Below the pieces are notes generated by a model. It worked only from the letters and a program-made list of their open reading frames with translations, was not told where the DNA came from and made no database searches. Below, one piece after another: positions 1 to 64,000 of a stretch of 64,000 nt of DNA. Each line of letters starts with the position of its first letter. Position 1 is the stretch's first letter. Origin of the DNA: Vulcanimicrobiota bacterium (lineage in GTDB: Bacteria; Vulcanimicrobiota; Vulcanimicrobiia; Vulcanimicrobiales; Vulcanimicrobiaceae); assembly GCA_003135555.1 (NCBI GenBank), contig PLCF01000014.1, positions 1 to 64,000 of the forward strand, written 5' to 3'. The translations under genes and the position numbers were made by a program.

Positions 1-1887
1 TTCTTCTACCAGAAGCGCCCGGCGGGTGCGAACACGACGCGGCTCTACACGCGCGCGATCGCCGGCGGGCCCGAACATCTCGTCTTCGATCCCGACCGGT
101 TCGCACGCTCCTCGAAGGAGCACTACACCTTCGACTACTACTCGCCTTCGACCGACGGCCGGTTCGTGGCGGTCGGCACCTCCGAAGGCGGGTCGGAGAA
201 GACGACCCTGCACGTCATCGACGCGAGCACCGGCCGCTTGTTGCCCGACGTGATCGAGCGCGCGATCGCGATCGCACCGTCGTGGCGCGACGACGGGCGA
301 TCGTTCTACTATTTCCGAACGCCCGCGCCGCGCAAAGATCAGCCCGAGCGCGAGAAGGACACCAAGGGTGTGGCGCGGCTGCACGTGCTCGGCCACGACC
401 CCGAGCGCGATCCGGCGATCTTCGGGTACGGCGTGAGCACGCGCATCCCGTTCGCGCCCGAAGACTACGCGGTCGTGAGCGTCTCGCCGCGCTCGCGCTG
501 GGCCGTCGCGGCGATCGCGCACGGCGTGCAGAACGAGATTGCGGTCTATGCCGCGCCCACGCCGGTAGCCGTTGACGGGCATGCGCCCTGGCGTAAGCTC
601 GCCGGCTACGCCGATGAAGTCACCGCCGCCATCGCGGTGGGTGACACGCTCTATCTCAGCTCGCACAAAGGCGCCTCGCGGCATCGCATCCTGGCGCTGG
701 ACCTACGGCCTGCCCTGAGCTCGTCGAAGGGTTCCGGAACCCTGGCGACGGCGCGCGTCGCGGTTCCGGAATCCACGCGCGTCATCGAGGACATCTCGCT
801 CGGCGGCGACGGCATCTATCTGCGCGACCTCGAAGGCGGCATCTCGAAGATACGGCGGCTCGCGCTCAACCGCGACGGCTCGCCCGGCGCGACCGCCGAG
901 GTCGCGCTGCCGTTCGCCGGAGCGAGCGGCGGCATCGCGACCGATCCGATGGTTCCCGGCGCGACCTTCGGGCTGCAGTCGTGGACCGAGTCACCGCGTT
1001 ACTACCGCGCCGGACTCAACATCGCGCTCAGCGACACGGGCTTGCGCCGCAGATCGGACGTTGACTTCTCCGCGATAACCTCGCTCGAGGTCCTCGCGAC
1101 GAGCGCCGACGGCACGAAGGTACCGCTGTCGATCGTGATGCGCAAGGACGCCGCGCTCGACGGGATGCGCCCGACGTGGCTGGACGGGTACGGTGCCTAC
1201 GGCATCGTCATCCGCCCGAGCTTCTCGGCGACGCGACTGGCGTGGCTCGAACGTGGCGCCATCTACGCGGAATGCCATCCGCGTGGGGGCGGCGAGTACG
1301 GCGAGGACTGGCACTTCGGCGCGCACATCGCGACCAAGCAGCGCACGGTCGACGACTACATCGCCTGCGCGCAGTACCTGATCGACCAGAAGTACACCCA
1401 GCCTTCCAAACTGGCTGGGAGCGGCACGAGCGCCGGCGGCGTCACCATCGGCAACGCGATCGTACAGCGCCCGGAGCTGTGGGCGGCGGCGCTCGACGTC
1501 GTCGGCGATACCAACCCGGTGCGCGACGAGTTCGCCGAAGGCGGCCCCGCGAACATTCCCGAGTTCGGTTCGATCGCCAACAAGGTCGGCTGGGACGCGC
1601 TCTACTCCACCGATCCGTACGTGCACGTCCGCGACGGCGTTGCGTACCCGGCCGTGTTGGCGGTCACGGGCGCCAACGACCCACGTGTCGCGCCCTGGAT
1701 CGTGGCGAAGTTCGCCGCCCGGCTCCAAGCTGCGACGGCGAGCGGGAAGCCCGTGCTGCTCCGCGTCGACTTCGACGCGGGACACGGCTATTTGGGCAGC
1801 TCGCGCGCCCAGGCGCAAGCGCTCACGACCGACGAATTCGCGTTTCTGCTGTGGCGGCTGGGCGATCCGGAGTTCGCAACACCTTAG
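1..1887 (+). CDS. Prolyl oligopeptidase family S9 serine peptidase (5' end outside window)
   Basis: The frame is open from base 1 (FFYQKRPAG...). Contains RGGGEYGEDWH, GTSAGG nucleophile, NDPRV Asp and AGHG His motifs. Confidence 0.93.
   Translation, partial: FFYQKRPAGANTTRLYTRAIAGGPEHLVFDPDRFARSSKEHYTFDYYSPSTDGRFVAVGTSEGGSEKTTLHVIDASTGRLLPDVIERAIAIAPSWRDDGRSFYYFRTPAPRKDQPEREKDTKGVARLHVLGHDPERDPAIFGYGVSTRIPFAPEDYAVVSVSPRSRWAVAAIAHGVQNEIAVYAAPTPVAVDGHAPWRKLAGYADEVTAAIAVGDTLYLSSHKGASRHRILALDLRPALSSSKGSGTLATARVAVPESTRVIEDISLGGDGIYLRDLEGGISKIRRLALNRDGSPGATAEVALPFAGASGGIATDPMVPGATFGLQSWTESPRYYRAGLNIALSDTGLRRRSDVDFSAITSLEVLATSADGTKVPLSIVMRKDAALDGMRPTWLDGYGAYGIVIRPSFSATRLAWLERGAIYAECHPRGGGEYGEDWHFGAHIATKQRTVDDYIACAQYLIDQKYTQPSKLAGSGTSAGGVTIGNAIVQRPELWAAALDVVGDTNPVRDEFAEGGPANIPEFGSIANKVGWDALYSTDPYVHVRDGVAYPAVLAVTGANDPRVAPWIVAKFAARLQAATASGKPVLLRVDFDAGHGYLGSSRAQAQALTTDEFAFLLWRLGDPEFATP
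708..731 (+). repeat. 24-nt REP-like element inserted in frame (copy 1)
   Basis: gcctgccctgagctcgtcgaaggg is 21/24 identical to 26124-26147 and encodes most of RPALSSSKG. Confidence 0.7.
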
Positions 1888-3323
1888 CGGCTGGGCGTCT
1901 CGAAGCGGATGACGCCGCGGGCGTAGTCGACAACGAGGGTGTAGCGGCGCAGCACGCGTACGCCGATGTTCGCGGCGATGGTCGGGTTCGCTTCGGCGCC
2001 GGCGAGCGCGTCGGTGAGCAGCAACGGGACGTCCGCGATGCGGAGCGCCCCCAGCCGCAGCTCCTCACCGCGCGCGAAGTAGGCGCGGACCGGTCCGCCG
2101 ACACCGGCGATGGGAAAGTCGGACGTGACGGCGTGGTAGTGCGTGCGCAGGTCGTGCGCCAGCACGAACGGTGCGTTCACGTCGACCCCGCTCTCGCTTC
2201 CGGTGTCGATCGTCATGACGCCCGGTACGCCGTCGAGGGCACCGTCGATCTGCGGCTGTCGATCGTCGAAGACGAACGGCACCTCGACGCCGGCCCCGGC
2301 GAACGCGCGACCGTCCGTAGCCAGCTCGTACCGTTCGTGCTCGAAGTCCAAGTTCAGCGCGAAGCGGGCGAGCAGCTCGTAACCGACGATGCCGTCGAAC
2401 GGTGCGGCCTTGCCGAGGTCGAGCACGACGAACGGTTGGTCGCGCATGATCGCAGGCCCGACGGCGACGCTGCGCGCCGTCGCATACCGAACGCCGGCCA
2501 AGCCCGCTCCGGCGCCGCCGACGGCACCGTTGCCGACGACCTGCAACCCCGCGCGGCGCGCCGCGTCGGGCGTGATCACGTCTTGGCCGCCGGTATCGAG
2601 CAGAAACCGCATCGGCTCACCGCCGTTGACCGATACGGCGACCACCGGGACCGCGAACGGCGACATCAGGCGACCGCCGAGCGTGCCCGTCAGCGCGAAG
2701 TCGTGCGGCGGCGCGGGCGGCGCAAAGGTGCCCGCTGCGACTGCGGCCGGCGTCTCGACGCTGCGCACGCGCGCTTCCCACGTACCGCTGTCCGACGTAT
2801 CCGCGATCGTCGAGGGGACGACGAACTCGCGCACCGCACGATAGCCGGCAAATGTCGTGCGCTCGGTCGTCTGGCCGACGTGCTGCACGACCGCGGTCAC
2901 GTTTGCGGTGGCCGAGTCGACCGCGATCTCCGGCGTTCGCGAGCCGCAGCCGCAGGGCTGTGCGCGCGGCGCGAGCAGGCGCGACCAGACCAGGATGGTG
3001 CCGCGTTCGTCGACATTGCCTTGGAGGCGCGGCATCCCGGTGGCGTCGGCGCGCCACGCGTGCGTGCCGTCCCAGCCCTCGCGCTCCGAGACCGGACCGG
3101 CGTCAAAGCGCCGCACGAACGATCCGCTCGCGCGGTCGACAACGATCTCCCCGCGCCCGGGGATGCCGTACGCCGTGACGTCGAGCCGCAAACGCACGTA
3201 GCGCGCAGCGTTGGGGCCACGCGCCCGAATGACGGATGCGCGGGATAGTTCAGGAACCGCGCTCGCGTGTGAGGGAGGGGCGTGGAGTACGAGCGCGGCC
3301 GTGACGGCCATCAGGAGCGTCAC
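1884..3323 (-). CDS. Secreted aspartyl protease with two retropepsin-like domains
   Basis: Signal-peptide-like N-terminus; FLLDTGG and MTIDTGS motifs; DGIVG and ANIG motifs. Confidence 0.82.
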   Translation of the reverse strand: MTLLMAVTAALVLHAPPSHASAVPELSRASVIRARGPNAARYVRLRLDVTAYGIPGRGEIVVDRASGSFVRRFDAGPVSEREGWDGTHAWRADATGMPRLQGNVDERGTILVWSRLLAPRAQPCGCGSRTPEIAVDSATANVTAVVQHVGQTTERTTFAGYRAVREFVVPSTIADTSDSGTWEARVRSVETPAAVAAGTFAPPAPPHDFALTGTLGGRLMSPFAVPVVAVSVNGGEPMRFLLDTGGQDVITPDAARRAGLQVVGNGAVGGAGAGLAGVRYATARSVAVGPAIMRDQPFVVLDLGKAAPFDGIVGYELLARFALNLDFEHERYELATDGRAFAGAGVEVPFVFDDRQPQIDGALDGVPGVMTIDTGSESGVDVNAPFVLAHDLRTHYHAVTSDFPIAGVGGPVRAYFARGEELRLGALRIADVPLLLTDALAGAEANPTIAANIGVRVLRRYTLVVDYARGVIRFETPSR

Positions 3324-3347
3324 GGCTGCGCGCTTAGGCGAACCGGC

Positions 3348-4589
3348 TCAGCGTCCCCGCCGTCTTTTGTCGGAGCGAGCGCCGCCGTTGAAACTGGGCG
3401 CGTTGCGCGCCGGTGTGAAGCGCGGCCGATCCGCGGGGAGGGCACGCGCCGCCGCGGGCTCGGGCAGCGTGGGGACTTGCGTGCGGTCGATCCGGCGGCC
3501 GACGGCCTTCTCGATGTCGCGGAACAGACGCTCTTCTTCGTGCGAGACGAAGGTGATCGCGTCGCCGGTCTGCTCGGCCCGCGCCGTGCGGCCGACGCGG
3601 TGGACGTAGTCCTCGGGAACCATCGGGACGTCGTAGTTGACGACGTGGCCGAGGTCGACGATGTCGATCCCACGCGCCGCAACGTCGGTCGCGACCAGCA
3701 CGCGGACCTTGCCGCGCTTGAAGTCGGCCAGCGCGCGGGTGCGCTGGGCTTGCGAGCGGTCACCGTGGATGCGTTCCGCCGGGACGTTGTGCTTCTCGAG
3801 CGCGAGCGCCAGCCGGTTGGCGCGCGCCTTGGTCCGGGTGAAGGCAAGTGCGCTATAGATGTTGTTGTCCTTGAGCAGCTCGACGAGCAGATCGGTCTTG
3901 CTCTGCTGCGCCACGGTGTACGCGGTGTGCGTGATCCCGGCGGCGGTCGTCGAATTGCTGTGCGGGACGATCTCGATCCGTACCGGATCGTGCAGCAGAT
4001 CGCGGGTCAGCTTGAGCACTTCGGGCGCGATCGTCGCCGAGAACAATAGGGTTTGGCGCCGCGCCGGGATCTTCGCTACGATGCGTTTGACCGCAGGCAA
4101 GAAGCCCATGTCGAGCATACGATCGGCCTCGTCGAGGACCAACAGCGAGACATCGTCGAGGCGTGCCGCGCCCTGGCCCATGAGGTCCATGAGCCGGCCC
4201 GGCGTCGCAACGATGATCTCGGTACCGCGCGCGAACGCGGCGATCTGTCCGCCGAAGCCGACCCCGCCGTAGATCGCGGCGACGCGCAGGTTGGTGCCCC
4301 GCCCCAGCGCCGCGAAGTGCGCGGCGATCTGCGCTGCCAGCTCGCGCGTGGGCGCGAGGATCAGCGCGTGGGTCTTCTTGCGAGGGAGCCCGGCGAGCTT
4401 CTCGAGGATGGGCAACGCGAACGCTGCCGTCTTGCCGGTGCCCGTCTGGGCGCTGGCGAGGACGTCCTTGCCCTGCAGCGCCGGCGGGATCGCGGCGGCT
4501 TGAACGGGGGTCGGGACGCTGAAGCCGAGCTCGCGCACGGCTCGAAGGGACGCCGGGCTGAGGCCCAGCGCATCAAAATTCGGTTGCAT
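3348..4589 (-). CDS. DEAD-box RNA helicase (RhlE-like)
   Basis: Q motif, AQTGTGKT, PTRELA, TPGRL, DEAD, SAT and HRVGRTAR. Start placed at MQPNF (ATG 4589). Confidence 0.95.
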   Translation of the reverse strand: MQPNFDALGLSPASLRAVRELGFSVPTPVQAAAIPPALQGKDVLASAQTGTGKTAAFALPILEKLAGLPRKKTHALILAPTRELAAQIAAHFAALGRGTNLRVAAIYGGVGFGGQIAAFARGTEIIVATPGRLMDLMGQGAARLDDVSLLVLDEADRMLDMGFLPAVKRIVAKIPARRQTLLFSATIAPEVLKLTRDLLHDPVRIEIVPHSNSTTAAGITHTAYTVAQQSKTDLLVELLKDNNIYSALAFTRTKARANRLALALEKHNVPAERIHGDRSQAQRTRALADFKRGKVRVLVATDVAARGIDIVDLGHVVNYDVPMVPEDYVHRVGRTARAEQTGDAITFVSHEEERLFRDIEKAVGRRIDRTQVPTLPEPAAARALPADRPRFTPARNAPSFNGGARSDKRRRGR

Positions 4590-4738
4590 CGATTCTTTCG
4601 AAAGCGAGGCGCGAGGTCGATCGTCGTTTCGAAAGATCGCGCAAGGTGGTGGCCACCCGAAGGTGACTTTGTCAGCAAGCGGACGCGGTGCGCCCACGGG
4701 CGACACGTCACTATATCACATTCGGGCCCCGAATCGAA
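4590..4738 (-). promoter_or_regulatory. Extended -10 promoter and structured 5' leader of the helicase
   Basis: Minus strand shows TG-A-TATAGT (-10 at 4710-4715), a cUUCGg hairpin at 4652-4667, and a 10-bp inverted repeat (4594-4603 / 4627-4636) covering the RBS region. Confidence 0.55.
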
Positions 4739-4760
4739 CGGACGTTTGTCGCCCGAGCGA

Positions 4761-6875
4761 TCAGACCGCGGTGAGCTCCACCGCACAGGACGACTCGCAC
4801 GGGCTCCCGCGGGCCCGTTCCAGCTGGCTCAGCAGGGCCTCGAGCACCATGGGCCGGCCGATGACGAAACCCTGAACCTCGTCGCAGCCCATCGCCGAAA
4901 TCCGGTCGAACTGGGCGTCGGTTTCGACGCCCTCGGCGACCACCACCAGACCGAGCGCCTTCCCGACGGCGAGGATCGAGCCGACGATCGCTTGATCGTA
5001 CCGGTCCTCGATGACGCCTCGCACGAAGGTCCGGTCGATCTTGAGCGCGGTGATCGGCAGCCGCTTCAAGTAGGCCAGCGAGCTGTAGCCGATACCGAAG
5101 TCGTCGAGCGCGACCTCGACGCCCAGCGCGAAGAGCCGCCGCAACACGGGCAGCACGCTGTCGTCGAGCGAGACGGTTTCGGTGATCTCGATCCTCAACG
5201 CGCCCGGCGGGATGCCGTGGCGGTCCAACGCTTCGGCGACCGCGTCGGGTAGGTCCGACTCGCACAGATCCCGCGTCGAGAGGTTGATCGCGATGCGAAA
5301 CTCGGGGAGGATCTCGCGCATCCGCGCCGCCGCCGCGCAGGCCTCGCCAAGCACCCAGCGGTCGATGCCGATGATCGCTCCGGTCTGTTCGGCGAGGGGA
5401 ATGAAGGCATCGGGTGCGATGATACCCTGCGTCGGATGCCGCCAGCGCACCAGCGCCTCGCACCCGACGAGTTCCTTCGTTGCCGCCTTGACGATGGGCT
5501 GGAATCGGAGTAGGAGCTCGCCGCGCTCGGCCGCATGGCGAAGATGGCTCTCCAGCGACAGACGGTCGATGTCGCTGCGTTCCATCGAAGGATCGAACAG
5601 CGCCAAGCGGTTGCCGCCCATGTGCTTGGCGCGGTACATCGCGACATCGGCGCGCGACACGACGTCGTCGCCGTTGCGGCCGTCGTCGGGGAACATCGCG
5701 ACGCCGATGCTGGCGGTGACCCCGATCTCGCGTCCGCGGACGAGCATCGGCTCGTCGAGGACGCGCAGCAATCGCTGCGCGACGGCTCGCACCTCGTCCG
5801 CGTCGCGGACACCGGGAAGCAGGACGATGAACTCATCGCCGCCCGGACGCGCAACCGTGTCGATGCCCCGAACCGTGTTACCCAGCCGCGTTGCGACCTC
5901 GCGCAGGACCTCGTCTCCAACATGGTGGCCCAGCGTGTCGTTCACGTTCTTGAAGCGATCGAGATCGACGAAGAGCACTGCGAAGCGGCGCCCACCCAGC
6001 TCGGCCTCAGCGACCGTCTCGCTCAGGCGCTGCTCGAGCGCGAGTCGATTCGGCAGGCCGGTCAACCGGTCGCGGTGCGCAGCCTCGAAGAGCAACTGCT
6101 GCGCGCGCTTGAGCTCGGAGATGTCGATCGAGATGCCGACCGTCCCGACCACGTTGCGATCGACGTCGGCTACCGGTTCGATGTGGTGGCGCAGCCAGCG
6201 CTCAGACCGCGAACTCTCCACCCGTGCCGCGGTGCCGGCGAAGACGCCGTCGAGCACGTCGGGATCGACGAAGACCTCCGACGACCTGGCGATCATGGCA
6301 TCCGCCGAGAGCCCGAGCTCGTCGAGCGCACCGCCCGAAACCGTCGTGAAGCGGCCCTCCCGATCGGTCGTCCACAACACTGCGTCGACGTGTTGCGTCA
6401 CCAGCCGCAAGCGCTTCTCGCTCTCCTGTAACCGCAACTCCGCGCGCGTGCGTTCGCTGACGTCGCGCAACGAGATCAAACTTTCCGCCGCCGCCGCATG
6501 GATGCGGATCTCGACCCAGGTTCGGGTCGCCGGGAAGGCTTGGGTTCGCGGCACCGCCGCGCCGGCTTGCCGGGCCACCCGGATCTCGGGGACGAGTTCC
6601 GAGGCGAGGGGATCGACGATCGCCTCGAGTCGTTGGCCCACCAGCGTGTCGGCGGTCCGCCGCAGCAGCCGCTCCGCCTCCCCGTTGACGTGCGTGATGC
6701 GCAGGTCGTGGTCGACGAAGTAGATCCCGTCGCCGACTGCCTCGAGGACATTGAACTTCTTCTCGTTCGCCTCCGCCGCTTGCCGCCGAAAGCGCAAGGC
6801 GGCTCCGGCAAGCACCGTCGCTACGATGCTTGCCAAAACCGCGACCACCAAGCCGGCGGCGAGCATGGCTGTCAT
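4761..6875 (-). CDS. Membrane-anchored PAS-PAS-GGDEF-EAL c-di-GMP enzyme
   Basis: N-terminal TM helix; PAS-like segments; DLDRFK, RGID I-site, GGDEF, EALVRW and DDFGIGYSSL motifs. Confidence 0.93.
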   Translation of the reverse strand: MTAMLAAGLVVAVLASIVATVLAGAALRFRRQAAEANEKKFNVLEAVGDGIYFVDHDLRITHVNGEAERLLRRTADTLVGQRLEAIVDPLASELVPEIRVARQAGAAVPRTQAFPATRTWVEIRIHAAAAESLISLRDVSERTRAELRLQESEKRLRLVTQHVDAVLWTTDREGRFTTVSGGALDELGLSADAMIARSSEVFVDPDVLDGVFAGTAARVESSRSERWLRHHIEPVADVDRNVVGTVGISIDISELKRAQQLLFEAAHRDRLTGLPNRLALEQRLSETVAEAELGGRRFAVLFVDLDRFKNVNDTLGHHVGDEVLREVATRLGNTVRGIDTVARPGGDEFIVLLPGVRDADEVRAVAQRLLRVLDEPMLVRGREIGVTASIGVAMFPDDGRNGDDVVSRADVAMYRAKHMGGNRLALFDPSMERSDIDRLSLESHLRHAAERGELLLRFQPIVKAATKELVGCEALVRWRHPTQGIIAPDAFIPLAEQTGAIIGIDRWVLGEACAAAARMREILPEFRIAINLSTRDLCESDLPDAVAEALDRHGIPPGALRIEITETVSLDDSVLPVLRRLFALGVEVALDDFGIGYSSLAYLKRLPITALKIDRTFVRGVIEDRYDQAIVGSILAVGKALGLVVVAEGVETDAQFDRISAMGCDEVQGFVIGRPMVLEALLSQLERARGSPCESSCAVELTAV

Positions 6876-8419
6876 GCCAGGCTCCGCCGCCGCGCTTCCT
6901 GGAGCAACGCCGCCCGCGAGGCGACGCCGAACGCGGTGCAGATCAGTTCGATCTGACGCTCCACCGTGTACACGCTGCGACTGAACCTCCGTGACAGTTC
7001 AGGCGCATCGGCCCCCGCCCATACCGCACGCGCAAGCTGCCGCTGAAGCGGCGAGAGTTGCGCCGGCATGGCGTCCTCCCGCGCGACGGCGTCCTGTGCC
7101 ATCGTCGCGAGCGGACAGTCCGGATACGAATTGGCATGGCGCGCACCCACGTCACGCCACCGGCTCTCGCCGGTGAGCTCTGCCAAGGCCGCCGCGGTCA
7201 GCGTCGCCCGAAAGTGGAACGACGACACCGCGAAGATCTCATACGCCGCTTGCAGCGCGGCTATTGCCGCGTCACGTCGCCCGAGCGTCTGATCGATGCG
7301 GCCCTCCGCATAACGAGCATGCGCTATGGCGCGGCGGTCGGAGTGCAGCGCCAGCGCGGGATCGACGTTTTCGGTCCCGACCTGTGAATACATCGCTGCA
7401 TACCGTTGGGCCCGCGGCGCATCCGTGGCCGCGTGCAGGACTGCGAGCATCACGAGCAGCTGACGTTCCTCACCGAACGTCGACTCCCAGCGAATCTCGT
7501 AGGCTAGAGCGTCCGCCTGCGCCAGTTCCTCGGCCGCCCAGAACTCGTTTCCGGACATCCGAGCGACGTACGCCCGATCGGCGTGCGTCATGACGCGGGA
7601 CGTGGCGTTCCGAGCGAGCGCGCGCGCATCCTTGAACGTCCACTGCGCCTCGGCGGCCCGTCCTCGCATGAAGGCGTCCCACCCGAAGGCGCGGACCGTC
7701 ATGAAGTGCGAGACGTGGAGGTCGGGAGTCCAAGCGATCGCCTCGGACGCGCGGCGTGCCGCGGCCATCGCTTCGCCGTCGGCGGTCTCGAACGCAACTT
7801 GTGTCAACGCATGCGTTGATGCGGCTAGCGTGGCGACATCGACCGGTTCGGCTGTCGGCATCGTCGCGTATTCGACCGCCCGTCGAAGGTCCGCGATGTG
7901 CGCGCGATAGTCTTCCTTGCCCGCGTGCAGCCAAGCCCGATAGGCGTAGGCGGCAGACGCGATGCTCGGATCGGGATGAGCGATGGCAAGCGCGACTTCG
8001 GGCGCGGTGGGGTCGCACTCGCGACGGAACCAACGCATCCGGAGGTCGTGATAGGCCATCGTGTGCACGCCGTCGGGCACCGCCCCCATGAGGGCGCGTG
8101 CTTCGGCGTAGCGGGTTTCGGCCCGGGTGAAGTTGCGCACTGCGGCGTGCGCCTTGCCGAGTTGGATCGCGAAGTTGAACCGGCCGGCCGGCGACGAGGG
8201 GACGTCGTTGACCGACGCTAGGTAGCTGAGCGCGGCGACGGCATCACGCCGGCCGATCGCCTCAGCCTTGAGGACGACCGCGTCTTCGACGACGTCACTC
8301 GGCCAGTCCTCACAGTGATCTAGCAATTCTAGGGCTGCGTCGTACAGTGCTGATCGCAGTGCAACGCGAGCGTTGCGAAGTGAATCAGCGACGGACACAC
8401 AGCCCGTCGTGTTCGACAT
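6872..8419 (-). CDS. Helical/TPR-like protein with C-terminal LuxR-type HTH
   Basis: Start placed at MSNTTG (ATG 8419). The C-terminus LSPLQRQLARAVWAG...SVYTVERQIELICTAFGVASRAALL resembles a LuxR HTH. ATGA overlap with the downstream gene. Confidence 0.6.
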   Translation of the reverse strand: MSNTTGCVSVADSLRNARVALRSALYDAALELLDHCEDWPSDVVEDAVVLKAEAIGRRDAVAALSYLASVNDVPSSPAGRFNFAIQLGKAHAAVRNFTRAETRYAEARALMGAVPDGVHTMAYHDLRMRWFRRECDPTAPEVALAIAHPDPSIASAAYAYRAWLHAGKEDYRAHIADLRRAVEYATMPTAEPVDVATLAASTHALTQVAFETADGEAMAAARRASEAIAWTPDLHVSHFMTVRAFGWDAFMRGRAAEAQWTFKDARALARNATSRVMTHADRAYVARMSGNEFWAAEELAQADALAYEIRWESTFGEERQLLVMLAVLHAATDAPRAQRYAAMYSQVGTENVDPALALHSDRRAIAHARYAEGRIDQTLGRRDAAIAALQAAYEIFAVSSFHFRATLTAAALAELTGESRWRDVGARHANSYPDCPLATMAQDAVAREDAMPAQLSPLQRQLARAVWAGADAPELSRRFSRSVYTVERQIELICTAFGVASRAALLQEARRRSLA

Positions 8420-8433
8420 CTTCGTAACCTGCT

Positions 8434-9393
8434 TCAGTCGCTCAGCGATCCGAGATTGATCTGACTGTTCGGCCCGACGACGACGTAACGCGACGCAGCG
8501 GCACCGGCATCCGCTCCGGATGCAGTGACCGTCACGCCGGCGGCAGTCGTGTACGAGTTGGCGATGCTCACGGTATAGCCGCCTGGATTGATCCCGCGGA
8601 TGTGGAACGATCCGTCGGCTGCGGTGAGCGCGGTGTTGGCAACGTTGCCGTTGGCATCGGTAGCGATGACGGTCGCGTTGGCGACCGCGGCACCGCTGCT
8701 GTTGGCGACGGTCCCGCCGATCGTGGGTTGGCCGAGGCCGCCCGCGACGGTCGGCGTCAGGTAGACGACACCGTTGCTGAGGTTGGCCGATTGGAAGACG
8801 TTGAAGTCCAGCGTCGCCGTGATCGAGTCGCCGGCATTGCCGGTCACGCTGAGCGGAATCGAGACGGCTTCGATCGTCTGCGTCGGATCCCACCAGGGAT
8901 GGTTCGGGTCGACGATCTGCACCGGGTACGACTGACCGTTGTAGGTCACGCTGGTCGTGCCCGGGTCGAGCAGCAGCTGCATCGACGGGTAGGTACCCGC
9001 CGGCAGATCGCCCGAGCCGAGGTTGAGGGACGTCTCCTGAAGCGCGAGGAGGTTCACGACCTCCGCCTTGTCGCTGCCGACGAGCTGCCAGGAGTCGCCG
9101 TTCCCGTCGATCACATCGACGCCCAGGATACCGGCGTTGAACTGCGAGTTCGCGGCGGTGGCCCCGATGAGCGGCGCGTCGAAGAGGTCGAGCGCGAACT
9201 GGAACGACGGGGCGCCCCCGAGCACGTCCAAGGGCCGGCGGCCTTTCTGGGCCGTCGCCTTCTGGAGATGGCGGACGTGCTTTTGGACGCTCTGCGTCGA
9301 GGTGGCAGGAAGCGCATGCGATCCGCTATTCGGAGCGCTGCATGCGGGGAGCGCGACCGTCATAAGGATCGCGAGAGAGAGAAAACGTTTCAT
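8434..9393 (-). CDS. Lipoprotein, DUF4382-like plus carboxypeptidase-regulatory-like domain
   Basis: Lipobox LPAC; DAP, VNLLALQ, LPAGTY and LDFNV pattern; C-terminal GTVANSSG...TAADGSFHI...PGGYTV; RBS gggag upstream. Confidence 0.65.
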   Translation of the reverse strand: MKRFLSLAILMTVALPACSAPNSGSHALPATSTQSVQKHVRHLQKATAQKGRRPLDVLGGAPSFQFALDLFDAPLIGATAANSQFNAGILGVDVIDGNGDSWQLVGSDKAEVVNLLALQETSLNLGSGDLPAGTYPSMQLLLDPGTTSVTYNGQSYPVQIVDPNHPWWDPTQTIEAVSIPLSVTGNAGDSITATLDFNVFQSANLSNGVVYLTPTVAGGLGQPTIGGTVANSSGAAVANATVIATDANGNVANTALTAADGSFHIRGINPGGYTVSIANSYTTAAGVTVTASGADAGAAASRYVVVGPNSQINLGSLSD

Positions 9394-9737
9394 CCGTGAA
9401 AGACTCCCTTAAACGGCGACAACGTACGACGTTGCCGAGAGCTCGCCCAGCGAGCTCGCCGTGCGATCCAGCGGATCGAACGGACGTACCGGGGCGCGCC
9501 CTCACCCGGTCAGCTCCATACGGCGGACGCAAGCCGTGTGATCACACTAACAGTCTTGTCAAATTGTTGACCGTTCATTCCGGTAAAGGTTGGCACCGCC
9601 CACGAGCGTCCATGCAGACGTCGACGCGCGTTGACGCGTCGACGCGGGCGGCGTCAACGCTCGGGCAGCGGCGGCGGCGGGGCGCGTAGCGCGCCGATCC
9701 CGCAAACCAGCGCCCGCACCAGCTCCACAACCGCGAG

Positions 9738-10490
9738 CTACCGCCCGCCCGACACGTCGAGGATCGCGCCGGTGACGTACGATGACGCCGGCGAGAGCAG
9801 CCACAGCACGGCGGCGGCGACTTCATCCACGGTGCCGGCGCGCTTCATCGGCACCATCGGCGCGACCCGTTCGAGGCGGTCGGGTTGGCCGCCGCGCGCG
9901 TGGATCTCCGTATCGATGAGCCCGGGCGCGACGGCGTTGACGCGCACACCCTCGCCCGCGACCTCCTTGGCAAGGCCGCGGGTCAGCGTGTCGACCGCGG
10001 CCTTCGAGGCGGCGTAATGCACGTACTCGCCCGGCGAGCCCAGGCCGGCGGCGCGCGACGAGACGACCACGATCGAGCCGCCGCTCGCGCCGTGCGCCGA
10101 CGACATGCGCCGCACGCCCTCGCGCGCGCACAGAAACGCCCCCACCACGTTCACGGCCAGCACGCGCTCGAGCGTCTCGGCCTCGAGCTCGTCGACGCGA
10201 CCGAAGCGCCCGGTGATCCCGGCGTTGATCACCAGGCCGTCGAGCCGCCCGAAGGCCTCATCGAACGCCGTGAACGCGGTCAGGACGTCCCGCTCGCGCG
10301 CGACGTCGGCGCGCACCACGAGCGCGCGCCGTCCGGCGGCGCGCACCTCGCCGGCGACCGCTTCGCACGCGTCGCCGTCGGTCGCGTACGTCAGCGCGAC
10401 GTCGTAGCCCGCCGCGCCGGCGGCGCGCGCGACCGCCGCGCCGATCCCGCGGCTGGCGCCGGTCACCAGGACGGCGGGGGCCGGCGTCAT
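9738..10490 (-). CDS. SDR family oxidoreductase
   Basis: TGASRGIG, INAG, YAASK and NAVAPG motifs. Start MTPAP overlaps the upstream stop (ATGA). Confidence 0.92.
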   Translation of the reverse strand: MTPAPAVLVTGASRGIGAAVARAAGAAGYDVALTYATDGDACEAVAGEVRAAGRRALVVRADVARERDVLTAFTAFDEAFGRLDGLVINAGITGRFGRVDELEAETLERVLAVNVVGAFLCAREGVRRMSSAHGASGGSIVVVSSRAAGLGSPGEYVHYAASKAAVDTLTRGLAKEVAGEGVRVNAVAPGLIDTEIHARGGQPDRLERVAPMVPMKRAGTVDEVAAAVLWLLSPASSYVTGAILDVSGGR

Positions 10491-11743
10491 TTCGCGACCG
10501 CGTCGACGTAGGCGATCTTGCGGTCCAGCGACTCGAGCGCTTGCGACCAGGTGTACCGCGCCGCGGTCTGCGCGCCGTGCTCGCGCAGCTCGTCGGCGAC
10601 GTTCTGGTCCTCGAAGAGCGCGCGCAGATAGGTTGCCAGCTCGCGGCCGTCGGCGGTATCGCACACGATCGCGTTGACGAACGGCTCGGCGTACTCTTCA
10701 CCGGTCGCGCCGCAGACCACGATCCCACCCGCGGCCATCACCTCGAGGCCGACCAGGCCGAACGGTTCTTTGCCGCTGTTCGCCAGCACGACGTCCGCTG
10801 CGGCGTAGAGCGCGTACAACGTCGCCTCGTCGAGAAACGCGCGCACGTGCACCACCGGCGTCTCGACAACCGCAAGCCGTGTCGCGAACTCACGCCAATC
10901 CGACCCTTCGTAGTCGAGCCGTGCGACGCCCAGCCGTTTTTCGCGCGCCCGCCCGAAGACGACGTCGCCGTAAGGCTCCTTGCCGCCCCGCACGATCAAG
11001 CGGGCGTCGACGCCGCCGGCGCGCAGCTCGGCGATCGCATCGATCGCCTGAAGCCAATTCTTGTCGGGATCGAAGCGGCCGACCTTGACGCAGGTCGGAC
11101 GGTCCCCGAACGCTTCGCGCAGTGCCGCCGTGCGCTCGGGGTCGGCGCCGTCGAGCAGCGCGGGATCGATCCCGTTGGGGATGACCAGCGCCGCCACGCC
11201 CCACTGCGCGAGCTCGAATTTCATGTACTTGCTCACCGCGGTCACCGCGGCGGCGCGCGTCAGCGTCGGCCAATGGATCTTGTCGAACCCGTACGTGTTG
11301 TTCGCATTCCACATCAGCGTGAGGGCACCGCGAACGCCGCGTTCGCGCGCCCGGCGGTCGATGGCGATCGCGACGTTCGCGGTCTGCCACTCCTCGCAGA
11401 TCACCAGCACGCGCTCGCTGCGCTCGTGCGCGGATGCGATGAGATCGTCGACGATGAACGGCGGGAGGCTGACCTCCCAGTCGTGCACCTTGCCCGCCTC
11501 GCCGTCGTAGGCGTTGCGGGGGTGCTGCGCCGAGATCCACTGAGACCACCGTCGCAGCGTGACGCCGGGATCGCTCTGCTCGATCGGCATGCCGTGCGGA
11601 TCGCCGACGAAGAACAGCTGGACCTCGTGCCCCGCGGCGCCCAGCGCGCGCGCGAGCTGCGTCACGCGCGTGGCGAGACCGCCTATCGACGCGTACCGGT
11701 CCGGCCCCTCGAACGAGAGGATGGCGACCTGATGGGGGATCAT
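10487..11743 (-). CDS. Glycosyltransferase family 4
   Basis: GGLA N-terminal motif, VIPNGID, VGRF..DKN and EPFGLVGLEVMAAG. Confidence 0.88.
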   Translation of the reverse strand: MIPHQVAILSFEGPDRYASIGGLATRVTQLARALGAAGHEVQLFFVGDPHGMPIEQSDPGVTLRRWSQWISAQHPRNAYDGEAGKVHDWEVSLPPFIVDDLIASAHERSERVLVICEEWQTANVAIAIDRRARERGVRGALTLMWNANNTYGFDKIHWPTLTRAAAVTAVSKYMKFELAQWGVAALVIPNGIDPALLDGADPERTAALREAFGDRPTCVKVGRFDPDKNWLQAIDAIAELRAGGVDARLIVRGGKEPYGDVVFGRAREKRLGVARLDYEGSDWREFATRLAVVETPVVHVRAFLDEATLYALYAAADVVLANSGKEPFGLVGLEVMAAGGIVVCGATGEEYAEPFVNAIVCDTADGRELATYLRALFEDQNVADELREHGAQTAARYTWSQALESLDRKIAYVDAVAK

Positions 11744-11758
11744 CGGGTGCTCCTGATG

Positions 11759-12964
11759 CTAGGGTCCGTGCAGCGTGGGCGCCGTTCCGCAGTTCGACGG
11801 CGCGGGCCGGCCGGCAAATCGCGCACCTACCCACTCCAGCGCGTCGCTGAGCGATGCCGGTACCACCGGGCGGTGTCCGAGGCCCGTGTAGACGTCGTAG
11901 CGGACCGTGGCGCCGCCGGCGCACAGCGCCTTGTCGAGCGCGTCGCTCGAGGCTTGCGGAACGGTCGTGTCGGCGCTGCCCTGCGCGATGAAGAGCGGAA
12001 CGCCGGGGCGGAGCGGCCCGGCATCCTGTTGCGCGGCGACGCGCAAGAGGGGCGCCATCACCGCGTCACTGCGAAACGACGCCGCGGGAACCAGACCGCC
12101 CCAGGAATCGGCGCCGTAGAGCGCACCGGAGCATCGGTCGAGCACTTGCGGCACCATCGCGAGCGCGCGGGGAACGAGAATTTGGTCGAGCTTCACGGAC
12201 GGGTCGACCGATGCCGCGGCCTCCATGAAGAGCGCGCCGTAGGCGAACGCCGGCGTCGGCTTGTCGCCTTTCGTCAGCGAGGCGATGAACGGCGAGATGA
12301 ATGCGCCCGGGGCCTCCGCGACGCCGCCCAGCAATTGCAGTTCGGGCGCCCACGCGGACGCCGTCGTGGTCGTGAAGAGCACCGCGTGGCCACCCTGCGA
12401 GTGGCCCATCGCGACCCAGCGCGTCGAAAGCTGCGGCGCGATCTGCCGCGCCGCGCGCACCATGTCGATCGTGTCGCGCGCTTCCGCAACGCCGATCAGA
12501 TACGGATGCACGCCCGGGGTCCCTTGCCCTTGGTAGTCGGTTTGCAGGACCGCGTACCCCGCCTGGACCGCCTTGTCCAACACCACCTCGATCGGCCCGA
12601 GGTAGTCGTGGACGGGCCCGGTCGGCGTGTCCCATGAGGGCGTGCAGGCCGGGGCGTCGCCGGTCGTGCCGTGCGCCCAGCTGATCACCGGCCAGCCGCC
12701 GGCCGGTGGCGTCCCGTTGGGAATCGCGACCGTCCCGGATACCGCGCGATCTTTTCCGTCGACCGCGATCGTGTGGTACAGCACCAGCGTGTTCGAGGCC
12801 GCGTTCGGGAGCGCCTGACTGGTCGAGAAGGGCCGGGCCCAGATCACGGTGCCGTGCGGTGCCGAGGGCATCGGGTTCGGGGGCGTATAAAAAGCGGTTC
12901 CGGCCGGGCCGGCCGCGATGGCAGCCGCGACGACCGTCGCTCCAAGGGACGACAATGCAAGCAT
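11759..12964 (-). CDS. Secreted lipase (LIP-type alpha/beta hydrolase)
   Basis: WAHGTTG, DYQG, GHSQGG, GSADTTV and GLGH motifs. Start placed at MLALSS. Confidence 0.85.
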   Translation of the reverse strand: MLALSSLGATVVAAAIAAGPAGTAFYTPPNPMPSAPHGTVIWARPFSTSQALPNAASNTLVLYHTIAVDGKDRAVSGTVAIPNGTPPAGGWPVISWAHGTTGDAPACTPSWDTPTGPVHDYLGPIEVVLDKAVQAGYAVLQTDYQGQGTPGVHPYLIGVAEARDTIDMVRAARQIAPQLSTRWVAMGHSQGGHAVLFTTTTASAWAPELQLLGGVAEAPGAFISPFIASLTKGDKPTPAFAYGALFMEAAASVDPSVKLDQILVPRALAMVPQVLDRCSGALYGADSWGGLVPAASFRSDAVMAPLLRVAAQQDAGPLRPGVPLFIAQGSADTTVPQASSDALDKALCAGGATVRYDVYTGLGHRPVVPASLSDALEWVGARFAGRPAPSNCGTAPTLHGP

Positions 12965-12975
12965 AGGCGTCTCGA

Positions 12976-13950
12976 CTACGCCAGGACGCCGGCAAATACC
13001 GCCGCGTCGACGTTGCCGCCCGTCAGCACCGCCGCGACCCGCCGGCCCCGCAGAGCCGCGCGCTCCGCGGCGACGGCGGCGACCGCCGCGGCGCCGGCTC
13101 CTTCGGCGACGTTGTGGGCGTCGGTGAAGATCCAGCGCATCGCCTCGCGGATCGCGTCGTCGGAGACCATGACGATGCGCGCGGCACCCGCCCGGATGAC
13201 GCTCAGGGCGGCGTCGTCGGGTGCGCGGACCGCCATCCCGTCGGCGATCGACCGGGCCGCTCCGGTCTCGACGCGTGCGCCGCGGGCGAACGACAGCGCG
13301 TAGGCCGGAAAGCGCTCCGCCGCGACTCCCACGACCTCGGTGCCGAGCCCCAGCAGATCGCGCACCGCGATCGCGCCGCTGATCCCCGAGCCCAGGCCGA
13401 TCGGAACGTAGACGACGTCGAAGGCTCCGGCTGCGAACAGTTCGCGCGCGCACGTCGCGACCCCGACGACGAGGTCGCGGTGGTATGACGGCACCAAGTG
13501 GGCTCGGTCGTCCCCCGCGACGAGCGTTGCCGCATGCGCCAAGGCAGCGTCGAAATCGTCGCCCTGCACGACCAGCTCCGCGCCGAGCGCGCGCATCGCC
13601 GCGTTCTTCTCGGGCGAGTTGCCCTCGGGAACGACGACCGTCACGCGCAACCCGGCACGGGAGCCGGCGAAGGCGATGCTCTGCCCGTGGTTGCCGCGCG
13701 TCGCGCACACCAGCCGCGTCACCCGCGGTTCGCGCGCGCGCAACGCATCGACGTACGTCAGCCCGCCGCGCACCTTGAACGCCCCCAGCGGCGTATGATT
13801 CTCGTGCTTGAGCACCACCTCGACCCCGAGCCGCTCGCACAGCAACGGCCACCGATACGCCGGCGTCGGCGGCACGACGTCGCGAATCAGCACCGCCACA
13901 GCATCGATCTCCGCGAGGGTGAGGTCGAGCGCCGCCGTGCGGGCGATCAT
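12976..13950 (-). CDS. PLP-dependent threonine/serine dehydratase family protein
   Basis: KHEN..P.GAFKVRGG, ATRGNHG, PIGLGSG and LTGGNVD motifs. Confidence 0.88.
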   Translation of the reverse strand: MIARTAALDLTLAEIDAVAVLIRDVVPPTPAYRWPLLCERLGVEVVLKHENHTPLGAFKVRGGLTYVDALRAREPRVTRLVCATRGNHGQSIAFAGSRAGLRVTVVVPEGNSPEKNAAMRALGAELVVQGDDFDAALAHAATLVAGDDRAHLVPSYHRDLVVGVATCARELFAAGAFDVVYVPIGLGSGISGAIAVRDLLGLGTEVVGVAAERFPAYALSFARGARVETGAARSIADGMAVRAPDDAALSVIRAGAARIVMVSDDAIREAMRWIFTDAHNVAEGAGAAAVAAVAAERAALRGRRVAAVLTGGNVDAAVFAGVLA

Positions 13951-13951
13951 C

Positions 13952-16690
<2,739 letters not shown>

Positions 16691-16848
16691 ATCGGACGGC
16701 GTTCGGCGTGCCACGCCTCCCCCGCTCCCGCGCCGGACGGATTCCGAACCGGCGGGCCCGCAGCCGGGCCTCGAAACGGCTCGGTTGGCCGAATAAACTG
16801 CTCGAGCTGCTAGGGGAAGGCTCCCAGCCAACAGAGTAAGCCCCCCGC

Positions 16849-18411
16849 ATGGACACCTTTCGAGATCGTCTGCGCCTTGCCGTCGTCTTGTGTGTGCTAG
16901 CTGCAGCGCCGCTAGCCGGTTCGACAGTTGTCTCCGCGGCCACGCCGTCGGATCAGATCCAAGCCCGGTTGCATGCGCTCCAGGCCCCCTGCGACCGGGC
17001 GGTCGCGTCCGTTCGGGTGGCCTCCGATGCGCTGCCGCGGGCCGAGGCCGGGGCGTCCGCCTCGAGCGCCTATCACGCCAAGGAGCTCATCCGACGCGCC
17101 CGCGACGCGAACGCGCAGTGTCCCGGCAAGCTCAGCGGGCACGAACAGCAGTTGCTCACGGAACGCGCGCTGGTAGATCAGGCCTACCTCAGATCGCTCT
17201 ACCAAACGCACGATGCCAACGCGCTCGTGCTGACCTCCTTGGACATCCAGGCGAACGTGATCCTACGCGATGCCGGCGCCCCGTCATACGGCACGACGTC
17301 GTTCGCGTCGGCCGACAGGCAACTGGCGAGCTGCCGCGACAACACCCGTCTGGAAGCGCGCTTCCGCGAGATCTGCAAGTGGCAGCTCGCGGACAACGTA
17401 CAGACCGAGCAGCACACCGGCGCGACGGACCCGCGCGGCGCCTGCGCCCGCGCGACGAAATTTGCCGACGAGGCCGGCAAAGCGCTGCCGGCCGATATCG
17501 AATCGGCATACGACAAAGCGCACGACGGCCTGGACGAGAACAAACGCTGCACCGCGCGCCAAGACGTGCACGACGTCAACCAAGCGTACTTGCTGTCCTG
17601 GAAAGCGGCGGCGGATCTGCAGTTGGACATCCCAGTCAAGGACGACTCCGACATCATGCGGGATCCGCGCGACCCGGGGAACACCTCGCCGTTTGCGCTC
17701 TCGAACCGTGAGCTGCGAGCGTGCCACGATCGCACCGGCAGCGACCGCGGCCTGACGGCCGAGGTCGCCGACCACTGCGCCAAGCAGCTCGAAACCAACG
17801 CGCGGCTCGAGCGGGAATACCTGAACGTCGAGGTCCCGCCGTCGAGTCTGGCCAAGCCCGGTTGGCAGTTGTTGACGCCGGCGCCGATCGATCCCGCAGC
17901 GTACACGGTCCGGCCGGAGTCGCAGTTCGACTGGACCAAGCCGGTGGGCGGTGAGAACGAGAAGTTTTCCGTCGAGCTGGTTCGCGACGGATCGCTGTGG
18001 CAAGATCCTGGAAGCGCGGTCGTCCGCGCCACGCCGCAGCCGTGGGTGCTGTTCGGTGCAGTGCGGACCTGGCCGGAGTTCAATGCCATGTTCGCGGCGA
18101 CCGGGGCAACAACGCCGGTGACGGCCGATTTCTTCAAGACCCAGATGCTCGTGGTCGCCGTCCAGCGCAAGCCGCGCCAGCACTGCAGGTTCGACTCGGT
18201 CGACGCGTACTCGGTACCGGGCGCCACCGCGACGGTCGTGCCGGCGCTGCGCATCTACTACCGCTACCGCTGCGATCGGCCCAGCCGCATCGCCGCGGGC
18301 CAGCCGGGCTACGGTGGCGAGGCCGCGGTGGCCAACATCTTGGCGCTGCCGCGCAATGCCAGCGGCTCCGTCACGTTCCTCGAGAACGGCGCTTCGATCG
18401 TCCGGCTGTGA
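16849..18411 (+). CDS. Secreted hypothetical protein with two 4-Cys modules
   Basis: Signal peptide, coding-like codon usage and an internal repeat (see findings). Confidence 0.7.
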
Positions 18412-18914
18412 CCGCGCCGTCGCACCTTGCGCTGGCCGTTGCCGTCGTGCTCGCGATCGCCGGCGCACTGCCGGCCGCGGCGGCTCCGAGCCCGCCCGAA
18501 GCCTGCACGCGTGCGCTGGCGCTCGAAAAGACGGCGGCAAACGACGCGGTTTCGCGTCAGGCGGCGTACGACGCCGCGGTGGCCGGTCTGGCGGCAAACC
18601 AGGGTTGCCCCGACGCGCAGATGCATCTCGTCAACGAGGCGTATCTGCTCTCGATGCGCGCGCCGGCGGCGCACGATCTGCACATCGGCGATTGGCGGCG
18701 CGATCTGACGCGCGCCAACGACCTGCTGCTGCAATGCGCGAACTGGCCGGGGCTCAAGGGCACCAAGGCGGGGCAAGACTGCGTCACGCAGCGCCAGTAC
18801 AATGGAATCATCGCCAAAGCGTTCACGGCTCCGTCGCCCACGCCCGCGCCCGCACCCCGGGGACCCGCGCCGCCTACGCCGCCGGCGCCCTCTAGCCGGC
18901 CGGCGTCTCGCTGA
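18408..18914 (+). CDS. Secreted hypothetical protein with one 4-Cys module and Pro-rich tail
   Basis: GTGA overlap with the upstream stop, signal peptide, and similarity to the upstream modules (VNEAYLLS vs VNQAYLLS). Confidence 0.7.
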   Translation: MTAPSHLALAVAVVLAIAGALPAAAAPSPPEACTRALALEKTAANDAVSRQAAYDAAVAGLAANQGCPDAQMHLVNEAYLLSMRAPAAHDLHIGDWRRDLTRANDLLLQCANWPGLKGTKAGQDCVTQRQYNGIIAKAFTAPSPTPAPAPRGPAPPTPPAPSSRPASR

Positions 18915-20106
18915 GGGCGACGCGCTCGAAGGTCGTGCGCGGATCCCCGTCGCGGTAGCCCTGCACGCGTAGCACCGACGTGCCGCAGAGCATCTCCCAC
19001 AAGGGTTCGACGACGAGCTGACGCCGCCACGAGGTGAGGTTGACGACGTCGCCGAGCGCCTCGGGCGTCTGCGGAGCCTCGCGCGCGATGCGCTCGAGCG
19101 CCGCCCGCGGCAGCAACAGCGTCGTCGGAAGTTCGTTCTCGGCGCCCAGCGCGCTGACCAAGACGGCCATCGTCGAGACGAGGGCTTCGCGTTGCAGCCC
19201 GAGCGGCTTGGGTGCCCGCGGCGGAAGGTCTTCCTCGGGCAGCGCCTCGCCGCGCCGCACCGCCTCGATGATGCGCTCGCCGATGTTGCGGCGGGTCCCG
19301 GCGTCGATGCGGCGCAGCTGCGAGAGCTCGTCGACGGTTTTCGGCCGCAACGCTACCAGTCCGACCATCACGTCGTCGGGCAGCACGTACTTGAGCGGGA
19401 TGTTGCGCTCCCGCGCGTAGCGGTCGCGCAGTTGCGCGAGCTCGTTGAGGATGCCCAGCTCGCGGCGGTTCATGCGCGCGTTGCCGGAGATGCGCAGGTA
19501 CAGCCGCTTGGGATCGGCGCGATAGGTGTGCAGCTCGACGAGCGACGGCATCTCCTCCTGGGCCCACGACTCGCGACCGCGCGCACGCAACCGTTCGCAC
19601 AAGCGATCTTCGAGGTCGAAGAGATAGCGCACGTCGTCGACGAGGTAGTCGACCTGTTTGGGCGTGAACGGGCGCGTGCTCCAATCGCTCACGGTCTGCG
19701 ACTTGCGCAGGGTGACCCCGCACAGGTCACGGACCAGGTCCAAGAGCGAGATCGACAGACCGTATCCGGCGAATGCCGCCGCGACTTGGGTATCGAACAC
19801 CGCGCGCGGCAACGTCTCGAACGCGTCGGCGAAGATGCGCAAGTCCGAGGACAGCGCGTGCCCGACGATGCGCGCGCCGGCAAGTGCGGCGACGAGCGGT
19901 CGCAGGTCGCGCAGCGCCAGCGGGTCGACCAGCGCCACGCCGTCCTCGAACAGCAGCTGGATCACCATGAGGTGCGGCGTGTACGACTTCTCGGTGTGGA
20001 ACTCGGTGTCGAGCCCGACGCGCTCGGCGCGGGCGATCCGCTCGCTCAGCGCGGCGAGCGCCTCGGCCGTGTCGACCAAGGTGACGGTGTGGTCCGGATG
20101 GTTCAC
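18892..20106 (-). CDS. rnd: Ribonuclease D (DEDD exonuclease plus HRDC)
   Basis: LDTEF, FDTQVAA, SDWSTRP and DDVRYL motifs; C-terminal HRDC-like region. Confidence 0.88.
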   Translation of the reverse strand: MNHPDHTVTLVDTAEALAALSERIARAERVGLDTEFHTEKSYTPHLMVIQLLFEDGVALVDPLALRDLRPLVAALAGARIVGHALSSDLRIFADAFETLPRAVFDTQVAAAFAGYGLSISLLDLVRDLCGVTLRKSQTVSDWSTRPFTPKQVDYLVDDVRYLFDLEDRLCERLRARGRESWAQEEMPSLVELHTYRADPKRLYLRISGNARMNRRELGILNELAQLRDRYARERNIPLKYVLPDDVMVGLVALRPKTVDELSQLRRIDAGTRRNIGERIIEAVRRGEALPEEDLPPRAPKPLGLQREALVSTMAVLVSALGAENELPTTLLLPRAALERIAREAPQTPEALGDVVNLTSWRRQLVVEPLWEMLCGTSVLRVQGYRDGDPRTTFERVALSETPAG

Positions 20107-20783
20107 TGGCGCACCGTCGTGGCGCCGCGAGCGGCGCTAGGAATCGGGTGCGGGTGCGGGCGGCGGCGTGGAATGTGAATGTGGTGTCTCTCCGCATAGG
20201 ACTGCGCCGGTTCGAAGACGTGCGCCTCGAGATAGTCCGACGCCACGGTTCCGAACACGGCCAGGACGGTACAGATCGGGATTGCGATCGCGCACATCGT
20301 ATAGATCTGCCGAAAGATCGGCACGCGCAACGCCGCGGCCGTCTGGGTCGCGATCGTTCCGCCCAGCCCCGGGATGATGCGCACGACGATGAGGAACATC
20401 GGTGACCCGATTTGGAAGTGCCGCGCCCAGGTCGGCAAGCGCTCGACGTTTTTCTTCACGTCGAATGCGTCCGACGTGCGCAGCGCGATGACGTAGCCGA
20501 TCACCGCGGCAAGGACCAGACCGACGGCATTGACGACCGAACCCCATACCGGACCGAACAGCACGCCGTTCATGATCGCCAGCGCATCGGTCACCGAGAA
20601 CGGCGCCGATGCCACGATCGCGAAGACCAGCACGGCCAACGGCATCGCGAACGGTCCTAGGTCAGCGAGCAGATGCTCGACCCAAGGGCGATGCGAAACG
20701 ACGATCGCCGCCAACGCGAACGACGCAAGCAGGATGCCGACGGCCTCCAGGCGTCGCAGCAGCTGGACAATGCGAGGGCTCAC
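20103..20783 (-). CDS. VTT/DedA (SNARE-associated) membrane protein
   Basis: Multiple TM helices, GVLFGPVWG and VRIIPG motifs. Start (GTG, VSPRIV) is uncertain. Confidence 0.7.
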   Translation of the reverse strand: MSPRIVQLLRRLEAVGILLASFALAAIVVSHRPWVEHLLADLGPFAMPLAVLVFAIVASAPFSVTDALAIMNGVLFGPVWGSVVNAVGLVLAAVIGYVIALRTSDAFDVKKNVERLPTWARHFQIGSPMFLIVVRIIPGLGGTIATQTAAALRVPIFRQIYTMCAIAIPICTVLAVFGTVASDYLEAHVFEPAQSYAERHHIHIPRRRPHPHPIPSAARGATTVRQ

Positions 20784-20832
20784 CGAGACGCTGTGTTTTG
20801 CCGGGTGTGGATAAAGCCCCCCAAAACCGGGG

Positions 20833-20861
20833 TTGACCCTGTCCTCGCCCGGGAGTACGAT
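20833..20861 (+). promoter_or_regulatory. Sigma70-type promoter
   Basis: TTGACC-17 nt-TACGAT, pointing into a gene-free interval. Confidence 0.6.
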
Positions 20862-20867
20862 CAACCT

Positions 20868-21132
20868 ACCTCGAGGTACACACATTGACGTACGGGAGGG
20901 CGGCTTGACGTCGCAAGATCCACCCGGGTCCACGGCACCGTCCGGCTGACTGCGCGCCGGCGGTGACGGAACGACAACCAGTTCTAAGCGCAAATCAAAA
21001 TCCGAAGGCAGGAGGGCGGCATCAGCTCGATGACCGAGGATCCACCGAAGGAAGCGACGTCGTAGCGGCCGATTGACCGCGCGACAAGAAAATACAATCG
21101 AAGGGCCACGCCGATTCGGCGTGGCCCTTTCG
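20868..21132 (+). ncRNA. Candidate structured small RNA (family unassigned)
   Basis: Lies between the promoter and a terminator. Long-range pairing of 20903-20914 with 21054-21066, further inner stems, and no ORF longer than about 15 codons with an RBS. Confidence 0.45.
21101..21132. terminator. Probable bidirectional intrinsic terminator
   Basis: 14-bp inverted repeat aagggccacgccga/tcggcgtggccctt with T-containing tails on both strands. Confidence 0.7.
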
Positions 21133-21154
21133 TCATTGGGGCAGCGGTGAATCG

Positions 21155-21826
21155 TTAGTGAAACGCGGCCAGCTTGACCGACTTCGCTCCCAGCGCTTGC
21201 GCGAGATCGTAGAACGCTTGGTTCGAGATCTGGTGATAGTTCGCGTCGAGCTTCGCGCCGAATTTTGCATCGATCGCGGCCATCGTCGATTCGTGGATCC
21301 CGTGCGTCACGAGATGATCGAGCATCGTGCCGGTCGCAAAGGCGCCGTTGTTGCCGGGGACGCCGAGTCCGACGAGCCGTGCGGCCAGCGTCTTACCGCT
21401 GATGTTCGAGGCGGGAAACGTCACGCCGGCCGCCATCGCGGTCGCCGCGGATTGCGTGACGGCGAAGTTCTGCACGGTAATGAAATTGCCGACCGCCGCC
21501 TTGCCGTACTGCTTTGTCAGCTTGTTGACTTCGGCCGTGGTCAAGGCCGGGCCGACCAGCGCGGTCAGTGCGGTGGCGATCGAGAAGTTGGTCGGGCCGC
21601 CGCCGGCTTTTACGAGGGAGATCGTGGCCGCCAGGTCGGGCTTGCCGGTGTAGGCGTAGCCGTCGCCGCCGGGCGGCATGCCGTGCTCGGCGGTCATCGA
21701 GCTCATCGAGCCGTGGGTCATCGACATCGGCGCCGCCGACGATATCGCCGACTGGGCGAAGGCGGGGGCAAGCGAGAGCGCGGCAAGCGCCGCGCCGGCC
21801 GCGACAGCTGTGAATCGGTTGATCAA
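21155..21826 (-). CDS. Secreted hypothetical protein with Met/His-rich N-terminus
   Basis: RBS ggag, TTG start, AFA signal cleavage, MSMTHGSMSSMTAEHGM, and a terminator downstream. Confidence 0.72.
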   Translation of the reverse strand: MINRFTAVAAGAALAALSLAPAFAQSAISSAAPMSMTHGSMSSMTAEHGMPPGGDGYAYTGKPDLAATISLVKAGGGPTNFSIATALTALVGPALTTAEVNKLTKQYGKAAVGNFITVQNFAVTQSAATAMAAGVTFPASNISGKTLAARLVGLGVPGNNGAFATGTMLDHLVTHGIHESTMAAIDAKFGAKLDANYHQISNQAFYDLAQALGAKSVKLAAFH

Positions 21827-21889
21827 GTGCTTGTTCTCCAGGAAGGGGTTCGTCCAGATGAACGGCCCCGCCCCAAGGACGGATTGGCC

Positions 21890-22318
21890 TTACTCGACGG
21901 CCGCGATCGAACGCCGGTCGGCGGGATCGTCGCTGGGCGTGCCGGCGAGGAACGCCGCGAGGATCTCGCGGCCGACCGCCGGGCTGGTGGCGCGCAGGCT
22001 CAGTGCGAGTACGTTAGCGTCGTTCCAGCGCCGTGCGCCGTCGGCGGTCGCGGCGTCGGCGCACAGCGCCGCGCGAACGCCGCGCACCTTGTTGGCCGCG
22101 ATCGAAATCCCCGTGCCGGTCCAGCAGCACACGATGCCCAGGCCGGCACGTCCCTGTGCCACTTCTGCGCCGACCGCACGCCCGATCGACGCCCACTCTT
22201 CGGACCCGTCCGCGCCCAAGGCGCCGAACCGCACGACCTCGATGGCGCGGCGCTCCAGCTCGTCGAGCAACGCGTCGGTCAGCGGCCCCTGGTCGTCCGA
22301 TCCGATCGCACAGCGCAT
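21890..22318 (-). CDS. RpiB/LacA/LacB sugar-phosphate isomerase
   Basis: IGSDD, CWTGTGISIAANKVRGVRAALC and WNDANVL motifs. Confidence 0.9.
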   Translation of the reverse strand: MRCAIGSDDQGPLTDALLDELERRAIEVVRFGALGADGSEEWASIGRAVGAEVAQGRAGLGIVCCWTGTGISIAANKVRGVRAALCADAATADGARRWNDANVLALSLRATSPAVGREILAAFLAGTPSDDPADRRSIAAVE

Positions 22319-22325
22319 CGCCGGG

Positions 22326-22739
22326 TTAATGCTGGATCGTGATGTAGTCGGCCTGGAGCGTCCCGTCCGGGTCGGTGTGCCCGTTCACGTCCACCACCGA
22401 GCCGACGCCGGGCGTCCCGCCCCGCGGGCTGATGACCGTGCCCTGGTGCAACTTGACGGTGCGGTAGCAGTTGGTGCCGCACTGCACCTGCATGTCGAAG
22501 CGCTTGTAGTACGACACCGTCCCGCGCGCGTTGTTGCGCGTGTTGATCGCTTCACGCTGCAGAATCTGCGCGCCGACCCCGAGGATCGTCTGAATGATCG
22601 CGGAGTTGGGGGTGTTCGGCGGCAGCGTCGGGACCGCGATCGGGGTCGGCACCGGCACCGGGGTCGACTGCGCCCCCGCGAGTGAGCCGGCACCCAGAGC
22701 GAGAACGAGGGCGGACGTGGCGATCGAAGAGAGACGCAT
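22326..22739 (-). CDS. Secreted hypothetical protein (OB-fold/DUF5666-like C-terminus)
   Basis: Signal peptide MRLSS..AGA, Pro-rich linker and LHQGTVI..VDVNG..DGTLQADYI. Confidence 0.55.
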   Translation of the reverse strand: MRLSSIATSALVLALGAGSLAGAQSTPVPVPTPIAVPTLPPNTPNSAIIQTILGVGAQILQREAINTRNNARGTVSYYKRFDMQVQCGTNCYRTVKLHQGTVISPRGGTPGVGSVVDVNGHTDPDGTLQADYITIQH

Positions 22740-22778
22740 TGTAGGGGAGGAACGTGGCGCCGCAGGCACAGGGTTCCG

Positions 22779-23489
22779 GTGACTGAGATCCGGGACGCCT
22801 CGACGGTGATCGTCGGACGCGATACGAGCGAGGGCTTGCAGGTCTTCATGGTCCGGCGCAGCGCGCGGGCCGTCTTCTTGCCCGACCGTTACGTCTTCCC
22901 CGGCGGCCGCGTCGACGCCGCCGACCGCGACGAGGCTGGGCGGCTGCGCGGCTCGGCGGGCGACATCGAAGCCGCCTACGTCATGACCGCGGCACGCGAA
23001 ACGTTCGAAGAGGTCGGGCTGCTCTTCGCCGACCGGGGGGTCGACGCGGAAGCGTTGGCCGCCGCGCGCCGCGCGATGGTCACCGGCGAGCTGTCCTTCG
23101 GCGGCGTTCTCGAACGCCTCGACGTTTCGGTGGACGCGTCGCAGCTGCGCTATTTCTCGCGCTGGGTGACGCCGCAGGCCGAGCTCGCCCGGCGCTTCGA
23201 TACGCGGTTCTTCGTGGCGCGCGCTCCGCAGGATCAAGTCGCCGAAGCGGACGCGACCGAGGTGAGCGACGGCCGCTGGTTCGGCCCGGCGGAGGCGCTC
23301 GCGGCGCAGGCGCGGGGTGAGATCAACCTGATCTTCCCGACGATCAAACACCTCGAGCGTATCGCGCCGTTCGGCGACGTCGCCGCGCTGCTCGCGTTCG
23401 CGCGCACCAAAACGATCACCACGGTTACGCCGGAGGTGCAGCCCGGACCCAGCTTCGTGATGATCCCCGAGCTGGAGAACGCATGGTAA
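22779..23489 (+). CDS. NUDIX hydrolase
   Basis: VFPGGRVD...AARETFEEVG and WVTP..RRFDTRFF motifs. Confidence 0.88.
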   Translation: MTEIRDASTVIVGRDTSEGLQVFMVRRSARAVFLPDRYVFPGGRVDAADRDEAGRLRGSAGDIEAAYVMTAARETFEEVGLLFADRGVDAEALAAARRAMVTGELSFGGVLERLDVSVDASQLRYFSRWVTPQAELARRFDTRFFVARAPQDQVAEADATEVSDGRWFGPAEALAAQARGEINLIFPTIKHLERIAPFGDVAALLAFARTKTITTVTPEVQPGPSFVMIPELENAW

Positions 23490-24409
23490 CGCTCAGTCCG
23501 CGCGTCGGCCGGCTGCGCGCGCGCAACCCCTCGCCGATGACACTGGACGGCACCAACGGCTACGTCGTTCGCGTCGGCCCCCGGGCGCTCGTCGCGATCG
23601 ATCCGGGGCCGGTCGATGCCGCGCAGCGCGATGCGTTCCTCGCGGCCGCGCGCGAAGCGAATGCGGCGTATGCGGCGATCCTGGTCACGCACGGGCATCC
23701 CGACCACTTTCCGGGCGCCGCCCCGCTTGCCGCGGCGACCGGCGCGCCGGTGTTCGCGCATCCCGAGGCGCGGTTCCCGCACGACCGTGCGCTCGCCGAT
23801 GCCGAACGGCTGGCCTTCGACGACGCCGCGTTCACCGTGCTGCACGGTCCCGGTCACGCGCGCGATCACCTCATCTTCGTGCTCGACGACGAGCGCGCGC
23901 TGTTCACCGGCGACGTAATTCTGGGCACCGGCACGGTCGTCGTCGCGCCGCCTGGCGGTGAGATGCGCACCTACCAGCGCACATTGCATCGCCTGCGCGA
24001 CGAGTACGGCGACGCCAACGCGATCTACGGCGGCCACGGCCCCGAGGTGCGCGCCGTGCGGGCGAAGCTGGACGAGTACATATTGCACCGTGAAGCGCGC
24101 GAGCGGCAGGTCGTCGACGCCCTCGCGGGCGGCGGCGCGACGATCCCCGAGCTGGTCGCGCGCATCTACACCGACGTCGATCGACGCCTGTGGCCCGCCG
24201 CGGCGCGCCAGGTGCTCGCATACCTCATCGCGCTCGAAGCCGAGGCTCGCGTTCGCAGCGAGCGCATCACGCGCGGGCCGACCGCGCAAGAAGCGGCGCT
24301 GCTCGACCCCGACCTCTCGAAGCTCGGCGAGGAGGCAGGCGCCGACGTGATTCGCGCCGAGCTGGGCTACGGGTCGGCAGAACCGTTGTTGCGGTACAGG
24401 CTCGCGTGA
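23483..24409 (+). CDS. MBL-fold metallo-hydrolase (LACTB2-like)
   Basis: NPSPMTLDGTN, THGHPDH, PGHARDH, FTGD and GHG motifs. Confidence 0.88.
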   Translation: MVTLSPRVGRLRARNPSPMTLDGTNGYVVRVGPRALVAIDPGPVDAAQRDAFLAAAREANAAYAAILVTHGHPDHFPGAAPLAAATGAPVFAHPEARFPHDRALADAERLAFDDAAFTVLHGPGHARDHLIFVLDDERALFTGDVILGTGTVVVAPPGGEMRTYQRTLHRLRDEYGDANAIYGGHGPEVRAVRAKLDEYILHREARERQVVDALAGGGATIPELVARIYTDVDRRLWPAAARQVLAYLIALEAEARVRSERITRGPTAQEAALLDPDLSKLGEEAGADVIRAELGYGSAEPLLRYRLA

Positions 24410-24431
24410 GGGCCCTGTCGAGCCGCGCTGG

Positions 24432-25841
24432 TCAGATCAAGACGCCGATCGCGACGCCGATCGCATGCGCGGCGATCGGCACGGCAACATCCCGCGCGGC
24501 GTCGAGCAGCCACTTTCCGGCTTTCCCGAGCGCCGTCCAAATCTTCTGCTTGTCGTTCTGAGCGGCGCCCGCCTCGGCTTCGGAGAGCGCGGCGATCGCG
24601 GCGACCTTCTCCGGTCCGTCCGGCTTCGTCGCTACGTGCTCTTTCAGCGTGCGCAGCTCGGCCCCGAGCGCGGCCAAGTCCACGCCGTCCAAGTACGTCG
24701 GCTGAAAGTTGTTGACGCCCTGATTGATTGTACCTGGTCCAGTGTTGAGGCCGCCGATGTTCGCGTTTCTGAAGTCGTTCATGATGGTGACCGTAGCTTC
24801 TTTCTTTTGGATGATCGCGATGGTCCGCGCATGCAGGGACGTTGTGGTCTGGTCGATTTGGCTCAAGATGCGATCGCGCTCGCCCGGGACGATGGCGTCG
24901 CTCGTGCCGAGCGCCATGTCGGCGAGCAAACGGTCTTGGCCGGCTAGCTTTCGCGCGGTCGACTCACTGCGCTTGACCCGGGAGTACGCTTCGGTGAGGT
25001 ACTGCTCGAGCTTCTTGGTGTCGCCGTCGACCGGAATCCTCGTCGGCCTCAGATTGTCGAAGACGAAGCCGAGACATTCGTATTCCGCGTGAAGGCGTAG
25101 AAGGCTCAAGCGCAGGTGCCGCGCCGCGCCGCGATCGAAGCCCTCCCGCAGCGTCATCACCCAGGCCGGAATGGTGCGCTTTCGGAAGATCACCCTACGC
25201 AGCTCGATCGAGATGCCGAACTTCTCACGGAGTTGCGGACCGGCACGCACCGGATAGGGAAGCTCGACGATCTCGTCTTCCAGATGCTCGACGAAGAGAA
25301 TCGGCTGCCCGGATGAAACGCTCCAGCCCGGGCTGGGATGCTGTTCGACGAGGTTCTTCTTCGTCGTCGCGCGGTAGTACAGCAAGCGCAGCGCTTCATC
25401 CGCGTCGGCCAGTCGCGTCGTCGTTCTCTTGCCGCGCGCGTCGTTGACGGACAGGGCGGTCGTGAGGAAGCTCTCGATCAGGGCCTGCGTCTCGGCGCCG
25501 TCGAGCTCTATCGACGGATCGCCCGAGACCGCGATCCCGAGCTCGAAACGGGCGACCGCCAAACCGTCGAAGTAGAACCGGCGGAACACGCCGCGCTTGC
25601 GCAGCGCCTCGCCGTTGCGAAACGCGGCATCGCCGAAGTGAATGCCGCGATTTGCCGAGCAGAAGATGTCCTCGCCCCAGCCGATCAGCCCGCCGCGCGG
25701 GCGTTTGTCGACAACGCCGACGAAGCGAACGAAGTGCTTTCCCGGCAGCGGCGACGGCCAATTCGGACTATCGAGGCGCGGAGTCTCTCCGGCCGCGAAG
25801 CCCCGCGCGTCCGCGAGCGGATACTGTATCGTTAACAGCAT
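24432..25841 (-). CDS. Hypothetical protein with N/G/I-rich motif and helical C-terminal domain
   Basis: 469-aa ORF with coherent composition and no recognisable enzyme motif. Confidence 0.7.
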   Translation of the reverse strand: MLLTIQYPLADARGFAAGETPRLDSPNWPSPLPGKHFVRFVGVVDKRPRGGLIGWGEDIFCSANRGIHFGDAAFRNGEALRKRGVFRRFYFDGLAVARFELGIAVSGDPSIELDGAETQALIESFLTTALSVNDARGKRTTTRLADADEALRLLYYRATTKKNLVEQHPSPGWSVSSGQPILFVEHLEDEIVELPYPVRAGPQLREKFGISIELRRVIFRKRTIPAWVMTLREGFDRGAARHLRLSLLRLHAEYECLGFVFDNLRPTRIPVDGDTKKLEQYLTEAYSRVKRSESTARKLAGQDRLLADMALGTSDAIVPGERDRILSQIDQTTTSLHARTIAIIQKKEATVTIMNDFRNANIGGLNTGPGTINQGVNNFQPTYLDGVDLAALGAELRTLKEHVATKPDGPEKVAAIAALSEAEAGAAQNDKQKIWTALGKAGKWLLDAARDVAVPIAAHAIGVAIGVLI

Positions 25842-26008
25842 CCGCCCGCATCACGTCTATGAGCCCCATTCGACCGATCCGCCATGAGGCCACCCTCTCG
25901 TGCAGCCTTTCGGCAGCGTGCCATCGTGTCGTCACGACGAATCGGAGTCTACGATGGTGGACAAATCTTAGCCATCTCGACCAGGCCCGTCAAGCCTCGC
26001 CACGCCGG

Positions 26009-27043
26009 TCACGCCTCGCCGACGGCCAGCAGCACCTTGCCGAACTGCGCGCCCTTGTCGACCGATTCCGCTGCTGCGGCGACGTCGTTCATCGCGTAGA
26101 CCCTATCGACCACCGGTTTGATAGCCTGTCCTGAGCTTGTCGAAGGATCGAACATCGCGAGCATCGCCGCGAAGTCGTGCGGCGAGCCCATCGACGAGCC
26201 CATGATGTCGAGCTGCTTCCAGAACACCGAGTACGGCCGGATCTTCGCGTCGCCGGTCGTCCCGCCGTAGATCACGACGCGCCCGCCGTAGCGCGTGACG
26301 TTCACCGCTTTGCCGAGCGTGTCGCCCCCCACCGAGTCGACGACCAGGCTGGGCCCGCCGTCGACCGCCTGAACATCCTTCTCCCACCGTTCCGCCGTGT
26401 TGTAGTTGATGGCGACGTCGGCGCCCAGCGCTTTCGCACGTTCGAGCTTCTCGTCGCTCGACGACGTCACGATCACTTTGGCGCCGATTTTCTTGGCGAA
26501 CAGCAGCACGAACGTTTGCACGCCGCTTCCCACGCCCGGGATCAGCACCACGTCGTCCTTGGTGCAGCCGCCGCGCGAAACGAGCGCGCGATAGGCGGTC
26601 ACACCGGCCAGCGGAATCGCGGCCGCTTCGTCGTCGCTCAGCGATGCGGGCGCAGGGTGGACGTTTTCGGCCGGGACCGCGATGTACTCCGCAAACGTGC
26701 CCTGGTGCGGCATCCCGAGCACCTGCGCGCTGCGCAGCCAAATGCGCTGACTCGGCCCCCACCCCAGCGTCGGGTCGATGACGACGCGCGTTCCGAGGGC
26801 CGGGCCCTGCGCCCCCTCGCCGTGCGCCGCGACGGTGCCGGCGCCGTCCGAGCCGGGGATGCACGGCAGCTGGATCCCCGGATAGAGGCCCTGGCTGATG
26901 AACACGTCACGCCGGTTGAACGCGGCGCGGCGGACGGCGACGAGCATCTCGCCGGGCGCCGGCTGCGGATCGTCGACCTGCTCGACGCGGAAGTTCTTGG
27001 GACCGTTCTCGCGGTCGATCTCGTGGAGGCGCACGGCTCGCAT
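26009..27043 (-). CDS. MDR/zinc-binding-dehydrogenase-family oxidoreductase
   Basis: NRRD, IPGSDGAG, GTFAEY and GVGSGV motifs. Start MRAVRL. Confidence 0.88.
   Translation of the reverse strand: MRAVRLHEIDRENGPKNFRVEQVDDPQPAPGEMLVAVRRAAFNRRDVFISQGLYPGIQLPCIPGSDGAGTVAAHGEGAQGPALGTRVVIDPTLGWGPSQRIWLRSAQVLGMPHQGTFAEYIAVPAENVHPAPASLSDDEAAAIPLAGVTAYRALVSRGGCTKDDVVLIPGVGSGVQTFVLLFAKKIGAKVIVTSSSDEKLERAKALGADVAINYNTAERWEKDVQAVDGGPSLVVDSVGGDTLGKAVNVTRYGGRVVIYGGTTGDAKIRPYSVFWKQLDIMGSSMGSPHDFAAMLAMFDPSTSSGQAIKPVVDRVYAMNDVAAAAESVDKGAQFGKVLLAVGEA
26124..26147 (+). repeat. 24-nt REP-like element inserted in frame (copy 2)
   Basis: gcctgtcctgagcttgtcgaagga reads as (D)PSTSSGQ(A) in the minus-strand gene. 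Confidence 0.7.
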
Positions 27044-27133
27044 CCCGGCTCGGTACGAGCACGGCACCGGGAGCGCCTACCGGCGACCGTGAATGACGCT
27101 CCCAACCGCTAGCGTCTCCGGTTTGGAGAGGAC

Positions 27134-28444
27134 TTGGCTTTTCCGTCAGTGAGCTTGGGACCGCCCATCGCGAAACCGCTGTCCCGCCTGGAAGTCGAGA
27201 TCGAGGCCAACCGCTGCCTCAACTGCTACGACGCGCCGTGCATCCGAGCGTGCCCGACCTCGATCGACGTACCGCGCTTCATCGGCCGCATCGCGACGGG
27301 AGATCTGCGCGGTAGCGCGCACACGATCATGGAGGCCAATCCGGTCGGGGCCAGCTGCGCGCGGGTGTGCCCGACCTCCCAGCTGTGCGAGGGCGCCTGC
27401 GTCTACAACGCGGACGCCAATCCGATCCGGATCGGTGACTTGCAGCGCTACGCGACGGATTGGGCGATTCGGACCGGCGCGACGCTCTTCTCGGCGGGCG
27501 AACCGACAGGCAAGCGCGTCGCGGTCGTCGGTTCGGGTCCGGCCGGACTGGCCGCGGCGCGCGACTTGGCGATTCTCGGACACGCCGTCACGATCTTCGA
27601 GCGCGACGACGCGCCCGGCGGGCTGGACACCTACGGGATCGTGCCGTTCCGGCTGCCCGCGGAGATCGCGATCTGGGAAGCCGAGCAGGTGCGCGCGCTG
27701 GGCGTCGAGTTCCGTACCGGGGTAGCGGTCGGCGAAACGCTCAGCGCCGACGCCGTTCTAGCGGGCTACGATGCCGTCGTGTTGGCCGTGGGGATGGGGA
27801 ACGTCCCGCGGCTGGGGATCGAAGGCGAAGACGCCGCCGGCGTGTGGGACGCGCTCGATTTCATCCGCATCGCCAAGATGGGGGGCGACGTCGGAACGCT
27901 CGGCGACGCGGTAGCGATCATCGGCGGCGGCAACACCGCGATCGACGCCGCGACCTGCTCGCGGCGGCTAGCCGTACCGTCGGTGACGATGTACTATCGC
28001 CGCGGCACCGAGCGTATGACGGCCTACGATTTCGAGATCGAGTTCGCCCAAGTCGAAGGCGTCGAGTTCCGCACCTTCACCCTGCCCAAGCGCATCGTCG
28101 TGGAGAACGGCCGCGTCGCCGGGCTCGAGATCGTCTCGACCGCGCCCGACAACAGCGCGCGCCCGCTGCCCGGAACCGAACGTGTCATCGCGGCGCAAAC
28201 GGTGATCTTGGCGATCGGCCAGTCGCGGCACGTCGCGCTGCTCGACGCGTTCGACGTCACCCACGACGTCAACGGGATCGCGATCGTCGACGAGGCGATG
28301 CGAACCAACAACCCGCGCGTCTATGCCGCCGGGGACTGCATGTTCAAACCCGGCGGCACCGACGCGATGGTGGTCGAGGCGGCGCAGCGCGGCAAGACCG
28401 CGGCGCAAAGCATCGATCTCTTCCTGCGTGCGGAGGTACGCTGA
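27134..28444 (+). CDS. preT: Dihydropyrimidine dehydrogenase subunit (GltD-like)
   Basis: CLNCYDAPCIRACP, CARVCP...CEGAC, GSGPAG and GGGNTAID; first gene of the pyrimidine operon; RBS ggagagg with TTG start. Confidence 0.85.
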   Translation: MAFPSVSLGPPIAKPLSRLEVEIEANRCLNCYDAPCIRACPTSIDVPRFIGRIATGDLRGSAHTIMEANPVGASCARVCPTSQLCEGACVYNADANPIRIGDLQRYATDWAIRTGATLFSAGEPTGKRVAVVGSGPAGLAAARDLAILGHAVTIFERDDAPGGLDTYGIVPFRLPAEIAIWEAEQVRALGVEFRTGVAVGETLSADAVLAGYDAVVLAVGMGNVPRLGIEGEDAAGVWDALDFIRIAKMGGDVGTLGDAVAIIGGGNTAIDAATCSRRLAVPSVTMYYRRGTERMTAYDFEIEFAQVEGVEFRTFTLPKRIVVENGRVAGLEIVSTAPDNSARPLPGTERVIAAQTVILAIGQSRHVALLDAFDVTHDVNGIAIVDEAMRTNNPRVYAAGDCMFKPGGTDAMVVEAAQRGKTAAQSIDLFLRAEVR

Positions 28445-29697
28445 TGGCCGATCTCTCGATCGATCTGGCGGGGATCAAGAGTCCCAACCCGTTCTGGCTG
28501 GCGTCGGCCCCGCCCACGAACTCCGGCTATCAGGTCATGCGCGCCTTCGCGGCGGGCTGGGGCGGCGCCGTTTGGAAAACGTTGGCGCTCGAGCCGATCG
28601 TCAACGTCACCTCGCGCTTCGCGGGGTTCAACATCGGGCCCAACCGCATGGCCGGGATGAACAACATCGAGCTCATCACCGATCGGCCGCTCGAGGACAA
28701 CCTGCGCGAGATCGCGGAGTGCAAAGCGGCCTACCCCGACCGCGCCATCGTGGTCTCGTTGATGACCGAGTGTACGCGCGAGAGCTGGCACGAGCTGGTG
28801 CGGCGCTGCGAGACGGTCCCGCTCGATGGGTTCGAGCTCAACTTCGGCTGCCCGCACGGGATGTCGGAGCGCGGGCAAGGCGCGGCGGTGGGGCAAGACC
28901 CCGAGCTCATCGAGATGGTCACGCGCTGGGTGAAGGAAGCCGCGCACGTCCCCGTCATCGTGAAGCTCACGCCCAACGTCACCGACGTGCGCTACCCCGC
29001 GCGCGCCGCTGCCAAAGGCGGCGCCGACGCGATCAGCCTGATCAACACGATCAACTCGCTCATCGGGGTCGATCTCGACACCTGGCTGCCCGTCCCGCAC
29101 GTCGACGGCAAGTCGTCCCACGGCGGCTACTGCGGCGCGGCCGTAAAACCGATCGCGCTCAACATGGTGGGAGCATGTGCGAAGGACTCCGCGGTCGGGA
29201 TACCGATCTCGGGGATCGGCGGGGTGGGCGACTGGCGCGACGCCGTCGAGTTTATGCTGATGGGATCGACGAGCGTACAGGTCTGCACCGCGGTGATGCA
29301 CCACGGCTTTCGCATCGTCGCCGACATGATCGACGGGCTCAACAACTACCTCGACGCGCGCGGGATTGCGTCGGTGAACGAGCTCGTCGGGAAGACCGTG
29401 CCGCGCTTCGTCGACTGGAACGACCTCAACCTCGACTACAAGATCGTGGCGCGCATCGACCCCGAGACCTGCATCCGCTGCAACAAGTGCTACATCGCCT
29501 GCGAGGACGCGGCGCACCAGTGCATCGACCGGCCCGCCGATCCGCGCCTGGCGCCGGTCGTCGACGAAGAGCACTGCGTGGGCTGCAACCTGTGCGCCAT
29601 GGTGTGCCCGGTCGTCGACTGCATCGAGATGGTGCGCGTCGACGCCGGCGACACCGTCCACACCTGGAGAGAGAGGCTGACATCGGCACAATTGTAA
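28444..29697 (+). CDS. preA: NAD-dependent dihydropyrimidine dehydrogenase subunit PreA
   Basis: NPFWLASAPPT, NNIELITDR, NFGCPHGM, KLTPN and C-terminal 2x[4Fe-4S] motifs; TGATG overlap. Confidence 0.94.
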   Translation: MADLSIDLAGIKSPNPFWLASAPPTNSGYQVMRAFAAGWGGAVWKTLALEPIVNVTSRFAGFNIGPNRMAGMNNIELITDRPLEDNLREIAECKAAYPDRAIVVSLMTECTRESWHELVRRCETVPLDGFELNFGCPHGMSERGQGAAVGQDPELIEMVTRWVKEAAHVPVIVKLTPNVTDVRYPARAAAKGGADAISLINTINSLIGVDLDTWLPVPHVDGKSSHGGYCGAAVKPIALNMVGACAKDSAVGIPISGIGGVGDWRDAVEFMLMGSTSVQVCTAVMHHGFRIVADMIDGLNNYLDARGIASVNELVGKTVPRFVDWNDLNLDYKIVARIDPETCIRCNKCYIACEDAAHQCIDRPADPRLAPVVDEEHCVGCNLCAMVCPVVDCIEMVRVDAGDTVHTWRERLTSAQL

Positions 29698-31073
29698 GAG
29701 GCGGCACGGTCGTTACCGCGACCGACATCTTCCCCGCCGACGTGCTCGTCGAGGACGGCACGATCACCGCGATCGCGCGCTCGGTCCCCGGCGTCGGCCA
29801 CGAGACCGTCGACGCGTCGGGCGCGCTCGTGTTCCCGGGCTTCATCGATCCGCACACGCACCTGGACATGCCGTTCGGGGGGACGACGACGGTCGACGAC
29901 TTCGCCAGCGGTACCGTCGCGGCCGCGCTCGGCGGCACGACGACGATCGTCGACTTCGCGCTGCACACCAAGGGCGACTCGCTGGCCAACGCGCTCAAGA
30001 CCTGGCACGCCAAGGCCGCCGGGAAGGCGGTGATCGACTACGCGTTCCACCTCACCATCGCCGACGGCCGGCCCGAGACGATCGCCGAGATCCCCGAGAT
30101 GATCGCGCGTGAGGGCGTCAACTCGTTCAAGGTGTTCATGGCCTACAAGCACGTGCTACAAGTCGACGACGAGACGATCTTCAAGGTGCTCAAGGCTGCG
30201 GCCAACTACGGCGGGCTGGTGCAGGTACACGCCGAGAACGGCGACGTCATCGAGGTCACGGTCAAGGACGCCCTTGCGGCGGGCCATACCGCGCCGAAAT
30301 ACCACGGTCTCACGCGACCCGTCGAGCTCGAAGCCGAGGCCACGTCGCGCGCGATCCGGCTCGCCGAGGTCGCCGGCGCGCCACTGTACGTCGTCCACGT
30401 CTCGAGCGCGATGGCGGCCGACGCGATCAGCGACGGCCGCAAGCGCGGCTTGCACATCTACGGCGAGACCTGCCCGCAGTATCTCGTCTGTGACGCGACC
30501 GACTACGATCGGCCGGACTTCGCCGGCGCAAACTACGTGATGTCGCCGCCGCTGCGTGAGAAGTGGAACCAGGCGGTGCTGCTCAAGAAGCTCAAGAACG
30601 GCGAGCTGCACGCCTTCGGCTCCGACCACTGCTCGTTCAACAACTGCGGTCAGAAGGAGCTGGGGAAGGACGACTTCTCGAAGATCCCCAACGGCGCGCC
30701 GACGATCGAGGACCGCGTCGCGATCCTGTTCGAGCACGGTGTGGTCAAGGGTGTGATCGGTCTGAACCAATTCGTCGCGCTCGCCTCGACGAACCCGGCG
30801 AAGCTGTTCGGCCTGTTCCCGCGCAAGGGCACGATCGCGGTGGGCAGCGACGCCGACATCGTGGTGTGGGATCCCGCCGTCGAGCGCACGATCTCGGCGC
30901 AGACGCACCACATGAAGGCCGACAACAACATCTTCGAGGGAATGTCGGTGCACGGTCGCCCGCGCTACGTCTTCTCGCGCGGCCGCAAGGTTGCCGACGA
31001 CGGCGCCTTCGTCGGCTCGCCCGGCGCCGGCATCCACCAGAAGTCGGCGCCATTCCGCCCCGTTCAATTGTAG
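29682..31073 (+). CDS. hydA: Dihydropyrimidinase / D-hydantoinase
   Basis: PGFIDPHTH, SFKVFMAY, VHAENG, SPPLR and GSDHC. Start placed at a non-canonical ATC after a gagagg RBS. Confidence 0.92.
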   Translation: MGTIVRGGTVVTATDIFPADVLVEDGTITAIARSVPGVGHETVDASGALVFPGFIDPHTHLDMPFGGTTTVDDFASGTVAAALGGTTTIVDFALHTKGDSLANALKTWHAKAAGKAVIDYAFHLTIADGRPETIAEIPEMIAREGVNSFKVFMAYKHVLQVDDETIFKVLKAAANYGGLVQVHAENGDVIEVTVKDALAAGHTAPKYHGLTRPVELEAEATSRAIRLAEVAGAPLYVVHVSSAMAADAISDGRKRGLHIYGETCPQYLVCDATDYDRPDFAGANYVMSPPLREKWNQAVLLKKLKNGELHAFGSDHCSFNNCGQKELGKDDFSKIPNGAPTIEDRVAILFEHGVVKGVIGLNQFVALASTNPAKLFGLFPRKGTIAVGSDADIVVWDPAVERTISAQTHHMKADNNIFEGMSVHGRPRYVFSRGRKVADDGAFVGSPGAGIHQKSAPFRPVQL

Positions 31074-31089
31074 GTCAGGAGTTGTCACG

Positions 31090-31980
31090 ATGAGCGATGC
31101 CGACATCATCAGGATCGGCTTGGTCCAGGCGCACCACGACACCGACGGCCCCGAGCCCGTCGAGGTGCACAAGCGCGAGGCGATCAAGAAGCACGAGCGC
31201 ATGATCCGCGAGGCGGCGCAGCGCGGCGCGCAGATCGTGTGCCTGCAGGAGCTCTTCTACGGGCCGTACTTCTGCACCGAACAGGACCCGAAGTGGTACG
31301 AGGCGACCGAACCGGTCCCCGACGGCCCGACGACGCGCCTGATGCAAGACTTGGCGCGCGAGTTGGGGATCGCGCTCGTCGTTCCGCTCTACGAGCGCAC
31401 CTTCAGCGGCGTGTACTACAACACCGCAGTCATCATCGACGCCGACGGCGCCGTGCTGGGGATCTACCGCAAGCACCATCTTCCGCAGGTCGCGGCGGGC
31501 CCGCCGGGATGCGGCTTCTGGGAGAAGTACTACTTCAAACCCGGCAACGCCGGATACCCGACCTTTCAGACGAAGTTCGCGCGCATCGGCGCGTACATCT
31601 GTTACGACCGCCATTTCCCCGAAGGCGCGCGGCTGCTCGGCCTGGCGGGCGCGGAGATCGTCTTCAACCCGTCGGCGACCGTCGCGGGCCTGTCGGAATA
31701 TCTCTGGAAGCTCGAACAGCCGGCGCATGCCGTCGCCAACGGATACTACGTCGGCGCCATCAACCGCGTGGGCTTCGAAACGCCCTGGAACATGGGCGAA
31801 TTCTACGGGCAATCGTACCTCGTCGATCCGCGCGGGCAGTTCGTGGCCATGGGTTCGCGTGACAAGGACGAGGTCGTGATCGGCGACATGGACCGCCGCG
31901 TGATCGAAGAGGTCCGCAACACCTGGCAGTTCTACCGCGACCGCCGCCCCGAGACGTACGGCGCGATGGTCGAAGTCTAG
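31090..31980 (+). CDS. Beta-ureidopropionase (nitrilase-family C-N hydrolase)
   Basis: QELFYGPYFC, YRKHH and ICYDRHFPE motifs; operon context. Confidence 0.88.
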   Translation: MSDADIIRIGLVQAHHDTDGPEPVEVHKREAIKKHERMIREAAQRGAQIVCLQELFYGPYFCTEQDPKWYEATEPVPDGPTTRLMQDLARELGIALVVPLYERTFSGVYYNTAVIIDADGAVLGIYRKHHLPQVAAGPPGCGFWEKYYFKPGNAGYPTFQTKFARIGAYICYDRHFPEGARLLGLAGAEIVFNPSATVAGLSEYLWKLEQPAHAVANGYYVGAINRVGFETPWNMGEFYGQSYLVDPRGQFVAMGSRDKDEVVIGDMDRRVIEEVRNTWQFYRDRRPETYGAMVEV

Positions 31981-31993
31981 GCCGCACCAACCC

Positions 31994-33490
31994 ATGAAAA
32001 CGCAGGTCGAGCGCGAGGGTATCGTCACCCTCACCGACGACGCCGCGGCCGTCGCGGCGCGCAATGCCGACTTCTGGAACGACGACCTGCGGCCGTGCAC
32101 CACGGCCGAGCACGACTGGCGCGCCTCGCGGTTTGCGAGCTTGTGGATCGGGATGTGCCTGTGCATCCCGACCTGGTCGCTCGCCGGCGGCATGATCGAT
32201 GCGGGGATGAGCTGGTGGGAAGCCGTGCTGACGCTGCTCAGCGGAAGCCTCGTCGTGCTGATCCCGATCCTGTTGGTCGCGCACGCCGGAACGCGTTACG
32301 GCATTCCCTATCCGGTCTTCGCCCGGCTGTGGTTCGGGACGCGCGGCGCGCATCTGCCGGCCCTGGCGCGCGCCGTCATCGGCGCCGGCTGGTTCGGGAT
32401 CAACGCCTGGTTCGGCGGGCTCGCGCTCGACGCGATCGCCGGGCGCATCGCGCCGGCGTGGAGCTCTTTCGGTGGACACATCGCGGTCGCGTTCGCCGCG
32501 TTTTGGCTGCTCAACGTCGCCATCGCGATGCGCGGCCCGCAAGCGATCGGGCGGCTCGCCGCGTTCGCCGCGCCGACGCTGGGCATCGCCGCGCTGGCGC
32601 TCTTCGCTTGGGGGCTGAGCGCGGCGGGAGGCGTCGGTCCGATGCTCGCGGCCCCGCCCAAGCTCCAGGGCGTCGCGTTCTGGATCGCGTTCTTCCCCTT
32701 GATGATCGGGGTGGTTGCGTTTTGGGCGACGCTGGCTCTGAACATCCCCGACTTCTCGCGCTACGCCGTCTCGCAGCGCGCCCAGCTGCGCGGCCAACTC
32801 GTGATGCCCATCGTCATGGCGCTGTTCGGGTTCGTCGCCATCGCGGTGACGTCGGCAACCGTCGTGGTGTTCGGCAAGGCGCTGTGGAACCCGGTGGAGC
32901 TGCTGGTGCGGTTCCCCACCGTCGTGGTGCTGATCGGCGGCGTACTGGTGATCCTGTCGTCGATCACGATCAACGTCGGCGCCAACGTCATGGCGCCGGC
33001 CCGCGCGTTCGAGAACCTCTGGCCTAACAAGGTCACCTTCGCGACCGGGGCGATCGTGACCGGCGTGCTCGCGTTGGCGATGCAGCCCTGGTTCGTCCTG
33101 GAACGCTACGGCAACTACGTCTTCCTGTGGCTCGGCACGTACGGCACATTGCTGGGCCCGTTCGACGGCATCGCGATCGCCGACTACTGGCTGGTGCGTA
33201 AGCTGCGCTTGGACCTCGTGGGCCTGTACTCACCCGGCGCGCGCTACGACTATGCGCGCGGCTGGAACGTGCGCGCGATCGTAGCCCTGGTCGTCGGCTG
33301 GCTCCCGCCGCTGGTCGGGTTGTGGTATGCGCCGCTGCACTTCTTGTGGTCCGGCGGCTGGCTCTTCAGCATCGTCGTCGCAGGATTCGCCTACGCTTGG
33401 TTCATGCGCGCCGACAAGTCGCGCATCAGCGCCGACGAATATGCGGCGATCACCGAAGTCGACGATCTCGCGCTATCTGCCCCCACCTGA
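31994..33490 (+). CDS. NCS1 nucleobase:cation symporter
   Basis: About 12 TM helices; GTRYGIPYPV..R, GWFGI, WATLALNIPDFSRY and ADYW. Confidence 0.9.
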   Translation: MKTQVEREGIVTLTDDAAAVAARNADFWNDDLRPCTTAEHDWRASRFASLWIGMCLCIPTWSLAGGMIDAGMSWWEAVLTLLSGSLVVLIPILLVAHAGTRYGIPYPVFARLWFGTRGAHLPALARAVIGAGWFGINAWFGGLALDAIAGRIAPAWSSFGGHIAVAFAAFWLLNVAIAMRGPQAIGRLAAFAAPTLGIAALALFAWGLSAAGGVGPMLAAPPKLQGVAFWIAFFPLMIGVVAFWATLALNIPDFSRYAVSQRAQLRGQLVMPIVMALFGFVAIAVTSATVVVFGKALWNPVELLVRFPTVVVLIGGVLVILSSITINVGANVMAPARAFENLWPNKVTFATGAIVTGVLALAMQPWFVLERYGNYVFLWLGTYGTLLGPFDGIAIADYWLVRKLRLDLVGLYSPGARYDYARGWNVRAIVALVVGWLPPLVGLWYAPLHFLWSGGWLFSIVVAGFAYAWFMRADKSRISADEYAAITEVDDLALSAPT

Positions 33491-33841
33491 TCAGGAACGC
33501 GTCTCCGGAACGTTGTCGAGCTGCGCGGCGAGCCGCCGCGGTGCCCGCAGGTGCCATGCCTCGGTGAGCAGTTCGCGCAGCTCGTCGGCGCCGACGTGGG
33601 CGAGCCGCACGAGCACCCAGGGATAGTTTTCGTAGTGCGGCGTGGTGAAGAACTTCTGGGGCTCGGCGAGCATGAGCGCCTCGCGTTCGGGGCCGACCCG
33701 TAATACCAGCGTCTCGCCGTCCTCGCGCAGCCGCGCGATCAGCCGGCCGCGCACCTTGAGCGCGGGCGTACCGTACGACGTGCTCTCCTCGATCTCGGGC
33801 AGTGCCGCCGCCAGCCCGAGAATCTCGCTCCAGGTCAACAC
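33491..33841 (-). CDS. MmcQ/YjbR family protein
   Basis: LPEIEESTSYGTPALKVRG, FTTPHYENYPWVLVRL and EAW. Start is GTG or TTG at 33841/33838. Confidence 0.8.
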   Translation of the reverse strand: MLTWSEILGLAAALPEIEESTSYGTPALKVRGRLIARLREDGETLVLRVGPEREALMLAEPQKFFTTPHYENYPWVLVRLAHVGADELRELLTEAWHLRAPRRLAAQLDNVPETRS

Positions 33842-33861
33842 AGCGAGCGCGCGCTTAACGC

Positions 33862-35217
33862 TCAGCCCTTCGTCGCCGCGTGCGCCTCGGACAGGTCTCC
33901 GACGGCGCCGTCGATCGTTGCGACGACCTCGTCGATCTGGTCGTCGGTGATGATGAGCGGCGGCGCAATGTGCATCACGTTGTAGCGCCCGAAGCCGTAG
34001 GCGCCGCGCTTCTTCAAGCCCGCGAACAACGACGGCATCGGTCCCATCGACGTCCCTTGCCACGGCACGAGCGGCGCCCGCGTCTTGCGGTCGCTCACGA
34101 ACTCCAGCGCGAAGAACGCGCCGGCGCCGCGCACCTCGCCGACGATCTCGTGCGCATCACGGACGCGTTCGAGCCCGGCCCGCAGCCGACTCTCGATCGC
34201 CTTGGCGCGGGCGAACAGGTCGCCGTCGCGGTAGGCTTGCAGCGTGGCGACGCCGGTGGCCATCGCGAGCGGATGTCCCGAGTACGTGTGCCCCGCCGGC
34301 AACGGTTTGTCGTCGAAGCCGCGCGCGTAGCGTTCGCGGATCAACACGCCGCCCAGCGGAACGTATCCCGACGTGACGCCCTTGGCGATGGTCATCAGGT
34401 CCGGCACGACACCGAAGCGTTCGCCGCCGAAGGCCGCGCCGACGCGGCCGAATCCGGTCATCACCTCGTCGAAGACGAGCAGGATCCCGTGCGCGTCGCA
34501 CAGCGCGCGCAACCCGGCCAGATAGCCCGGCGGGAAGACGATCACGCCGTTGGAACCGATGACGGGCTCGATCAGAATCGCCGCGACCGCATTGGGGTTC
34601 TCGGCCGCGATGGTTTCGGCGACGTGCTGCAGAGCGCGCCGCGTCTCCTCGGCCGGATCGTCGGTGAAGAACGGGCTGCGGTACGGAAACGGCGTCCAGA
34701 AGTGCACCACGCCCGGCATCACGTTCGTGGGCTCGTTGTACCAGCGGCGGTTCTCGCCGGTCAGCGTCGCCGAGCCGGCCCCCGACCCGTGGAACGAGCG
34801 ATACGCCGCGAGCACTTTGGCCCGGCCGGTGACGGCGCGCGCGAACTTGATCGCGTCCTCGTTCGCCGCCGCGCCGGAGGTCGTGAAAAACGCCCGCCCG
34901 CCCTCGGCGCCCCACGGCGCGAGACCGACGAGCGCCTCGGCCAGCTCGGCGCGCGTGTCGTTGAACCAGTTGGGAGGGCTGAAGCACAGGCGGTCGACCT
35001 GGGCGTGCATCGCGGCGCGGACGCCGGGATGGCCGTGTCCCAAGTTCACCGCGATCAGCCCGGAGGTGAGGTCGGCGTAGCGCTGCCCGTCGTCGTCGTA
35101 GAGGTAGATGCCCTCGCCGCGCACGATCATCGGCGGCTGCAGGTTCCCCTGGGCCAGCCACGGGGTGAGCACGTAGCGCGCGTGCTTGGTCTTGAGCGCT
35201 TCGCCGGCGACGATCAT
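33862..35217 (-). CDS. Class III aminotransferase (probable beta-alanine transaminase)
   Basis: RGEGIYL, SFHG, FDEVMTGFGR, AKGVTSGYVPLG and GHTYSGHP; adjacent to the pyrimidine operon. Confidence 0.85.
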   Translation of the reverse strand: MIVAGEALKTKHARYVLTPWLAQGNLQPPMIVRGEGIYLYDDDGQRYADLTSGLIAVNLGHGHPGVRAAMHAQVDRLCFSPPNWFNDTRAELAEALVGLAPWGAEGGRAFFTTSGAAANEDAIKFARAVTGRAKVLAAYRSFHGSGAGSATLTGENRRWYNEPTNVMPGVVHFWTPFPYRSPFFTDDPAEETRRALQHVAETIAAENPNAVAAILIEPVIGSNGVIVFPPGYLAGLRALCDAHGILLVFDEVMTGFGRVGAAFGGERFGVVPDLMTIAKGVTSGYVPLGGVLIRERYARGFDDKPLPAGHTYSGHPLAMATGVATLQAYRDGDLFARAKAIESRLRAGLERVRDAHEIVGEVRGAGAFFALEFVSDRKTRAPLVPWQGTSMGPMPSLFAGLKKRGAYGFGRYNVMHIAPPLIITDDQIDEVVATIDGAVGDLSEAHAATKG

Positions 35218-35265
35218 GAGCGGCCTCCTGCAGGCGCCGTACGCCGCGGGCGGCCGATGCCCCCG

Positions 35266-35817
35266 CTAGCGCCGGCGCTCGAGCACCGCGAACAGCTCGC
35301 GCAGCGGGAGCGCAAACTCCGGCACCGCCGCGTGCGCGAGCACGTCGTCATCGCGCAGGGTGCGCGTGCCGTCCGCGTCGTGCAGCTGCACCGTGCGCTG
35401 CGGCGGATCGACCACGACCACCAACGCCGAGCCGCCGGCGAGATAGACGCCGATCTTGTGCTCGAGGTGACGCCGGCGCCAGCCGGGCGAGAGAATCTCG
35501 ACCGCGACGTCGGGTGCGAACGGCGGCAGCTCGAGGTCGAGCCCTTCGAGCGCGTCGAGGCGCGCATGCGAGACGAACGCGATGTCGGGAACCAGTGGCC
35601 GCCGGACCTCGCCCGGCGGCGCGATGCGAAAGCGCCACTCCGGACCAACTTCACCACGGCCCTTGGCCCAATGCGATAGCGCATTGCAAATCGTCGCTTG
35701 CAACAACGCATGGGTCCGAAACGGGCTCACCTTGCGCACCGCGCGACCGAGAATCCATTCGGTCTCAGGCTTGGTGATGGGCAGAACGATTTCGTGCAGC
35801 GACATCGGCTCACGCAT
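35266..35817 (-). CDS. Uma2 family endonuclease-like protein
   Basis: VPDIAFV, APDVAVEILSP and K..YL.GG..V.VVDP motifs. Confidence 0.85.
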   Translation of the reverse strand: MREPMSLHEIVLPITKPETEWILGRAVRKVSPFRTHALLQATICNALSHWAKGRGEVGPEWRFRIAPPGEVRRPLVPDIAFVSHARLDALEGLDLELPPFAPDVAVEILSPGWRRRHLEHKIGVYLAGGSALVVVVDPPQRTVQLHDADGTRTLRDDDVLAHAAVPEFALPLRELFAVLERRR

Positions 35818-35861
35818 TGCTATCACGCCGCCGGGCGCGAACGCAATACCCAAGCAGTCTG

Positions 35862-36686
35862 CTAGTGCGGGAGGCCGAACAACGTCTGAATCAGCAGCCA
35901 GAGTTTGACGAAAAGATTCGGGACGAACACGATGAGCGCGACGAGCGAGGCCATGGTTCGCTCGACCCCGCCGATCAAGAACGGCAGCCCGCACAGCAGG
36001 ATGATGAGGATCCATCCGACCAGCGGCGCGAACGCGCGCAGCGGACTCCGCGCCACCAGCGTCCCGCTCGCCAAGTCACCGAGCCGGCGGTGGCCGGGAA
36101 GCAGTGCTAACACAGCGCCGATGACGAGCAGGTCGATCGGCCGCAGGAGGTTGCGCACGAACGCACGCCCCAGGCCGACGAAGCGCGCGCCGGGCGCGTA
36201 GACTTGCAGTCCGAACGCCAGCTTCCAAATCGTGGTACCGAGCAGCGCTTCGGCGAGCCACACGTAGACCAGCGCGATGACGACCCCCAGCCCGAGCGTC
36301 GCGTCCAAGCCGGACTCGCTCGTCGTCGGCAAGCCGTTGAGCGGGTTGATCGCGATGAGCGAGTATGCCAGAGCGCTGACCACCAGCGCGACCATGACGA
36401 CATCCAGCACGAACGCGAAGAAGCGCGCGACCATGTACCCGAACGGATTGCCGAACTCGTAGCGCGGCCGGTCGGGTGCGGCCGACGGCCGGGGCGGCGG
36501 CAGGACGGTACCGCCAACCGGCGCCGCTACCGGCACTGCGGTCGGAGGGTGTACCGGGGCCGGGGCGGGCGCAGCCGGCGGAGGCTCGAGCGTGCCGTGC
36601 TCCACCGGGGTTGGCGGCGGCTCGACGCGCTGCATCGCGACGGTGGGTTCGAGGCCGTCTTCGGGCGGCGGCGGCGGCTGCTGCAT
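35862..36686 (-). CDS. RDD family membrane protein
   Basis: Pro-rich N-terminus, RFFAFVLD, RNLLRPID and RRLGDLASGT. Confidence 0.82.
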   Translation of the reverse strand: MQQPPPPPEDGLEPTVAMQRVEPPPTPVEHGTLEPPPAAPAPAPVHPPTAVPVAAPVGGTVLPPPRPSAAPDRPRYEFGNPFGYMVARFFAFVLDVVMVALVVSALAYSLIAINPLNGLPTTSESGLDATLGLGVVIALVYVWLAEALLGTTIWKLAFGLQVYAPGARFVGLGRAFVRNLLRPIDLLVIGAVLALLPGHRRLGDLASGTLVARSPLRAFAPLVGWILIILLCGLPFLIGGVERTMASLVALIVFVPNLFVKLWLLIQTLFGLPH

Positions 36687-36732
36687 ATCCCGGACAGTAC
36701 CCGACCGGCCCGCCGCACGCCTTGCTAACGGC

Positions 36733-38343
36733 TTACACGAAGCCGCTGGCCGCGGTCGCGCCTTTCTTGCGCAGCTCGGCTTGGCGCAGCTCGACGCGGC
36801 GAATCTTCCCCGAGCGCGTCTTGGGCAGCTCCGCCAGAAACTCGATCGCGCGCGGGTACTTGTACGGCGCGGTGACGCGCTTGCAGTGCTCCTGCAACTC
36901 GCGCGCCAGCGCGTCGCTGGGCTCGTAGCCCGGCCGTAGCACGACGAACGCTTTGACGATGTTGCCGCGATCGGCGTCCGGCGAGCCGACCACCGCCGAC
37001 TCCATGACGGCGGGATGCCCGAGCAGCGCGCTCTCGACCTCGAACGGGCCGATGCGATACGCGCCTGAGGAGATGACGTCGTCGGCACGCCCGACGAACC
37101 AGAAGTACCCGTCGTCGTCCACCTGCGCGCGGTCGCCGGTGATATACCACTCGCCGCGGCGCGAGCTGCGCGTCTCCTCGTCGTTGCCGTAGTAGCCGCG
37201 GAACAGCGAGGGCGGGTCGCCGCGCAGCGCGATGTCACCGATCTCGCCGGGCTCGCACACGCGACCCTGCTCGTCGACGACGGCGACGTCGTGTCCGGGC
37301 GTCGGCTTGCCCATCGAGCCGGGCCGCACGTCGGTACCGGGACGGTTGGCGACGAGCAGCGTGTTCTCGGTCTGACCGTAGCCGTCGAGGATGGTCAAAC
37401 CGAACGCGGCCTTCCAGAGCTCGATCACCTCGGGGTTGAGCGGCTCGCCGGCGCTCACGCAGTGGCGCAGATGCGGCAGCTTCCAGCGTCCGCCCAAATC
37501 CGGCAACTTCGCCAACAGACGGTACTCGGTCGGCGCCTGACACAGCACCGTCACGCCGAGGTCGCGAATCATGTCCATGCGCTCTTCGGGGACGAACGCG
37601 CCCTCGTGCAACACGATCGGTGCGCCGCACGACCACGGCCCCAGCAACACGTTCCACAGCGACTTGGCCCAGCCGGTGCCGGCGGTGCACCACACGAGAT
37701 CGCGCGGCTTGACGTCGAACCAGATCGCGGCTTGCACCCGCTTGCCGTAGGTGAAGGCGACGGAATGCACGACGCCTTTCGGGTCCTTGGTCGTACCGCT
37801 GGTGTAGACGACGTACGCCATGTCGTCGGCTTGCGTCGCCTCACCGTCCCAGGGCTGCGCGCGTTCGAGCAGCGGATCGGTGCTCGTCCAACCGCGACGC
37901 TCGGCGCCGACGAGCAGATATGTGCGCACGGTCGTCGCGTCCGCGCGCATCGCCTCGAACTCGGCGGCGTTGCCGGCGTACGCCACAACCGCGACGGCGC
38001 CGCTGTGGTTGGCGCGGTAGAGCAGATCCTTCGCGCGCAGCTGCTCGGCGCTGGGCACCGCGACGGCTCCGATGCGCAGCATCGCCGTCATGCAGAACAG
38101 CCAGTCGGGGATCTTGGGCAGCACGACGACGACGCGGTCGCCTTTGCCGACGCCGGCATCGCGGAGAACGGCCGCCCAGCGCTTGGACGCCTCGGCGATT
38201 TGCGCGAAGCGGTACTCGTGGCGCTTCCCCGCCGCATCGACGAACAGCAACCCCAGGCGATCCTCGGCTGCCAAGCGGTCGACGACGTCGCGTGCGAAGT
38301 TGAAGCCGGGCGGAACGTCCCAGGTGAACGAAGCGTCGGTCAT
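36733..38343 (-). CDS. Acyl-CoA synthetase (medium-chain/ACSM-like)
   Basis: FNFARDV, YTSGTT..PKGV, SAGEPL, YGQTE, GRADD and PKTRSGKI. Start MTDASF. Confidence 0.92.
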   Translation of the reverse strand: MTDASFTWDVPPGFNFARDVVDRLAAEDRLGLLFVDAAGKRHEYRFAQIAEASKRWAAVLRDAGVGKGDRVVVVLPKIPDWLFCMTAMLRIGAVAVPSAEQLRAKDLLYRANHSGAVAVVAYAGNAAEFEAMRADATTVRTYLLVGAERRGWTSTDPLLERAQPWDGEATQADDMAYVVYTSGTTKDPKGVVHSVAFTYGKRVQAAIWFDVKPRDLVWCTAGTGWAKSLWNVLLGPWSCGAPIVLHEGAFVPEERMDMIRDLGVTVLCQAPTEYRLLAKLPDLGGRWKLPHLRHCVSAGEPLNPEVIELWKAAFGLTILDGYGQTENTLLVANRPGTDVRPGSMGKPTPGHDVAVVDEQGRVCEPGEIGDIALRGDPPSLFRGYYGNDEETRSSRRGEWYITGDRAQVDDDGYFWFVGRADDVISSGAYRIGPFEVESALLGHPAVMESAVVGSPDADRGNIVKAFVVLRPGYEPSDALARELQEHCKRVTAPYKYPRAIEFLAELPKTRSGKIRRVELRQAELRKKGATAASGFV

Positions 38344-38382
38344 GCCCGAGGATTCGCAGGACCCACCGGCGCACCCGCTCTC

Positions 38383-38619
38383 ATGGCCCGCTTCGATCCC
38401 GCCCGCATCCTCCGCGCTTCGCATATCCGCTACGGCAAGATCCGCATCAGCGGCGTCCCGGCGATTCTGCTCGGCGTTTCGGCGATCGTCGCGGTGGCTG
38501 GGACGACGCGCGCGCTGCGCGCCGCCGCCCCGTCGCTGGCCGACGTCTTCCGCGAGGCGACCAAGCTGGTCGACGCGGTCCGCACCGATCGCGGCGACCA
38601 GCACCGGCTCAACGCCTGA
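38383..38619 (+). CDS. Small membrane hypothetical protein (78 aa)
   Basis: Fills the intergenic gap, has one hydrophobic segment (GVPAILLGVSAIVAVAG) and coding-like codon usage. Confidence 0.5.
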   Translation: MARFDPARILRASHIRYGKIRISGVPAILLGVSAIVAVAGTTRALRAAAPSLADVFREATKLVDAVRTDRGDQHRLNA

Positions 38620-38628
38620 GCCGCAGCC

Positions 38629-40908
38629 TCACCAGGGCGCGGTCAGCCGCAACACGATCCGCCGCGGCGCATTCCATTGCGTCGTGTTGAACCCGTTGTT
38701 GACCTTGATCAGATAGCGGTTGTCGAACAGGTTCTCGAGCGAGAGCGCGTAGCCCAGCCCGTGCGAGGCCCGATCGGCGGCACGCCCCAGCGACGCGTCG
38801 ACGACCCAGTGTGCGGGCAGCCGTCCTTGACCGTTCTCGAACTGCGCCGGGAAGCCCGTGCCGTACTCCGCCTGCAGCGTCGCGAAGGTGCGCAGATCTC
38901 CGCCGAAATGGCGCGTGTAGAACGCGTTGCCGGTCCAGCGGGCGTCGTGATCCTCAGGCTGCAACGTGATGTCGCTCGCGGCGTCGGGCGCGAACAGGAA
39001 CGTACTGCCCGAGACACCGCCCGCTTCGGCACGCTGAAACGTCAGCGAGAGCCCGGCGTCGGCGCGCGCCGACGTGCCGTCCAGGCGCAACTCGATCCCG
39101 CGATCGCGGCCGACCGCGTTGTTGAAGACCGCGAAGAGCGGCGTGTTGGCGAGTTGCGTCGTGTCGAGCACGTTGACCGCGGTGCGGTCGAACGCGTTGA
39201 GGTAGCCGCGCAGCCCCGGTTTGAACGTGTGCGCGAGGCCAACCTCGACATAGGTGTCGCGCTCGGGCTTGAGGTCGTATACCGGCGCGGCCGTCGACGA
39301 GGTCTGCGTGACGACCGCGTCGCGGCGCACGTCCTCCAGCCCCGGCGCGGAGTAGAGCCGGCCGTAGTACGCGTGCAGCACCGTGCCGCGCGCGATCTCG
39401 TCGTTGATCTCGATCCGCGGGCTGAGCTGCGAGCCGCCGACGTACCCCGTGCTGTGGTCGTAGCGCAATCCGGCATTGATCGCGAGCCGCGGCGTCGCGC
39501 TCCACTTGTCCTCGAGGTAGAGGCCGGTCTGCGCCCCGCGCTGCGCGGTCGAGTCGGTGAAATCGGGCGAGCCGGTGATGCGGATCAGCGAGTCCGAGCG
39601 AAAGTTTTCGACTTGCAGATCGAGCCCGGCTTTGAGCGCGTGCCGGCCGCCGGCGTGAAACACCGACGCGCGCAGGCCGGCATACGTCGCCGCGCGGTCT
39701 TCGCGTACGCCGTTCTGCGGCGTAGCCGAACCGTCAGGGTTGACGACGTTGGCCAGCACGTCGTTGGCCAGATCTCCCGCATACACGACGCGGTTCGAGC
39801 GCACCCATGGCACGACGCGCACGTAGCCGTTGCCGTCCTTCGAGGTGTGCGTGTACGAAAGGCTGGCGAAGCGGTCGTACTCGCGCTGCACGTCGTCGGT
39901 CGCGGAGACCGCAACGAACGGCGACTGCGGCGAGAACGTCGTATTGATCGGGATCTGGAACGACGCGTACCCGCTGGAGAAGTCGGCGGCGAGCAAGTCG
40001 CGCTCGCCCAGCGGCAGCGCGATGCGCAGGAACCCGTCGGCGTTCGACGATGCGTCGTGCTGCGCGTCCTTCGAGGGCGCATCGAGCCCGCGGCCGGTGC
40101 GCGCCGTGTTGAGCGCGAGCGAGAACTGCGCCCGCCCCGCGTTGAAGTGCTCGACCAGCCGCGCGTCCGACGAACCGAGCTCGCCGGCGCCGAGCGTCAG
40201 CGCGCCGGCACCCGAGCCGCCCTGCTCGGTTCCGCCGCTGATGACGTTGACGACCGCGCCCTGGCGCGAGCCGCCGAACTCGGCCGGAAATGCGCCGGTG
40301 AATATTTCGACCGCCTGCGCGTTGCGCGGGTCGATCAGTTGCGCGAAGTTCGAGCTGGTCGATTGGGGGAGCGGCGCGCCGTCGAGCTCGTAGCTCAGGC
40401 CGTGGAACCCATGCGCGACCGGCTCGTCGTACGAGAAGCGCACGACGCCGGGGACCTGCTCGACGATCGCGTCGAGGCGGTCGTTGCGCGGCAGCGCGGC
40501 CAAGCGGCGAGCACCGTAGGCGTTCTCGGAGACCGGCGTTCCGCGCACGCCCGTTGCGGTGCCGGCGGTGCGGCCGATCACCTTCGTCGGGGTTAGCGTG
40601 ACGTCGACGATCGCGTCGGTCGCGACGTCGATGCTCGCCAGCGCGACGCCGTCGGCGGTTGTCGCCTGCAACGTGTAGTGGCCGAACGGGACACGGGCGA
40701 AGACGAAGCGCCCGTCGGCGCCGCTCGTTGCGGTCAAAGCGGTTCGGTCGCCGGTCAGCGTGACGACGACGCCGCCGAGGGGACGATGGTCGGCCCGGGC
40801 GAGCGTCCCGCGGACGACGCCGACGACGTCGGCGCGCGCCGGGGCCGCCGAAACGACGGCGACGGATACGCAAGCGAGCGCGGCAACGGCCGCGCGTAGG
40901 GGATGCAT
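38629..40908 (-). CDS. TonB-dependent receptor with N-terminal carboxypeptidase-regulatory-like domain
   Basis: GGAG RBS before ATG 40908, signal peptide, plug motif GAFPAEFGG, GLRYD, ENLFD and C-terminal W. Confidence 0.88.
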   Translation of the reverse strand: MHPLRAAVAALACVSVAVVSAAPARADVVGVVRGTLARADHRPLGGVVVTLTGDRTALTATSGADGRFVFARVPFGHYTLQATTADGVALASIDVATDAIVDVTLTPTKVIGRTAGTATGVRGTPVSENAYGARRLAALPRNDRLDAIVEQVPGVVRFSYDEPVAHGFHGLSYELDGAPLPQSTSSNFAQLIDPRNAQAVEIFTGAFPAEFGGSRQGAVVNVISGGTEQGGSGAGALTLGAGELGSSDARLVEHFNAGRAQFSLALNTARTGRGLDAPSKDAQHDASSNADGFLRIALPLGERDLLAADFSSGYASFQIPINTTFSPQSPFVAVSATDDVQREYDRFASLSYTHTSKDGNGYVRVVPWVRSNRVVYAGDLANDVLANVVNPDGSATPQNGVREDRAATYAGLRASVFHAGGRHALKAGLDLQVENFRSDSLIRITGSPDFTDSTAQRGAQTGLYLEDKWSATPRLAINAGLRYDHSTGYVGGSQLSPRIEINDEIARGTVLHAYYGRLYSAPGLEDVRRDAVVTQTSSTAAPVYDLKPERDTYVEVGLAHTFKPGLRGYLNAFDRTAVNVLDTTQLANTPLFAVFNNAVGRDRGIELRLDGTSARADAGLSLTFQRAEAGGVSGSTFLFAPDAASDITLQPEDHDARWTGNAFYTRHFGGDLRTFATLQAEYGTGFPAQFENGQGRLPAHWVVDASLGRAADRASHGLGYALSLENLFDNRYLIKVNNGFNTTQWNAPRRIVLRLTAPW

Positions 40909-40942
40909 GAAACAGCTCCGGTGGATTCGAGGGCGCTGGGGG

Positions 40943-41628
40943 CTAGCGCACGACCGGAGGGGCCCGTGAGGGCGGCGGCGCGCGAGCCGGGCGCCGGCCG
41001 GAACGAAGAGCGGATCGGCGGTGCCGGCCCAGACCGCGCCGCCGCCGGGCGCCAGCAGGCGCAGGACCGCCGCCAGGACGATCACGAGCCGCTCGGCGAG
41101 GGCGAGCACCGCGCGGGCTGCCCCGGCGAGCGCCAACGCGGTCAGGAGGGCGCCGGCGCCGAGGGCAGCGAGCGCGACCAGCGCCGGAACGCCGGCGAGC
41201 CCGCCGTCGAGCGCGAGGATCGCGGCCAGCGGGGCGGCACCGGCCAGCCCGACGGCCGCGGCGAGCGGCGCGACACGCTGGGCCGCGACCAGCCGCGCGA
41301 GCGCCGTCAAAAGCGCCGGATTGCGCGAGCGGGCCCGCACCAGCCCGAGCACGGCAAGCAAGCAAAGGCCGGCCGCAAGCCCGGCTGCGTAGACGAGGAT
41401 CGGGCAAAGCCCTTCCGCGTCGTCGGGATCGGGCGTGGGCAGGGCCAGGCCGGAGATTCCGCCGGCGAGCGCCGCGTGGGCGTGGCCCAGGACGTGGTGG
41501 TGGCAGACGTGCGCTCCGGCCGCCGCGAGCACGGCGACGCCCAGCGCGGCCGTTCCGGCGACCGCAGCCAGCAGCCCGAGCCCGAGGGACCGCGTCCCTT
41601 TCGTCTGCATCGTCACCAATACGTTCAT
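40943..41628 (-). CDS. His/Cys membrane leader protein with RAPP motif (DUF2946/CruR-like), frameshifted near its 3' end
   Basis: TM helices, HVCHHHVLGHAH and CPIL. LARRRP is followed by SRAPPVVR-stop in the -1 frame; as sequenced it reads through into the receptor. Confidence 0.62.
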
Positions 41629-41697
41629 CGGGTCCCGTTTGGATCATCTCCAGGGAGGGCGGGTCCCGGCCGCCCGCGGGTCGTAGACGGGGCGCTC

Positions 41698-41940
41698 GTG
41701 ATCGATGAAGCGATAGCCGGGCTGCTGCGCCAGACGATGCCCGATGCCGTGGTGCAGGTTCGCGACATGACCGGCACCATGGACCATCTCGAGGTGTTCG
41801 TACGTTCGCGAGCGTTCGCGGGCGTCTCGCTGCTCGACCGGCACCGCATGGTCGAGAAAGCACTGGCCCCCGCTCGCGCCGACGGACGCATCCATGCGCT
41901 CCAGATCCACACCGCTATCCCCGAGGACACCGATGGCTGA
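41698..41940 (+). CDS. BolA family protein
   Basis: DHLEVFVRS.AFAG.SLLDRHRMV and IHALQI motifs; GTG start. Confidence 0.85.
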   Translation: MIDEAIAGLLRQTMPDAVVQVRDMTGTMDHLEVFVRSRAFAGVSLLDRHRMVEKALAPARADGRIHALQIHTAIPEDTDG

Positions 41941-42283
41941 CCTGCAAGACGAGATCAAGCGCGAGATCGACACCAACACGATACTCGTCTACGGCAAAGG
42001 GACAAAGGACGCGCCGCGCTGCGGCTTCACGCTGGAGACGATCCAGTTCTTCAACGCGTTCGGGTACCCGTTCGAAGTCGTCGACGTGCTCGAGAACATG
42101 CCCAAGCGTGAAGCGCTGGCACAACTCACCGATTGGCCGACGCTGCCCAAGGTGTTCATCAAAGGCCAGTTCTACGGCGACACCGACGTGCTCGCGCCGA
42201 TGGCGCGCAGCGGCGAGTTGAGCCGGGTGCTCGAGACCGCGTTCGCCGGGACCGACGTCGAGCCGACGATCCGCCTGAGCTGA
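41933..42283 (+). CDS. grxD: Monothiol glutaredoxin (Grx4-like)
   Basis: KGT..APRCGFT and WPTLPKVFIKG motifs; follows BolA. Confidence 0.82.
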   Translation: MADLQDEIKREIDTNTILVYGKGTKDAPRCGFTLETIQFFNAFGYPFEVVDVLENMPKREALAQLTDWPTLPKVFIKGQFYGDTDVLAPMARSGELSRVLETAFAGTDVEPTIRLS

Positions 42284-42369
42284 CGCAGCCCCGTGGCGGG
42301 CCCGCCGCCCCTAGCAGGAATGTCCTCGTCGTGGGCGCCTTCACGTCAGCTGGGAAATCCGGCCCAGAC

Positions 42370-42434
42370 TTGACGTTTAATTGAGATTTAAGACCAGGAG
42401 GCTAGGCTTGCTACGGCCCAAATACGGTCGTAGC
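42370..42434 (+). promoter_or_regulatory. Promoter with tandem 11-bp direct repeat and 5' hairpin
   Basis: ttgacgtttaa/ttgagatttaa; TTGAGA-16-TAGGCT; 9-bp hairpin at 42410-42434. Confidence 0.45.
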
Positions 42435-42457
42435 CCACACCCTCGAAAGGACCCACC

Positions 42458-45400
42458 GTGCGCACTCTCCTTCGTGCAAGCGCGGCCTTCGCTTTTGCGT
42501 ACCTATCGTTCGTCGGACCCGCAAGCGCGGCGACGGAGCCGGTAGTCGCGCAAGCCTCGGCTACTCAAGGCACGCTGAACGGCCGCGTCACCGATCCTCG
42601 CGGGAATCCCGTCGCCGGCGCAGCCGTGTCGGTCACGGGACCCGGTCCTACGTCCACCGCGACGACGGACAACGACGGACGCTTCACGTTCAATCTCCCG
42701 CCGGGTGTTTACACCGTCACCGTCAACCGCGGCGGATTCGAGACGGCCCAGAACGACATCTCGATCGTGGCCGGCACGCGCATCGCGTTGGCCGTCCCGC
42801 TGCAGGAGACGAACCTCTCGAACCTGCGCGTCATCGGACGCGTGAGCACCAACTCACAGCGCGCGCAGCTCAACACATCGGAATCGTCAGTGTCGACGCT
42901 TCCGCCGCTCGAGATCGCGCTGCGGCAGAACAATACCCTTACCGATACCGTCGCAACGCTGCCGGGTGTGGTCGTGCAGCGTACGTTCTCCGCGACGCCG
43001 AACACGAACTTCGTCGTGCGCGGCGCGGGCGCGCAAACCCGCGTCACCATCGACGGCCACCCGGTGAGCTCCGGGATCTTCGGCCAGTGGAACACCAACT
43101 ACGCCACCTCGGGGATCTTCAACGACGTCGAAGTCGTGAAGGGCACCGGCCTCAACGGCGCGCTCGCCGGTGAGTCCGCGGTCGGCACCGTGAACCTGCG
43201 GACGCGGGACTTCACCACCAAGAATTCGTACGGGCTGCAGATCGGCGCCGACAGCTATACCGGCGGCATCTACAACGCGTTCGCCGACGTGAACTTCTTG
43301 AAAGGCAAGGCGAGCCTCATCGTCGCCAAGTCGTTCATCGGGTTCAACGGTCCGTGGAACCTGGCGTTCAACAACCGCTCCGGCAACAACAACCTGTCGT
43401 CGCAGCCGGTCGCGCTCAACCAGCCGCAGAGCTTCATCGGTCTCGATCAGTGGCAGGGAGACTTCTCCAACCGCTACGGCCTCCAGGCCGAGCTCGCCAA
43501 GCTGCGTTACCGGTTCAGCGAGACCACCTCGGTCACGCTGGAATACCTGGGGATGCAGGGCCAGTATCAGCCGCAAGGCGGAGCCTACGGCACGTTCCAG
43601 GGCAACATGACGATGCAGGCATGCCAAACCGGCGCCGCGTTCCAGCCCACGCTCGCGACGTGCACTTCGCAGTCCACGTACACCGCGCCGTACACGTTCA
43701 ACCAAATCGGCAACACCGTGCCCGCGTACCAGTGGTTCCCCAACTCGTTCATCCAGAACAACGAACCGCAGTTCGCGGCCGAGTTCCGCACGGCGATCAA
43801 GAACGACACGATCCTGTTCCGGCCGTACACGCACCTCATCAACCGCTACATCAGCGGCGTGCGCGAGAACGACTACCCGGGCAACGGCGGCGGCTGGTTT
43901 GCCGTCACCAACGTGGCGAACTGCCAAGTGAAGTTCATCACTCCGGGAACGGCGGGTGGACCGGCGACCGGCGCGGCCGGCCCGTGCTTCCCGTCCACGA
44001 CGGGCCCCGCCGGCGCTTCGTACGTCGGCGCCGACCCGACCGGTCGCCAGTTCCTGACCACGCCCAGCGCCCCGGTGTGCAGCGCGGCACCGCCGTTCAC
44101 GTGCTTCACGACGACGACGGGGATCCAAAACGACGGGACGTTCGGGTACGGAACGCCGTTCAGCCAGCCCGAGGTCGACCGGCTCAACGGCTACACGCTG
44201 AGCTGGATCCATCCCGCGGGCAACAACCTCTTCAACTTCAGCGTCGACTACCGTAAGGACTTCGCCCAGTCGCAGAGCAGCGATCAGAGCCAGGCTGCGG
44301 CCGGCTGTCAGTTCGTGATCGGCTCGGTCACGGGCGCCGCCGTCTCGAACTTCCAGCCGGGATGCTCGACGGCCCAGTTCCCGCTCGCGGGATCTCCCTA
44401 CACCCGCTACAACCTCTTACCGCGCTCGGCGATCGGTACGCCGCCGACCGTTTCGCAGTACACCGACTTTGCGCTCACCGGAACGTTCCATCTCGGTGAC
44501 AAGCTGACCCTAGCGATCGGGAACTACCTCGAGCTCTACAAGCTCAACGCGCAGATCGAGAACCCGACCGTTCTGGCCCAATACGCCGCTCTGGGCAACG
44601 CTCAAGCCTCCCCGGTGGCGCTGGTGACCCGGACGCAAAGCTACACCCACTACGACCCGCACATCGGGCTGGAGTATCGCGTCAACCGCGACCTGAGCCT
44701 GCGGGCCAACGGCGGGTCGTCGATCACCCAACCGTGGCCGGGGATCGTCTCCGGGTTCGGTTCGATCACCCTGCCCAACGCGGCGAACGGCGGCAACTAC
44801 ACCAACACCATCCCGAACTTCGCTCTGACGCCCGAGACGACGGTCGCGTACGACCTCGGGTTCGACCAACGGCTGCACGACACCGGGATCCTGTCGTTCG
44901 ACCTCTACGACATCACCATCCACGACGTGTTCCTCTCCAACACGACGAACCTCGGAACGATCGCGAACACCTGCGGTCCGGGCAACGGTGGACCGTTCCC
45001 CAACGCACTGTGCTTGCAGTCGAACAACATCAACGGGCCGATCCAGCGCACCTACGGAGCCGAGCTCGCGGTCACCAAGAATCCCATCAACGGCTGGGGC
45101 TACTACCTCTCCGCGACCCTGGCCCGCACCTACTACGATCAGCTTCCGCTGAGCATCTACTTCGCCAACACCACGAACAACAACGGAAACTTCAACGTCA
45201 GCGGGGCGCAGATCTTCGGCAACCCGTTCTTCAAGTCGTACGCTCAGCTGCTGTACGCGGACCCGCGCGGGACCGTGTTCGAGCTGGGAGCCGACTACGA
45301 AGGTCCCGACAACTCGACGTTCGGCCCGCCGTTCGTCCTGTGGGATGCGGCTGCACGCATCCCGGTCGCGAAGCACCTCAACCTGCAGATCTCGGCCCAG

Positions 45401-45574
45401 AACCTCTTCAACCTCAACACGGGCACGGCGCTCGGACGCAGCCTGGCCAATCAAGGCAACATCGAGCCTACGCTGTACCTCAGCGGCGGGCAGCTGTTGC
45501 CGAGCGGCGGGACGACGAACATCAACGCGCTGCCGCCGCGTACCATCCGCATGTCGCTCAACTTCGCGATGTAG
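42458..45574 (+). CDS. Large TonB-dependent receptor
   Basis: Signal peptide, N-terminal carboxypeptidase-regulatory-like domain, plug (IDGHP, VEVVKG, GTVNLRT), LTPET and QNLFN. Confidence 0.88.
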   Translation: MRTLLRASAAFAFAYLSFVGPASAATEPVVAQASATQGTLNGRVTDPRGNPVAGAAVSVTGPGPTSTATTDNDGRFTFNLPPGVYTVTVNRGGFETAQNDISIVAGTRIALAVPLQETNLSNLRVIGRVSTNSQRAQLNTSESSVSTLPPLEIALRQNNTLTDTVATLPGVVVQRTFSATPNTNFVVRGAGAQTRVTIDGHPVSSGIFGQWNTNYATSGIFNDVEVVKGTGLNGALAGESAVGTVNLRTRDFTTKNSYGLQIGADSYTGGIYNAFADVNFLKGKASLIVAKSFIGFNGPWNLAFNNRSGNNNLSSQPVALNQPQSFIGLDQWQGDFSNRYGLQAELAKLRYRFSETTSVTLEYLGMQGQYQPQGGAYGTFQGNMTMQACQTGAAFQPTLATCTSQSTYTAPYTFNQIGNTVPAYQWFPNSFIQNNEPQFAAEFRTAIKNDTILFRPYTHLINRYISGVRENDYPGNGGGWFAVTNVANCQVKFITPGTAGGPATGAAGPCFPSTTGPAGASYVGADPTGRQFLTTPSAPVCSAAPPFTCFTTTTGIQNDGTFGYGTPFSQPEVDRLNGYTLSWIHPAGNNLFNFSVDYRKDFAQSQSSDQSQAAAGCQFVIGSVTGAAVSNFQPGCSTAQFPLAGSPYTRYNLLPRSAIGTPPTVSQYTDFALTGTFHLGDKLTLAIGNYLELYKLNAQIENPTVLAQYAALGNAQASPVALVTRTQSYTHYDPHIGLEYRVNRDLSLRANGGSSITQPWPGIVSGFGSITLPNAANGGNYTNTIPNFALTPETTVAYDLGFDQRLHDTGILSFDLYDITIHDVFLSNTTNLGTIANTCGPGNGGPFPNALCLQSNNINGPIQRTYGAELAVTKNPINGWGYYLSATLARTYYDQLPLSIYFANTTNNNGNFNVSGAQIFGNPFFKSYAQLLYADPRGTVFELGADYEGPDNSTFGPPFVLWDAAARIPVAKHLNLQISAQNLFNLNTGTALGRSLANQGNIEPTLYLSGGQLLPSGGTTNINALPPRTIRMSLNFAM

Positions 45575-45597
45575 TCGCGACCGCAGCGAACCTGCAC

Positions 45598-45636
45598 GAA
45601 GAGGCCCGTCGCGTTCGCGCGGCGGGCTTCTTCTTT
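45598..45636 (+). terminator. Intrinsic terminator
   Basis: Stem gaagaggcccgtcgcg, TTCG loop, cgcggcgggcttcttc, then ttt. Confidence 0.75.
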
Positions 45637-45656
45637 GCGGCGCCGAAGCGAGCGGC

Positions 45657-46121
45657 GTGCCGCGACACTGGCTCTTCAAGACCGAACCCGAGAGCTTTTC
45701 GATCGACGATTTGGAGCGCGTCGGCCGCGAGGAATGGTCGGGCGTGCGCAGCTTCCAGGCGCGTAACCTGATGCGCGAGATGCAACCCGGCGACCTGGGC
45801 TTCTTCTACCATTCCAGCACCCAGCCGCCGGGGATCGTCGGCGTCTGCGAGGTGCTCGGCGCGGCGCACCCCGACTCGACGCAGTTCGCGAAGCGCAGCG
45901 AGTACTACGATCGCACCTCGAAGCGGGAAGCCCCTAAGTGGTGGTGCGTCGACGTCGGCTTCGTGCGCCGGCTACCGCGAATGGTGACGCTCGCCGAACT
46001 GCGCGCCATCCCGGCGTTGGCGTTCATGCCGCTGCTGCGGCGCGGGCAACGCCTTTCGGTGCAGCCGGTCTCACCCCAAGAGTGGGCCCTGATCCTCGCG
46101 CTCGTCGGTCAGACGGTTTGA
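45657..46121 (+). CDS. EVE domain protein
   Basis: WLFKTEP..FSIDDL, WSGVRSFQARN, FYHS and RLSVQPV motifs. Confidence 0.9.
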   Translation: MPRHWLFKTEPESFSIDDLERVGREEWSGVRSFQARNLMREMQPGDLGFFYHSSTQPPGIVGVCEVLGAAHPDSTQFAKRSEYYDRTSKREAPKWWCVDVGFVRRLPRMVTLAELRAIPALAFMPLLRRGQRLSVQPVSPQEWALILALVGQTV

Positions 46122-48244
46122 TAGCGTTGCAAGAGGATCTGCTGCGCGTCGACACGCTCCTCGCCCGGTAGGATGCGGCGGCGCTCGTAGCCGCCGTCCG
46201 AGCGCAGGACGCGTGCTTTGACGTTGTCGGCCAAGAGCACGTCGAGGATCTCGGTGCGGATGAACTCGCCCAAGACGGGATCGAGCACCGGCACGACGCT
46301 CTCGACGCGGCGGTCGAGGTTGCGGCCCATCCAGTCGGCGCTGCCGACGAAGACTTCGTAGTCGCCGCCGTTGGTGAAGACGAACATGCGCGAGTGCTCC
46401 AAGAAGCGTCCCACGATGCTGCGCACGCGAATCGTCTCGCTCACCCCCAGCACGCCCGGCCGAATCACGCACATCCCGCGCACGATGAGCTCGATCGGCA
46501 CGCCGGCGCGCGACGCGCGGTAGAGGCGCTGCACGATCCCGGCGTCGCTGATCGCGTTGAGCTTGGCGACGATCCCGCTCGGCCGGCCGGCCTCCGCGTG
46601 CGCAGTCTCGCGGTCGATCAGCTCCTCGAAACCGCTGCGCAGGCTGGTCGGCGCGACCATGAGCTGCTCGTAACTGTCGGCCTTCGAGAACCCGGTCAGC
46701 GCGTTGAAGAGCTGCGTCGCGTCGGCACCGAGATCGGCGCGGCACGTGAATAGGCTCAGATCGGTGTACGTGCGGGCGGTCTTGTCGTTGTAGTTCCCGG
46801 TCCCGAAGTGCATGTAGCGCCGGATGCCGTCGGGCTCGTTGCGCACGACCAGCGTCACCTTGGCGTGCGTCTTGAGGTTGGCCAAACCGTAGACGACGTG
46901 CACGCCGGCGCGCTCGAGCATTCGCGCCCAGTGGATGTTGTTCTCTTCGTCGAAGCGCGCCTTGAGCTCGATGAGCGCGGCGACCTGGGTCCCGTTCTCG
47001 GCGGCGTCGACGAGCGCGCCGACGACCGGGGAGTTTCCCGACGTGCGGTACAGGGTCTGCTTGATCGCCAGCACGTTGGGGTCGTTCGCCGCCTGTTGCA
47101 CGAACTGCACGACCGGGTCGAACGACTCGTAGGGGTGGTGCAACAGGACGTCGCCTTCGCGGATGAGCGCGAACAGGTCGGTCTGCCCGATGAGCCGTTT
47201 GGGGATCGCGGGCGTGAACGGCGGGTCGTGGAGATCCGGCTCGTCGAGGTTCACCAGCGTCCACAGGTCGGCGGTCCCCATCATCCCGTCGACCTCGTAG
47301 CAATCGCCGCGGTCGAGTTCGAGCGCTTCGAGCACCATGTCGCGTAGGCCGTCGGGCATTCCGGGCTCGACTTCGAGCCGCACCGGCTCGCCGAAACGGC
47401 GCTTGCGCAGCTCGGACTCGATGGCGCGCAGCAGATCGTCGGCTTCGTCTTCCTGAAGGTCCAAGTCGGCGTCGCGGGTGACGCGGAACAGGTACGATGC
47501 CGTCACGCGCAGCCCGGGGAAAAGCGCCTCCATGTTGTGCGCGATGATGTCTTCGAGCATCACGAACCAGCGCTGACCGCGCGGCGCCGACTCGACGGGG
47601 ACGAAGCGCGGCAGCGAGCCGGGCACCTTCACCCGCGCGACGTAGGTGATCGGACCGTCGGGCGTGGTTTCCTCGAGCTCGACCGCCAGCGAGATCGAGA
47701 GGTTGGAGATGTACGGGAAGGGGTGCCCCTTGTCGATCGCCAGCGGGGTCAGCACCGGGAACACGCGCTCCTCGAAGTAGCGGCGCATCGTGCGCGCCGT
47801 GTTCGTGTCGAGCTGGTCGTAGGCCAGGACGCGAATCCCGTGCCGCTCCATCGCGGGGAAGAGTTGGTTCTCGAGGCAGTCCGTCATGCGCGCGACGGAG
47901 CGTCGCAGGTGGTGGCTCACCAGATCGAGCTGTTCTTCGGGCGTGTGGCCGTCGTCGGAGCGCTTGTGGACCTCGGCGGCGAGCTGCTGCATCAAGCCGG
48001 CGATGCGGATCATGAAGAACTCGTCGAGGTTGGTACCGTAGATCGCGATGAACTTGACCCGCTCGAGCAGCGGGTTCCGCTCGTCGAGGGCCTCCTCCAG
48101 GACGCGGTCGTTGAACTCCAGCCACGAGGTTTCGCGATTGATGTAGAGTGAGGGATCGTCGAGCGCGATCGGGGCGATGGGGGGTGGGCGGAGCTCTGCG
48201 CCGACCTGCGAACCGGTGAGCATGGTCTCTTCTAGGTTCGGCAT
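46109..48244 (-). CDS. ppk1: Polyphosphate kinase 1
   Basis: NRETSWLEFNDRV, NLDEFFMIR, HHPYESF, ELKARFDE, KTHAK, TGNYN and SADWM.RNL. Start is 48244 or 48223. Confidence 0.96.
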   Translation of the reverse strand: MPNLEETMLTGSQVGAELRPPPIAPIALDDPSLYINRETSWLEFNDRVLEEALDERNPLLERVKFIAIYGTNLDEFFMIRIAGLMQQLAAEVHKRSDDGHTPEEQLDLVSHHLRRSVARMTDCLENQLFPAMERHGIRVLAYDQLDTNTARTMRRYFEERVFPVLTPLAIDKGHPFPYISNLSISLAVELEETTPDGPITYVARVKVPGSLPRFVPVESAPRGQRWFVMLEDIIAHNMEALFPGLRVTASYLFRVTRDADLDLQEDEADDLLRAIESELRKRRFGEPVRLEVEPGMPDGLRDMVLEALELDRGDCYEVDGMMGTADLWTLVNLDEPDLHDPPFTPAIPKRLIGQTDLFALIREGDVLLHHPYESFDPVVQFVQQAANDPNVLAIKQTLYRTSGNSPVVGALVDAAENGTQVAALIELKARFDEENNIHWARMLERAGVHVVYGLANLKTHAKVTLVVRNEPDGIRRYMHFGTGNYNDKTARTYTDLSLFTCRADLGADATQLFNALTGFSKADSYEQLMVAPTSLRSGFEELIDRETAHAEAGRPSGIVAKLNAISDAGIVQRLYRASRAGVPIELIVRGMCVIRPGVLGVSETIRVRSIVGRFLEHSRMFVFTNGGDYEVFVGSADWMGRNLDRRVESVVPVLDPVLGEFIRTEILDVLLADNVKARVLRSDGGYERRRILPGEERVDAQQILLQRYQTV

Positions 48245-48838
48245 TTGAGCGCCGACTTCATCGCCCACGTCGGCGCGCACGTCGCGCTGGCCGGGTCTGC
48301 GCTCATCGTCGCGCTGGCGATCGGGATCCCGCTGGCCGGCGTGGCGGCCGATCGCGCCCTCGCCCGCGGCGTCCTGCTGGCCCTCGCGGGCGGGTTTCGC
48401 GTGGTCCCATCGCTCGCCGTCCTCACGCTTGCCCTGCCACTGCTGGGGTTGGGTTTTCGCCCGGCGCTGCTCGCCCTGGTCGTCCTCGCGCTGCCGCCGA
48501 TCCTGGTCAACACCGACGTCGGTTTGCGCGCGGTTCCGCGCGCCACGCTCGAAGCCGCGCGCGGCACCGGGATGACCGAACGCCAGATCGGAGCGCGCGT
48601 GCGCTGGCCGCTCGCGCTGCCGGTGGTCGCCGTCGGCGTTCGGACCGCGGCGGTCGAGGTCATCGCCTCGGCGACGCTAGCCGCGTTCATCGGCGGCGGC
48701 GGCCTGGGCGACTACATCGTCGGCGGCTTGCAGACGTCGAACCTTCCCGAACTCGTTCTGGGCGCCGCCTCCGTCGCGGCGCTCGCACTCCTCGCCGACG
48801 CAGCGTTGGGCTACGCACAAAAGCGTCTCGCCGTCTGA
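48245..48838 (+). CDS. OpuB/ProW-like ABC permease
   Basis: VPSLA, EAARGTGM and LAAFIGGGGLG motifs. Confidence 0.88.
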   Translation: MSADFIAHVGAHVALAGSALIVALAIGIPLAGVAADRALARGVLLALAGGFRVVPSLAVLTLALPLLGLGFRPALLALVVLALPPILVNTDVGLRAVPRATLEAARGTGMTERQIGARVRWPLALPVVAVGVRTAAVEVIASATLAAFIGGGGLGDYIVGGLQTSNLPELVLGAASVAALALLADAALGYAQKRLAV

Positions 48839-48848
48839 ACTGAGGTCT

Positions 48849-49736
48849 ATGCAACTCTCACGCGCACGCGCGCTCGCGCTTCTCGCCACCGTTCCGCTTG
48901 CAGCCTCGTGCGGAGGTGGCGGCGATGCCGTCAAGGTCGGATCGAAGAACTTCACCGAGGAGCTGATCCTGGGCGAGCTGTACGCGCAGAGCCTCGAGCA
49001 CGCCGGACTGCAGGTGGAGCGCAAGCTGAACCTCGGCACGACCGACATTGCGATGGCCGCGCTCAAGCGTGGCGAGATCGACCTCTACCCGGAATACACC
49101 GGGACCGCCTTGCTCGACGTGCTGAAGCTGCCGCTGATCACCGATCCGAAGCGTTTGTTCGACACGGTGAAGGCCACGTATGCGAAGCAGTTCGATCTGG
49201 TCTGGCTCGATCCGGCGCCGATGAACGACTCGCAGGCGCTCGCCACGACGCAAAAGGTCGCCGGGAACTACGCGCTCGGCACGTTGAGCGACGTCGCGGC
49301 GAAGGCGAACGAGTTGCGGCTCGGGTGCGTGTCGGAGTTTCTTACGCGCCCCGACGCTCTGCCTGGGCTGCAGAAAAAATACGGCGGGTTTCATTTCAAG
49401 CAGACGAGGGTCGTCGTGAACGGCCTGAAGTATCAGGCGCTCGAGCACGGTGACGTCGACGTCGTGATCGCGTTCTCGACCGAGGGACAGCTCAAGGCCG
49501 ACAGTCTGGTCGTGCTCGAGGACGACAAGCATTTCTTCCCGGTCTACAACGTCGCGCCGGTCGTACGCAAAGCGATGATCGACGCGAAGCCCGCACTCGC
49601 GGCGCCGCTCAACAAGCTCGCGCCGCTGCTGACGAACGACGTGGTGCAGAACATGAACCTGCAGGTTGACGGCCCGCAGAAGCGCGAGCCCGCCGACGTG
49701 GCGCGTGACTTCCTCAAGCAGAACGGTCTCGCCTAA
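48849..49736 (+). CDS. Betaine-type ABC substrate-binding lipoprotein
   Basis: Lipobox, GSKNFTE, YPEYTGT and LEDDKHFFPVY motifs. Confidence 0.9.
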   Translation: MQLSRARALALLATVPLAASCGGGGDAVKVGSKNFTEELILGELYAQSLEHAGLQVERKLNLGTTDIAMAALKRGEIDLYPEYTGTALLDVLKLPLITDPKRLFDTVKATYAKQFDLVWLDPAPMNDSQALATTQKVAGNYALGTLSDVAAKANELRLGCVSEFLTRPDALPGLQKKYGGFHFKQTRVVVNGLKYQALEHGDVDVVIAFSTEGQLKADSLVVLEDDKHFFPVYNVAPVVRKAMIDAKPALAAPLNKLAPLLTNDVVQNMNLQVDGPQKREPADVARDFLKQNGLA

Positions 49737-50532
49737 CGGCGGCGGCGGCGGCGGCGGCGCGCGCGTCGAGCTGCGCGCGCTCGGCGTCCGCTACCCCAAC
49801 GCCGCTGCGGCGGCGGTCCACGACGTCGATCTCACGATCGAGGCGGGCGAGTTCGCCGTGCTGCTGGGGCCCTCGGGTTGCGGTAAGAGCACGCTGCTGC
49901 GCACCCTCAACCGGCTCGTCGAGCCGACGTCGGGGACGGTCCTCATCGACGGCGGCGACGTGCGTGAGCGTGACGCGACCGAGCTGCGGCGCGGGATCGG
50001 GTACGTGATCCAGGCCGTCGGCCTGTTCCCGCACTACACCGTGGCCGAGAACGTTTCGATCGTCCCGCAGTTGCTGGGCTGGGATCGAGCGCGCATCGAC
50101 CGGCGCGTCGACGAGCTGCTCGCGTTGATCCGCCTCGATCCGGCCGAGTACCGCGATCGCAAGCCGCGCCAGCTGTCGGGCGGCGAGGCGCAGCGCGTCG
50201 GCGTCGCGCGCGCGCTCGCGGCCGAGCCACGCGTGCTGCTCATGGACGAACCCTTCGCCGCGGTCGACGCGATCGTGCGGGCCTCGCTGCAGGACGAGAT
50301 CGCTCGGGTACACCGCGAGTTGAAGACGACGGTCGTGTTCGTCACCCACGACGTCGACGAGGCGCTGCGCCTCGCCGATCGCGTCGTGGTGATGAACGCC
50401 GGTCACGTCGTGCAGACCGGCCCGCCCGGCGAGATCCTCGAACGCCCCGCCGACGATTTCGTGCGCCACCTCGTCGGCGTCGACGCGGAGACGCGCCGTT
50501 TGGCGACCGAACGTCCGCTCATCGAACGATGA
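49705..50532 (+). CDS. OpuBA-like ABC ATP-binding protein
   Basis: GPSGCGKS, IGYVIQ, LSGGE, MDEPF and VTHD. Start uncertain (GTG 49705). Confidence 0.9.
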   Translation: MTSSSRTVSPNGGGGGGGARVELRALGVRYPNAAAAAVHDVDLTIEAGEFAVLLGPSGCGKSTLLRTLNRLVEPTSGTVLIDGGDVRERDATELRRGIGYVIQAVGLFPHYTVAENVSIVPQLLGWDRARIDRRVDELLALIRLDPAEYRDRKPRQLSGGEAQRVGVARALAAEPRVLLMDEPFAAVDAIVRASLQDEIARVHRELKTTVVFVTHDVDEALRLADRVVVMNAGHVVQTGPPGEILERPADDFVRHLVGVDAETRRLATERPLIER

Positions 50533-51148
50533 GCGGCGCGACCTCGTGCGGGGCTGCGAAGACGTGATCGGCAGCGGCGAGTTCGGCGGCGGAGCCGTAG
50601 CCCCAGGCCGCGCCCCAGGCGACGACCGCATTGTCGCGCGCGGCGGTGATATCGAGCGCGCGGTCGCCGATGTGCGCGACCGCGCAACCCGGCGCGATCC
50701 CTTCTGCGGCGAGGGCGTGAGCGAGCAGCTCGCCTTTGTCGATGCGCGTGCCGTCGAGCTCGCTGCCGTAGACGCGCTCGAAGGCACCCGCCAGCCCGAG
50801 CCGCCGCACGATCGGCAGCGCGTAGACGCGCGGCTTCGAGGTGCACACGAACAGGCGCGCGGCGCGGCCCGCGATCGCCAGCATCTCGACGACGCCCGGA
50901 TAGACGACGTTCTCGAACATGCCGGCGGCGCCGTAGCGCAAGCGAAAGCGCCGCACGATCTCATCGGCGACAGCTTCGTCGAAGCGCGCTCGCATCGCGA
51001 GCTGCAGCGGCGGCCCGATCAGCGTGCGCATCTCCGTTGCGTCGGGCGCCGGCAAGCCCAGGCCGTCGTACGCGAAGGTGAGCGAGCGTGCGACGCCTTC
51101 GTAGGGGTCGGTCAGCGTCCCGTCGAGATCGAAGAACACCGCCTCCAT
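50519..51148 (-). CDS. HAD hydrolase (phosphoglycolate phosphatase/5'-nucleotidase-like)
   Basis: FDLDGTLTD, IGPPL, TSKP, IGDR..D and WGYG motifs. Confidence 0.9.
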   Translation of the reverse strand: MEAVFFDLDGTLTDPYEGVARSLTFAYDGLGLPAPDATEMRTLIGPPLQLAMRARFDEAVADEIVRRFRLRYGAAGMFENVVYPGVVEMLAIAGRAARLFVCTSKPRVYALPIVRRLGLAGAFERVYGSELDGTRIDKGELLAHALAAEGIAPGCAVAHIGDRALDITAARDNAVVAWGAAWGYGSAAELAAADHVFAAPHEVAPLIVR

Positions 51149-51171
51149 TGCGCCCGAGGATACCACAACCG

Positions 51172-51783
51172 GTGACCTACGTCGCCGCGCACCTCGATCG
51201 CATCGGCGCGCTGCTCGGCGAGCACGTCGTGCTCGTCGTGTCGTCCCTGGTCGTGGCGCTGCTCATCGCGCTGCCGCTGGGGATCGTCGCGGCGCGCAAT
51301 GCGCGCGCCGGCGGGGCGATCCTGGCCGTCACCGGAGCGATCTACACCATCCCCAGCCTCGCGCTGCTGGCGCTGCTCGTCGCCGCACTCGGGCTGGGTC
51401 GCATCACGGCCATTGTGGCGCTGGTCGCGTACGCGCAGATGATCCTGATCCGCGGGATCGTGGCGGGCTTGCGCGGCGTCGACCCCGCGCTCGTCGACGC
51501 CGCGCGCGGGCTCGGGCTCACCGCGCGCCAGACCTTGCTGCGCGTCGAGTTCCCCGCCGCGCTGCCGGTCGTCCTCGGCGGCGTGCGCGTTGCCACGGTC
51601 TCGCTCGTCGCGCTGGCGACGGTCGCGGCGTGGATCAACGCCGGCGGCCTGGGCGTGCTGCTCTTCGAAGGGATCGGCACCAACAACCCGCAGAAGATCG
51701 TCGCCGGCGCGCTGGCCGCCGCGGCGCTGGCGATCGCCGCGGACTTGGCGCTACGCGCCGCGGAACGCGCGGTGCGCACCTGA
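51172..51783 (+). CDS. Second OpuB-like ABC permease
   Basis: YTIPSLA, DAARGLG and INAGGLG motifs. Confidence 0.88.
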   Translation: MTYVAAHLDRIGALLGEHVVLVVSSLVVALLIALPLGIVAARNARAGGAILAVTGAIYTIPSLALLALLVAALGLGRITAIVALVAYAQMILIRGIVAGLRGVDPALVDAARGLGLTARQTLLRVEFPAALPVVLGGVRVATVSLVALATVAAWINAGGLGVLLFEGIGTNNPQKIVAGALAAAALAIAADLALRAAERAVRT

Positions 51784-52208
51784 AGCCGCTTTTCGGCTAC
51801 GGCACGTTCCGCAAAGCCGCTTGGCGCGAAGCGATTCTCGGCGCGGCTTATCCGGCCCATCCCGCGACGTTGCGCGGGTATCGCCGCATCGCGTGCGCGT
51901 CCGGATACCTTTCCCTGCGCGAGACGGTCATCGACGTCGGGCTGATCGAAGGCGTGCTGGTGGAGCTCGACGAGTTGGGGTGGCGGATCGCCGACCAGTG
52001 GGAAGAGGTCCCGAAGTACTACCGCACCGACGTGCGCGTGAACTCGATGACTGGTCCGGTCGAAGCAGTGGCCTACCTCTGCACCGACGATCGCAACGCG
52101 ACCCCGGTCGACGACGACTGCTTCGCGCTCATCACCGACGCCGACGTGGAAGCGGCGATCGGCGTGTTCGGCCCGATGATGCGGGCACTCCGCCGGCGCG
52201 CGGGCTGA
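51780..52208 (+). CDS. Gamma-glutamylcyclotransferase (AIG2-like) family protein
   Basis: LFGYGTF, PATLRGYRR, IEGVL and D.WEE..YYR. Start apparently CTG. Confidence 0.72.
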   Translation: MKPLFGYGTFRKAAWREAILGAAYPAHPATLRGYRRIACASGYLSLRETVIDVGLIEGVLVELDELGWRIADQWEEVPKYYRTDVRVNSMTGPVEAVAYLCTDDRNATPVDDDCFALITDADVEAAIGVFGPMMRALRRRAG

Positions 52209-52212
52209 CCCG

Positions 52213-53217
52213 TCAGACGACGAGCAACAAGCTCAGCGCGTAGCGGCCCGCGGTGTCGGTGTACGTCTTCTTCTCCGCGAACCCGCAATCCGCGGCCAGC
52301 GCGACGATCTCCTCGCGGGTGAACTTGTACGACGACTCGGTGTGGATCGTGTCGCCTGGGGCGAAGTCGACCGTCAGATCCGAGGCCGGGACGTGCGCGC
52401 GCTGTTCCCGCTCGCTGACCAGGAACGACTGCACCGCGCCGCGCTCCTCGTTCCAGCGAGCGCGGAACCGGAATGCCCCGAGATCGAAGTCGGCGCCCAG
52501 CTCGCGATTCATCCGCGCCAGCAAGTTCTTATTGAAGGCTGCGGTGACGCCGGTGGGGTCGTCGTACGCCAGCTCGAGGATCGACGGATCCTTCTTGAGG
52601 TCGTAGCCCACCAGCAGCCCGTCGCCGGGATGGCGTGCGGCGGCGAGTAGCCGCAACAGCTCGCGTGCTTCGTCGGGTTCGAAGTTGCCGATATTCGAGC
52701 CCAGGAACAGCGCCAGGACGCGAGCGTGGGTCACCAGCCGCTTCTCGCGCAGCAGCGGAAAGTAGTCGCTGGCGTACGCGATGATGCGTAGCGCTTCGTA
52801 CGATGCGGCCAGGGCGTGCGACGACTCGGTCACCGCGTCGGCGGAGATGTCGACGGGATGGTAGGTCAGCGCCGGTTGACGCTCCAGGATGGCGTCGATG
52901 AGCAGCCGCGTCTTGACCGCGCTGCCGCTGCCCAGCTCGACGAGATCCAGCGGTCCCGGCAACGCGCCGGCGATTTCGCGCCCGTAGGTCGCGAGCAGGT
53001 CGCGTTCGACGCGCGTCAGGTAGTATTCGGGAAGCCGCGTGATCGCCTCGAACAGCGCCGACCCGAGGTCGTCGTAAAAGTACTTCGGCGATAGGCTCAT
53101 CGGGCGCGTGCCCAGTCCGCTGCGCACGTCTTCGGCGAACGTGGCCACGCGCACGGGGTGCGGATCCCGGTAAAGCGCAAACCGGTCGGAAAACCCCGGC
53201 GGCTTCGTCGAAGTCAT
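52213..53217 (-). CDS. egtD: L-histidine N(alpha)-methyltransferase
   Basis: PKYFYD..GS.LFE.IT.LPEYY.TR.E, ELGSGS..KT, LGSNIGN, AYDDP.GVTAAFN.N and TESSYKF. Confidence 0.92.
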   Translation of the reverse strand: MTSTKPPGFSDRFALYRDPHPVRVATFAEDVRSGLGTRPMSLSPKYFYDDLGSALFEAITRLPEYYLTRVERDLLATYGREIAGALPGPLDLVELGSGSAVKTRLLIDAILERQPALTYHPVDISADAVTESSHALAASYEALRIIAYASDYFPLLREKRLVTHARVLALFLGSNIGNFEPDEARELLRLLAAARHPGDGLLVGYDLKKDPSILELAYDDPTGVTAAFNKNLLARMNRELGADFDLGAFRFRARWNEERGAVQSFLVSEREQRAHVPASDLTVDFAPGDTIHTESSYKFTREEIVALAADCGFAEKKTYTDTAGRYALSLLLVV

Positions 53218-53356
53218 CGTGCGAAGCCTAACCCCGGCTCGGCAGCACGGTTTGCACCGCGGCGCGGCCGAGTAGGCGCTCGGTCGCTACGGGGGCTCCG
53301 CCGGCCCGCGCCGGACCGGGAAGGACGCCCGCGGCGGCGCGCGGGAGCATGCGCCC

Positions 53357-54034
53357 ATGATCGAAGAGCACGTTACGATCGACGCGCCCAAGGGTCCGAT
53401 GCAGGCGTACGTCGCCCGCCTCGACGAGAAGCCGCGTCCGGCCGTCATCGTGCTCGAAGGCGTCTTCGGTTTCGACGAAGAGATCAAGCGCATCACCGAA
53501 CAGGTCGGATCGGCGGGCTACGTCGGGATCGCGATCGACTACCTGCGCGGCGGCCAGGCAGCAGCGGTGTTCAACACCAAGGACGTCGGCGCGGACGTCG
53601 CGGCGACGCGCGACTGGCTCAACCACCAAGCCTACGTGCAGCACGGGAAAATTGCCGCGTGGGGTTTTGGTTTCGGCGGCACCGCGGCGTTCTTGGCCTC
53701 GACGTTGCCGGGCCTCTCCGGCGCCATCGCCTTCTACGGGCAGAGCATCGCGCGTCCGCTCCCCGGTACCGACGGCAAGCCCGCCCTCGACGAGATCGAC
53801 GAGGTGCGGATGCCCTTGCTGCTCGTTTTCGGCGGCCACGACGAGCAGATCGGTCCCACCGAGATCGCCACGATTCGCGACCGGCTCGCGGCCAAGCACG
53901 TCCCGTTCGAGATCGAAATCTACGACGAAGTCGGCCACTCGTTCTTTCGCGAGGATCTCGGCACGATCGCCACCCGGCAGATCGCCGACGCCTGGGGCCG
54001 CGTGCAAGCCTTCCTGCGGCGTTCGTTTTCCTAA
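53357..54034 (+). CDS. Dienelactone hydrolase family protein (nucleophile altered)
   Basis: EGVFG, FYG, GGHD, GHSF and DAW.R motifs, but GFGFGG in place of GFCxGG. Confidence 0.8.
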   Translation: MIEEHVTIDAPKGPMQAYVARLDEKPRPAVIVLEGVFGFDEEIKRITEQVGSAGYVGIAIDYLRGGQAAAVFNTKDVGADVAATRDWLNHQAYVQHGKIAAWGFGFGGTAAFLASTLPGLSGAIAFYGQSIARPLPGTDGKPALDEIDEVRMPLLLVFGGHDEQIGPTEIATIRDRLAAKHVPFEIEIYDEVGHSFFREDLGTIATRQIADAWGRVQAFLRRSFS

Positions 54035-54687
54035 CGGCCGACCATGCGCGACCAGCGGTCGCGCACGTCGATGATGTAGTCGCGTGTTTCGCGATAGGGC
54101 GGAACGCCGTGGTATGCCGCCACCGCAGCCGGTCCGGCGTTGTACGCGGCGAGCGCCGACGCGTACGGATCGGCGCTGTTGCGATAGTCGTACAAGTACG
54201 CGGAGAGCACGCGCGCGGACCCGTCGATGGCGGAGCGCGGATCCCACGGATCGACGCCGTACTCCGCCGCGGTCGGCACGGTGAACTGCGCGATGCCGAC
54301 CGCGCCCGCGACCGACATCGCCGCCGGATCGAAGGCCGATTCTTGCAGCAGCGTCGCGGCGAGAAACTGCGGCGCCAACTGGCGTTCGCGCGCCGCGGCG
54401 AAAACGTCGGCGCCGAGCAGCAACGCGTCGACGGCGTCGATACGTGGATTGGTCCGCATCACCTCGCGTGCAACCTTGATCCGCAGCGGCGAACGCCGGC
54501 TTGCATCCATGCACAGCCGCAGGCCTCGAATGAGGTCGACCTGCGGGGGTATATGCCATGACAATGCGGCGTCCCGCAGCCCGTCGATCCGGGGCCCCGA
54601 GGCCGAGAATGTCAGAGCCGCCGCCACGAATACGGTCGCGAGAGGGTTTCCAGGAGTCGGGACCAATCCGCCGTTAGCCCTCTTCAC
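54031..54687 (-). CDS. SLT lytic transglycosylase domain protein
   Basis: QESAFDP.A.S.AGA.GIAQF and ALAAYNAG..ETRDY motifs. Start uncertain. Confidence 0.85.
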   Translation of the reverse strand: MKRANGGLVPTPGNPLATVFVAAALTFSASGPRIDGLRDAALSWHIPPQVDLIRGLRLCMDASRRSPLRIKVAREVMRTNPRIDAVDALLLGADVFAAARERQLAPQFLAATLLQESAFDPAAMSVAGAVGIAQFTVPTAAEYGVDPWDPRSAIDGSARVLSAYLYDYRNSADPYASALAAYNAGPAAVAAYHGVPPYRETRDYIIDVRDRWSRMVGR

Positions 54688-54701
54688 TCACAAGGATCAG
54701 C

Positions 54702-55283
54702 GTGAACACGATCTCGTTGGGCTCGCCGGTGTCGTCTGCGATAGCAGCGATGCTCATCGTCCTGCTCGTCGGAGATTTCGCCTCGACTTTCCTTTATCAC
54801 GTGCCGCAGCACGTGTGGGGCAAGCTGCACCTGCGGACCCACCACGATCGTCGCCGGTCGTTCTGGGACCATGCGGTGCTGTCACGCGATCCCGCGGTCC
54901 TGCTCGACGGGTTGCTCGGCGCGCTCCCCTACCTGGCGCTGGCGGTCCTGTGCTCCGCCGTCTCCGTCTACGGCGCGGTCGCCGGCTTGGTCCTGGGGCA
55001 GGTCCACGTCTGGTGGCGCCACACGACCGACCTGGGCTGGCGCACCCCGGAGTGGGCGCAGCGCCTCGCCCGAGCCCTCCAGATCGTGCTCCCCGAGGAC
55101 CACGACGGTCATCACCGGAACCCAGAGGTCGAGTTCGGCGATATTTTCCGCTTCTATGACGCCCCGGCGCGCGCGATGATCGCAACGCTGCGGGTATGGA
55201 CGCCGAAGGCCAAGCGGCGCAGCGCCGCCGTCCGCCGGGCGGCCGCGATGAAGCGCCGCACGGTGGTCAAGCAGCCAAGCTGA
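54702..55283 (+). CDS. Fatty acid hydroxylase/sterol desaturase superfamily protein
   Basis: His boxes HVPQH, HLRTHH, HVWWRH and HDGHH between TM helices. Confidence 0.72.
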   Translation: MNTISLGSPVSSAIAAMLIVLLVGDFASTFLYHVPQHVWGKLHLRTHHDRRRSFWDHAVLSRDPAVLLDGLLGALPYLALAVLCSAVSVYGAVAGLVLGQVHVWWRHTTDLGWRTPEWAQRLARALQIVLPEDHDGHHRNPEVEFGDIFRFYDAPARAMIATLRVWTPKAKRRSAAVRRAAAMKRRTVVKQPS

Positions 55284-55289
55284 GGTGGG

Positions 55290-56453
55290 ATGACCAAACG
55301 CGTCCTCTTTCTGATCTCCGACACGGGCGGCGGACACCGCGCCGGGGCGCAAGCCGTCGGTGCCGCCCTCGACGAGATCGACGGAGCGACGCGTTTCGAG
55401 TGGCGCATCGACGATATCGCCACCCACTGCACCTTTCCGCTCTCCAAGCTCGGGCCGGCGTACAGCGCGGCCCTTCGCTATGCTCCGCCGATCTACGGCG
55501 CGCTCTACCACGCCACCAACGGCCGGCGCCGCTATAAGACGATCGTGCGGTTCTGCGAGCCGCTCTACCGGGAGCGGCTGCGCGAGGTCTTCTCGCAATA
55601 TCAGCCCGACGTGATCGTCTCGGTGCACCCGCTGCTCAACCATGCAGCCCTGCGAGCCCGGGCCGACGCCGGGATGCAACAGGTCCCGATCGTCACCGTC
55701 ATCACCGACCTGGGGCGCGTGCACGAAGGCTGGCTGCTCCCCGAAGCCGATCTGACGGTGGTTCCGGCCCGCGAGGTCTATCAGCGCGCGATCGAGCGCG
55801 GCGTCCCGCCCGAGCGGCTGCGGCTGTTGGGCCATCCGATCCACCCGCGCTTCGAGGACGTCTCGGGCTCCAAGGCCGAGATCCGCAAGAGCCTGGGGCT
55901 GCCGGTCGACGGTACGATCGCCCTGCTCATGGCGGGCGGCGAAGGCGGCGGCAAGCTCCTTCCGACCACGCTGGGTCTGGCCAAGGCCGGGCTCGACTTC
56001 CACCTCGTCGTGGTGACGGGCCGCAACGCCGCGCTCAAGCAAAAGCTCGAGGAGCTGGCACCGTCGCTGGCCACGCCGATGACGGTGCTGGGCTTCCGCC
56101 ACGACGTCCCCGAGCTGATGCGGGCCGCCGACCTGCTGGTCACCAAGGCCGGCCCCGGAACGATCGCCGAGGCGTCGGTCGCCGAGGTTCCGGTCGTGGT
56201 GTACGACTACGTCCCGGGCCAGGAGCGCGGCAACCTGGACTACGTTCGAACCAACGGGATCGGCGTGGTCGCCTTGAGCACGGCCGAGGTGGTTTCGTCG
56301 GTCGCGCGGATCGTGCACAACCAGGAGCGCTTGGCCAAGATGCGGTCCCAGCAGACCGCGATCGCGCCGCGCGGCAGCTCGCGCCGCATCGCCGAGCTCA
56401 TCGCGCAGATCTCGGTCAGCGGCCGCCGACCGACCATCCCCGCCGCCGGTTAA
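55290..56453 (+). CDS. MGDG-synthase-like glycosyltransferase (GT28)
   Basis: SDTGGGHRA, PDVIVSVHPL, VITDL, GGEG, TKAGPGTIAEA and PGQE.GN motifs. Confidence 0.87.
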   Translation: MTKRVLFLISDTGGGHRAGAQAVGAALDEIDGATRFEWRIDDIATHCTFPLSKLGPAYSAALRYAPPIYGALYHATNGRRRYKTIVRFCEPLYRERLREVFSQYQPDVIVSVHPLLNHAALRARADAGMQQVPIVTVITDLGRVHEGWLLPEADLTVVPAREVYQRAIERGVPPERLRLLGHPIHPRFEDVSGSKAEIRKSLGLPVDGTIALLMAGGEGGGKLLPTTLGLAKAGLDFHLVVVTGRNAALKQKLEELAPSLATPMTVLGFRHDVPELMRAADLLVTKAGPGTIAEASVAEVPVVVYDYVPGQERGNLDYVRTNGIGVVALSTAEVVSSVARIVHNQERLAKMRSQQTAIAPRGSSRRIAELIAQISVSGRRPTIPAAG

Positions 56454-56456
56454 ACC

Positions 56457-57644
56457 GTGGCCCCGCCGACCCTGGCGATCGACGTCCCGGCGGAGGTCGC
56501 GGCCGAGGTCGTTGCGACCCGGCGCGATCTGCACGAGCACCCCGAGCTGGGCTTCGAGGAGCACCGCACCGCCGCACTGGTCGCGGACCGCCTGCGTGAG
56601 CTGGGTTTCGAGGTCCACACCGGGATCGGCCAAACCGGCGTGGTCGGCGTCCTGCGCGGTGCGCGCTCAGGCAAGACGATCATGCTGCGCGCCGACATGG
56701 ACGCACTGCCTATCGACGAGGAGAACCTCGTCCCGTACCGCTCGCGCACGGCGGAACATATGCACGCCTGCGGCCACGACGGCCACGTCGCGATGCTGCT
56801 CGGCGCCGCGCGGATCGTCATGTCGCGCCGCGACGACGTCGCGGGGACGGTGTGTTTTCTGTTTCAGCCGGCGGAAGAAGGCAAGGGCGGCGCGCGGGCG
56901 ATGGTCGAGGACGGCGTGCTCGAGCGTTTCGGGATCGAGCGCGCCTACGGATTGCATTTGGCGTCGGTGCATCCGGTCGGGCAGATCGGCTTTCACGAAG
57001 GCGCATTTTACGCGTCGAGCGACTCGATCGAGATCACCGTCGAAGGCAAGGGCGGTCACGGCGCGTCGCCTCACTTGTCGATCGATCCGATCTACGTCGC
57101 CTCACAGTTCGTCGTCGCGCTGCAACAGATCGTCTCGCGCAACGTCGATCCCATCGAGCCCGCGGTCGTAACGATCGGTTCGTTTCACGGCGGCACGACG
57201 CACAACGTGATTCCCAGCCGTGTGCGCCTGCTCGGCACCGTGCGCGCGTTCGACGCCGGCGTGCGCGCGAAGATGGCCGAACGCATCGAGCGCGTGCTGC
57301 GCGGCATCTGCGAAAGCTCCGGCGCGACCTACACGTTCGAATACCTGTGGCGTTATCCGGTCACGACCAACGACGTCGAGCAAACGCGCTACGTGAAGGC
57401 GCTCGCCGGGCGCGTCGTGAGCCTCGGCCGTGTGGCCGACGTGCCCAAGCTCATGGGTGCGGAGGACTTCTCGTTCTTTGCCGAGCGCGTGCCGGCGTGC
57501 TTCTTCACGATCGGCAGCAACGGCGGGCCGGACAGCGCCTGGCCGCACCACCACGCCCGCTTCGATATCGACGAGGCGGCGCTGCAAACCGGCGTGCGCA
57601 TGATGATCGCGCTCGCGCTCGACGCGCCGCTGCACGCTCCCTAA
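56457..57644 (+). CDS. M20 family amidohydrolase
   Basis: HPELGFEE, LRADMDALP, MHACGHDGH, FQPAEE and EDFS motifs. Confidence 0.93.
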   Translation: MAPPTLAIDVPAEVAAEVVATRRDLHEHPELGFEEHRTAALVADRLRELGFEVHTGIGQTGVVGVLRGARSGKTIMLRADMDALPIDEENLVPYRSRTAEHMHACGHDGHVAMLLGAARIVMSRRDDVAGTVCFLFQPAEEGKGGARAMVEDGVLERFGIERAYGLHLASVHPVGQIGFHEGAFYASSDSIEITVEGKGGHGASPHLSIDPIYVASQFVVALQQIVSRNVDPIEPAVVTIGSFHGGTTHNVIPSRVRLLGTVRAFDAGVRAKMAERIERVLRGICESSGATYTFEYLWRYPVTTNDVEQTRYVKALAGRVVSLGRVADVPKLMGAEDFSFFAERVPACFFTIGSNGGPDSAWPHHHARFDIDEAALQTGVRMMIALALDAPLHAP

Positions 57645-57678
57645 GCGGCGTGCACGCCGGCGTTCGCCCGATCGGGCG

Positions 57679-57903
57679 TCAGTTGAACGACGGGGCGCGC
57701 CGGCGTTCGGCCAGCTCGGCGGGCGGGCGCGGATAGCACCGGCCCATAATCTCGCGTAGCGTCGTTCGGCAGCCGCAGGTGCGCGAGGGCGCACTGCGTC
57801 CGAGCATCAGGGCCCGGCACCCGTCGAGAAAGTGCAGCGAGGCGCGATGGCCGCAATCCTCGCAGATAGGCGGCAGCAGGGCCGCTACGTTGGGCTCGCT
57901 CAC
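57679..57903 (-). CDS. Small Cys/His putative zinc-binding protein
   Basis: CEDCGH...H...C...CGC pattern; CATACT -10-like box 7 nt upstream of the GTG. Confidence 0.5.
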   Translation of the reverse strand: MSEPNVAALLPPICEDCGHRASLHFLDGCRALMLGRSAPSRTCGCRTTLREIMGRCYPRPPAELAERRRAPSFN

Positions 57904-57936
57904 AGCTCGGAGTATGGCGGCCGGGACTTTCGGGGC

Positions 57937-57966
57937 GCTTACGGTTCGCTTACGGCGGGCTTACGG
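57937..57966. repeat. Three direct repeats gcttacgg with 11-bp period
   Basis: Exact 8-mers at 57937, 57948 and 57959. Confidence 0.75.
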
Positions 57967-58151
57967 CGCCGGGGGTCCGGCGCGCGGGGCTTGCAGCTTT
58001 GCGACCATGCGCGGGGCTAGGCGCCGCGGCAGCAGCCGCGTCAGCCACGGCAGCGCCTTGTTCGCCAGCCCCGGAATGGCCAGGACACGCGCGCCAGCTC
58101 CAGCCCGATCCCGCCGGAGGCGCCGGTGACCAGCGCCGTACCACGGGCCAC
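57961..58151 (-). pseudogene. SDR oxidoreductase remnant with large internal deletion
   Basis: N-terminal VARGTALVTGASGGIGLELARV is joined out of frame to C-terminal RVLAIPGLANKALPWLTRLLPRR...stop. Confidence 0.75.
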
Positions 58152-58156
58152 GCGCC

Positions 58157-59170
58157 TTACGCCACGATCTGACCGGCCGCGGCCGGCGTTGCGCGCGCGA
58201 TCAAGCCGCCGCGCATCGCTGCGGTCGCCGCGCCGACCGCGCCCGCATCATTGCCCAGCGTCGCGCGCACGATCCGCGTCGTGCCGCGCGGCACCATCGT
58301 GGTGCGCGCTTCGACCAGCGGCTTGACGTGTTCGAGCATGAAATCTCCGGCGCTCGAAACGCCGCCGCCCAGCGCGATGACCTCGGGATTGACGAACGCG
58401 ATCACGTTGGAGAGGCCCAGCGCCAAGTCTTCACAGTACGCGCTCCAAGCGGCAACGGCATGCGCGTCGCCGCGTTGCGCCGCCTTGCGGATTCGCTTCG
58501 ACCCCAGCCGGTCGCGCCAGGGCCGCGGATCGTCGTCCTTGGGCGGGTCCAGCAGCGCGCTGCGCGGGAACGACGGCGCGAGACGAAACGCGTGCCGAAT
58601 CAGCCCCGTCCCGGAAGCCTGCGCTTCGAAGCAGCCGACTTTCCCGCAGGCGCAGATGAAACCGGTGTCGGGACGGATGGTATGGTGACCGATCTCTCCG
58701 GCGCCCATCTGGTGGCCCAGCGAAAGCGCCCCCTGTGCGACGATGCCGCCCCCGATCCCCGTCCCGAGGGTCAACAGGACGAAGTCCTGCGTTCCCTGGC
58801 CGACGCCGTGCGCGTACTCGCCCAGCGTCGCGCAACGCGCATCGTTGGCGACGAAGACGGGGTACTTCGGAAACGCATCGCGCACGCGCTGACCGAGCGG
58901 CACGTTCTCCCAACCGAAGTTGGGCGAGTAGCGGATCGTGCCGCTCGACGGGTCGATGTTGCCCGGCGAACCGATGCCGATGCCGGCGACGTCGTGCTTG
59001 GTCGCCGCGATCGCGCTGCGGACGACGTCGGCGAGCGCCGCGATCACCGCGGCAGGATCGTGGTCCTCGATCTCGTGCTCGAACCGGGCGTGGATGAGTC
59101 CGGCCTCGTCGACCGCGGCCGCCATCACGTGCGAGCCGCCCAGATCGACGCCGATCGCCGCGCGCGCCAT
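58157..59170 (-). CDS. ROK family sugar kinase (glucokinase-like)
   Basis: GVDLGG, ANDA, GTGIGGG, EIGH, CACG..GCFEA and LGNDAG. Start MARAAI. Confidence 0.9.
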   Translation of the reverse strand: MARAAIGVDLGGSHVMAAAVDEAGLIHARFEHEIEDHDPAAVIAALADVVRSAIAATKHDVAGIGIGSPGNIDPSSGTIRYSPNFGWENVPLGQRVRDAFPKYPVFVANDARCATLGEYAHGVGQGTQDFVLLTLGTGIGGGIVAQGALSLGHQMGAGEIGHHTIRPDTGFICACGKVGCFEAQASGTGLIRHAFRLAPSFPRSALLDPPKDDDPRPWRDRLGSKRIRKAAQRGDAHAVAAWSAYCEDLALGLSNVIAFVNPEVIALGGGVSSAGDFMLEHVKPLVEARTTMVPRGTTRIVRATLGNDAGAVGAATAAMRGGLIARATPAAAGQIVA

Positions 59171-59796
59171 CAGTGCGGCGCCGCCGTCGCAGCCGGCGCC
59201 GGAGTCGGCGGAGCGACGCCCGCCGGGGCCTCGATCGTGTTGGCCGGATCGTTCCAGCGGTCGTAGGTGACGCGCAACGGCGCCGACACGCCGAGCACCA
59301 CGATCGTGCAAGCGCGCGGGCGATAGGTCGCCTTGTCGTAGGTGCACTCCATCGAGCCGTTGAGCTGCGTGTTTCCCTGCGCTTGCGAGCTGAACGCGCC
59401 CCAGGTGGTGTCGGACTCCGTGCGGTCGGGCAGCGGCCGCAGGGGCGTATCGGCGGCACCCATATACAACCGGTTCTTGCGCGTGCGTTTGACCGGCGGG
59501 ATCGCGTAGGACTGCCAAACACCGTCGGCTCCGCGGTAGTACATGCTCGTTCCGACGACCACCGACTCCGACGCGACGCCGCCCAGCGTGGAGAGGATCC
59601 GGACCCGGTCTTGACCGACCGCAAGGATGTCCAGGCTCACGCCGGGGCCCAGGACGGCGATCCGGTAGGAGGCGGCGCCGGTTATCGCGCCGTCGACCTT
59701 GGCGGAAAGCGTCGCGGCGTCGTCGGCCGCCGCCGGTGAGCGCGAGCCCGCGACGAGAACGATGGCGAGCGCGCCGACCGACCAGATCCTGTGCAT
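59170..59796 (-). CDS. Secreted hypothetical protein (possible LolA/LppX-like fold)
   Basis: Signal peptide, beta-rich sequence, VVGTSMYY and YDRWNDP..IEAP; TGATG coupling to the ROK gene. Confidence 0.55.
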   Translation of the reverse strand: MHRIWSVGALAIVLVAGSRSPAAADDAATLSAKVDGAITGAASYRIAVLGPGVSLDILAVGQDRVRILSTLGGVASESVVVGTSMYYRGADGVWQSYAIPPVKRTRKNRLYMGAADTPLRPLPDRTESDTTWGAFSSQAQGNTQLNGSMECTYDKATYRPRACTIVVLGVSAPLRVTYDRWNDPANTIEAPAGVAPPTPAPAATAAPH

Positions 59797-59923
59797 GCCG
59801 TTCGATTCCCGGCCCACCGCATCCGATCCGCCGTCCGCCCGGCACGGCGTCCTCGGGGTTCGCCGGGAGAGCGGGGCGAGCGAGCCGCCGGGTTCGTGCG
59901 GCGTCGACCCCGAACCATGCCGC

Positions 59924-60649
59924 ATGCAAGAGACGATCGATCTCATCGGACACCGCGAGCTTCGCAACCTTCAGCGCTACACGCGAGAGACCGGTCAGCC
60001 GACAAAGCTGAGCGACCTCGATCTCGAGCCGATGACCAGCTTCCAGTCAATTGAGATCGACGAAGAGCACGTCACGATCCACTACAACAAGACGACGAAG
60101 CGCCGCTACAACGCCAACGAAGTCACCCACAAAGAGTGGGTGTACAAATACAACGACGACCCCGAGTACGTCGAGGCGCTGCGCCGCGTGATCGAGCTGT
60201 CGCGCAAGCATCTCTACGATCTTCCCGAGAACCTGGCGTGCCCGCCGGGCTGCGCCGAGTGCTGCAGCGGCTACGAGCCGTTCGTCAGCCGCGTCGACGT
60301 GCAGCGCATCGCCGACCACCTCAAGATGTCCTACGACGACGTGATGAACGAATACGTCGTCAAGCGCGATTCGGCCGACGGCTTCAGCGTCGGCTGGCTG
60401 CGCAAGGTCGACGCGAAGGGCGCATCCAGCGAGGACACCACGGACAAATGCGTGTTCCTGATGGGATCGCGCTCGGGTCGCTACTATTGCGGGATCTACC
60501 AGGCGCGCCCGGCCGACTGCGGCGCGTTCACCCCGATCGGCTGCGAGGACGTGGACACGGCGCTTCCGCGCCGCGGCGAGTACAAGCCCGGACGACCGTT
60601 CGAGCCCAACCGCAAGCGCGCCGCGCGCAACGGACGCATGTCGAAGTGA
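59924..60649 (+). CDS. YkgJ family (CxxCxxCC-type) cysteine-cluster protein
   Basis: CPPGCAECC, CVFL and CGIYQARPADC. Start MQETID. Confidence 0.8.
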   Translation: MQETIDLIGHRELRNLQRYTRETGQPTKLSDLDLEPMTSFQSIEIDEEHVTIHYNKTTKRRYNANEVTHKEWVYKYNDDPEYVEALRRVIELSRKHLYDLPENLACPPGCAECCSGYEPFVSRVDVQRIADHLKMSYDDVMNEYVVKRDSADGFSVGWLRKVDAKGASSEDTTDKCVFLMGSRSGRYYCGIYQARPADCGAFTPIGCEDVDTALPRRGEYKPGRPFEPNRKRAARNGRMSK

Positions 60650-62241
60650 CCGACCGCGCGCCGTATGACGCTATCGTCATCGGCGGCGGTCACAACGGTC
60701 TGGTCACGGCGTGCTACCTGGCGCGCGCGAAGTGGAAGGTGCTCGTCGTGGAGCGCCGCTACATCGTCGGCGGGGCGTGCGTTACCGAAGAGAACATCTT
60801 CCCGGGATACAAAGTCTCGACCGCGGCCTACGTCAACAGTCTGTTCCGACCCGAGATCATTCGCGACTTGCACCTGCGCGACTACGGCTTCCAGCTGCTC
60901 GAGCGCAGCCCGTCGTCGTTCTCTCCCTTCGCCGGCGGCCGCTACCTCATGCTCGGCGCGGACCCGGCGTTCAACGAACGCGAGATCGCCAAGTTCAGCC
61001 CGGCCGACGCTCAGAGTTACCCGAGGTATCTGGCGATGCTCGAGCGCGTCGCCGCGGTGATCGAGCCGACCCTGACCCAAACCCCGCCCAATCCGGTGCG
61101 CCCGGGGATCGGCGACCTGCTGGCGCTGGGGCGGCTCGGCCTGGGCGCGAAGCGGCTCGACGGAGCGCTGGGCGAGGCGGTCGAGATCCTGACCGGCGCA
61201 GCGCGGCCGATCCTCGATCGCTGGTTCGAATCCGAAGAGCTCAAGGCGACGCTGGCGACCGACGCGATCATCGGCGCGTTCGCCGCACCGTCGATGCCCG
61301 GCACGGCGTACGTCCTGTTCCACCACGTCATGGGCGAGACCAACGGCGCGCGCGGCGTGTGGAGCTACGTCAAGGGCGGGATGGGCGGGCTCACCCAAGC
61401 GCTGGCGCGCGCCGCGACCGAGCTCGGTGTCGAGATCCGCACCGAAGCCGAGGTGACGCGCATCCTGGTCGAAAACGGGGCCGCCACCGGCGTGGTCTTG
61501 GCCAACGGTGACGAGCTGCGCGCGCAGCACGTCGCCAGCGGCGTCGACTGCCGGTTGACGTTCGAGACCTTCCTCGAGCCGCATCAGCTGCCCGCGGAGT
61601 TTCTCGCCGAGATCAGGCGTATCGACTACAGCAGCGCCTCGGTGAAGATCAACGTCGCACTCTCCGCGCTTCCGAACTTCAGCGCGTGTCCGGGGAGCGA
61701 GGCCGGACCGCAGCACCGCGGAACGATCCATCTCTGCCCGGATCAAGATTACATCGAGCGCAGCTACGACGAAGCGAAATACGGTGTCCCGTCGTCGCGC
61801 CCGGTCGTCGAGTGTACGATCCCGTCAGCGGTCGACCCGACCGTCGCGCCCGCGGGGCGCCACCTCATGTCGATGTTCTGTCAGTATGCGCCGTATCGGC
61901 TGCGCGACGGGCACTGGGACGACGCCGCACGGAACGCCTTCGCCGACAGCTGCTTCGACGTGGTGGAAGAGTACGCACCGGGCTTCAATGCCACGGTGCT
62001 CGATCGCCAGGTGCTCAGCCCGGTCGACATCGAGGCGACTTTCGGGCTCACCGGCGGCAACATTTTTCAGGGGTCGATGAGTCTGAACAAGTTGTTCATG
62101 TTTCGTCCCGTGCCGGGCTACGCTAACTACCGCACGCCGATCAAGCGGCTCTTCCTGTGCGGATCGGCGGCGCACCCCGGCGGCGGCGTGATGGGCGCAT
62201 CGGGCTGGAACGCCGCCCGCGAAATGCTCAAAAGCCGCTGA
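60646..62241 (+). CDS. Phytoene-dehydrogenase-like FAD oxidoreductase (PYROXD2-like)
   Basis: IGGGHNGL, GGMG.L, TGGNIF.G and AHPGGGV.G motifs; GTGA overlap. Confidence 0.88.
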   Translation: MTDRAPYDAIVIGGGHNGLVTACYLARAKWKVLVVERRYIVGGACVTEENIFPGYKVSTAAYVNSLFRPEIIRDLHLRDYGFQLLERSPSSFSPFAGGRYLMLGADPAFNEREIAKFSPADAQSYPRYLAMLERVAAVIEPTLTQTPPNPVRPGIGDLLALGRLGLGAKRLDGALGEAVEILTGAARPILDRWFESEELKATLATDAIIGAFAAPSMPGTAYVLFHHVMGETNGARGVWSYVKGGMGGLTQALARAATELGVEIRTEAEVTRILVENGAATGVVLANGDELRAQHVASGVDCRLTFETFLEPHQLPAEFLAEIRRIDYSSASVKINVALSALPNFSACPGSEAGPQHRGTIHLCPDQDYIERSYDEAKYGVPSSRPVVECTIPSAVDPTVAPAGRHLMSMFCQYAPYRLRDGHWDDAARNAFADSCFDVVEEYAPGFNATVLDRQVLSPVDIEATFGLTGGNIFQGSMSLNKLFMFRPVPGYANYRTPIKRLFLCGSAAHPGGGVMGASGWNAAREMLKSR

Positions 62242-62339
62242 CGCCGCACGCCTGCGTTCGCCGAAACGGCGCGAGAGAGGCGGCGGTCGCGGCGAAGCGG
62301 AAGGCGGTTTCCTCGACCACTTTTCGGAGGCATCATTCG

Positions 62340-62825
62340 ATGAAATTCCACCTTTCCACGGCCGCCCTCGGCGCGGCGCTCGTGTTCGCCGCGACCGTAC
62401 CGGTCGGCGCGCAAGGCACCGGCGGTTCGCCCGGCCACATGAGCAAAAAGCCCGCCATGATGATGGCCGGGCCGCATCAGGTCACGGTCGCGCTCAAAGC
62501 CCTCAACGGTTCGGGCGAGTCCGGCAAGGCCGTTCTCAAGGACACGGCGGGCGGTCTGTCGGTGATGCTCACGCTGACCGGCGGCCCCGCCGGCGTAGCC
62601 CAGCCCGCGCACATCCACAAAGGCACCTGCGCGAAGCTCGACCCCAAGCCCGAGTACCCATTGACCAGCGTGGTCGGCGACGTGTCGAAGACCACCGTCC
62701 CCGGCGTGACGATCGCGAAGCTGCTGGCCGGCCCCAACGCGATCAACGTCCACAAGTCTGCCAAGGCGATCCCGACCTACGTGTCATGCGGCGACATCGC
62801 TGCAATGAAGCACGGGTCGATGTAA
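62340..62825 (+). CDS. Secreted CHRD/SOD-like-fold protein, paralog 1
   Basis: RBS ggagg, signal peptide and QPAHIHKGTC...INVH...YVSCG. Confidence 0.7.
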   Translation: MKFHLSTAALGAALVFAATVPVGAQGTGGSPGHMSKKPAMMMAGPHQVTVALKALNGSGESGKAVLKDTAGGLSVMLTLTGGPAGVAQPAHIHKGTCAKLDPKPEYPLTSVVGDVSKTTVPGVTIAKLLAGPNAINVHKSAKAIPTYVSCGDIAAMKHGSM

Positions 62826-62846
62826 CGGTTTCTTGACCCATCCTGC

Positions 62847-62879
62847 GAGGGGGCCGTCGTTGCGGTCCCCTCTTTTTTT
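62847..62879 (+). terminator. Intrinsic terminator
   Basis: GC-rich hairpin followed by T7. Confidence 0.8.
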
Positions 62880-62941
62880 CGCAGGCTGAGGACAGCGTGC
62901 CGCGAAGGGATGCCAACTCGCTTCTAGTGGGAGGTTTTCGC

Positions 62942-63364
62942 TTGCTGAAGTCCGTTCTGTTCGCCGCCGCCGGTGCGGCGCTCGTCATCGGGGTAACCGC
63001 CCAGGCCCCCACACCGGTACGCAAGATGCCGAGTCAGCTTCGCTTGGCCGCGCAAAACAATTCAGCCGAGCAGGGTACTGCCACGCTGTATGACGGCGTC
63101 AACGGACTCATCGTGAAGCTGCGCCTCGCGGGCGGTGCCGAAGGGGTCGACCAGCCGGCGCACATTCACAAGGGGACGTGCGACAAGCTCGATCCGAAGC
63201 CGACGTACGGGCTCAAGAGCGTGCACGACGGACAATCGGAGACGACCGTCTCGGGGATCACGCTAGCGATGCTGCAGAAGTCGCCGTACGCGATCAACGT
63301 CCACAAGTCGGCCAAGGAGGCTGCGATCTATGTCTCCTGCGGGAACATCACCGCGCCCAAGTAG
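62942..63364 (+). CDS. Secreted CHRD/SOD-like-fold protein, paralog 2
   Basis: RBS ggagg plus TTG start; same QPAHIHKGTC...INVH...YVSCG motifs. Confidence 0.7.
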   Translation: MLKSVLFAAAGAALVIGVTAQAPTPVRKMPSQLRLAAQNNSAEQGTATLYDGVNGLIVKLRLAGGAEGVDQPAHIHKGTCDKLDPKPTYGLKSVHDGQSETTVSGITLAMLQKSPYAINVHKSAKEAAIYVSCGNITAPK

Positions 63365-63974
63365 CCACCCGCCGTTCAACGAGGGTGCCGCGCACAACGC
63401 GGCGCCCTCGCGTTTCGGGGCGCCGTCGCTCGACGAGATGCCCGACGACATCCGCGCGGTCGTCGAGGACTCGCGCGCGAAGCTCGGCTTCGTCCCCAAC
63501 GTCTTTCTGGCGTATGCAAAACGCCCCGAGCACTTCCGCGCCTTCATGCACTATCACGATCTGCTCATGAAGGGACCCAGCGGGCTCTCGCGCGCCGAAC
63601 GCGAGGCGATCGTCGTCGCGGTATCGGCCGAGAACGAGTGCCTGTATTGCGTGACCGCACACGGTGCGGCGCTCCGGATCCTCGGCAAAGACCCGCTCGT
63701 CGCCGACCAGATCGCGACGAACTGGCGCACCGCGGATCTGACGCCGCGCTTGCGTGAGATCCTGACCTTCGCATCGCGCGTGAACGAACCGGGATTCGTC
63801 GCGAGCGACAAAGAGCTCGCCGAGCTCAAGGCGGTCGGCCTGAGCGACGACGACGCTTGGGACATCGCATCGATTGCCGGCTTCTTCGGCTTCTCCAACC
63901 GCATGGCGGGGTTGATGGACATGCGCCCTAACCCGCAATTCTACGCGATGGGACGGCCGGGGACCGCACGGTGA
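63330..63974 (+). CDS. AhpD-like peroxidase-related enzyme
   Basis: LGFVPNVF, ERE.I.VAVS..N.CLYC..AHG and FGFSNR motifs. Start uncertain. Confidence 0.85.
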   Translation: MSPAGTSPRPSSHPPFNEGAAHNAAPSRFGAPSLDEMPDDIRAVVEDSRAKLGFVPNVFLAYAKRPEHFRAFMHYHDLLMKGPSGLSRAEREAIVVAVSAENECLYCVTAHGAALRILGKDPLVADQIATNWRTADLTPRLREILTFASRVNEPGFVASDKELAELKAVGLSDDDAWDIASIAGFFGFSNRMAGLMDMRPNPQFYAMGRPGTAR

Positions 63975-64000
63975 AGCGGCTGCGCGCGGCGCGCCGGTAG

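Follow-up and report, generated by a model that had tools for sequence, protein, structure and literature searches.

In the stretch of DNA analysed here (64,000 nucleotides, hereafter the window), a gene for a TonB-dependent receptor is preceded on the minus strand by an ORF for a protein with several transmembrane (TM) helices, and shortly before the receptor start the residues Arg-Ala-Pro-Pro (RAPP) can be read. The question raised by this locus is whether the upstream ORF is a leader on which ribosomes arrest, and whether such an arrest could expose the Shine-Dalgarno sequence (SD) of the gene behind it. The first-pass annotation proposed an arrest peptide that opens an SD hairpin. The RAPP motif and the SD pairing were both found to be conserved; the mechanism in itself was already known, as described for the RAPP of CruR (PMC9426467) and for CutF (bioRxiv 10.1101/2025.02.05.636593).

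Reading frames of the leader and the receptor

The leader ORF contains HVCHHHVLGHAH and CPIL, and in-frame ATG codons are present at 41628 and 41610. The second ATG is the more likely start, judging from the alignment with homologues, and is also favoured by a 1-nt deletion at 41618/9 in a related strain, which falls between the two. The window leader has about four TM helices, with an invariant Cys after TM1, a His-rich loop and a Cys-Pro (CPIL) opening TM2. For the closest intact homologue AF2 placed helices at residues 5-29, 65-89, 93-129 and 136-184, with moderate confidence only (pLDDT 69, pTM 0.39). The first of these is hydrophobic, is also supported by the alignment and follows a basic N-terminus (MR..DRAR), giving an N-terminal TM segment as in RAPP-type arrest peptides. 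The topology of the leader, including a TM1 with its N-terminus inside, was deduced from the charge distribution. The multi-TM ORF, RAPP, the stop codon and the receptor ATG (40908-40906) were located base by base and lie where they had been annotated at first, with 34 nt between the TAG and the receptor ATG (Table 1).

Table 1. Positions of the features of the leader-receptor locus in the window.
Feature	Position	Strand	Basis or remark
Leader gene body, frame A	40970..41610	-	ORF list, codon-position GC, homologues, alignment A1, AF2
C-run one base short (CCC, CCCC in relatives), where the frame shifts from ...RRRP (frame A) to SRAPP (-1)	40970..40972	-	Homologue L016, peat-run contigs
RAPP codons CGG GCC CCT CCG, putative arrest motif	40955..40966	-	-1 frame in the window; invariant in alignments A1 and A2; synonymous codon variation
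TAG stop of the restored leader frame	40943..40945	-	Three codons (VVR) beyond RAPP
Outer helix, 5' arm CUCCGGU (Pro-Pro-Val codons), anti-SD-like	40953..40959	-	Fixed-register pairing, 29 loci; CCU bias
Outer helix, 3' arm ACCGGAG, holding the receptor SD GGAG 7 nt before the ATG	40916..40922	-	Exact complement of the 5' arm
Inner hairpin GCGCU-agccccc-AGCGC, overlapping the last codon and the stop	40933..40949	-	Stem GCGCT 40949-40945 / AGCGC 40937-40933
TonB-dependent receptor gene, with CarboxypepD_reg, Plug and beta-barrel domains behind the signal peptide MHPLRAAVAALACVSVAVVSAAPARA	38629..40908	-	Pfam; in frame with the leader in the window

Pfam matches of the receptor were obtained to PF00593 (1.1e-22, 82 bits, GA 27), PF13620 (5.8e-10, 39.8 bits, GA 32.3) and PF07715 (1.2e-05, 26.2 bits, GA 23.9). 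With Plug and barrel domains behind a signal peptide, the protein can be classed as a TonB-dependent receptor. A comparison with PDB sequences gave no match at E<=0.001, and the NCBIfam models gave only weak, sub-threshold matches to heme and siderophore receptors and no recognisable copper signature.

The GC content by codon position indicated that frame A remains the coding frame down to about 41000. It then reads ...RLARRRPHGPLRSCASPQRPRIHRSCF-MHPL... without a stop before the receptor, in an open frame of 999 aa (38629..41628), and the SRAPPVVR-stop of the window lies in the -1 frame relative to the leader ORF, because the C-run is one base short. Of the 44 genomes of the genus, 27 carry homologues of the leader with 37-73% identity. 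Among 27 distinct same-genus loci, 25 keep ...RRRPSRAPP in frame at the end of the ORF, 2-8 further residues ahead of a stop that precedes an orthologous receptor; the exceptions are the window itself and L021. The restored reading of the window leader is therefore correct. In L016, the homologue closest to the window, the sequence is cgc cgc cgc ccc tcc CGC GCA CCT CCG, in frame. A leader ending in RAPP, for which the first-pass annotation had marked the break with a slash and spoken of a 'restored ORF', thus exists as such in the homologues but not in the window. Two other origins of the motif were rejected: an artefact of a GC-rich alternative frame, since the homologues carry RAPP in frame, and a programmed frameshift, since the relatives need no shift and no slippery heptamer is present at the site.

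Contigs from three other peat runs (X3, X4 and X5), which differ from the window by 29 substitutions across about 890 nt (a strain ~97% identical), have one extra base behind 40969, so that the frameshift is a deletion in the strain of the window. Behind 40936, between the two genes, there is another 1-nt difference, and it is this one that puts the leader and the receptor of the window in the same frame. Only the leaders of the window and of genome G003 run on into the receptor; those of G008 and G183 end at in-frame stops.

For the window copy, the loss of the switch is a rather probable outcome: the 1-nt deletion would have made a leader-receptor fusion gene or a pseudogene, and the receptor would be produced by read-through from the leader start or from its own hairpin-masked SD. 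Both the open frame of frame A into the receptor and the second difference, which joins the two genes, agree with this, and the short C-run recurs at a depth of 15.5 in run X1 (Logan contig), probably the sample of origin. However, the window assembly and the X1 contig derive from one sample and were compared at contig level, where minority variants are hidden, and an in-frame landing has a one-in-three chance. With the arrest motif out of frame, the switch as written can work in the window genome only if an assembly error has produced the deletion. Barring such an error, the switch of this strain is either broken or has given way to read-through into the receptor. This concerns how the window copy stands, not what the family is, and does not conflict with the arrest leader favoured below.

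Pairing of the putative arrest-site codons with the SD

The complementarity of ctccggt to accggag and the inner gcgct/agcgc stem around the stop, both read from the window by the first-pass annotation, were verified base by base. By itself, the hairpin of the window (MFE -20.7 kcal/mol, z = -0.78) does not exceed chance in stability: of 200 dinucleotide shuffles, 44 were as stable. It is raised above chance by the comparison of homologues, i.e. by RAPP, the spacing, the codon bias and the covariation. Most homologues have a GC hairpin starting 5-12 nt after the stop, with a stem of 5-9 bp that varies in sequence.

In the MFE folds, the codons from RAPP to the stop were paired with the SD in 17 of 23 same-genus loci; the pairing was not seen in L004, L008, L014, L020 and L021, and L012 was ambiguous. 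It was also present in five of six loci of the sister clade (exception L033) and in L040, L041 and L045, and the loci with SD pairing span intergenic lengths of 34-124 nt. When 29 loci were anchored on RAPP and GGAG in a fixed register, 161 of 203 cells were able to pair, against 65-95 of 203 when the register was slid by -4 to +2. Two pairs showed changes on both sides (G-C 8 / U-A 6 / A-U 1 and U-A 8 / C-G 7 / U-G 4), mostly between clades and thus in few events. Cognate duplexes of arrest window and SD had a mean of -14.57 kcal/mol versus -12.70 kcal/mol for non-cognate ones, and 1 in 10,000 permutations was as good, although the sequences are related and not independent, so that the permutation and covariation figures overstate the support. 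The first Pro codon of RAPP is CCU in 17 of 24 loci, whereas CCU makes up 19 of the 842 Pro codons (2.3%) in the remainder of these genes. The arrest window ranked within the best 5% of leader-ORF windows for SD pairing in just 9 of 24 loci, the SD having many pairing partners because the sequence is GC-rich. Hairpin covariation, put forward in the first-pass annotation as a check, was borne out to the extent that pairing between the Pro-Pro codons and the SD keeps a fixed register and shows compensatory changes, while 5-6 of 23 folds lack the pairing.

The same arrest leader might act on transcription, with the stalled ribosome blocking Rho or a terminator between the two genes, release of the arrest cutting off transcription ahead of the receptor, and the SD helix being secondary. 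CruR, the only characterised leader before a TonB-dependent receptor, works in this way according to PMC9426467, and many homologues have long intergenic regions, up to 124 nt, in which the GC hairpin after the stop is conserved. The intergenic region of the window is, however, just 34 nt long and lies mostly inside the SD helix. Five or more T in the 9-nt tail of the hairpin were found in only 1 of 30 loci, so that the inner hairpin was rejected as a classical intrinsic terminator. A terminator consensus scan gave no site between the leader stop and the receptor start, and the single terminator-like site of 40700-42000 sits in the leader ORF; in the same region a promoter scan, uninformative for the host phylum, gave 0 sigma-70-like sites. 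As the codon bias and the register-specific covariation also point to the SD, transcription is an improbable main output, and the two outputs could coexist.

An unannotated family of leaders

The leader belongs to a small, unannotated family from peat-soil bacteria, with 72 representatives among 1.84 billion proteins, present in 4 of 116 sampled genera of one phylum (Eremiobacterota/Vulcanimicrobiota). Sequence comparison describes it as an inner-membrane protein of 150-230 aa with TM1 (N-terminus inside), TM2 and an optional TM3-TM4 hairpin. Two invariant Cys mark the limits of a periplasmic loop (C-x-H ... Met- or His-rich ... C-P), and the TM part is followed by a spacer of strictly kept length, RAPP, 2-8 residues and the stop.

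RAPP is invariant in all 22 intact same-genus leaders (alignment A1) and in all 29 distant members (alignment A2), which answers the conservation check proposed in the first-pass annotation. The motif lies always 2-12 residues from the C-terminus, with 2-4 residues behind it in A1 and mostly 3-4 in A2, and at most 9 codons from the stop in 27 of 28 distinct same-genus places (the exception, L025, is interrupted by a contig end). Its codons vary synonymously across loci (CGC/CGG/CGA for Arg, GCA/GCT/GCC/GCG for Ala, CCT/CCC/CCA/CCG for Pro).

Across clades only two Cys, one Pro and RAPP are invariant. The Cys (C35 and C64 in L016 numbering) stand 9-48 residues apart, and the loop between them is mostly Met-rich. 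The His cluster, to which the first-pass annotation pointed, is therefore not a feature of the family: of the His/Cys motifs, the two Cys were retained and the His cluster was not. In all 22 leaders of A1 an invariant Arg lies 42 aa from RAPP; the distance between Cys-Pro and RAPP is 146-150 aa in 19 of them and 69 aa in the other three. In A2 it is 142-152 aa, despite a mean column identity of just 37%. The three short forms (149-152 aa) are without TM3-TM4 and retain the loop, the spacer and RAPP.

No match to the leaders was found in scans against Pfam and NCBIfam, DUF2946 included. The DUF2946 model PF11162 did not match the window ORF (E<=1), six intact same-genus leaders (E<=10) or two distant members (E<=0.1). 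A six-frame search of the window's own genome gave nothing at the locus and one unrelated sub-threshold match on another contig, and none of 301 sampled genomes of the phylum had a match above the gathering score (23.7 bits). In line with the suggestion of a variant distinct from CruR, the family is not recognised as DUF2946. In the ESM Atlas, the nearest clusters, to be taken as a lead only, were unnamed hypothetical proteins, mostly from Vulcanimicrobiota with one Actinomycetota cluster at 0.93, and belonged to no Pfam family. A literature search retrieved no work joining RAPP, CusF and arrest, and the publications on Eremiobacterota, TonB-dependent receptors and copper were unrelated by their titles and abstracts.

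A link to copper comes from the neighbouring genes. In the sister clade, the gene following the leader is an ORF of 100-104 aa in five of six loci, and the receptor comes next. Two of these ORFs were tested and both match the Pfam family CusF_Ec (34.6 and 39 bits, cut-off 27). L040 and L041 appear by sequence to have the same arrangement of leader, CusF-type gene and receptor. The CusF link offers a lead towards copper handling by an uncharacterised class of TonB receptors of the CarboxypepD_reg type.

That the leader is instead an ordinary inner-membrane protein of a copper-uptake pathway, with RAPP in another role and the helix reflecting plain translational coupling without programmed arrest, would suit its size (220 aa and four helices, larger than known leaders), its invariant Cys, Cys-Pro and Arg residues and its conserved partnership with the receptor and CusF, but is very improbable in view of the dispensable TM3-TM4, the few positions kept across clades, the distance to RAPP held within a few residues and the report that bacterial proteomes avoid RAPP, which arrests ribosomes where tested (PMC12992588).

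The proposed switch and known arrest leaders

Our favoured reading, which we hold to be reasonably probable, is a leader-receptor operon of the CruR/CutF type that uses a different, unannotated leader family, and in which arrest unmasks the ribosome-binding site; the sensed signal is probably copper. By analogy with what was shown for CruR, ApdA and ApdP, a ribosome translating the leader would arrest at its RAPP with Pro-tRNA. In the free RNA, the helix of the Pro-Pro codons and their neighbours with the SD closes around the entire intergenic region and the inner GC hairpin. Stalled on CCU CCG, the ribosome would keep the SD single-stranded and the downstream gene would be translated; upon release of the arrest it would terminate, after which the helix could re-form and mask the SD. 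Release would be governed by what the nascent chain senses outside the ribosome, most likely copper at the periplasmic Cys/Met site, which may alter the force with which the last TM helix pulls as it is inserted. This helix is predicted to end about 45 residues before the arrest site. Copper could turn the gene either on or off. Stalling and metal response are putative throughout the family, the case being built on sequence comparison.

A bolder version, which we regard as rather unlikely when taken whole, is that the family is an independent invention and not a descendant of DUF2946. It would be a co-translational periplasmic Cu(I) sensor, in which the Cys/Met site of TM1-TM2 gates the insertion force of the last helix through a fixed ruler (42 aa from the helix end to RAPP and ~147 aa from Cys-Pro to RAPP) and the stall codons double as anti-SD. 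The window would then represent a natural escape, two 1-nt deletions having created one in-frame leader-receptor gene, from which the internal signal peptide could still release the receptor.

For the operon of CruR/CutF type, the interest lies in the protein that carries the logic. Metal-sensing arrest leaders such as CruR and CutF are a recent discovery and are known mainly from DUF2946 proteins of Proteobacteria, and the same logic would here be carried by a different, multi-spanning membrane protein of an uncultured peat phylum. The family moreover offers natural experiments: forms of two and four TM helices with a common tail, a spacer whose length is strictly kept, a very strong codon bias at stall codons that serve as anti-SD as well, and one strain with a frameshift that removes the switch.

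CruR (Bp2923) of Bordetella pertussis is the prototype of DUF2946/PF11162 (Roy et al. 2022, PMC9426467). It is described there as having a conserved C-terminal RAPP and as controlling the receptor BfrG in a RAPP- and copper-dependent manner, and its arrest at RAPP was shown by toeprint and PURE translation (PMC12992588). The leader family resembles it in opening an operon that contains a TonB-dependent receptor, in carrying a signal for export or for the membrane at the N-terminus, in a metal site built on Cys (putative in the leader family) at a fixed spacing from a C-terminal RAPP, three residues before the stop, and in a high GC content. The differences are in the build. The PF11162 model has no match among the leaders tested; CruR has a CxxC and a signal peptide, whereas the leaders have two separate Cys without a conserved CxxC, and two or four TM helices; and the metal site is 45 residues from RAPP in CruR, as against the longer distances given above (69 residues at the shortest). 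CruR is reported to act by Rho termination in a 162-bp intergenic region and not by SD masking, for which the leader family has a conserved helix. With respect to the CruR-CutF type as a class, the C-terminal RAPP and the operon with copper genes or a TonB-dependent transporter are present, and a PF11162 match and a CxxC or CxxxC ~45 residues before RAPP are absent.

CutF of Rhodobacter capsulatus is also a member of DUF2946 (mBio 2023, PMC9973294; bioRxiv 10.1101/2025.02.05.636593). A stall at its C-terminal Pro-rich motif was proposed in the latter source to melt a stem-loop shielding the next gene's ribosome-binding site. A stem-loop opened by stalling, a periplasm-facing sensor in co-translational export and the copper context are likewise proposed for the leader family. 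CutF has, however, a CxxxC, a PPP motif and a Sec signal peptide and is described as controlling a multicopper oxidase, whereas the leaders are not detected as DUF2946 and precede a receptor or a CusF-like gene.

In Streptomyces lividans, small RAPP/RGPP proteins with four TM helices, e.g. SLIV_18480, are reported upstream of metal-related genes (EMBO J 2025, PMC12992588). Shared with the leader family are four predicted TM helices, a copper site predicted to consist of His, Met and Cys, and a RAPP-type motif at the C-terminus; in vitro arrest belongs to the Streptomyces proteins, and the comparison, made by description only, is across phyla and with other downstream genes. The same study reports that RAPP ORFs are enriched upstream of TonB-dependent receptors and that almost all upstream ORFs there have a signal sequence rather than TM segments. 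'Eremiobacter' does not occur in its main text, nor 'Eremiobacter' or 'Vulcanimicrobi' in the supplementary files searched.

SecM, ApdA and ApdP are monitoring substrates for Sec or YidC and control Sec components (PMC10951233, PMC7897499). Like the leader family, they have a RAPP or RAGP with the stop a few residues further on, a signal for localisation at the N-terminus and, as proposed for that family, a stalled ribosome exposing the downstream SD, but the leader precedes a receptor or copper-binding protein gene and carries a conserved Cys/Met site. Conserved pairing of the arrest-site codons with the downstream SD, of the secM-secA and cutF-cutO type, is found in the family. It is a known type of switch in a new form, the logic of CruR and CutF with a different leader protein.

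Leader, receptor and reading frame in the window

On the minus strand of the window, a hydrophobic leader protein containing HVCHHHVLGHAH and CPIL in its translation lies ahead of a TonB-dependent receptor with a signal peptide and CarboxypepD_reg, Plug and barrel domains, for which sequence and family searches gave no hint of the substrate. Both complementary heptamers and the inner stem reported in the first-pass annotation were confirmed in the window sequence, and the observation is real. Judged by alignment, the second ATG is more likely than the first to be the leader start.

Features of the leader-receptor region
Feature	Position	Strand	Basis
Leader ORF, first ATG	41628	-	ORF list
Leader ORF, second ATG, aligned with homologue starts (MR..DRAR)	41610	-	alignment
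Leader-receptor open frame, 999 aa	38629..41628	-	ORF list
RAPP codons, in SRAPPVVR-TAG, -1 frame	40966-40955	-	window sequence
TAG stop of SRAPPVVR, -1 frame	40945-40943	-	window sequence
Heptamer CUCCGGU	40959-40953	-	complement of ACCGGAG
Heptamer ACCGGAG, containing GGAG	40922-40916	-	complement of CUCCGGU
Inner stem GCGCU / AGCGC	40949-40945 / 40937-40933	-	window sequence

The frame of the ORF body (frame A) was found to be the coding frame down to about 41000, based on GC content by codon position. This frame reads ...RLARRRPHGPLRSCASPQRPRIHRSCF and is stop-free across the 34-nt spacer into the receptor ATG at 40908. The window has CCC immediately ahead of the Ser codon, versus CCCC in the closest intact homologue (L016, 73% identical).

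Contigs of four peat-metagenome runs were compared with window positions 40700-41700. The contig of the likely source run (X1, depth 15.5) showed 0 differences. The runs X3, X4 and X5, made on other samples in two other studies, contain a strain that differs by 29 substitutions in about 890 nt and has the fourth C as an additional base behind 40969. The same strain has another additional base behind 40936, in the leader-receptor spacer, and lacks one at 41618/9, in the interval separating the two possible start ATGs. Since X3-X5 carry the fourth C and X1 matches the window, the deletion is specific to the window strain or its assembly. Together, the C-run deletion and the spacer difference bring leader and receptor into one frame; in the window strain the leader forms a fusion with the receptor and RAPP falls outside the reading frame. 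This reflects either true loss or rewiring of control, or an error of assembly.

A second genome whose leader frame continues into the receptor was observed (L021, G003:C6), with a frameshift inside the RRR codons and another in the receptor signal-peptide region. As this assembly is 65% complete in 10 contigs, indel errors are possible at this locus.

Divergent from the leader, a monothiol-glutaredoxin-like ORF (..CGFT..) was seen at 41894-42283 (+), its start overlapped by the tail of a BolA-like ORF ending at 41940 (+), both judged by eye from the translation. A further TonB-dependent receptor (1038 aa), its N-terminus CarboxypepD_reg-like, is located at 42458-45574 (+); only weak SusC/RagA and siderophore-receptor NCBIfam matches were obtained for it, all far below the cut-offs, and no RAPP leader was noticed ahead of it.

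A leader family ending in RAPP

Leader homologues were found in 27 of the 44 genomes of the same genus (E<=1e-5); a single-protein query of 146 genomes, from 77 other genera of the family-level taxon, returned none. Among the loci L001-L029, with L029 a repeat of L024 and L025 cut by a contig end, RAPP stands near a stop in 27 of 28 distinct places. It is in frame with the leader body in 25 of these 27, the exceptions being the window and L021, where the receptor is also frameshifted. The tail follows the consensus PAGVRLARRRPSRAPP plus 2-4 residues and a stop, with 8 residues after RAPP in one subclade (L015, L022). The conservation of RAPP in leaders upstream of receptor homologues, proposed as a check in the first-pass annotation, was thus borne out, the motif also being invariant in the alignments of 22 intact same-genus leaders (A1) and of 29 distant members (A2). 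The RAPP-stop ending ascribed to the leader holds in the restored frame, but in the window itself RAPP lies in the -1 frame; as judged from the homologous sequences, the restored reading is right.

The homologous leader ORF of L025 (G009:C112) reads ...RSEEHTSELQSR where the contig stops. This resembles a translated sequencing adapter, presumably left untrimmed in that assembly.

A profile search of 1.84 billion representatives yielded 72 proteins at E<=1e-3, 36 at <=1e-10. The same plan was found in all 29 of the more distant matches in A2, where two Cys, Pro and RAPP are the sole invariant columns; the invariants of A1 include C35, C64-P65, R172, A176, R209, R210 and R214-A215-P216-P217. The distance from Arg172 to RAPP is 42 aa in 22/22 members of A1 and 40-46 aa in A2, and that from Cys-Pro to RAPP is 146-150 aa in 19/22 of A1, 69 aa in short forms and 142-152 aa in A2. 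Three A1 members of 149-152 aa (L023, L024, L026) lack TM3-TM4 and keep all else. The natural short forms (L023, L024/L029, L026, L027) retain RAPP, the 42-aa spacer ahead of it and the loop with the Cys/Met site, and could serve as minimal versions.

Most members have Met-rich inter-Cys loops with MPGMxGM-type repeats; some, the subclade of the window among them, have His-rich ones. Of the His and Cys motifs pointed out earlier, the two Cys are invariant in both alignments, but the His cluster is a local variant of a Cys...Met/His...Cys-Pro site. The N-terminus and the TM2-TM3 loop are basic and the TM3-TM4 loop is acidic, from which we infer that the topology is N-in, C-in and that the Cys/Met site lies on the periplasmic side. 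An AF2 model of L016 on A1 (pLDDT 69, pTM 0.39) predicted helices at 5-29, 65-89, 93-129 and 136-184 and a disordered tail, which would leave about 32 residues from the end of the last helix to the P-site Pro.

No Pfam or NCBIfam model, DUF2946 (PF11162) included, matched any tested member, and by the tests run here the family did not qualify as DUF2946. PF11162 itself exceeded its cut-off in none of 301 genomes taken from the phylum. A search of 401 genomes sampled from the phylum with the A2 profile detected the family in 25 genomes and 4 of 116 genera; all family-bearing genomes fall within one family-level taxon (24/296), with 0 of 104 genomes in 20 other family-level taxa. Six loci from named public records all belong, according to the record titles, to Vulcanimicrobiota/Eremiobacterota MAGs, and the genome of the window has a single leader copy.

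At the same-genus loci the leader is followed by the gene of the orthologous receptor (signal peptide ...APARA|DVVG.VRGTL). In 5 of 6 sister-clade loci the next gene encodes a 100-104-aa exported protein with HIHGTIVKID...HHDPFPMMPMAMTM, followed by a receptor; the two of these five proteins that were scanned matched Pfam CusF_Ec (34.6 and 39 bits, cut-off 27). At the sister-clade locus L033 the receptor directly follows the leader. The next gene is CusF-like, judged by sequence, at L040 and L041 and receptor-like at L045; L042-L044, identical in sequence to L031, L035 and L034, were counted once.

Pairing of the RAPP codons with the Shine-Dalgarno sequence

The stretch from 6 nt ahead of RAPP to 9 nt beyond the next start codon was folded. 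MFE pairing of the Ala-Pro-Pro-x codons, or of the following two or three codons, with the SD was obtained for 17 of 23 distinct same-genus loci, 5 of 6 sister-clade loci and L040, L041 and L045. It was absent from the MFE folds of L004, L008, L014, L020 and L021, and ambiguous for L012. The SD helix closes around the entire intergenic region (34-124 nt), including an inner GC hairpin with varying stems (GCGCC, GCGCG, CCGCG, GCCCC, GCGUCC and GCGCU among them) and no U-tract, five or more T being present in only 1 of 30 loci.

With the register fixed by the RAPP codons and GGAG, 161 of 203 cells at seven positions were paired, three of the seven pairs being forced by CCN CCN versus GGAG; sliding the partner by -4 to +2 left 65-95 of 203. 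Among the informative positions, the wobble base of the first Pro codon, facing the A of GGAG, is U in 17/29, and the next outward pair is formed in 23/29. Also informative are two pairs changed on both sides (G-C 8, U-A 6, A-U 1; U-A 8, C-G 7, U-G 4). These changes mainly divide clades (CCG GUC with ACCGGAG versus CCG UCG with UGACGGAG), with L006 in addition (CCG AUC with UCGGAG), and thus represent few independent events. Duplexes of arrest window and SD reached -14.57 kcal/mol for cognate versus -12.70 for non-cognate pairs, with 1 of 10,000 permutations as good. For the hairpin covariation suggested as a check, fixed-register pairing and two-sided changes speak in favour; the events are few and five same-genus folds are unpaired. 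Points against the pairing are that the stability of the window's own structure is not unusual (z = -0.78) and that only 9 of 24 loci have the arrest window in their top 5% of leader windows.

No single signal is stronger than codon choice. CCU encodes the first Pro of RAPP in 17 of 24 loci versus 19 of 842 Pro codons (2.3%) in leader bodies and receptors. The sister clade has no CCU preference, and its helix extends from the Pro-Pro codons in the opposite direction. For the Ala of RAPP, 19 of 24 loci use GCA or GCU, versus a background of 162/2577 (6.3%); the window has GCC (40961-40963). Pairing accounts only for GCU, which in some loci faces the A that follows GGAGG, and leaves the choice of GCA unexplained.

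Five loci (L006, L016, L018, L019, L028) share ...TCACGCGCTAGACGCATCGTAGACG... between inner hairpin and SD, with a direct repeat TAGACG-N5-TAGACG. This element, possibly bound by a protein or forming additional RNA structure, is absent from the short spacer of the window.

Comparison with known arrest leaders

The restored ORF belongs to a small leader family that has no annotation and probably works like CruR and CutF; in this family we infer that the ribosome arrests, that metal is sensed and in which direction the downstream gene is controlled. Most likely, ribosome arrest at RAPP would keep the downstream SD unpaired, and its release would be governed by the periplasmic Cys/Met site, probably for copper, via membrane insertion of the last helix.

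With CruR as precedent for RAPP arrest, the mechanism put forward in the first-pass annotation was already established. As far as described in PMC9426467, CruR (Bp2923, DUF2946) is encoded by the first gene of an operon that also contains the gene of the TonB-dependent transporter BfrG; RAPP mutants of CruR abolish bfrG expression, copper acts via its CxxC, and regulation takes the form of Rho-dependent termination within an intergenic region of 162 bp. That CruR arrests at Pro-Pro was demonstrated with the PURE system and toeprinting, as presented in PMC12992588, where RAPP/RGPP ORFs are also described as enriched upstream of genes for TonB-dependent receptors, YcnI, PCu(A)C and PepSY, and four-TM RAPP proteins of Streptomyces with predicted copper sites as arresting in vitro. 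The earlier wording might be taken to mean a CruR without RAPP, but CruR carries the motif three residues from its C-terminus (PMC9426467). On these published descriptions, CruR and the leader family share RAPP near the C-terminus and a TonB-dependent partner gene downstream; they differ in that the CxxC of CruR precedes RAPP by 45 residues (PMC9426467), whereas Cys-Pro of the leader family precedes it by 146-150 aa in A1 (69 in short forms).
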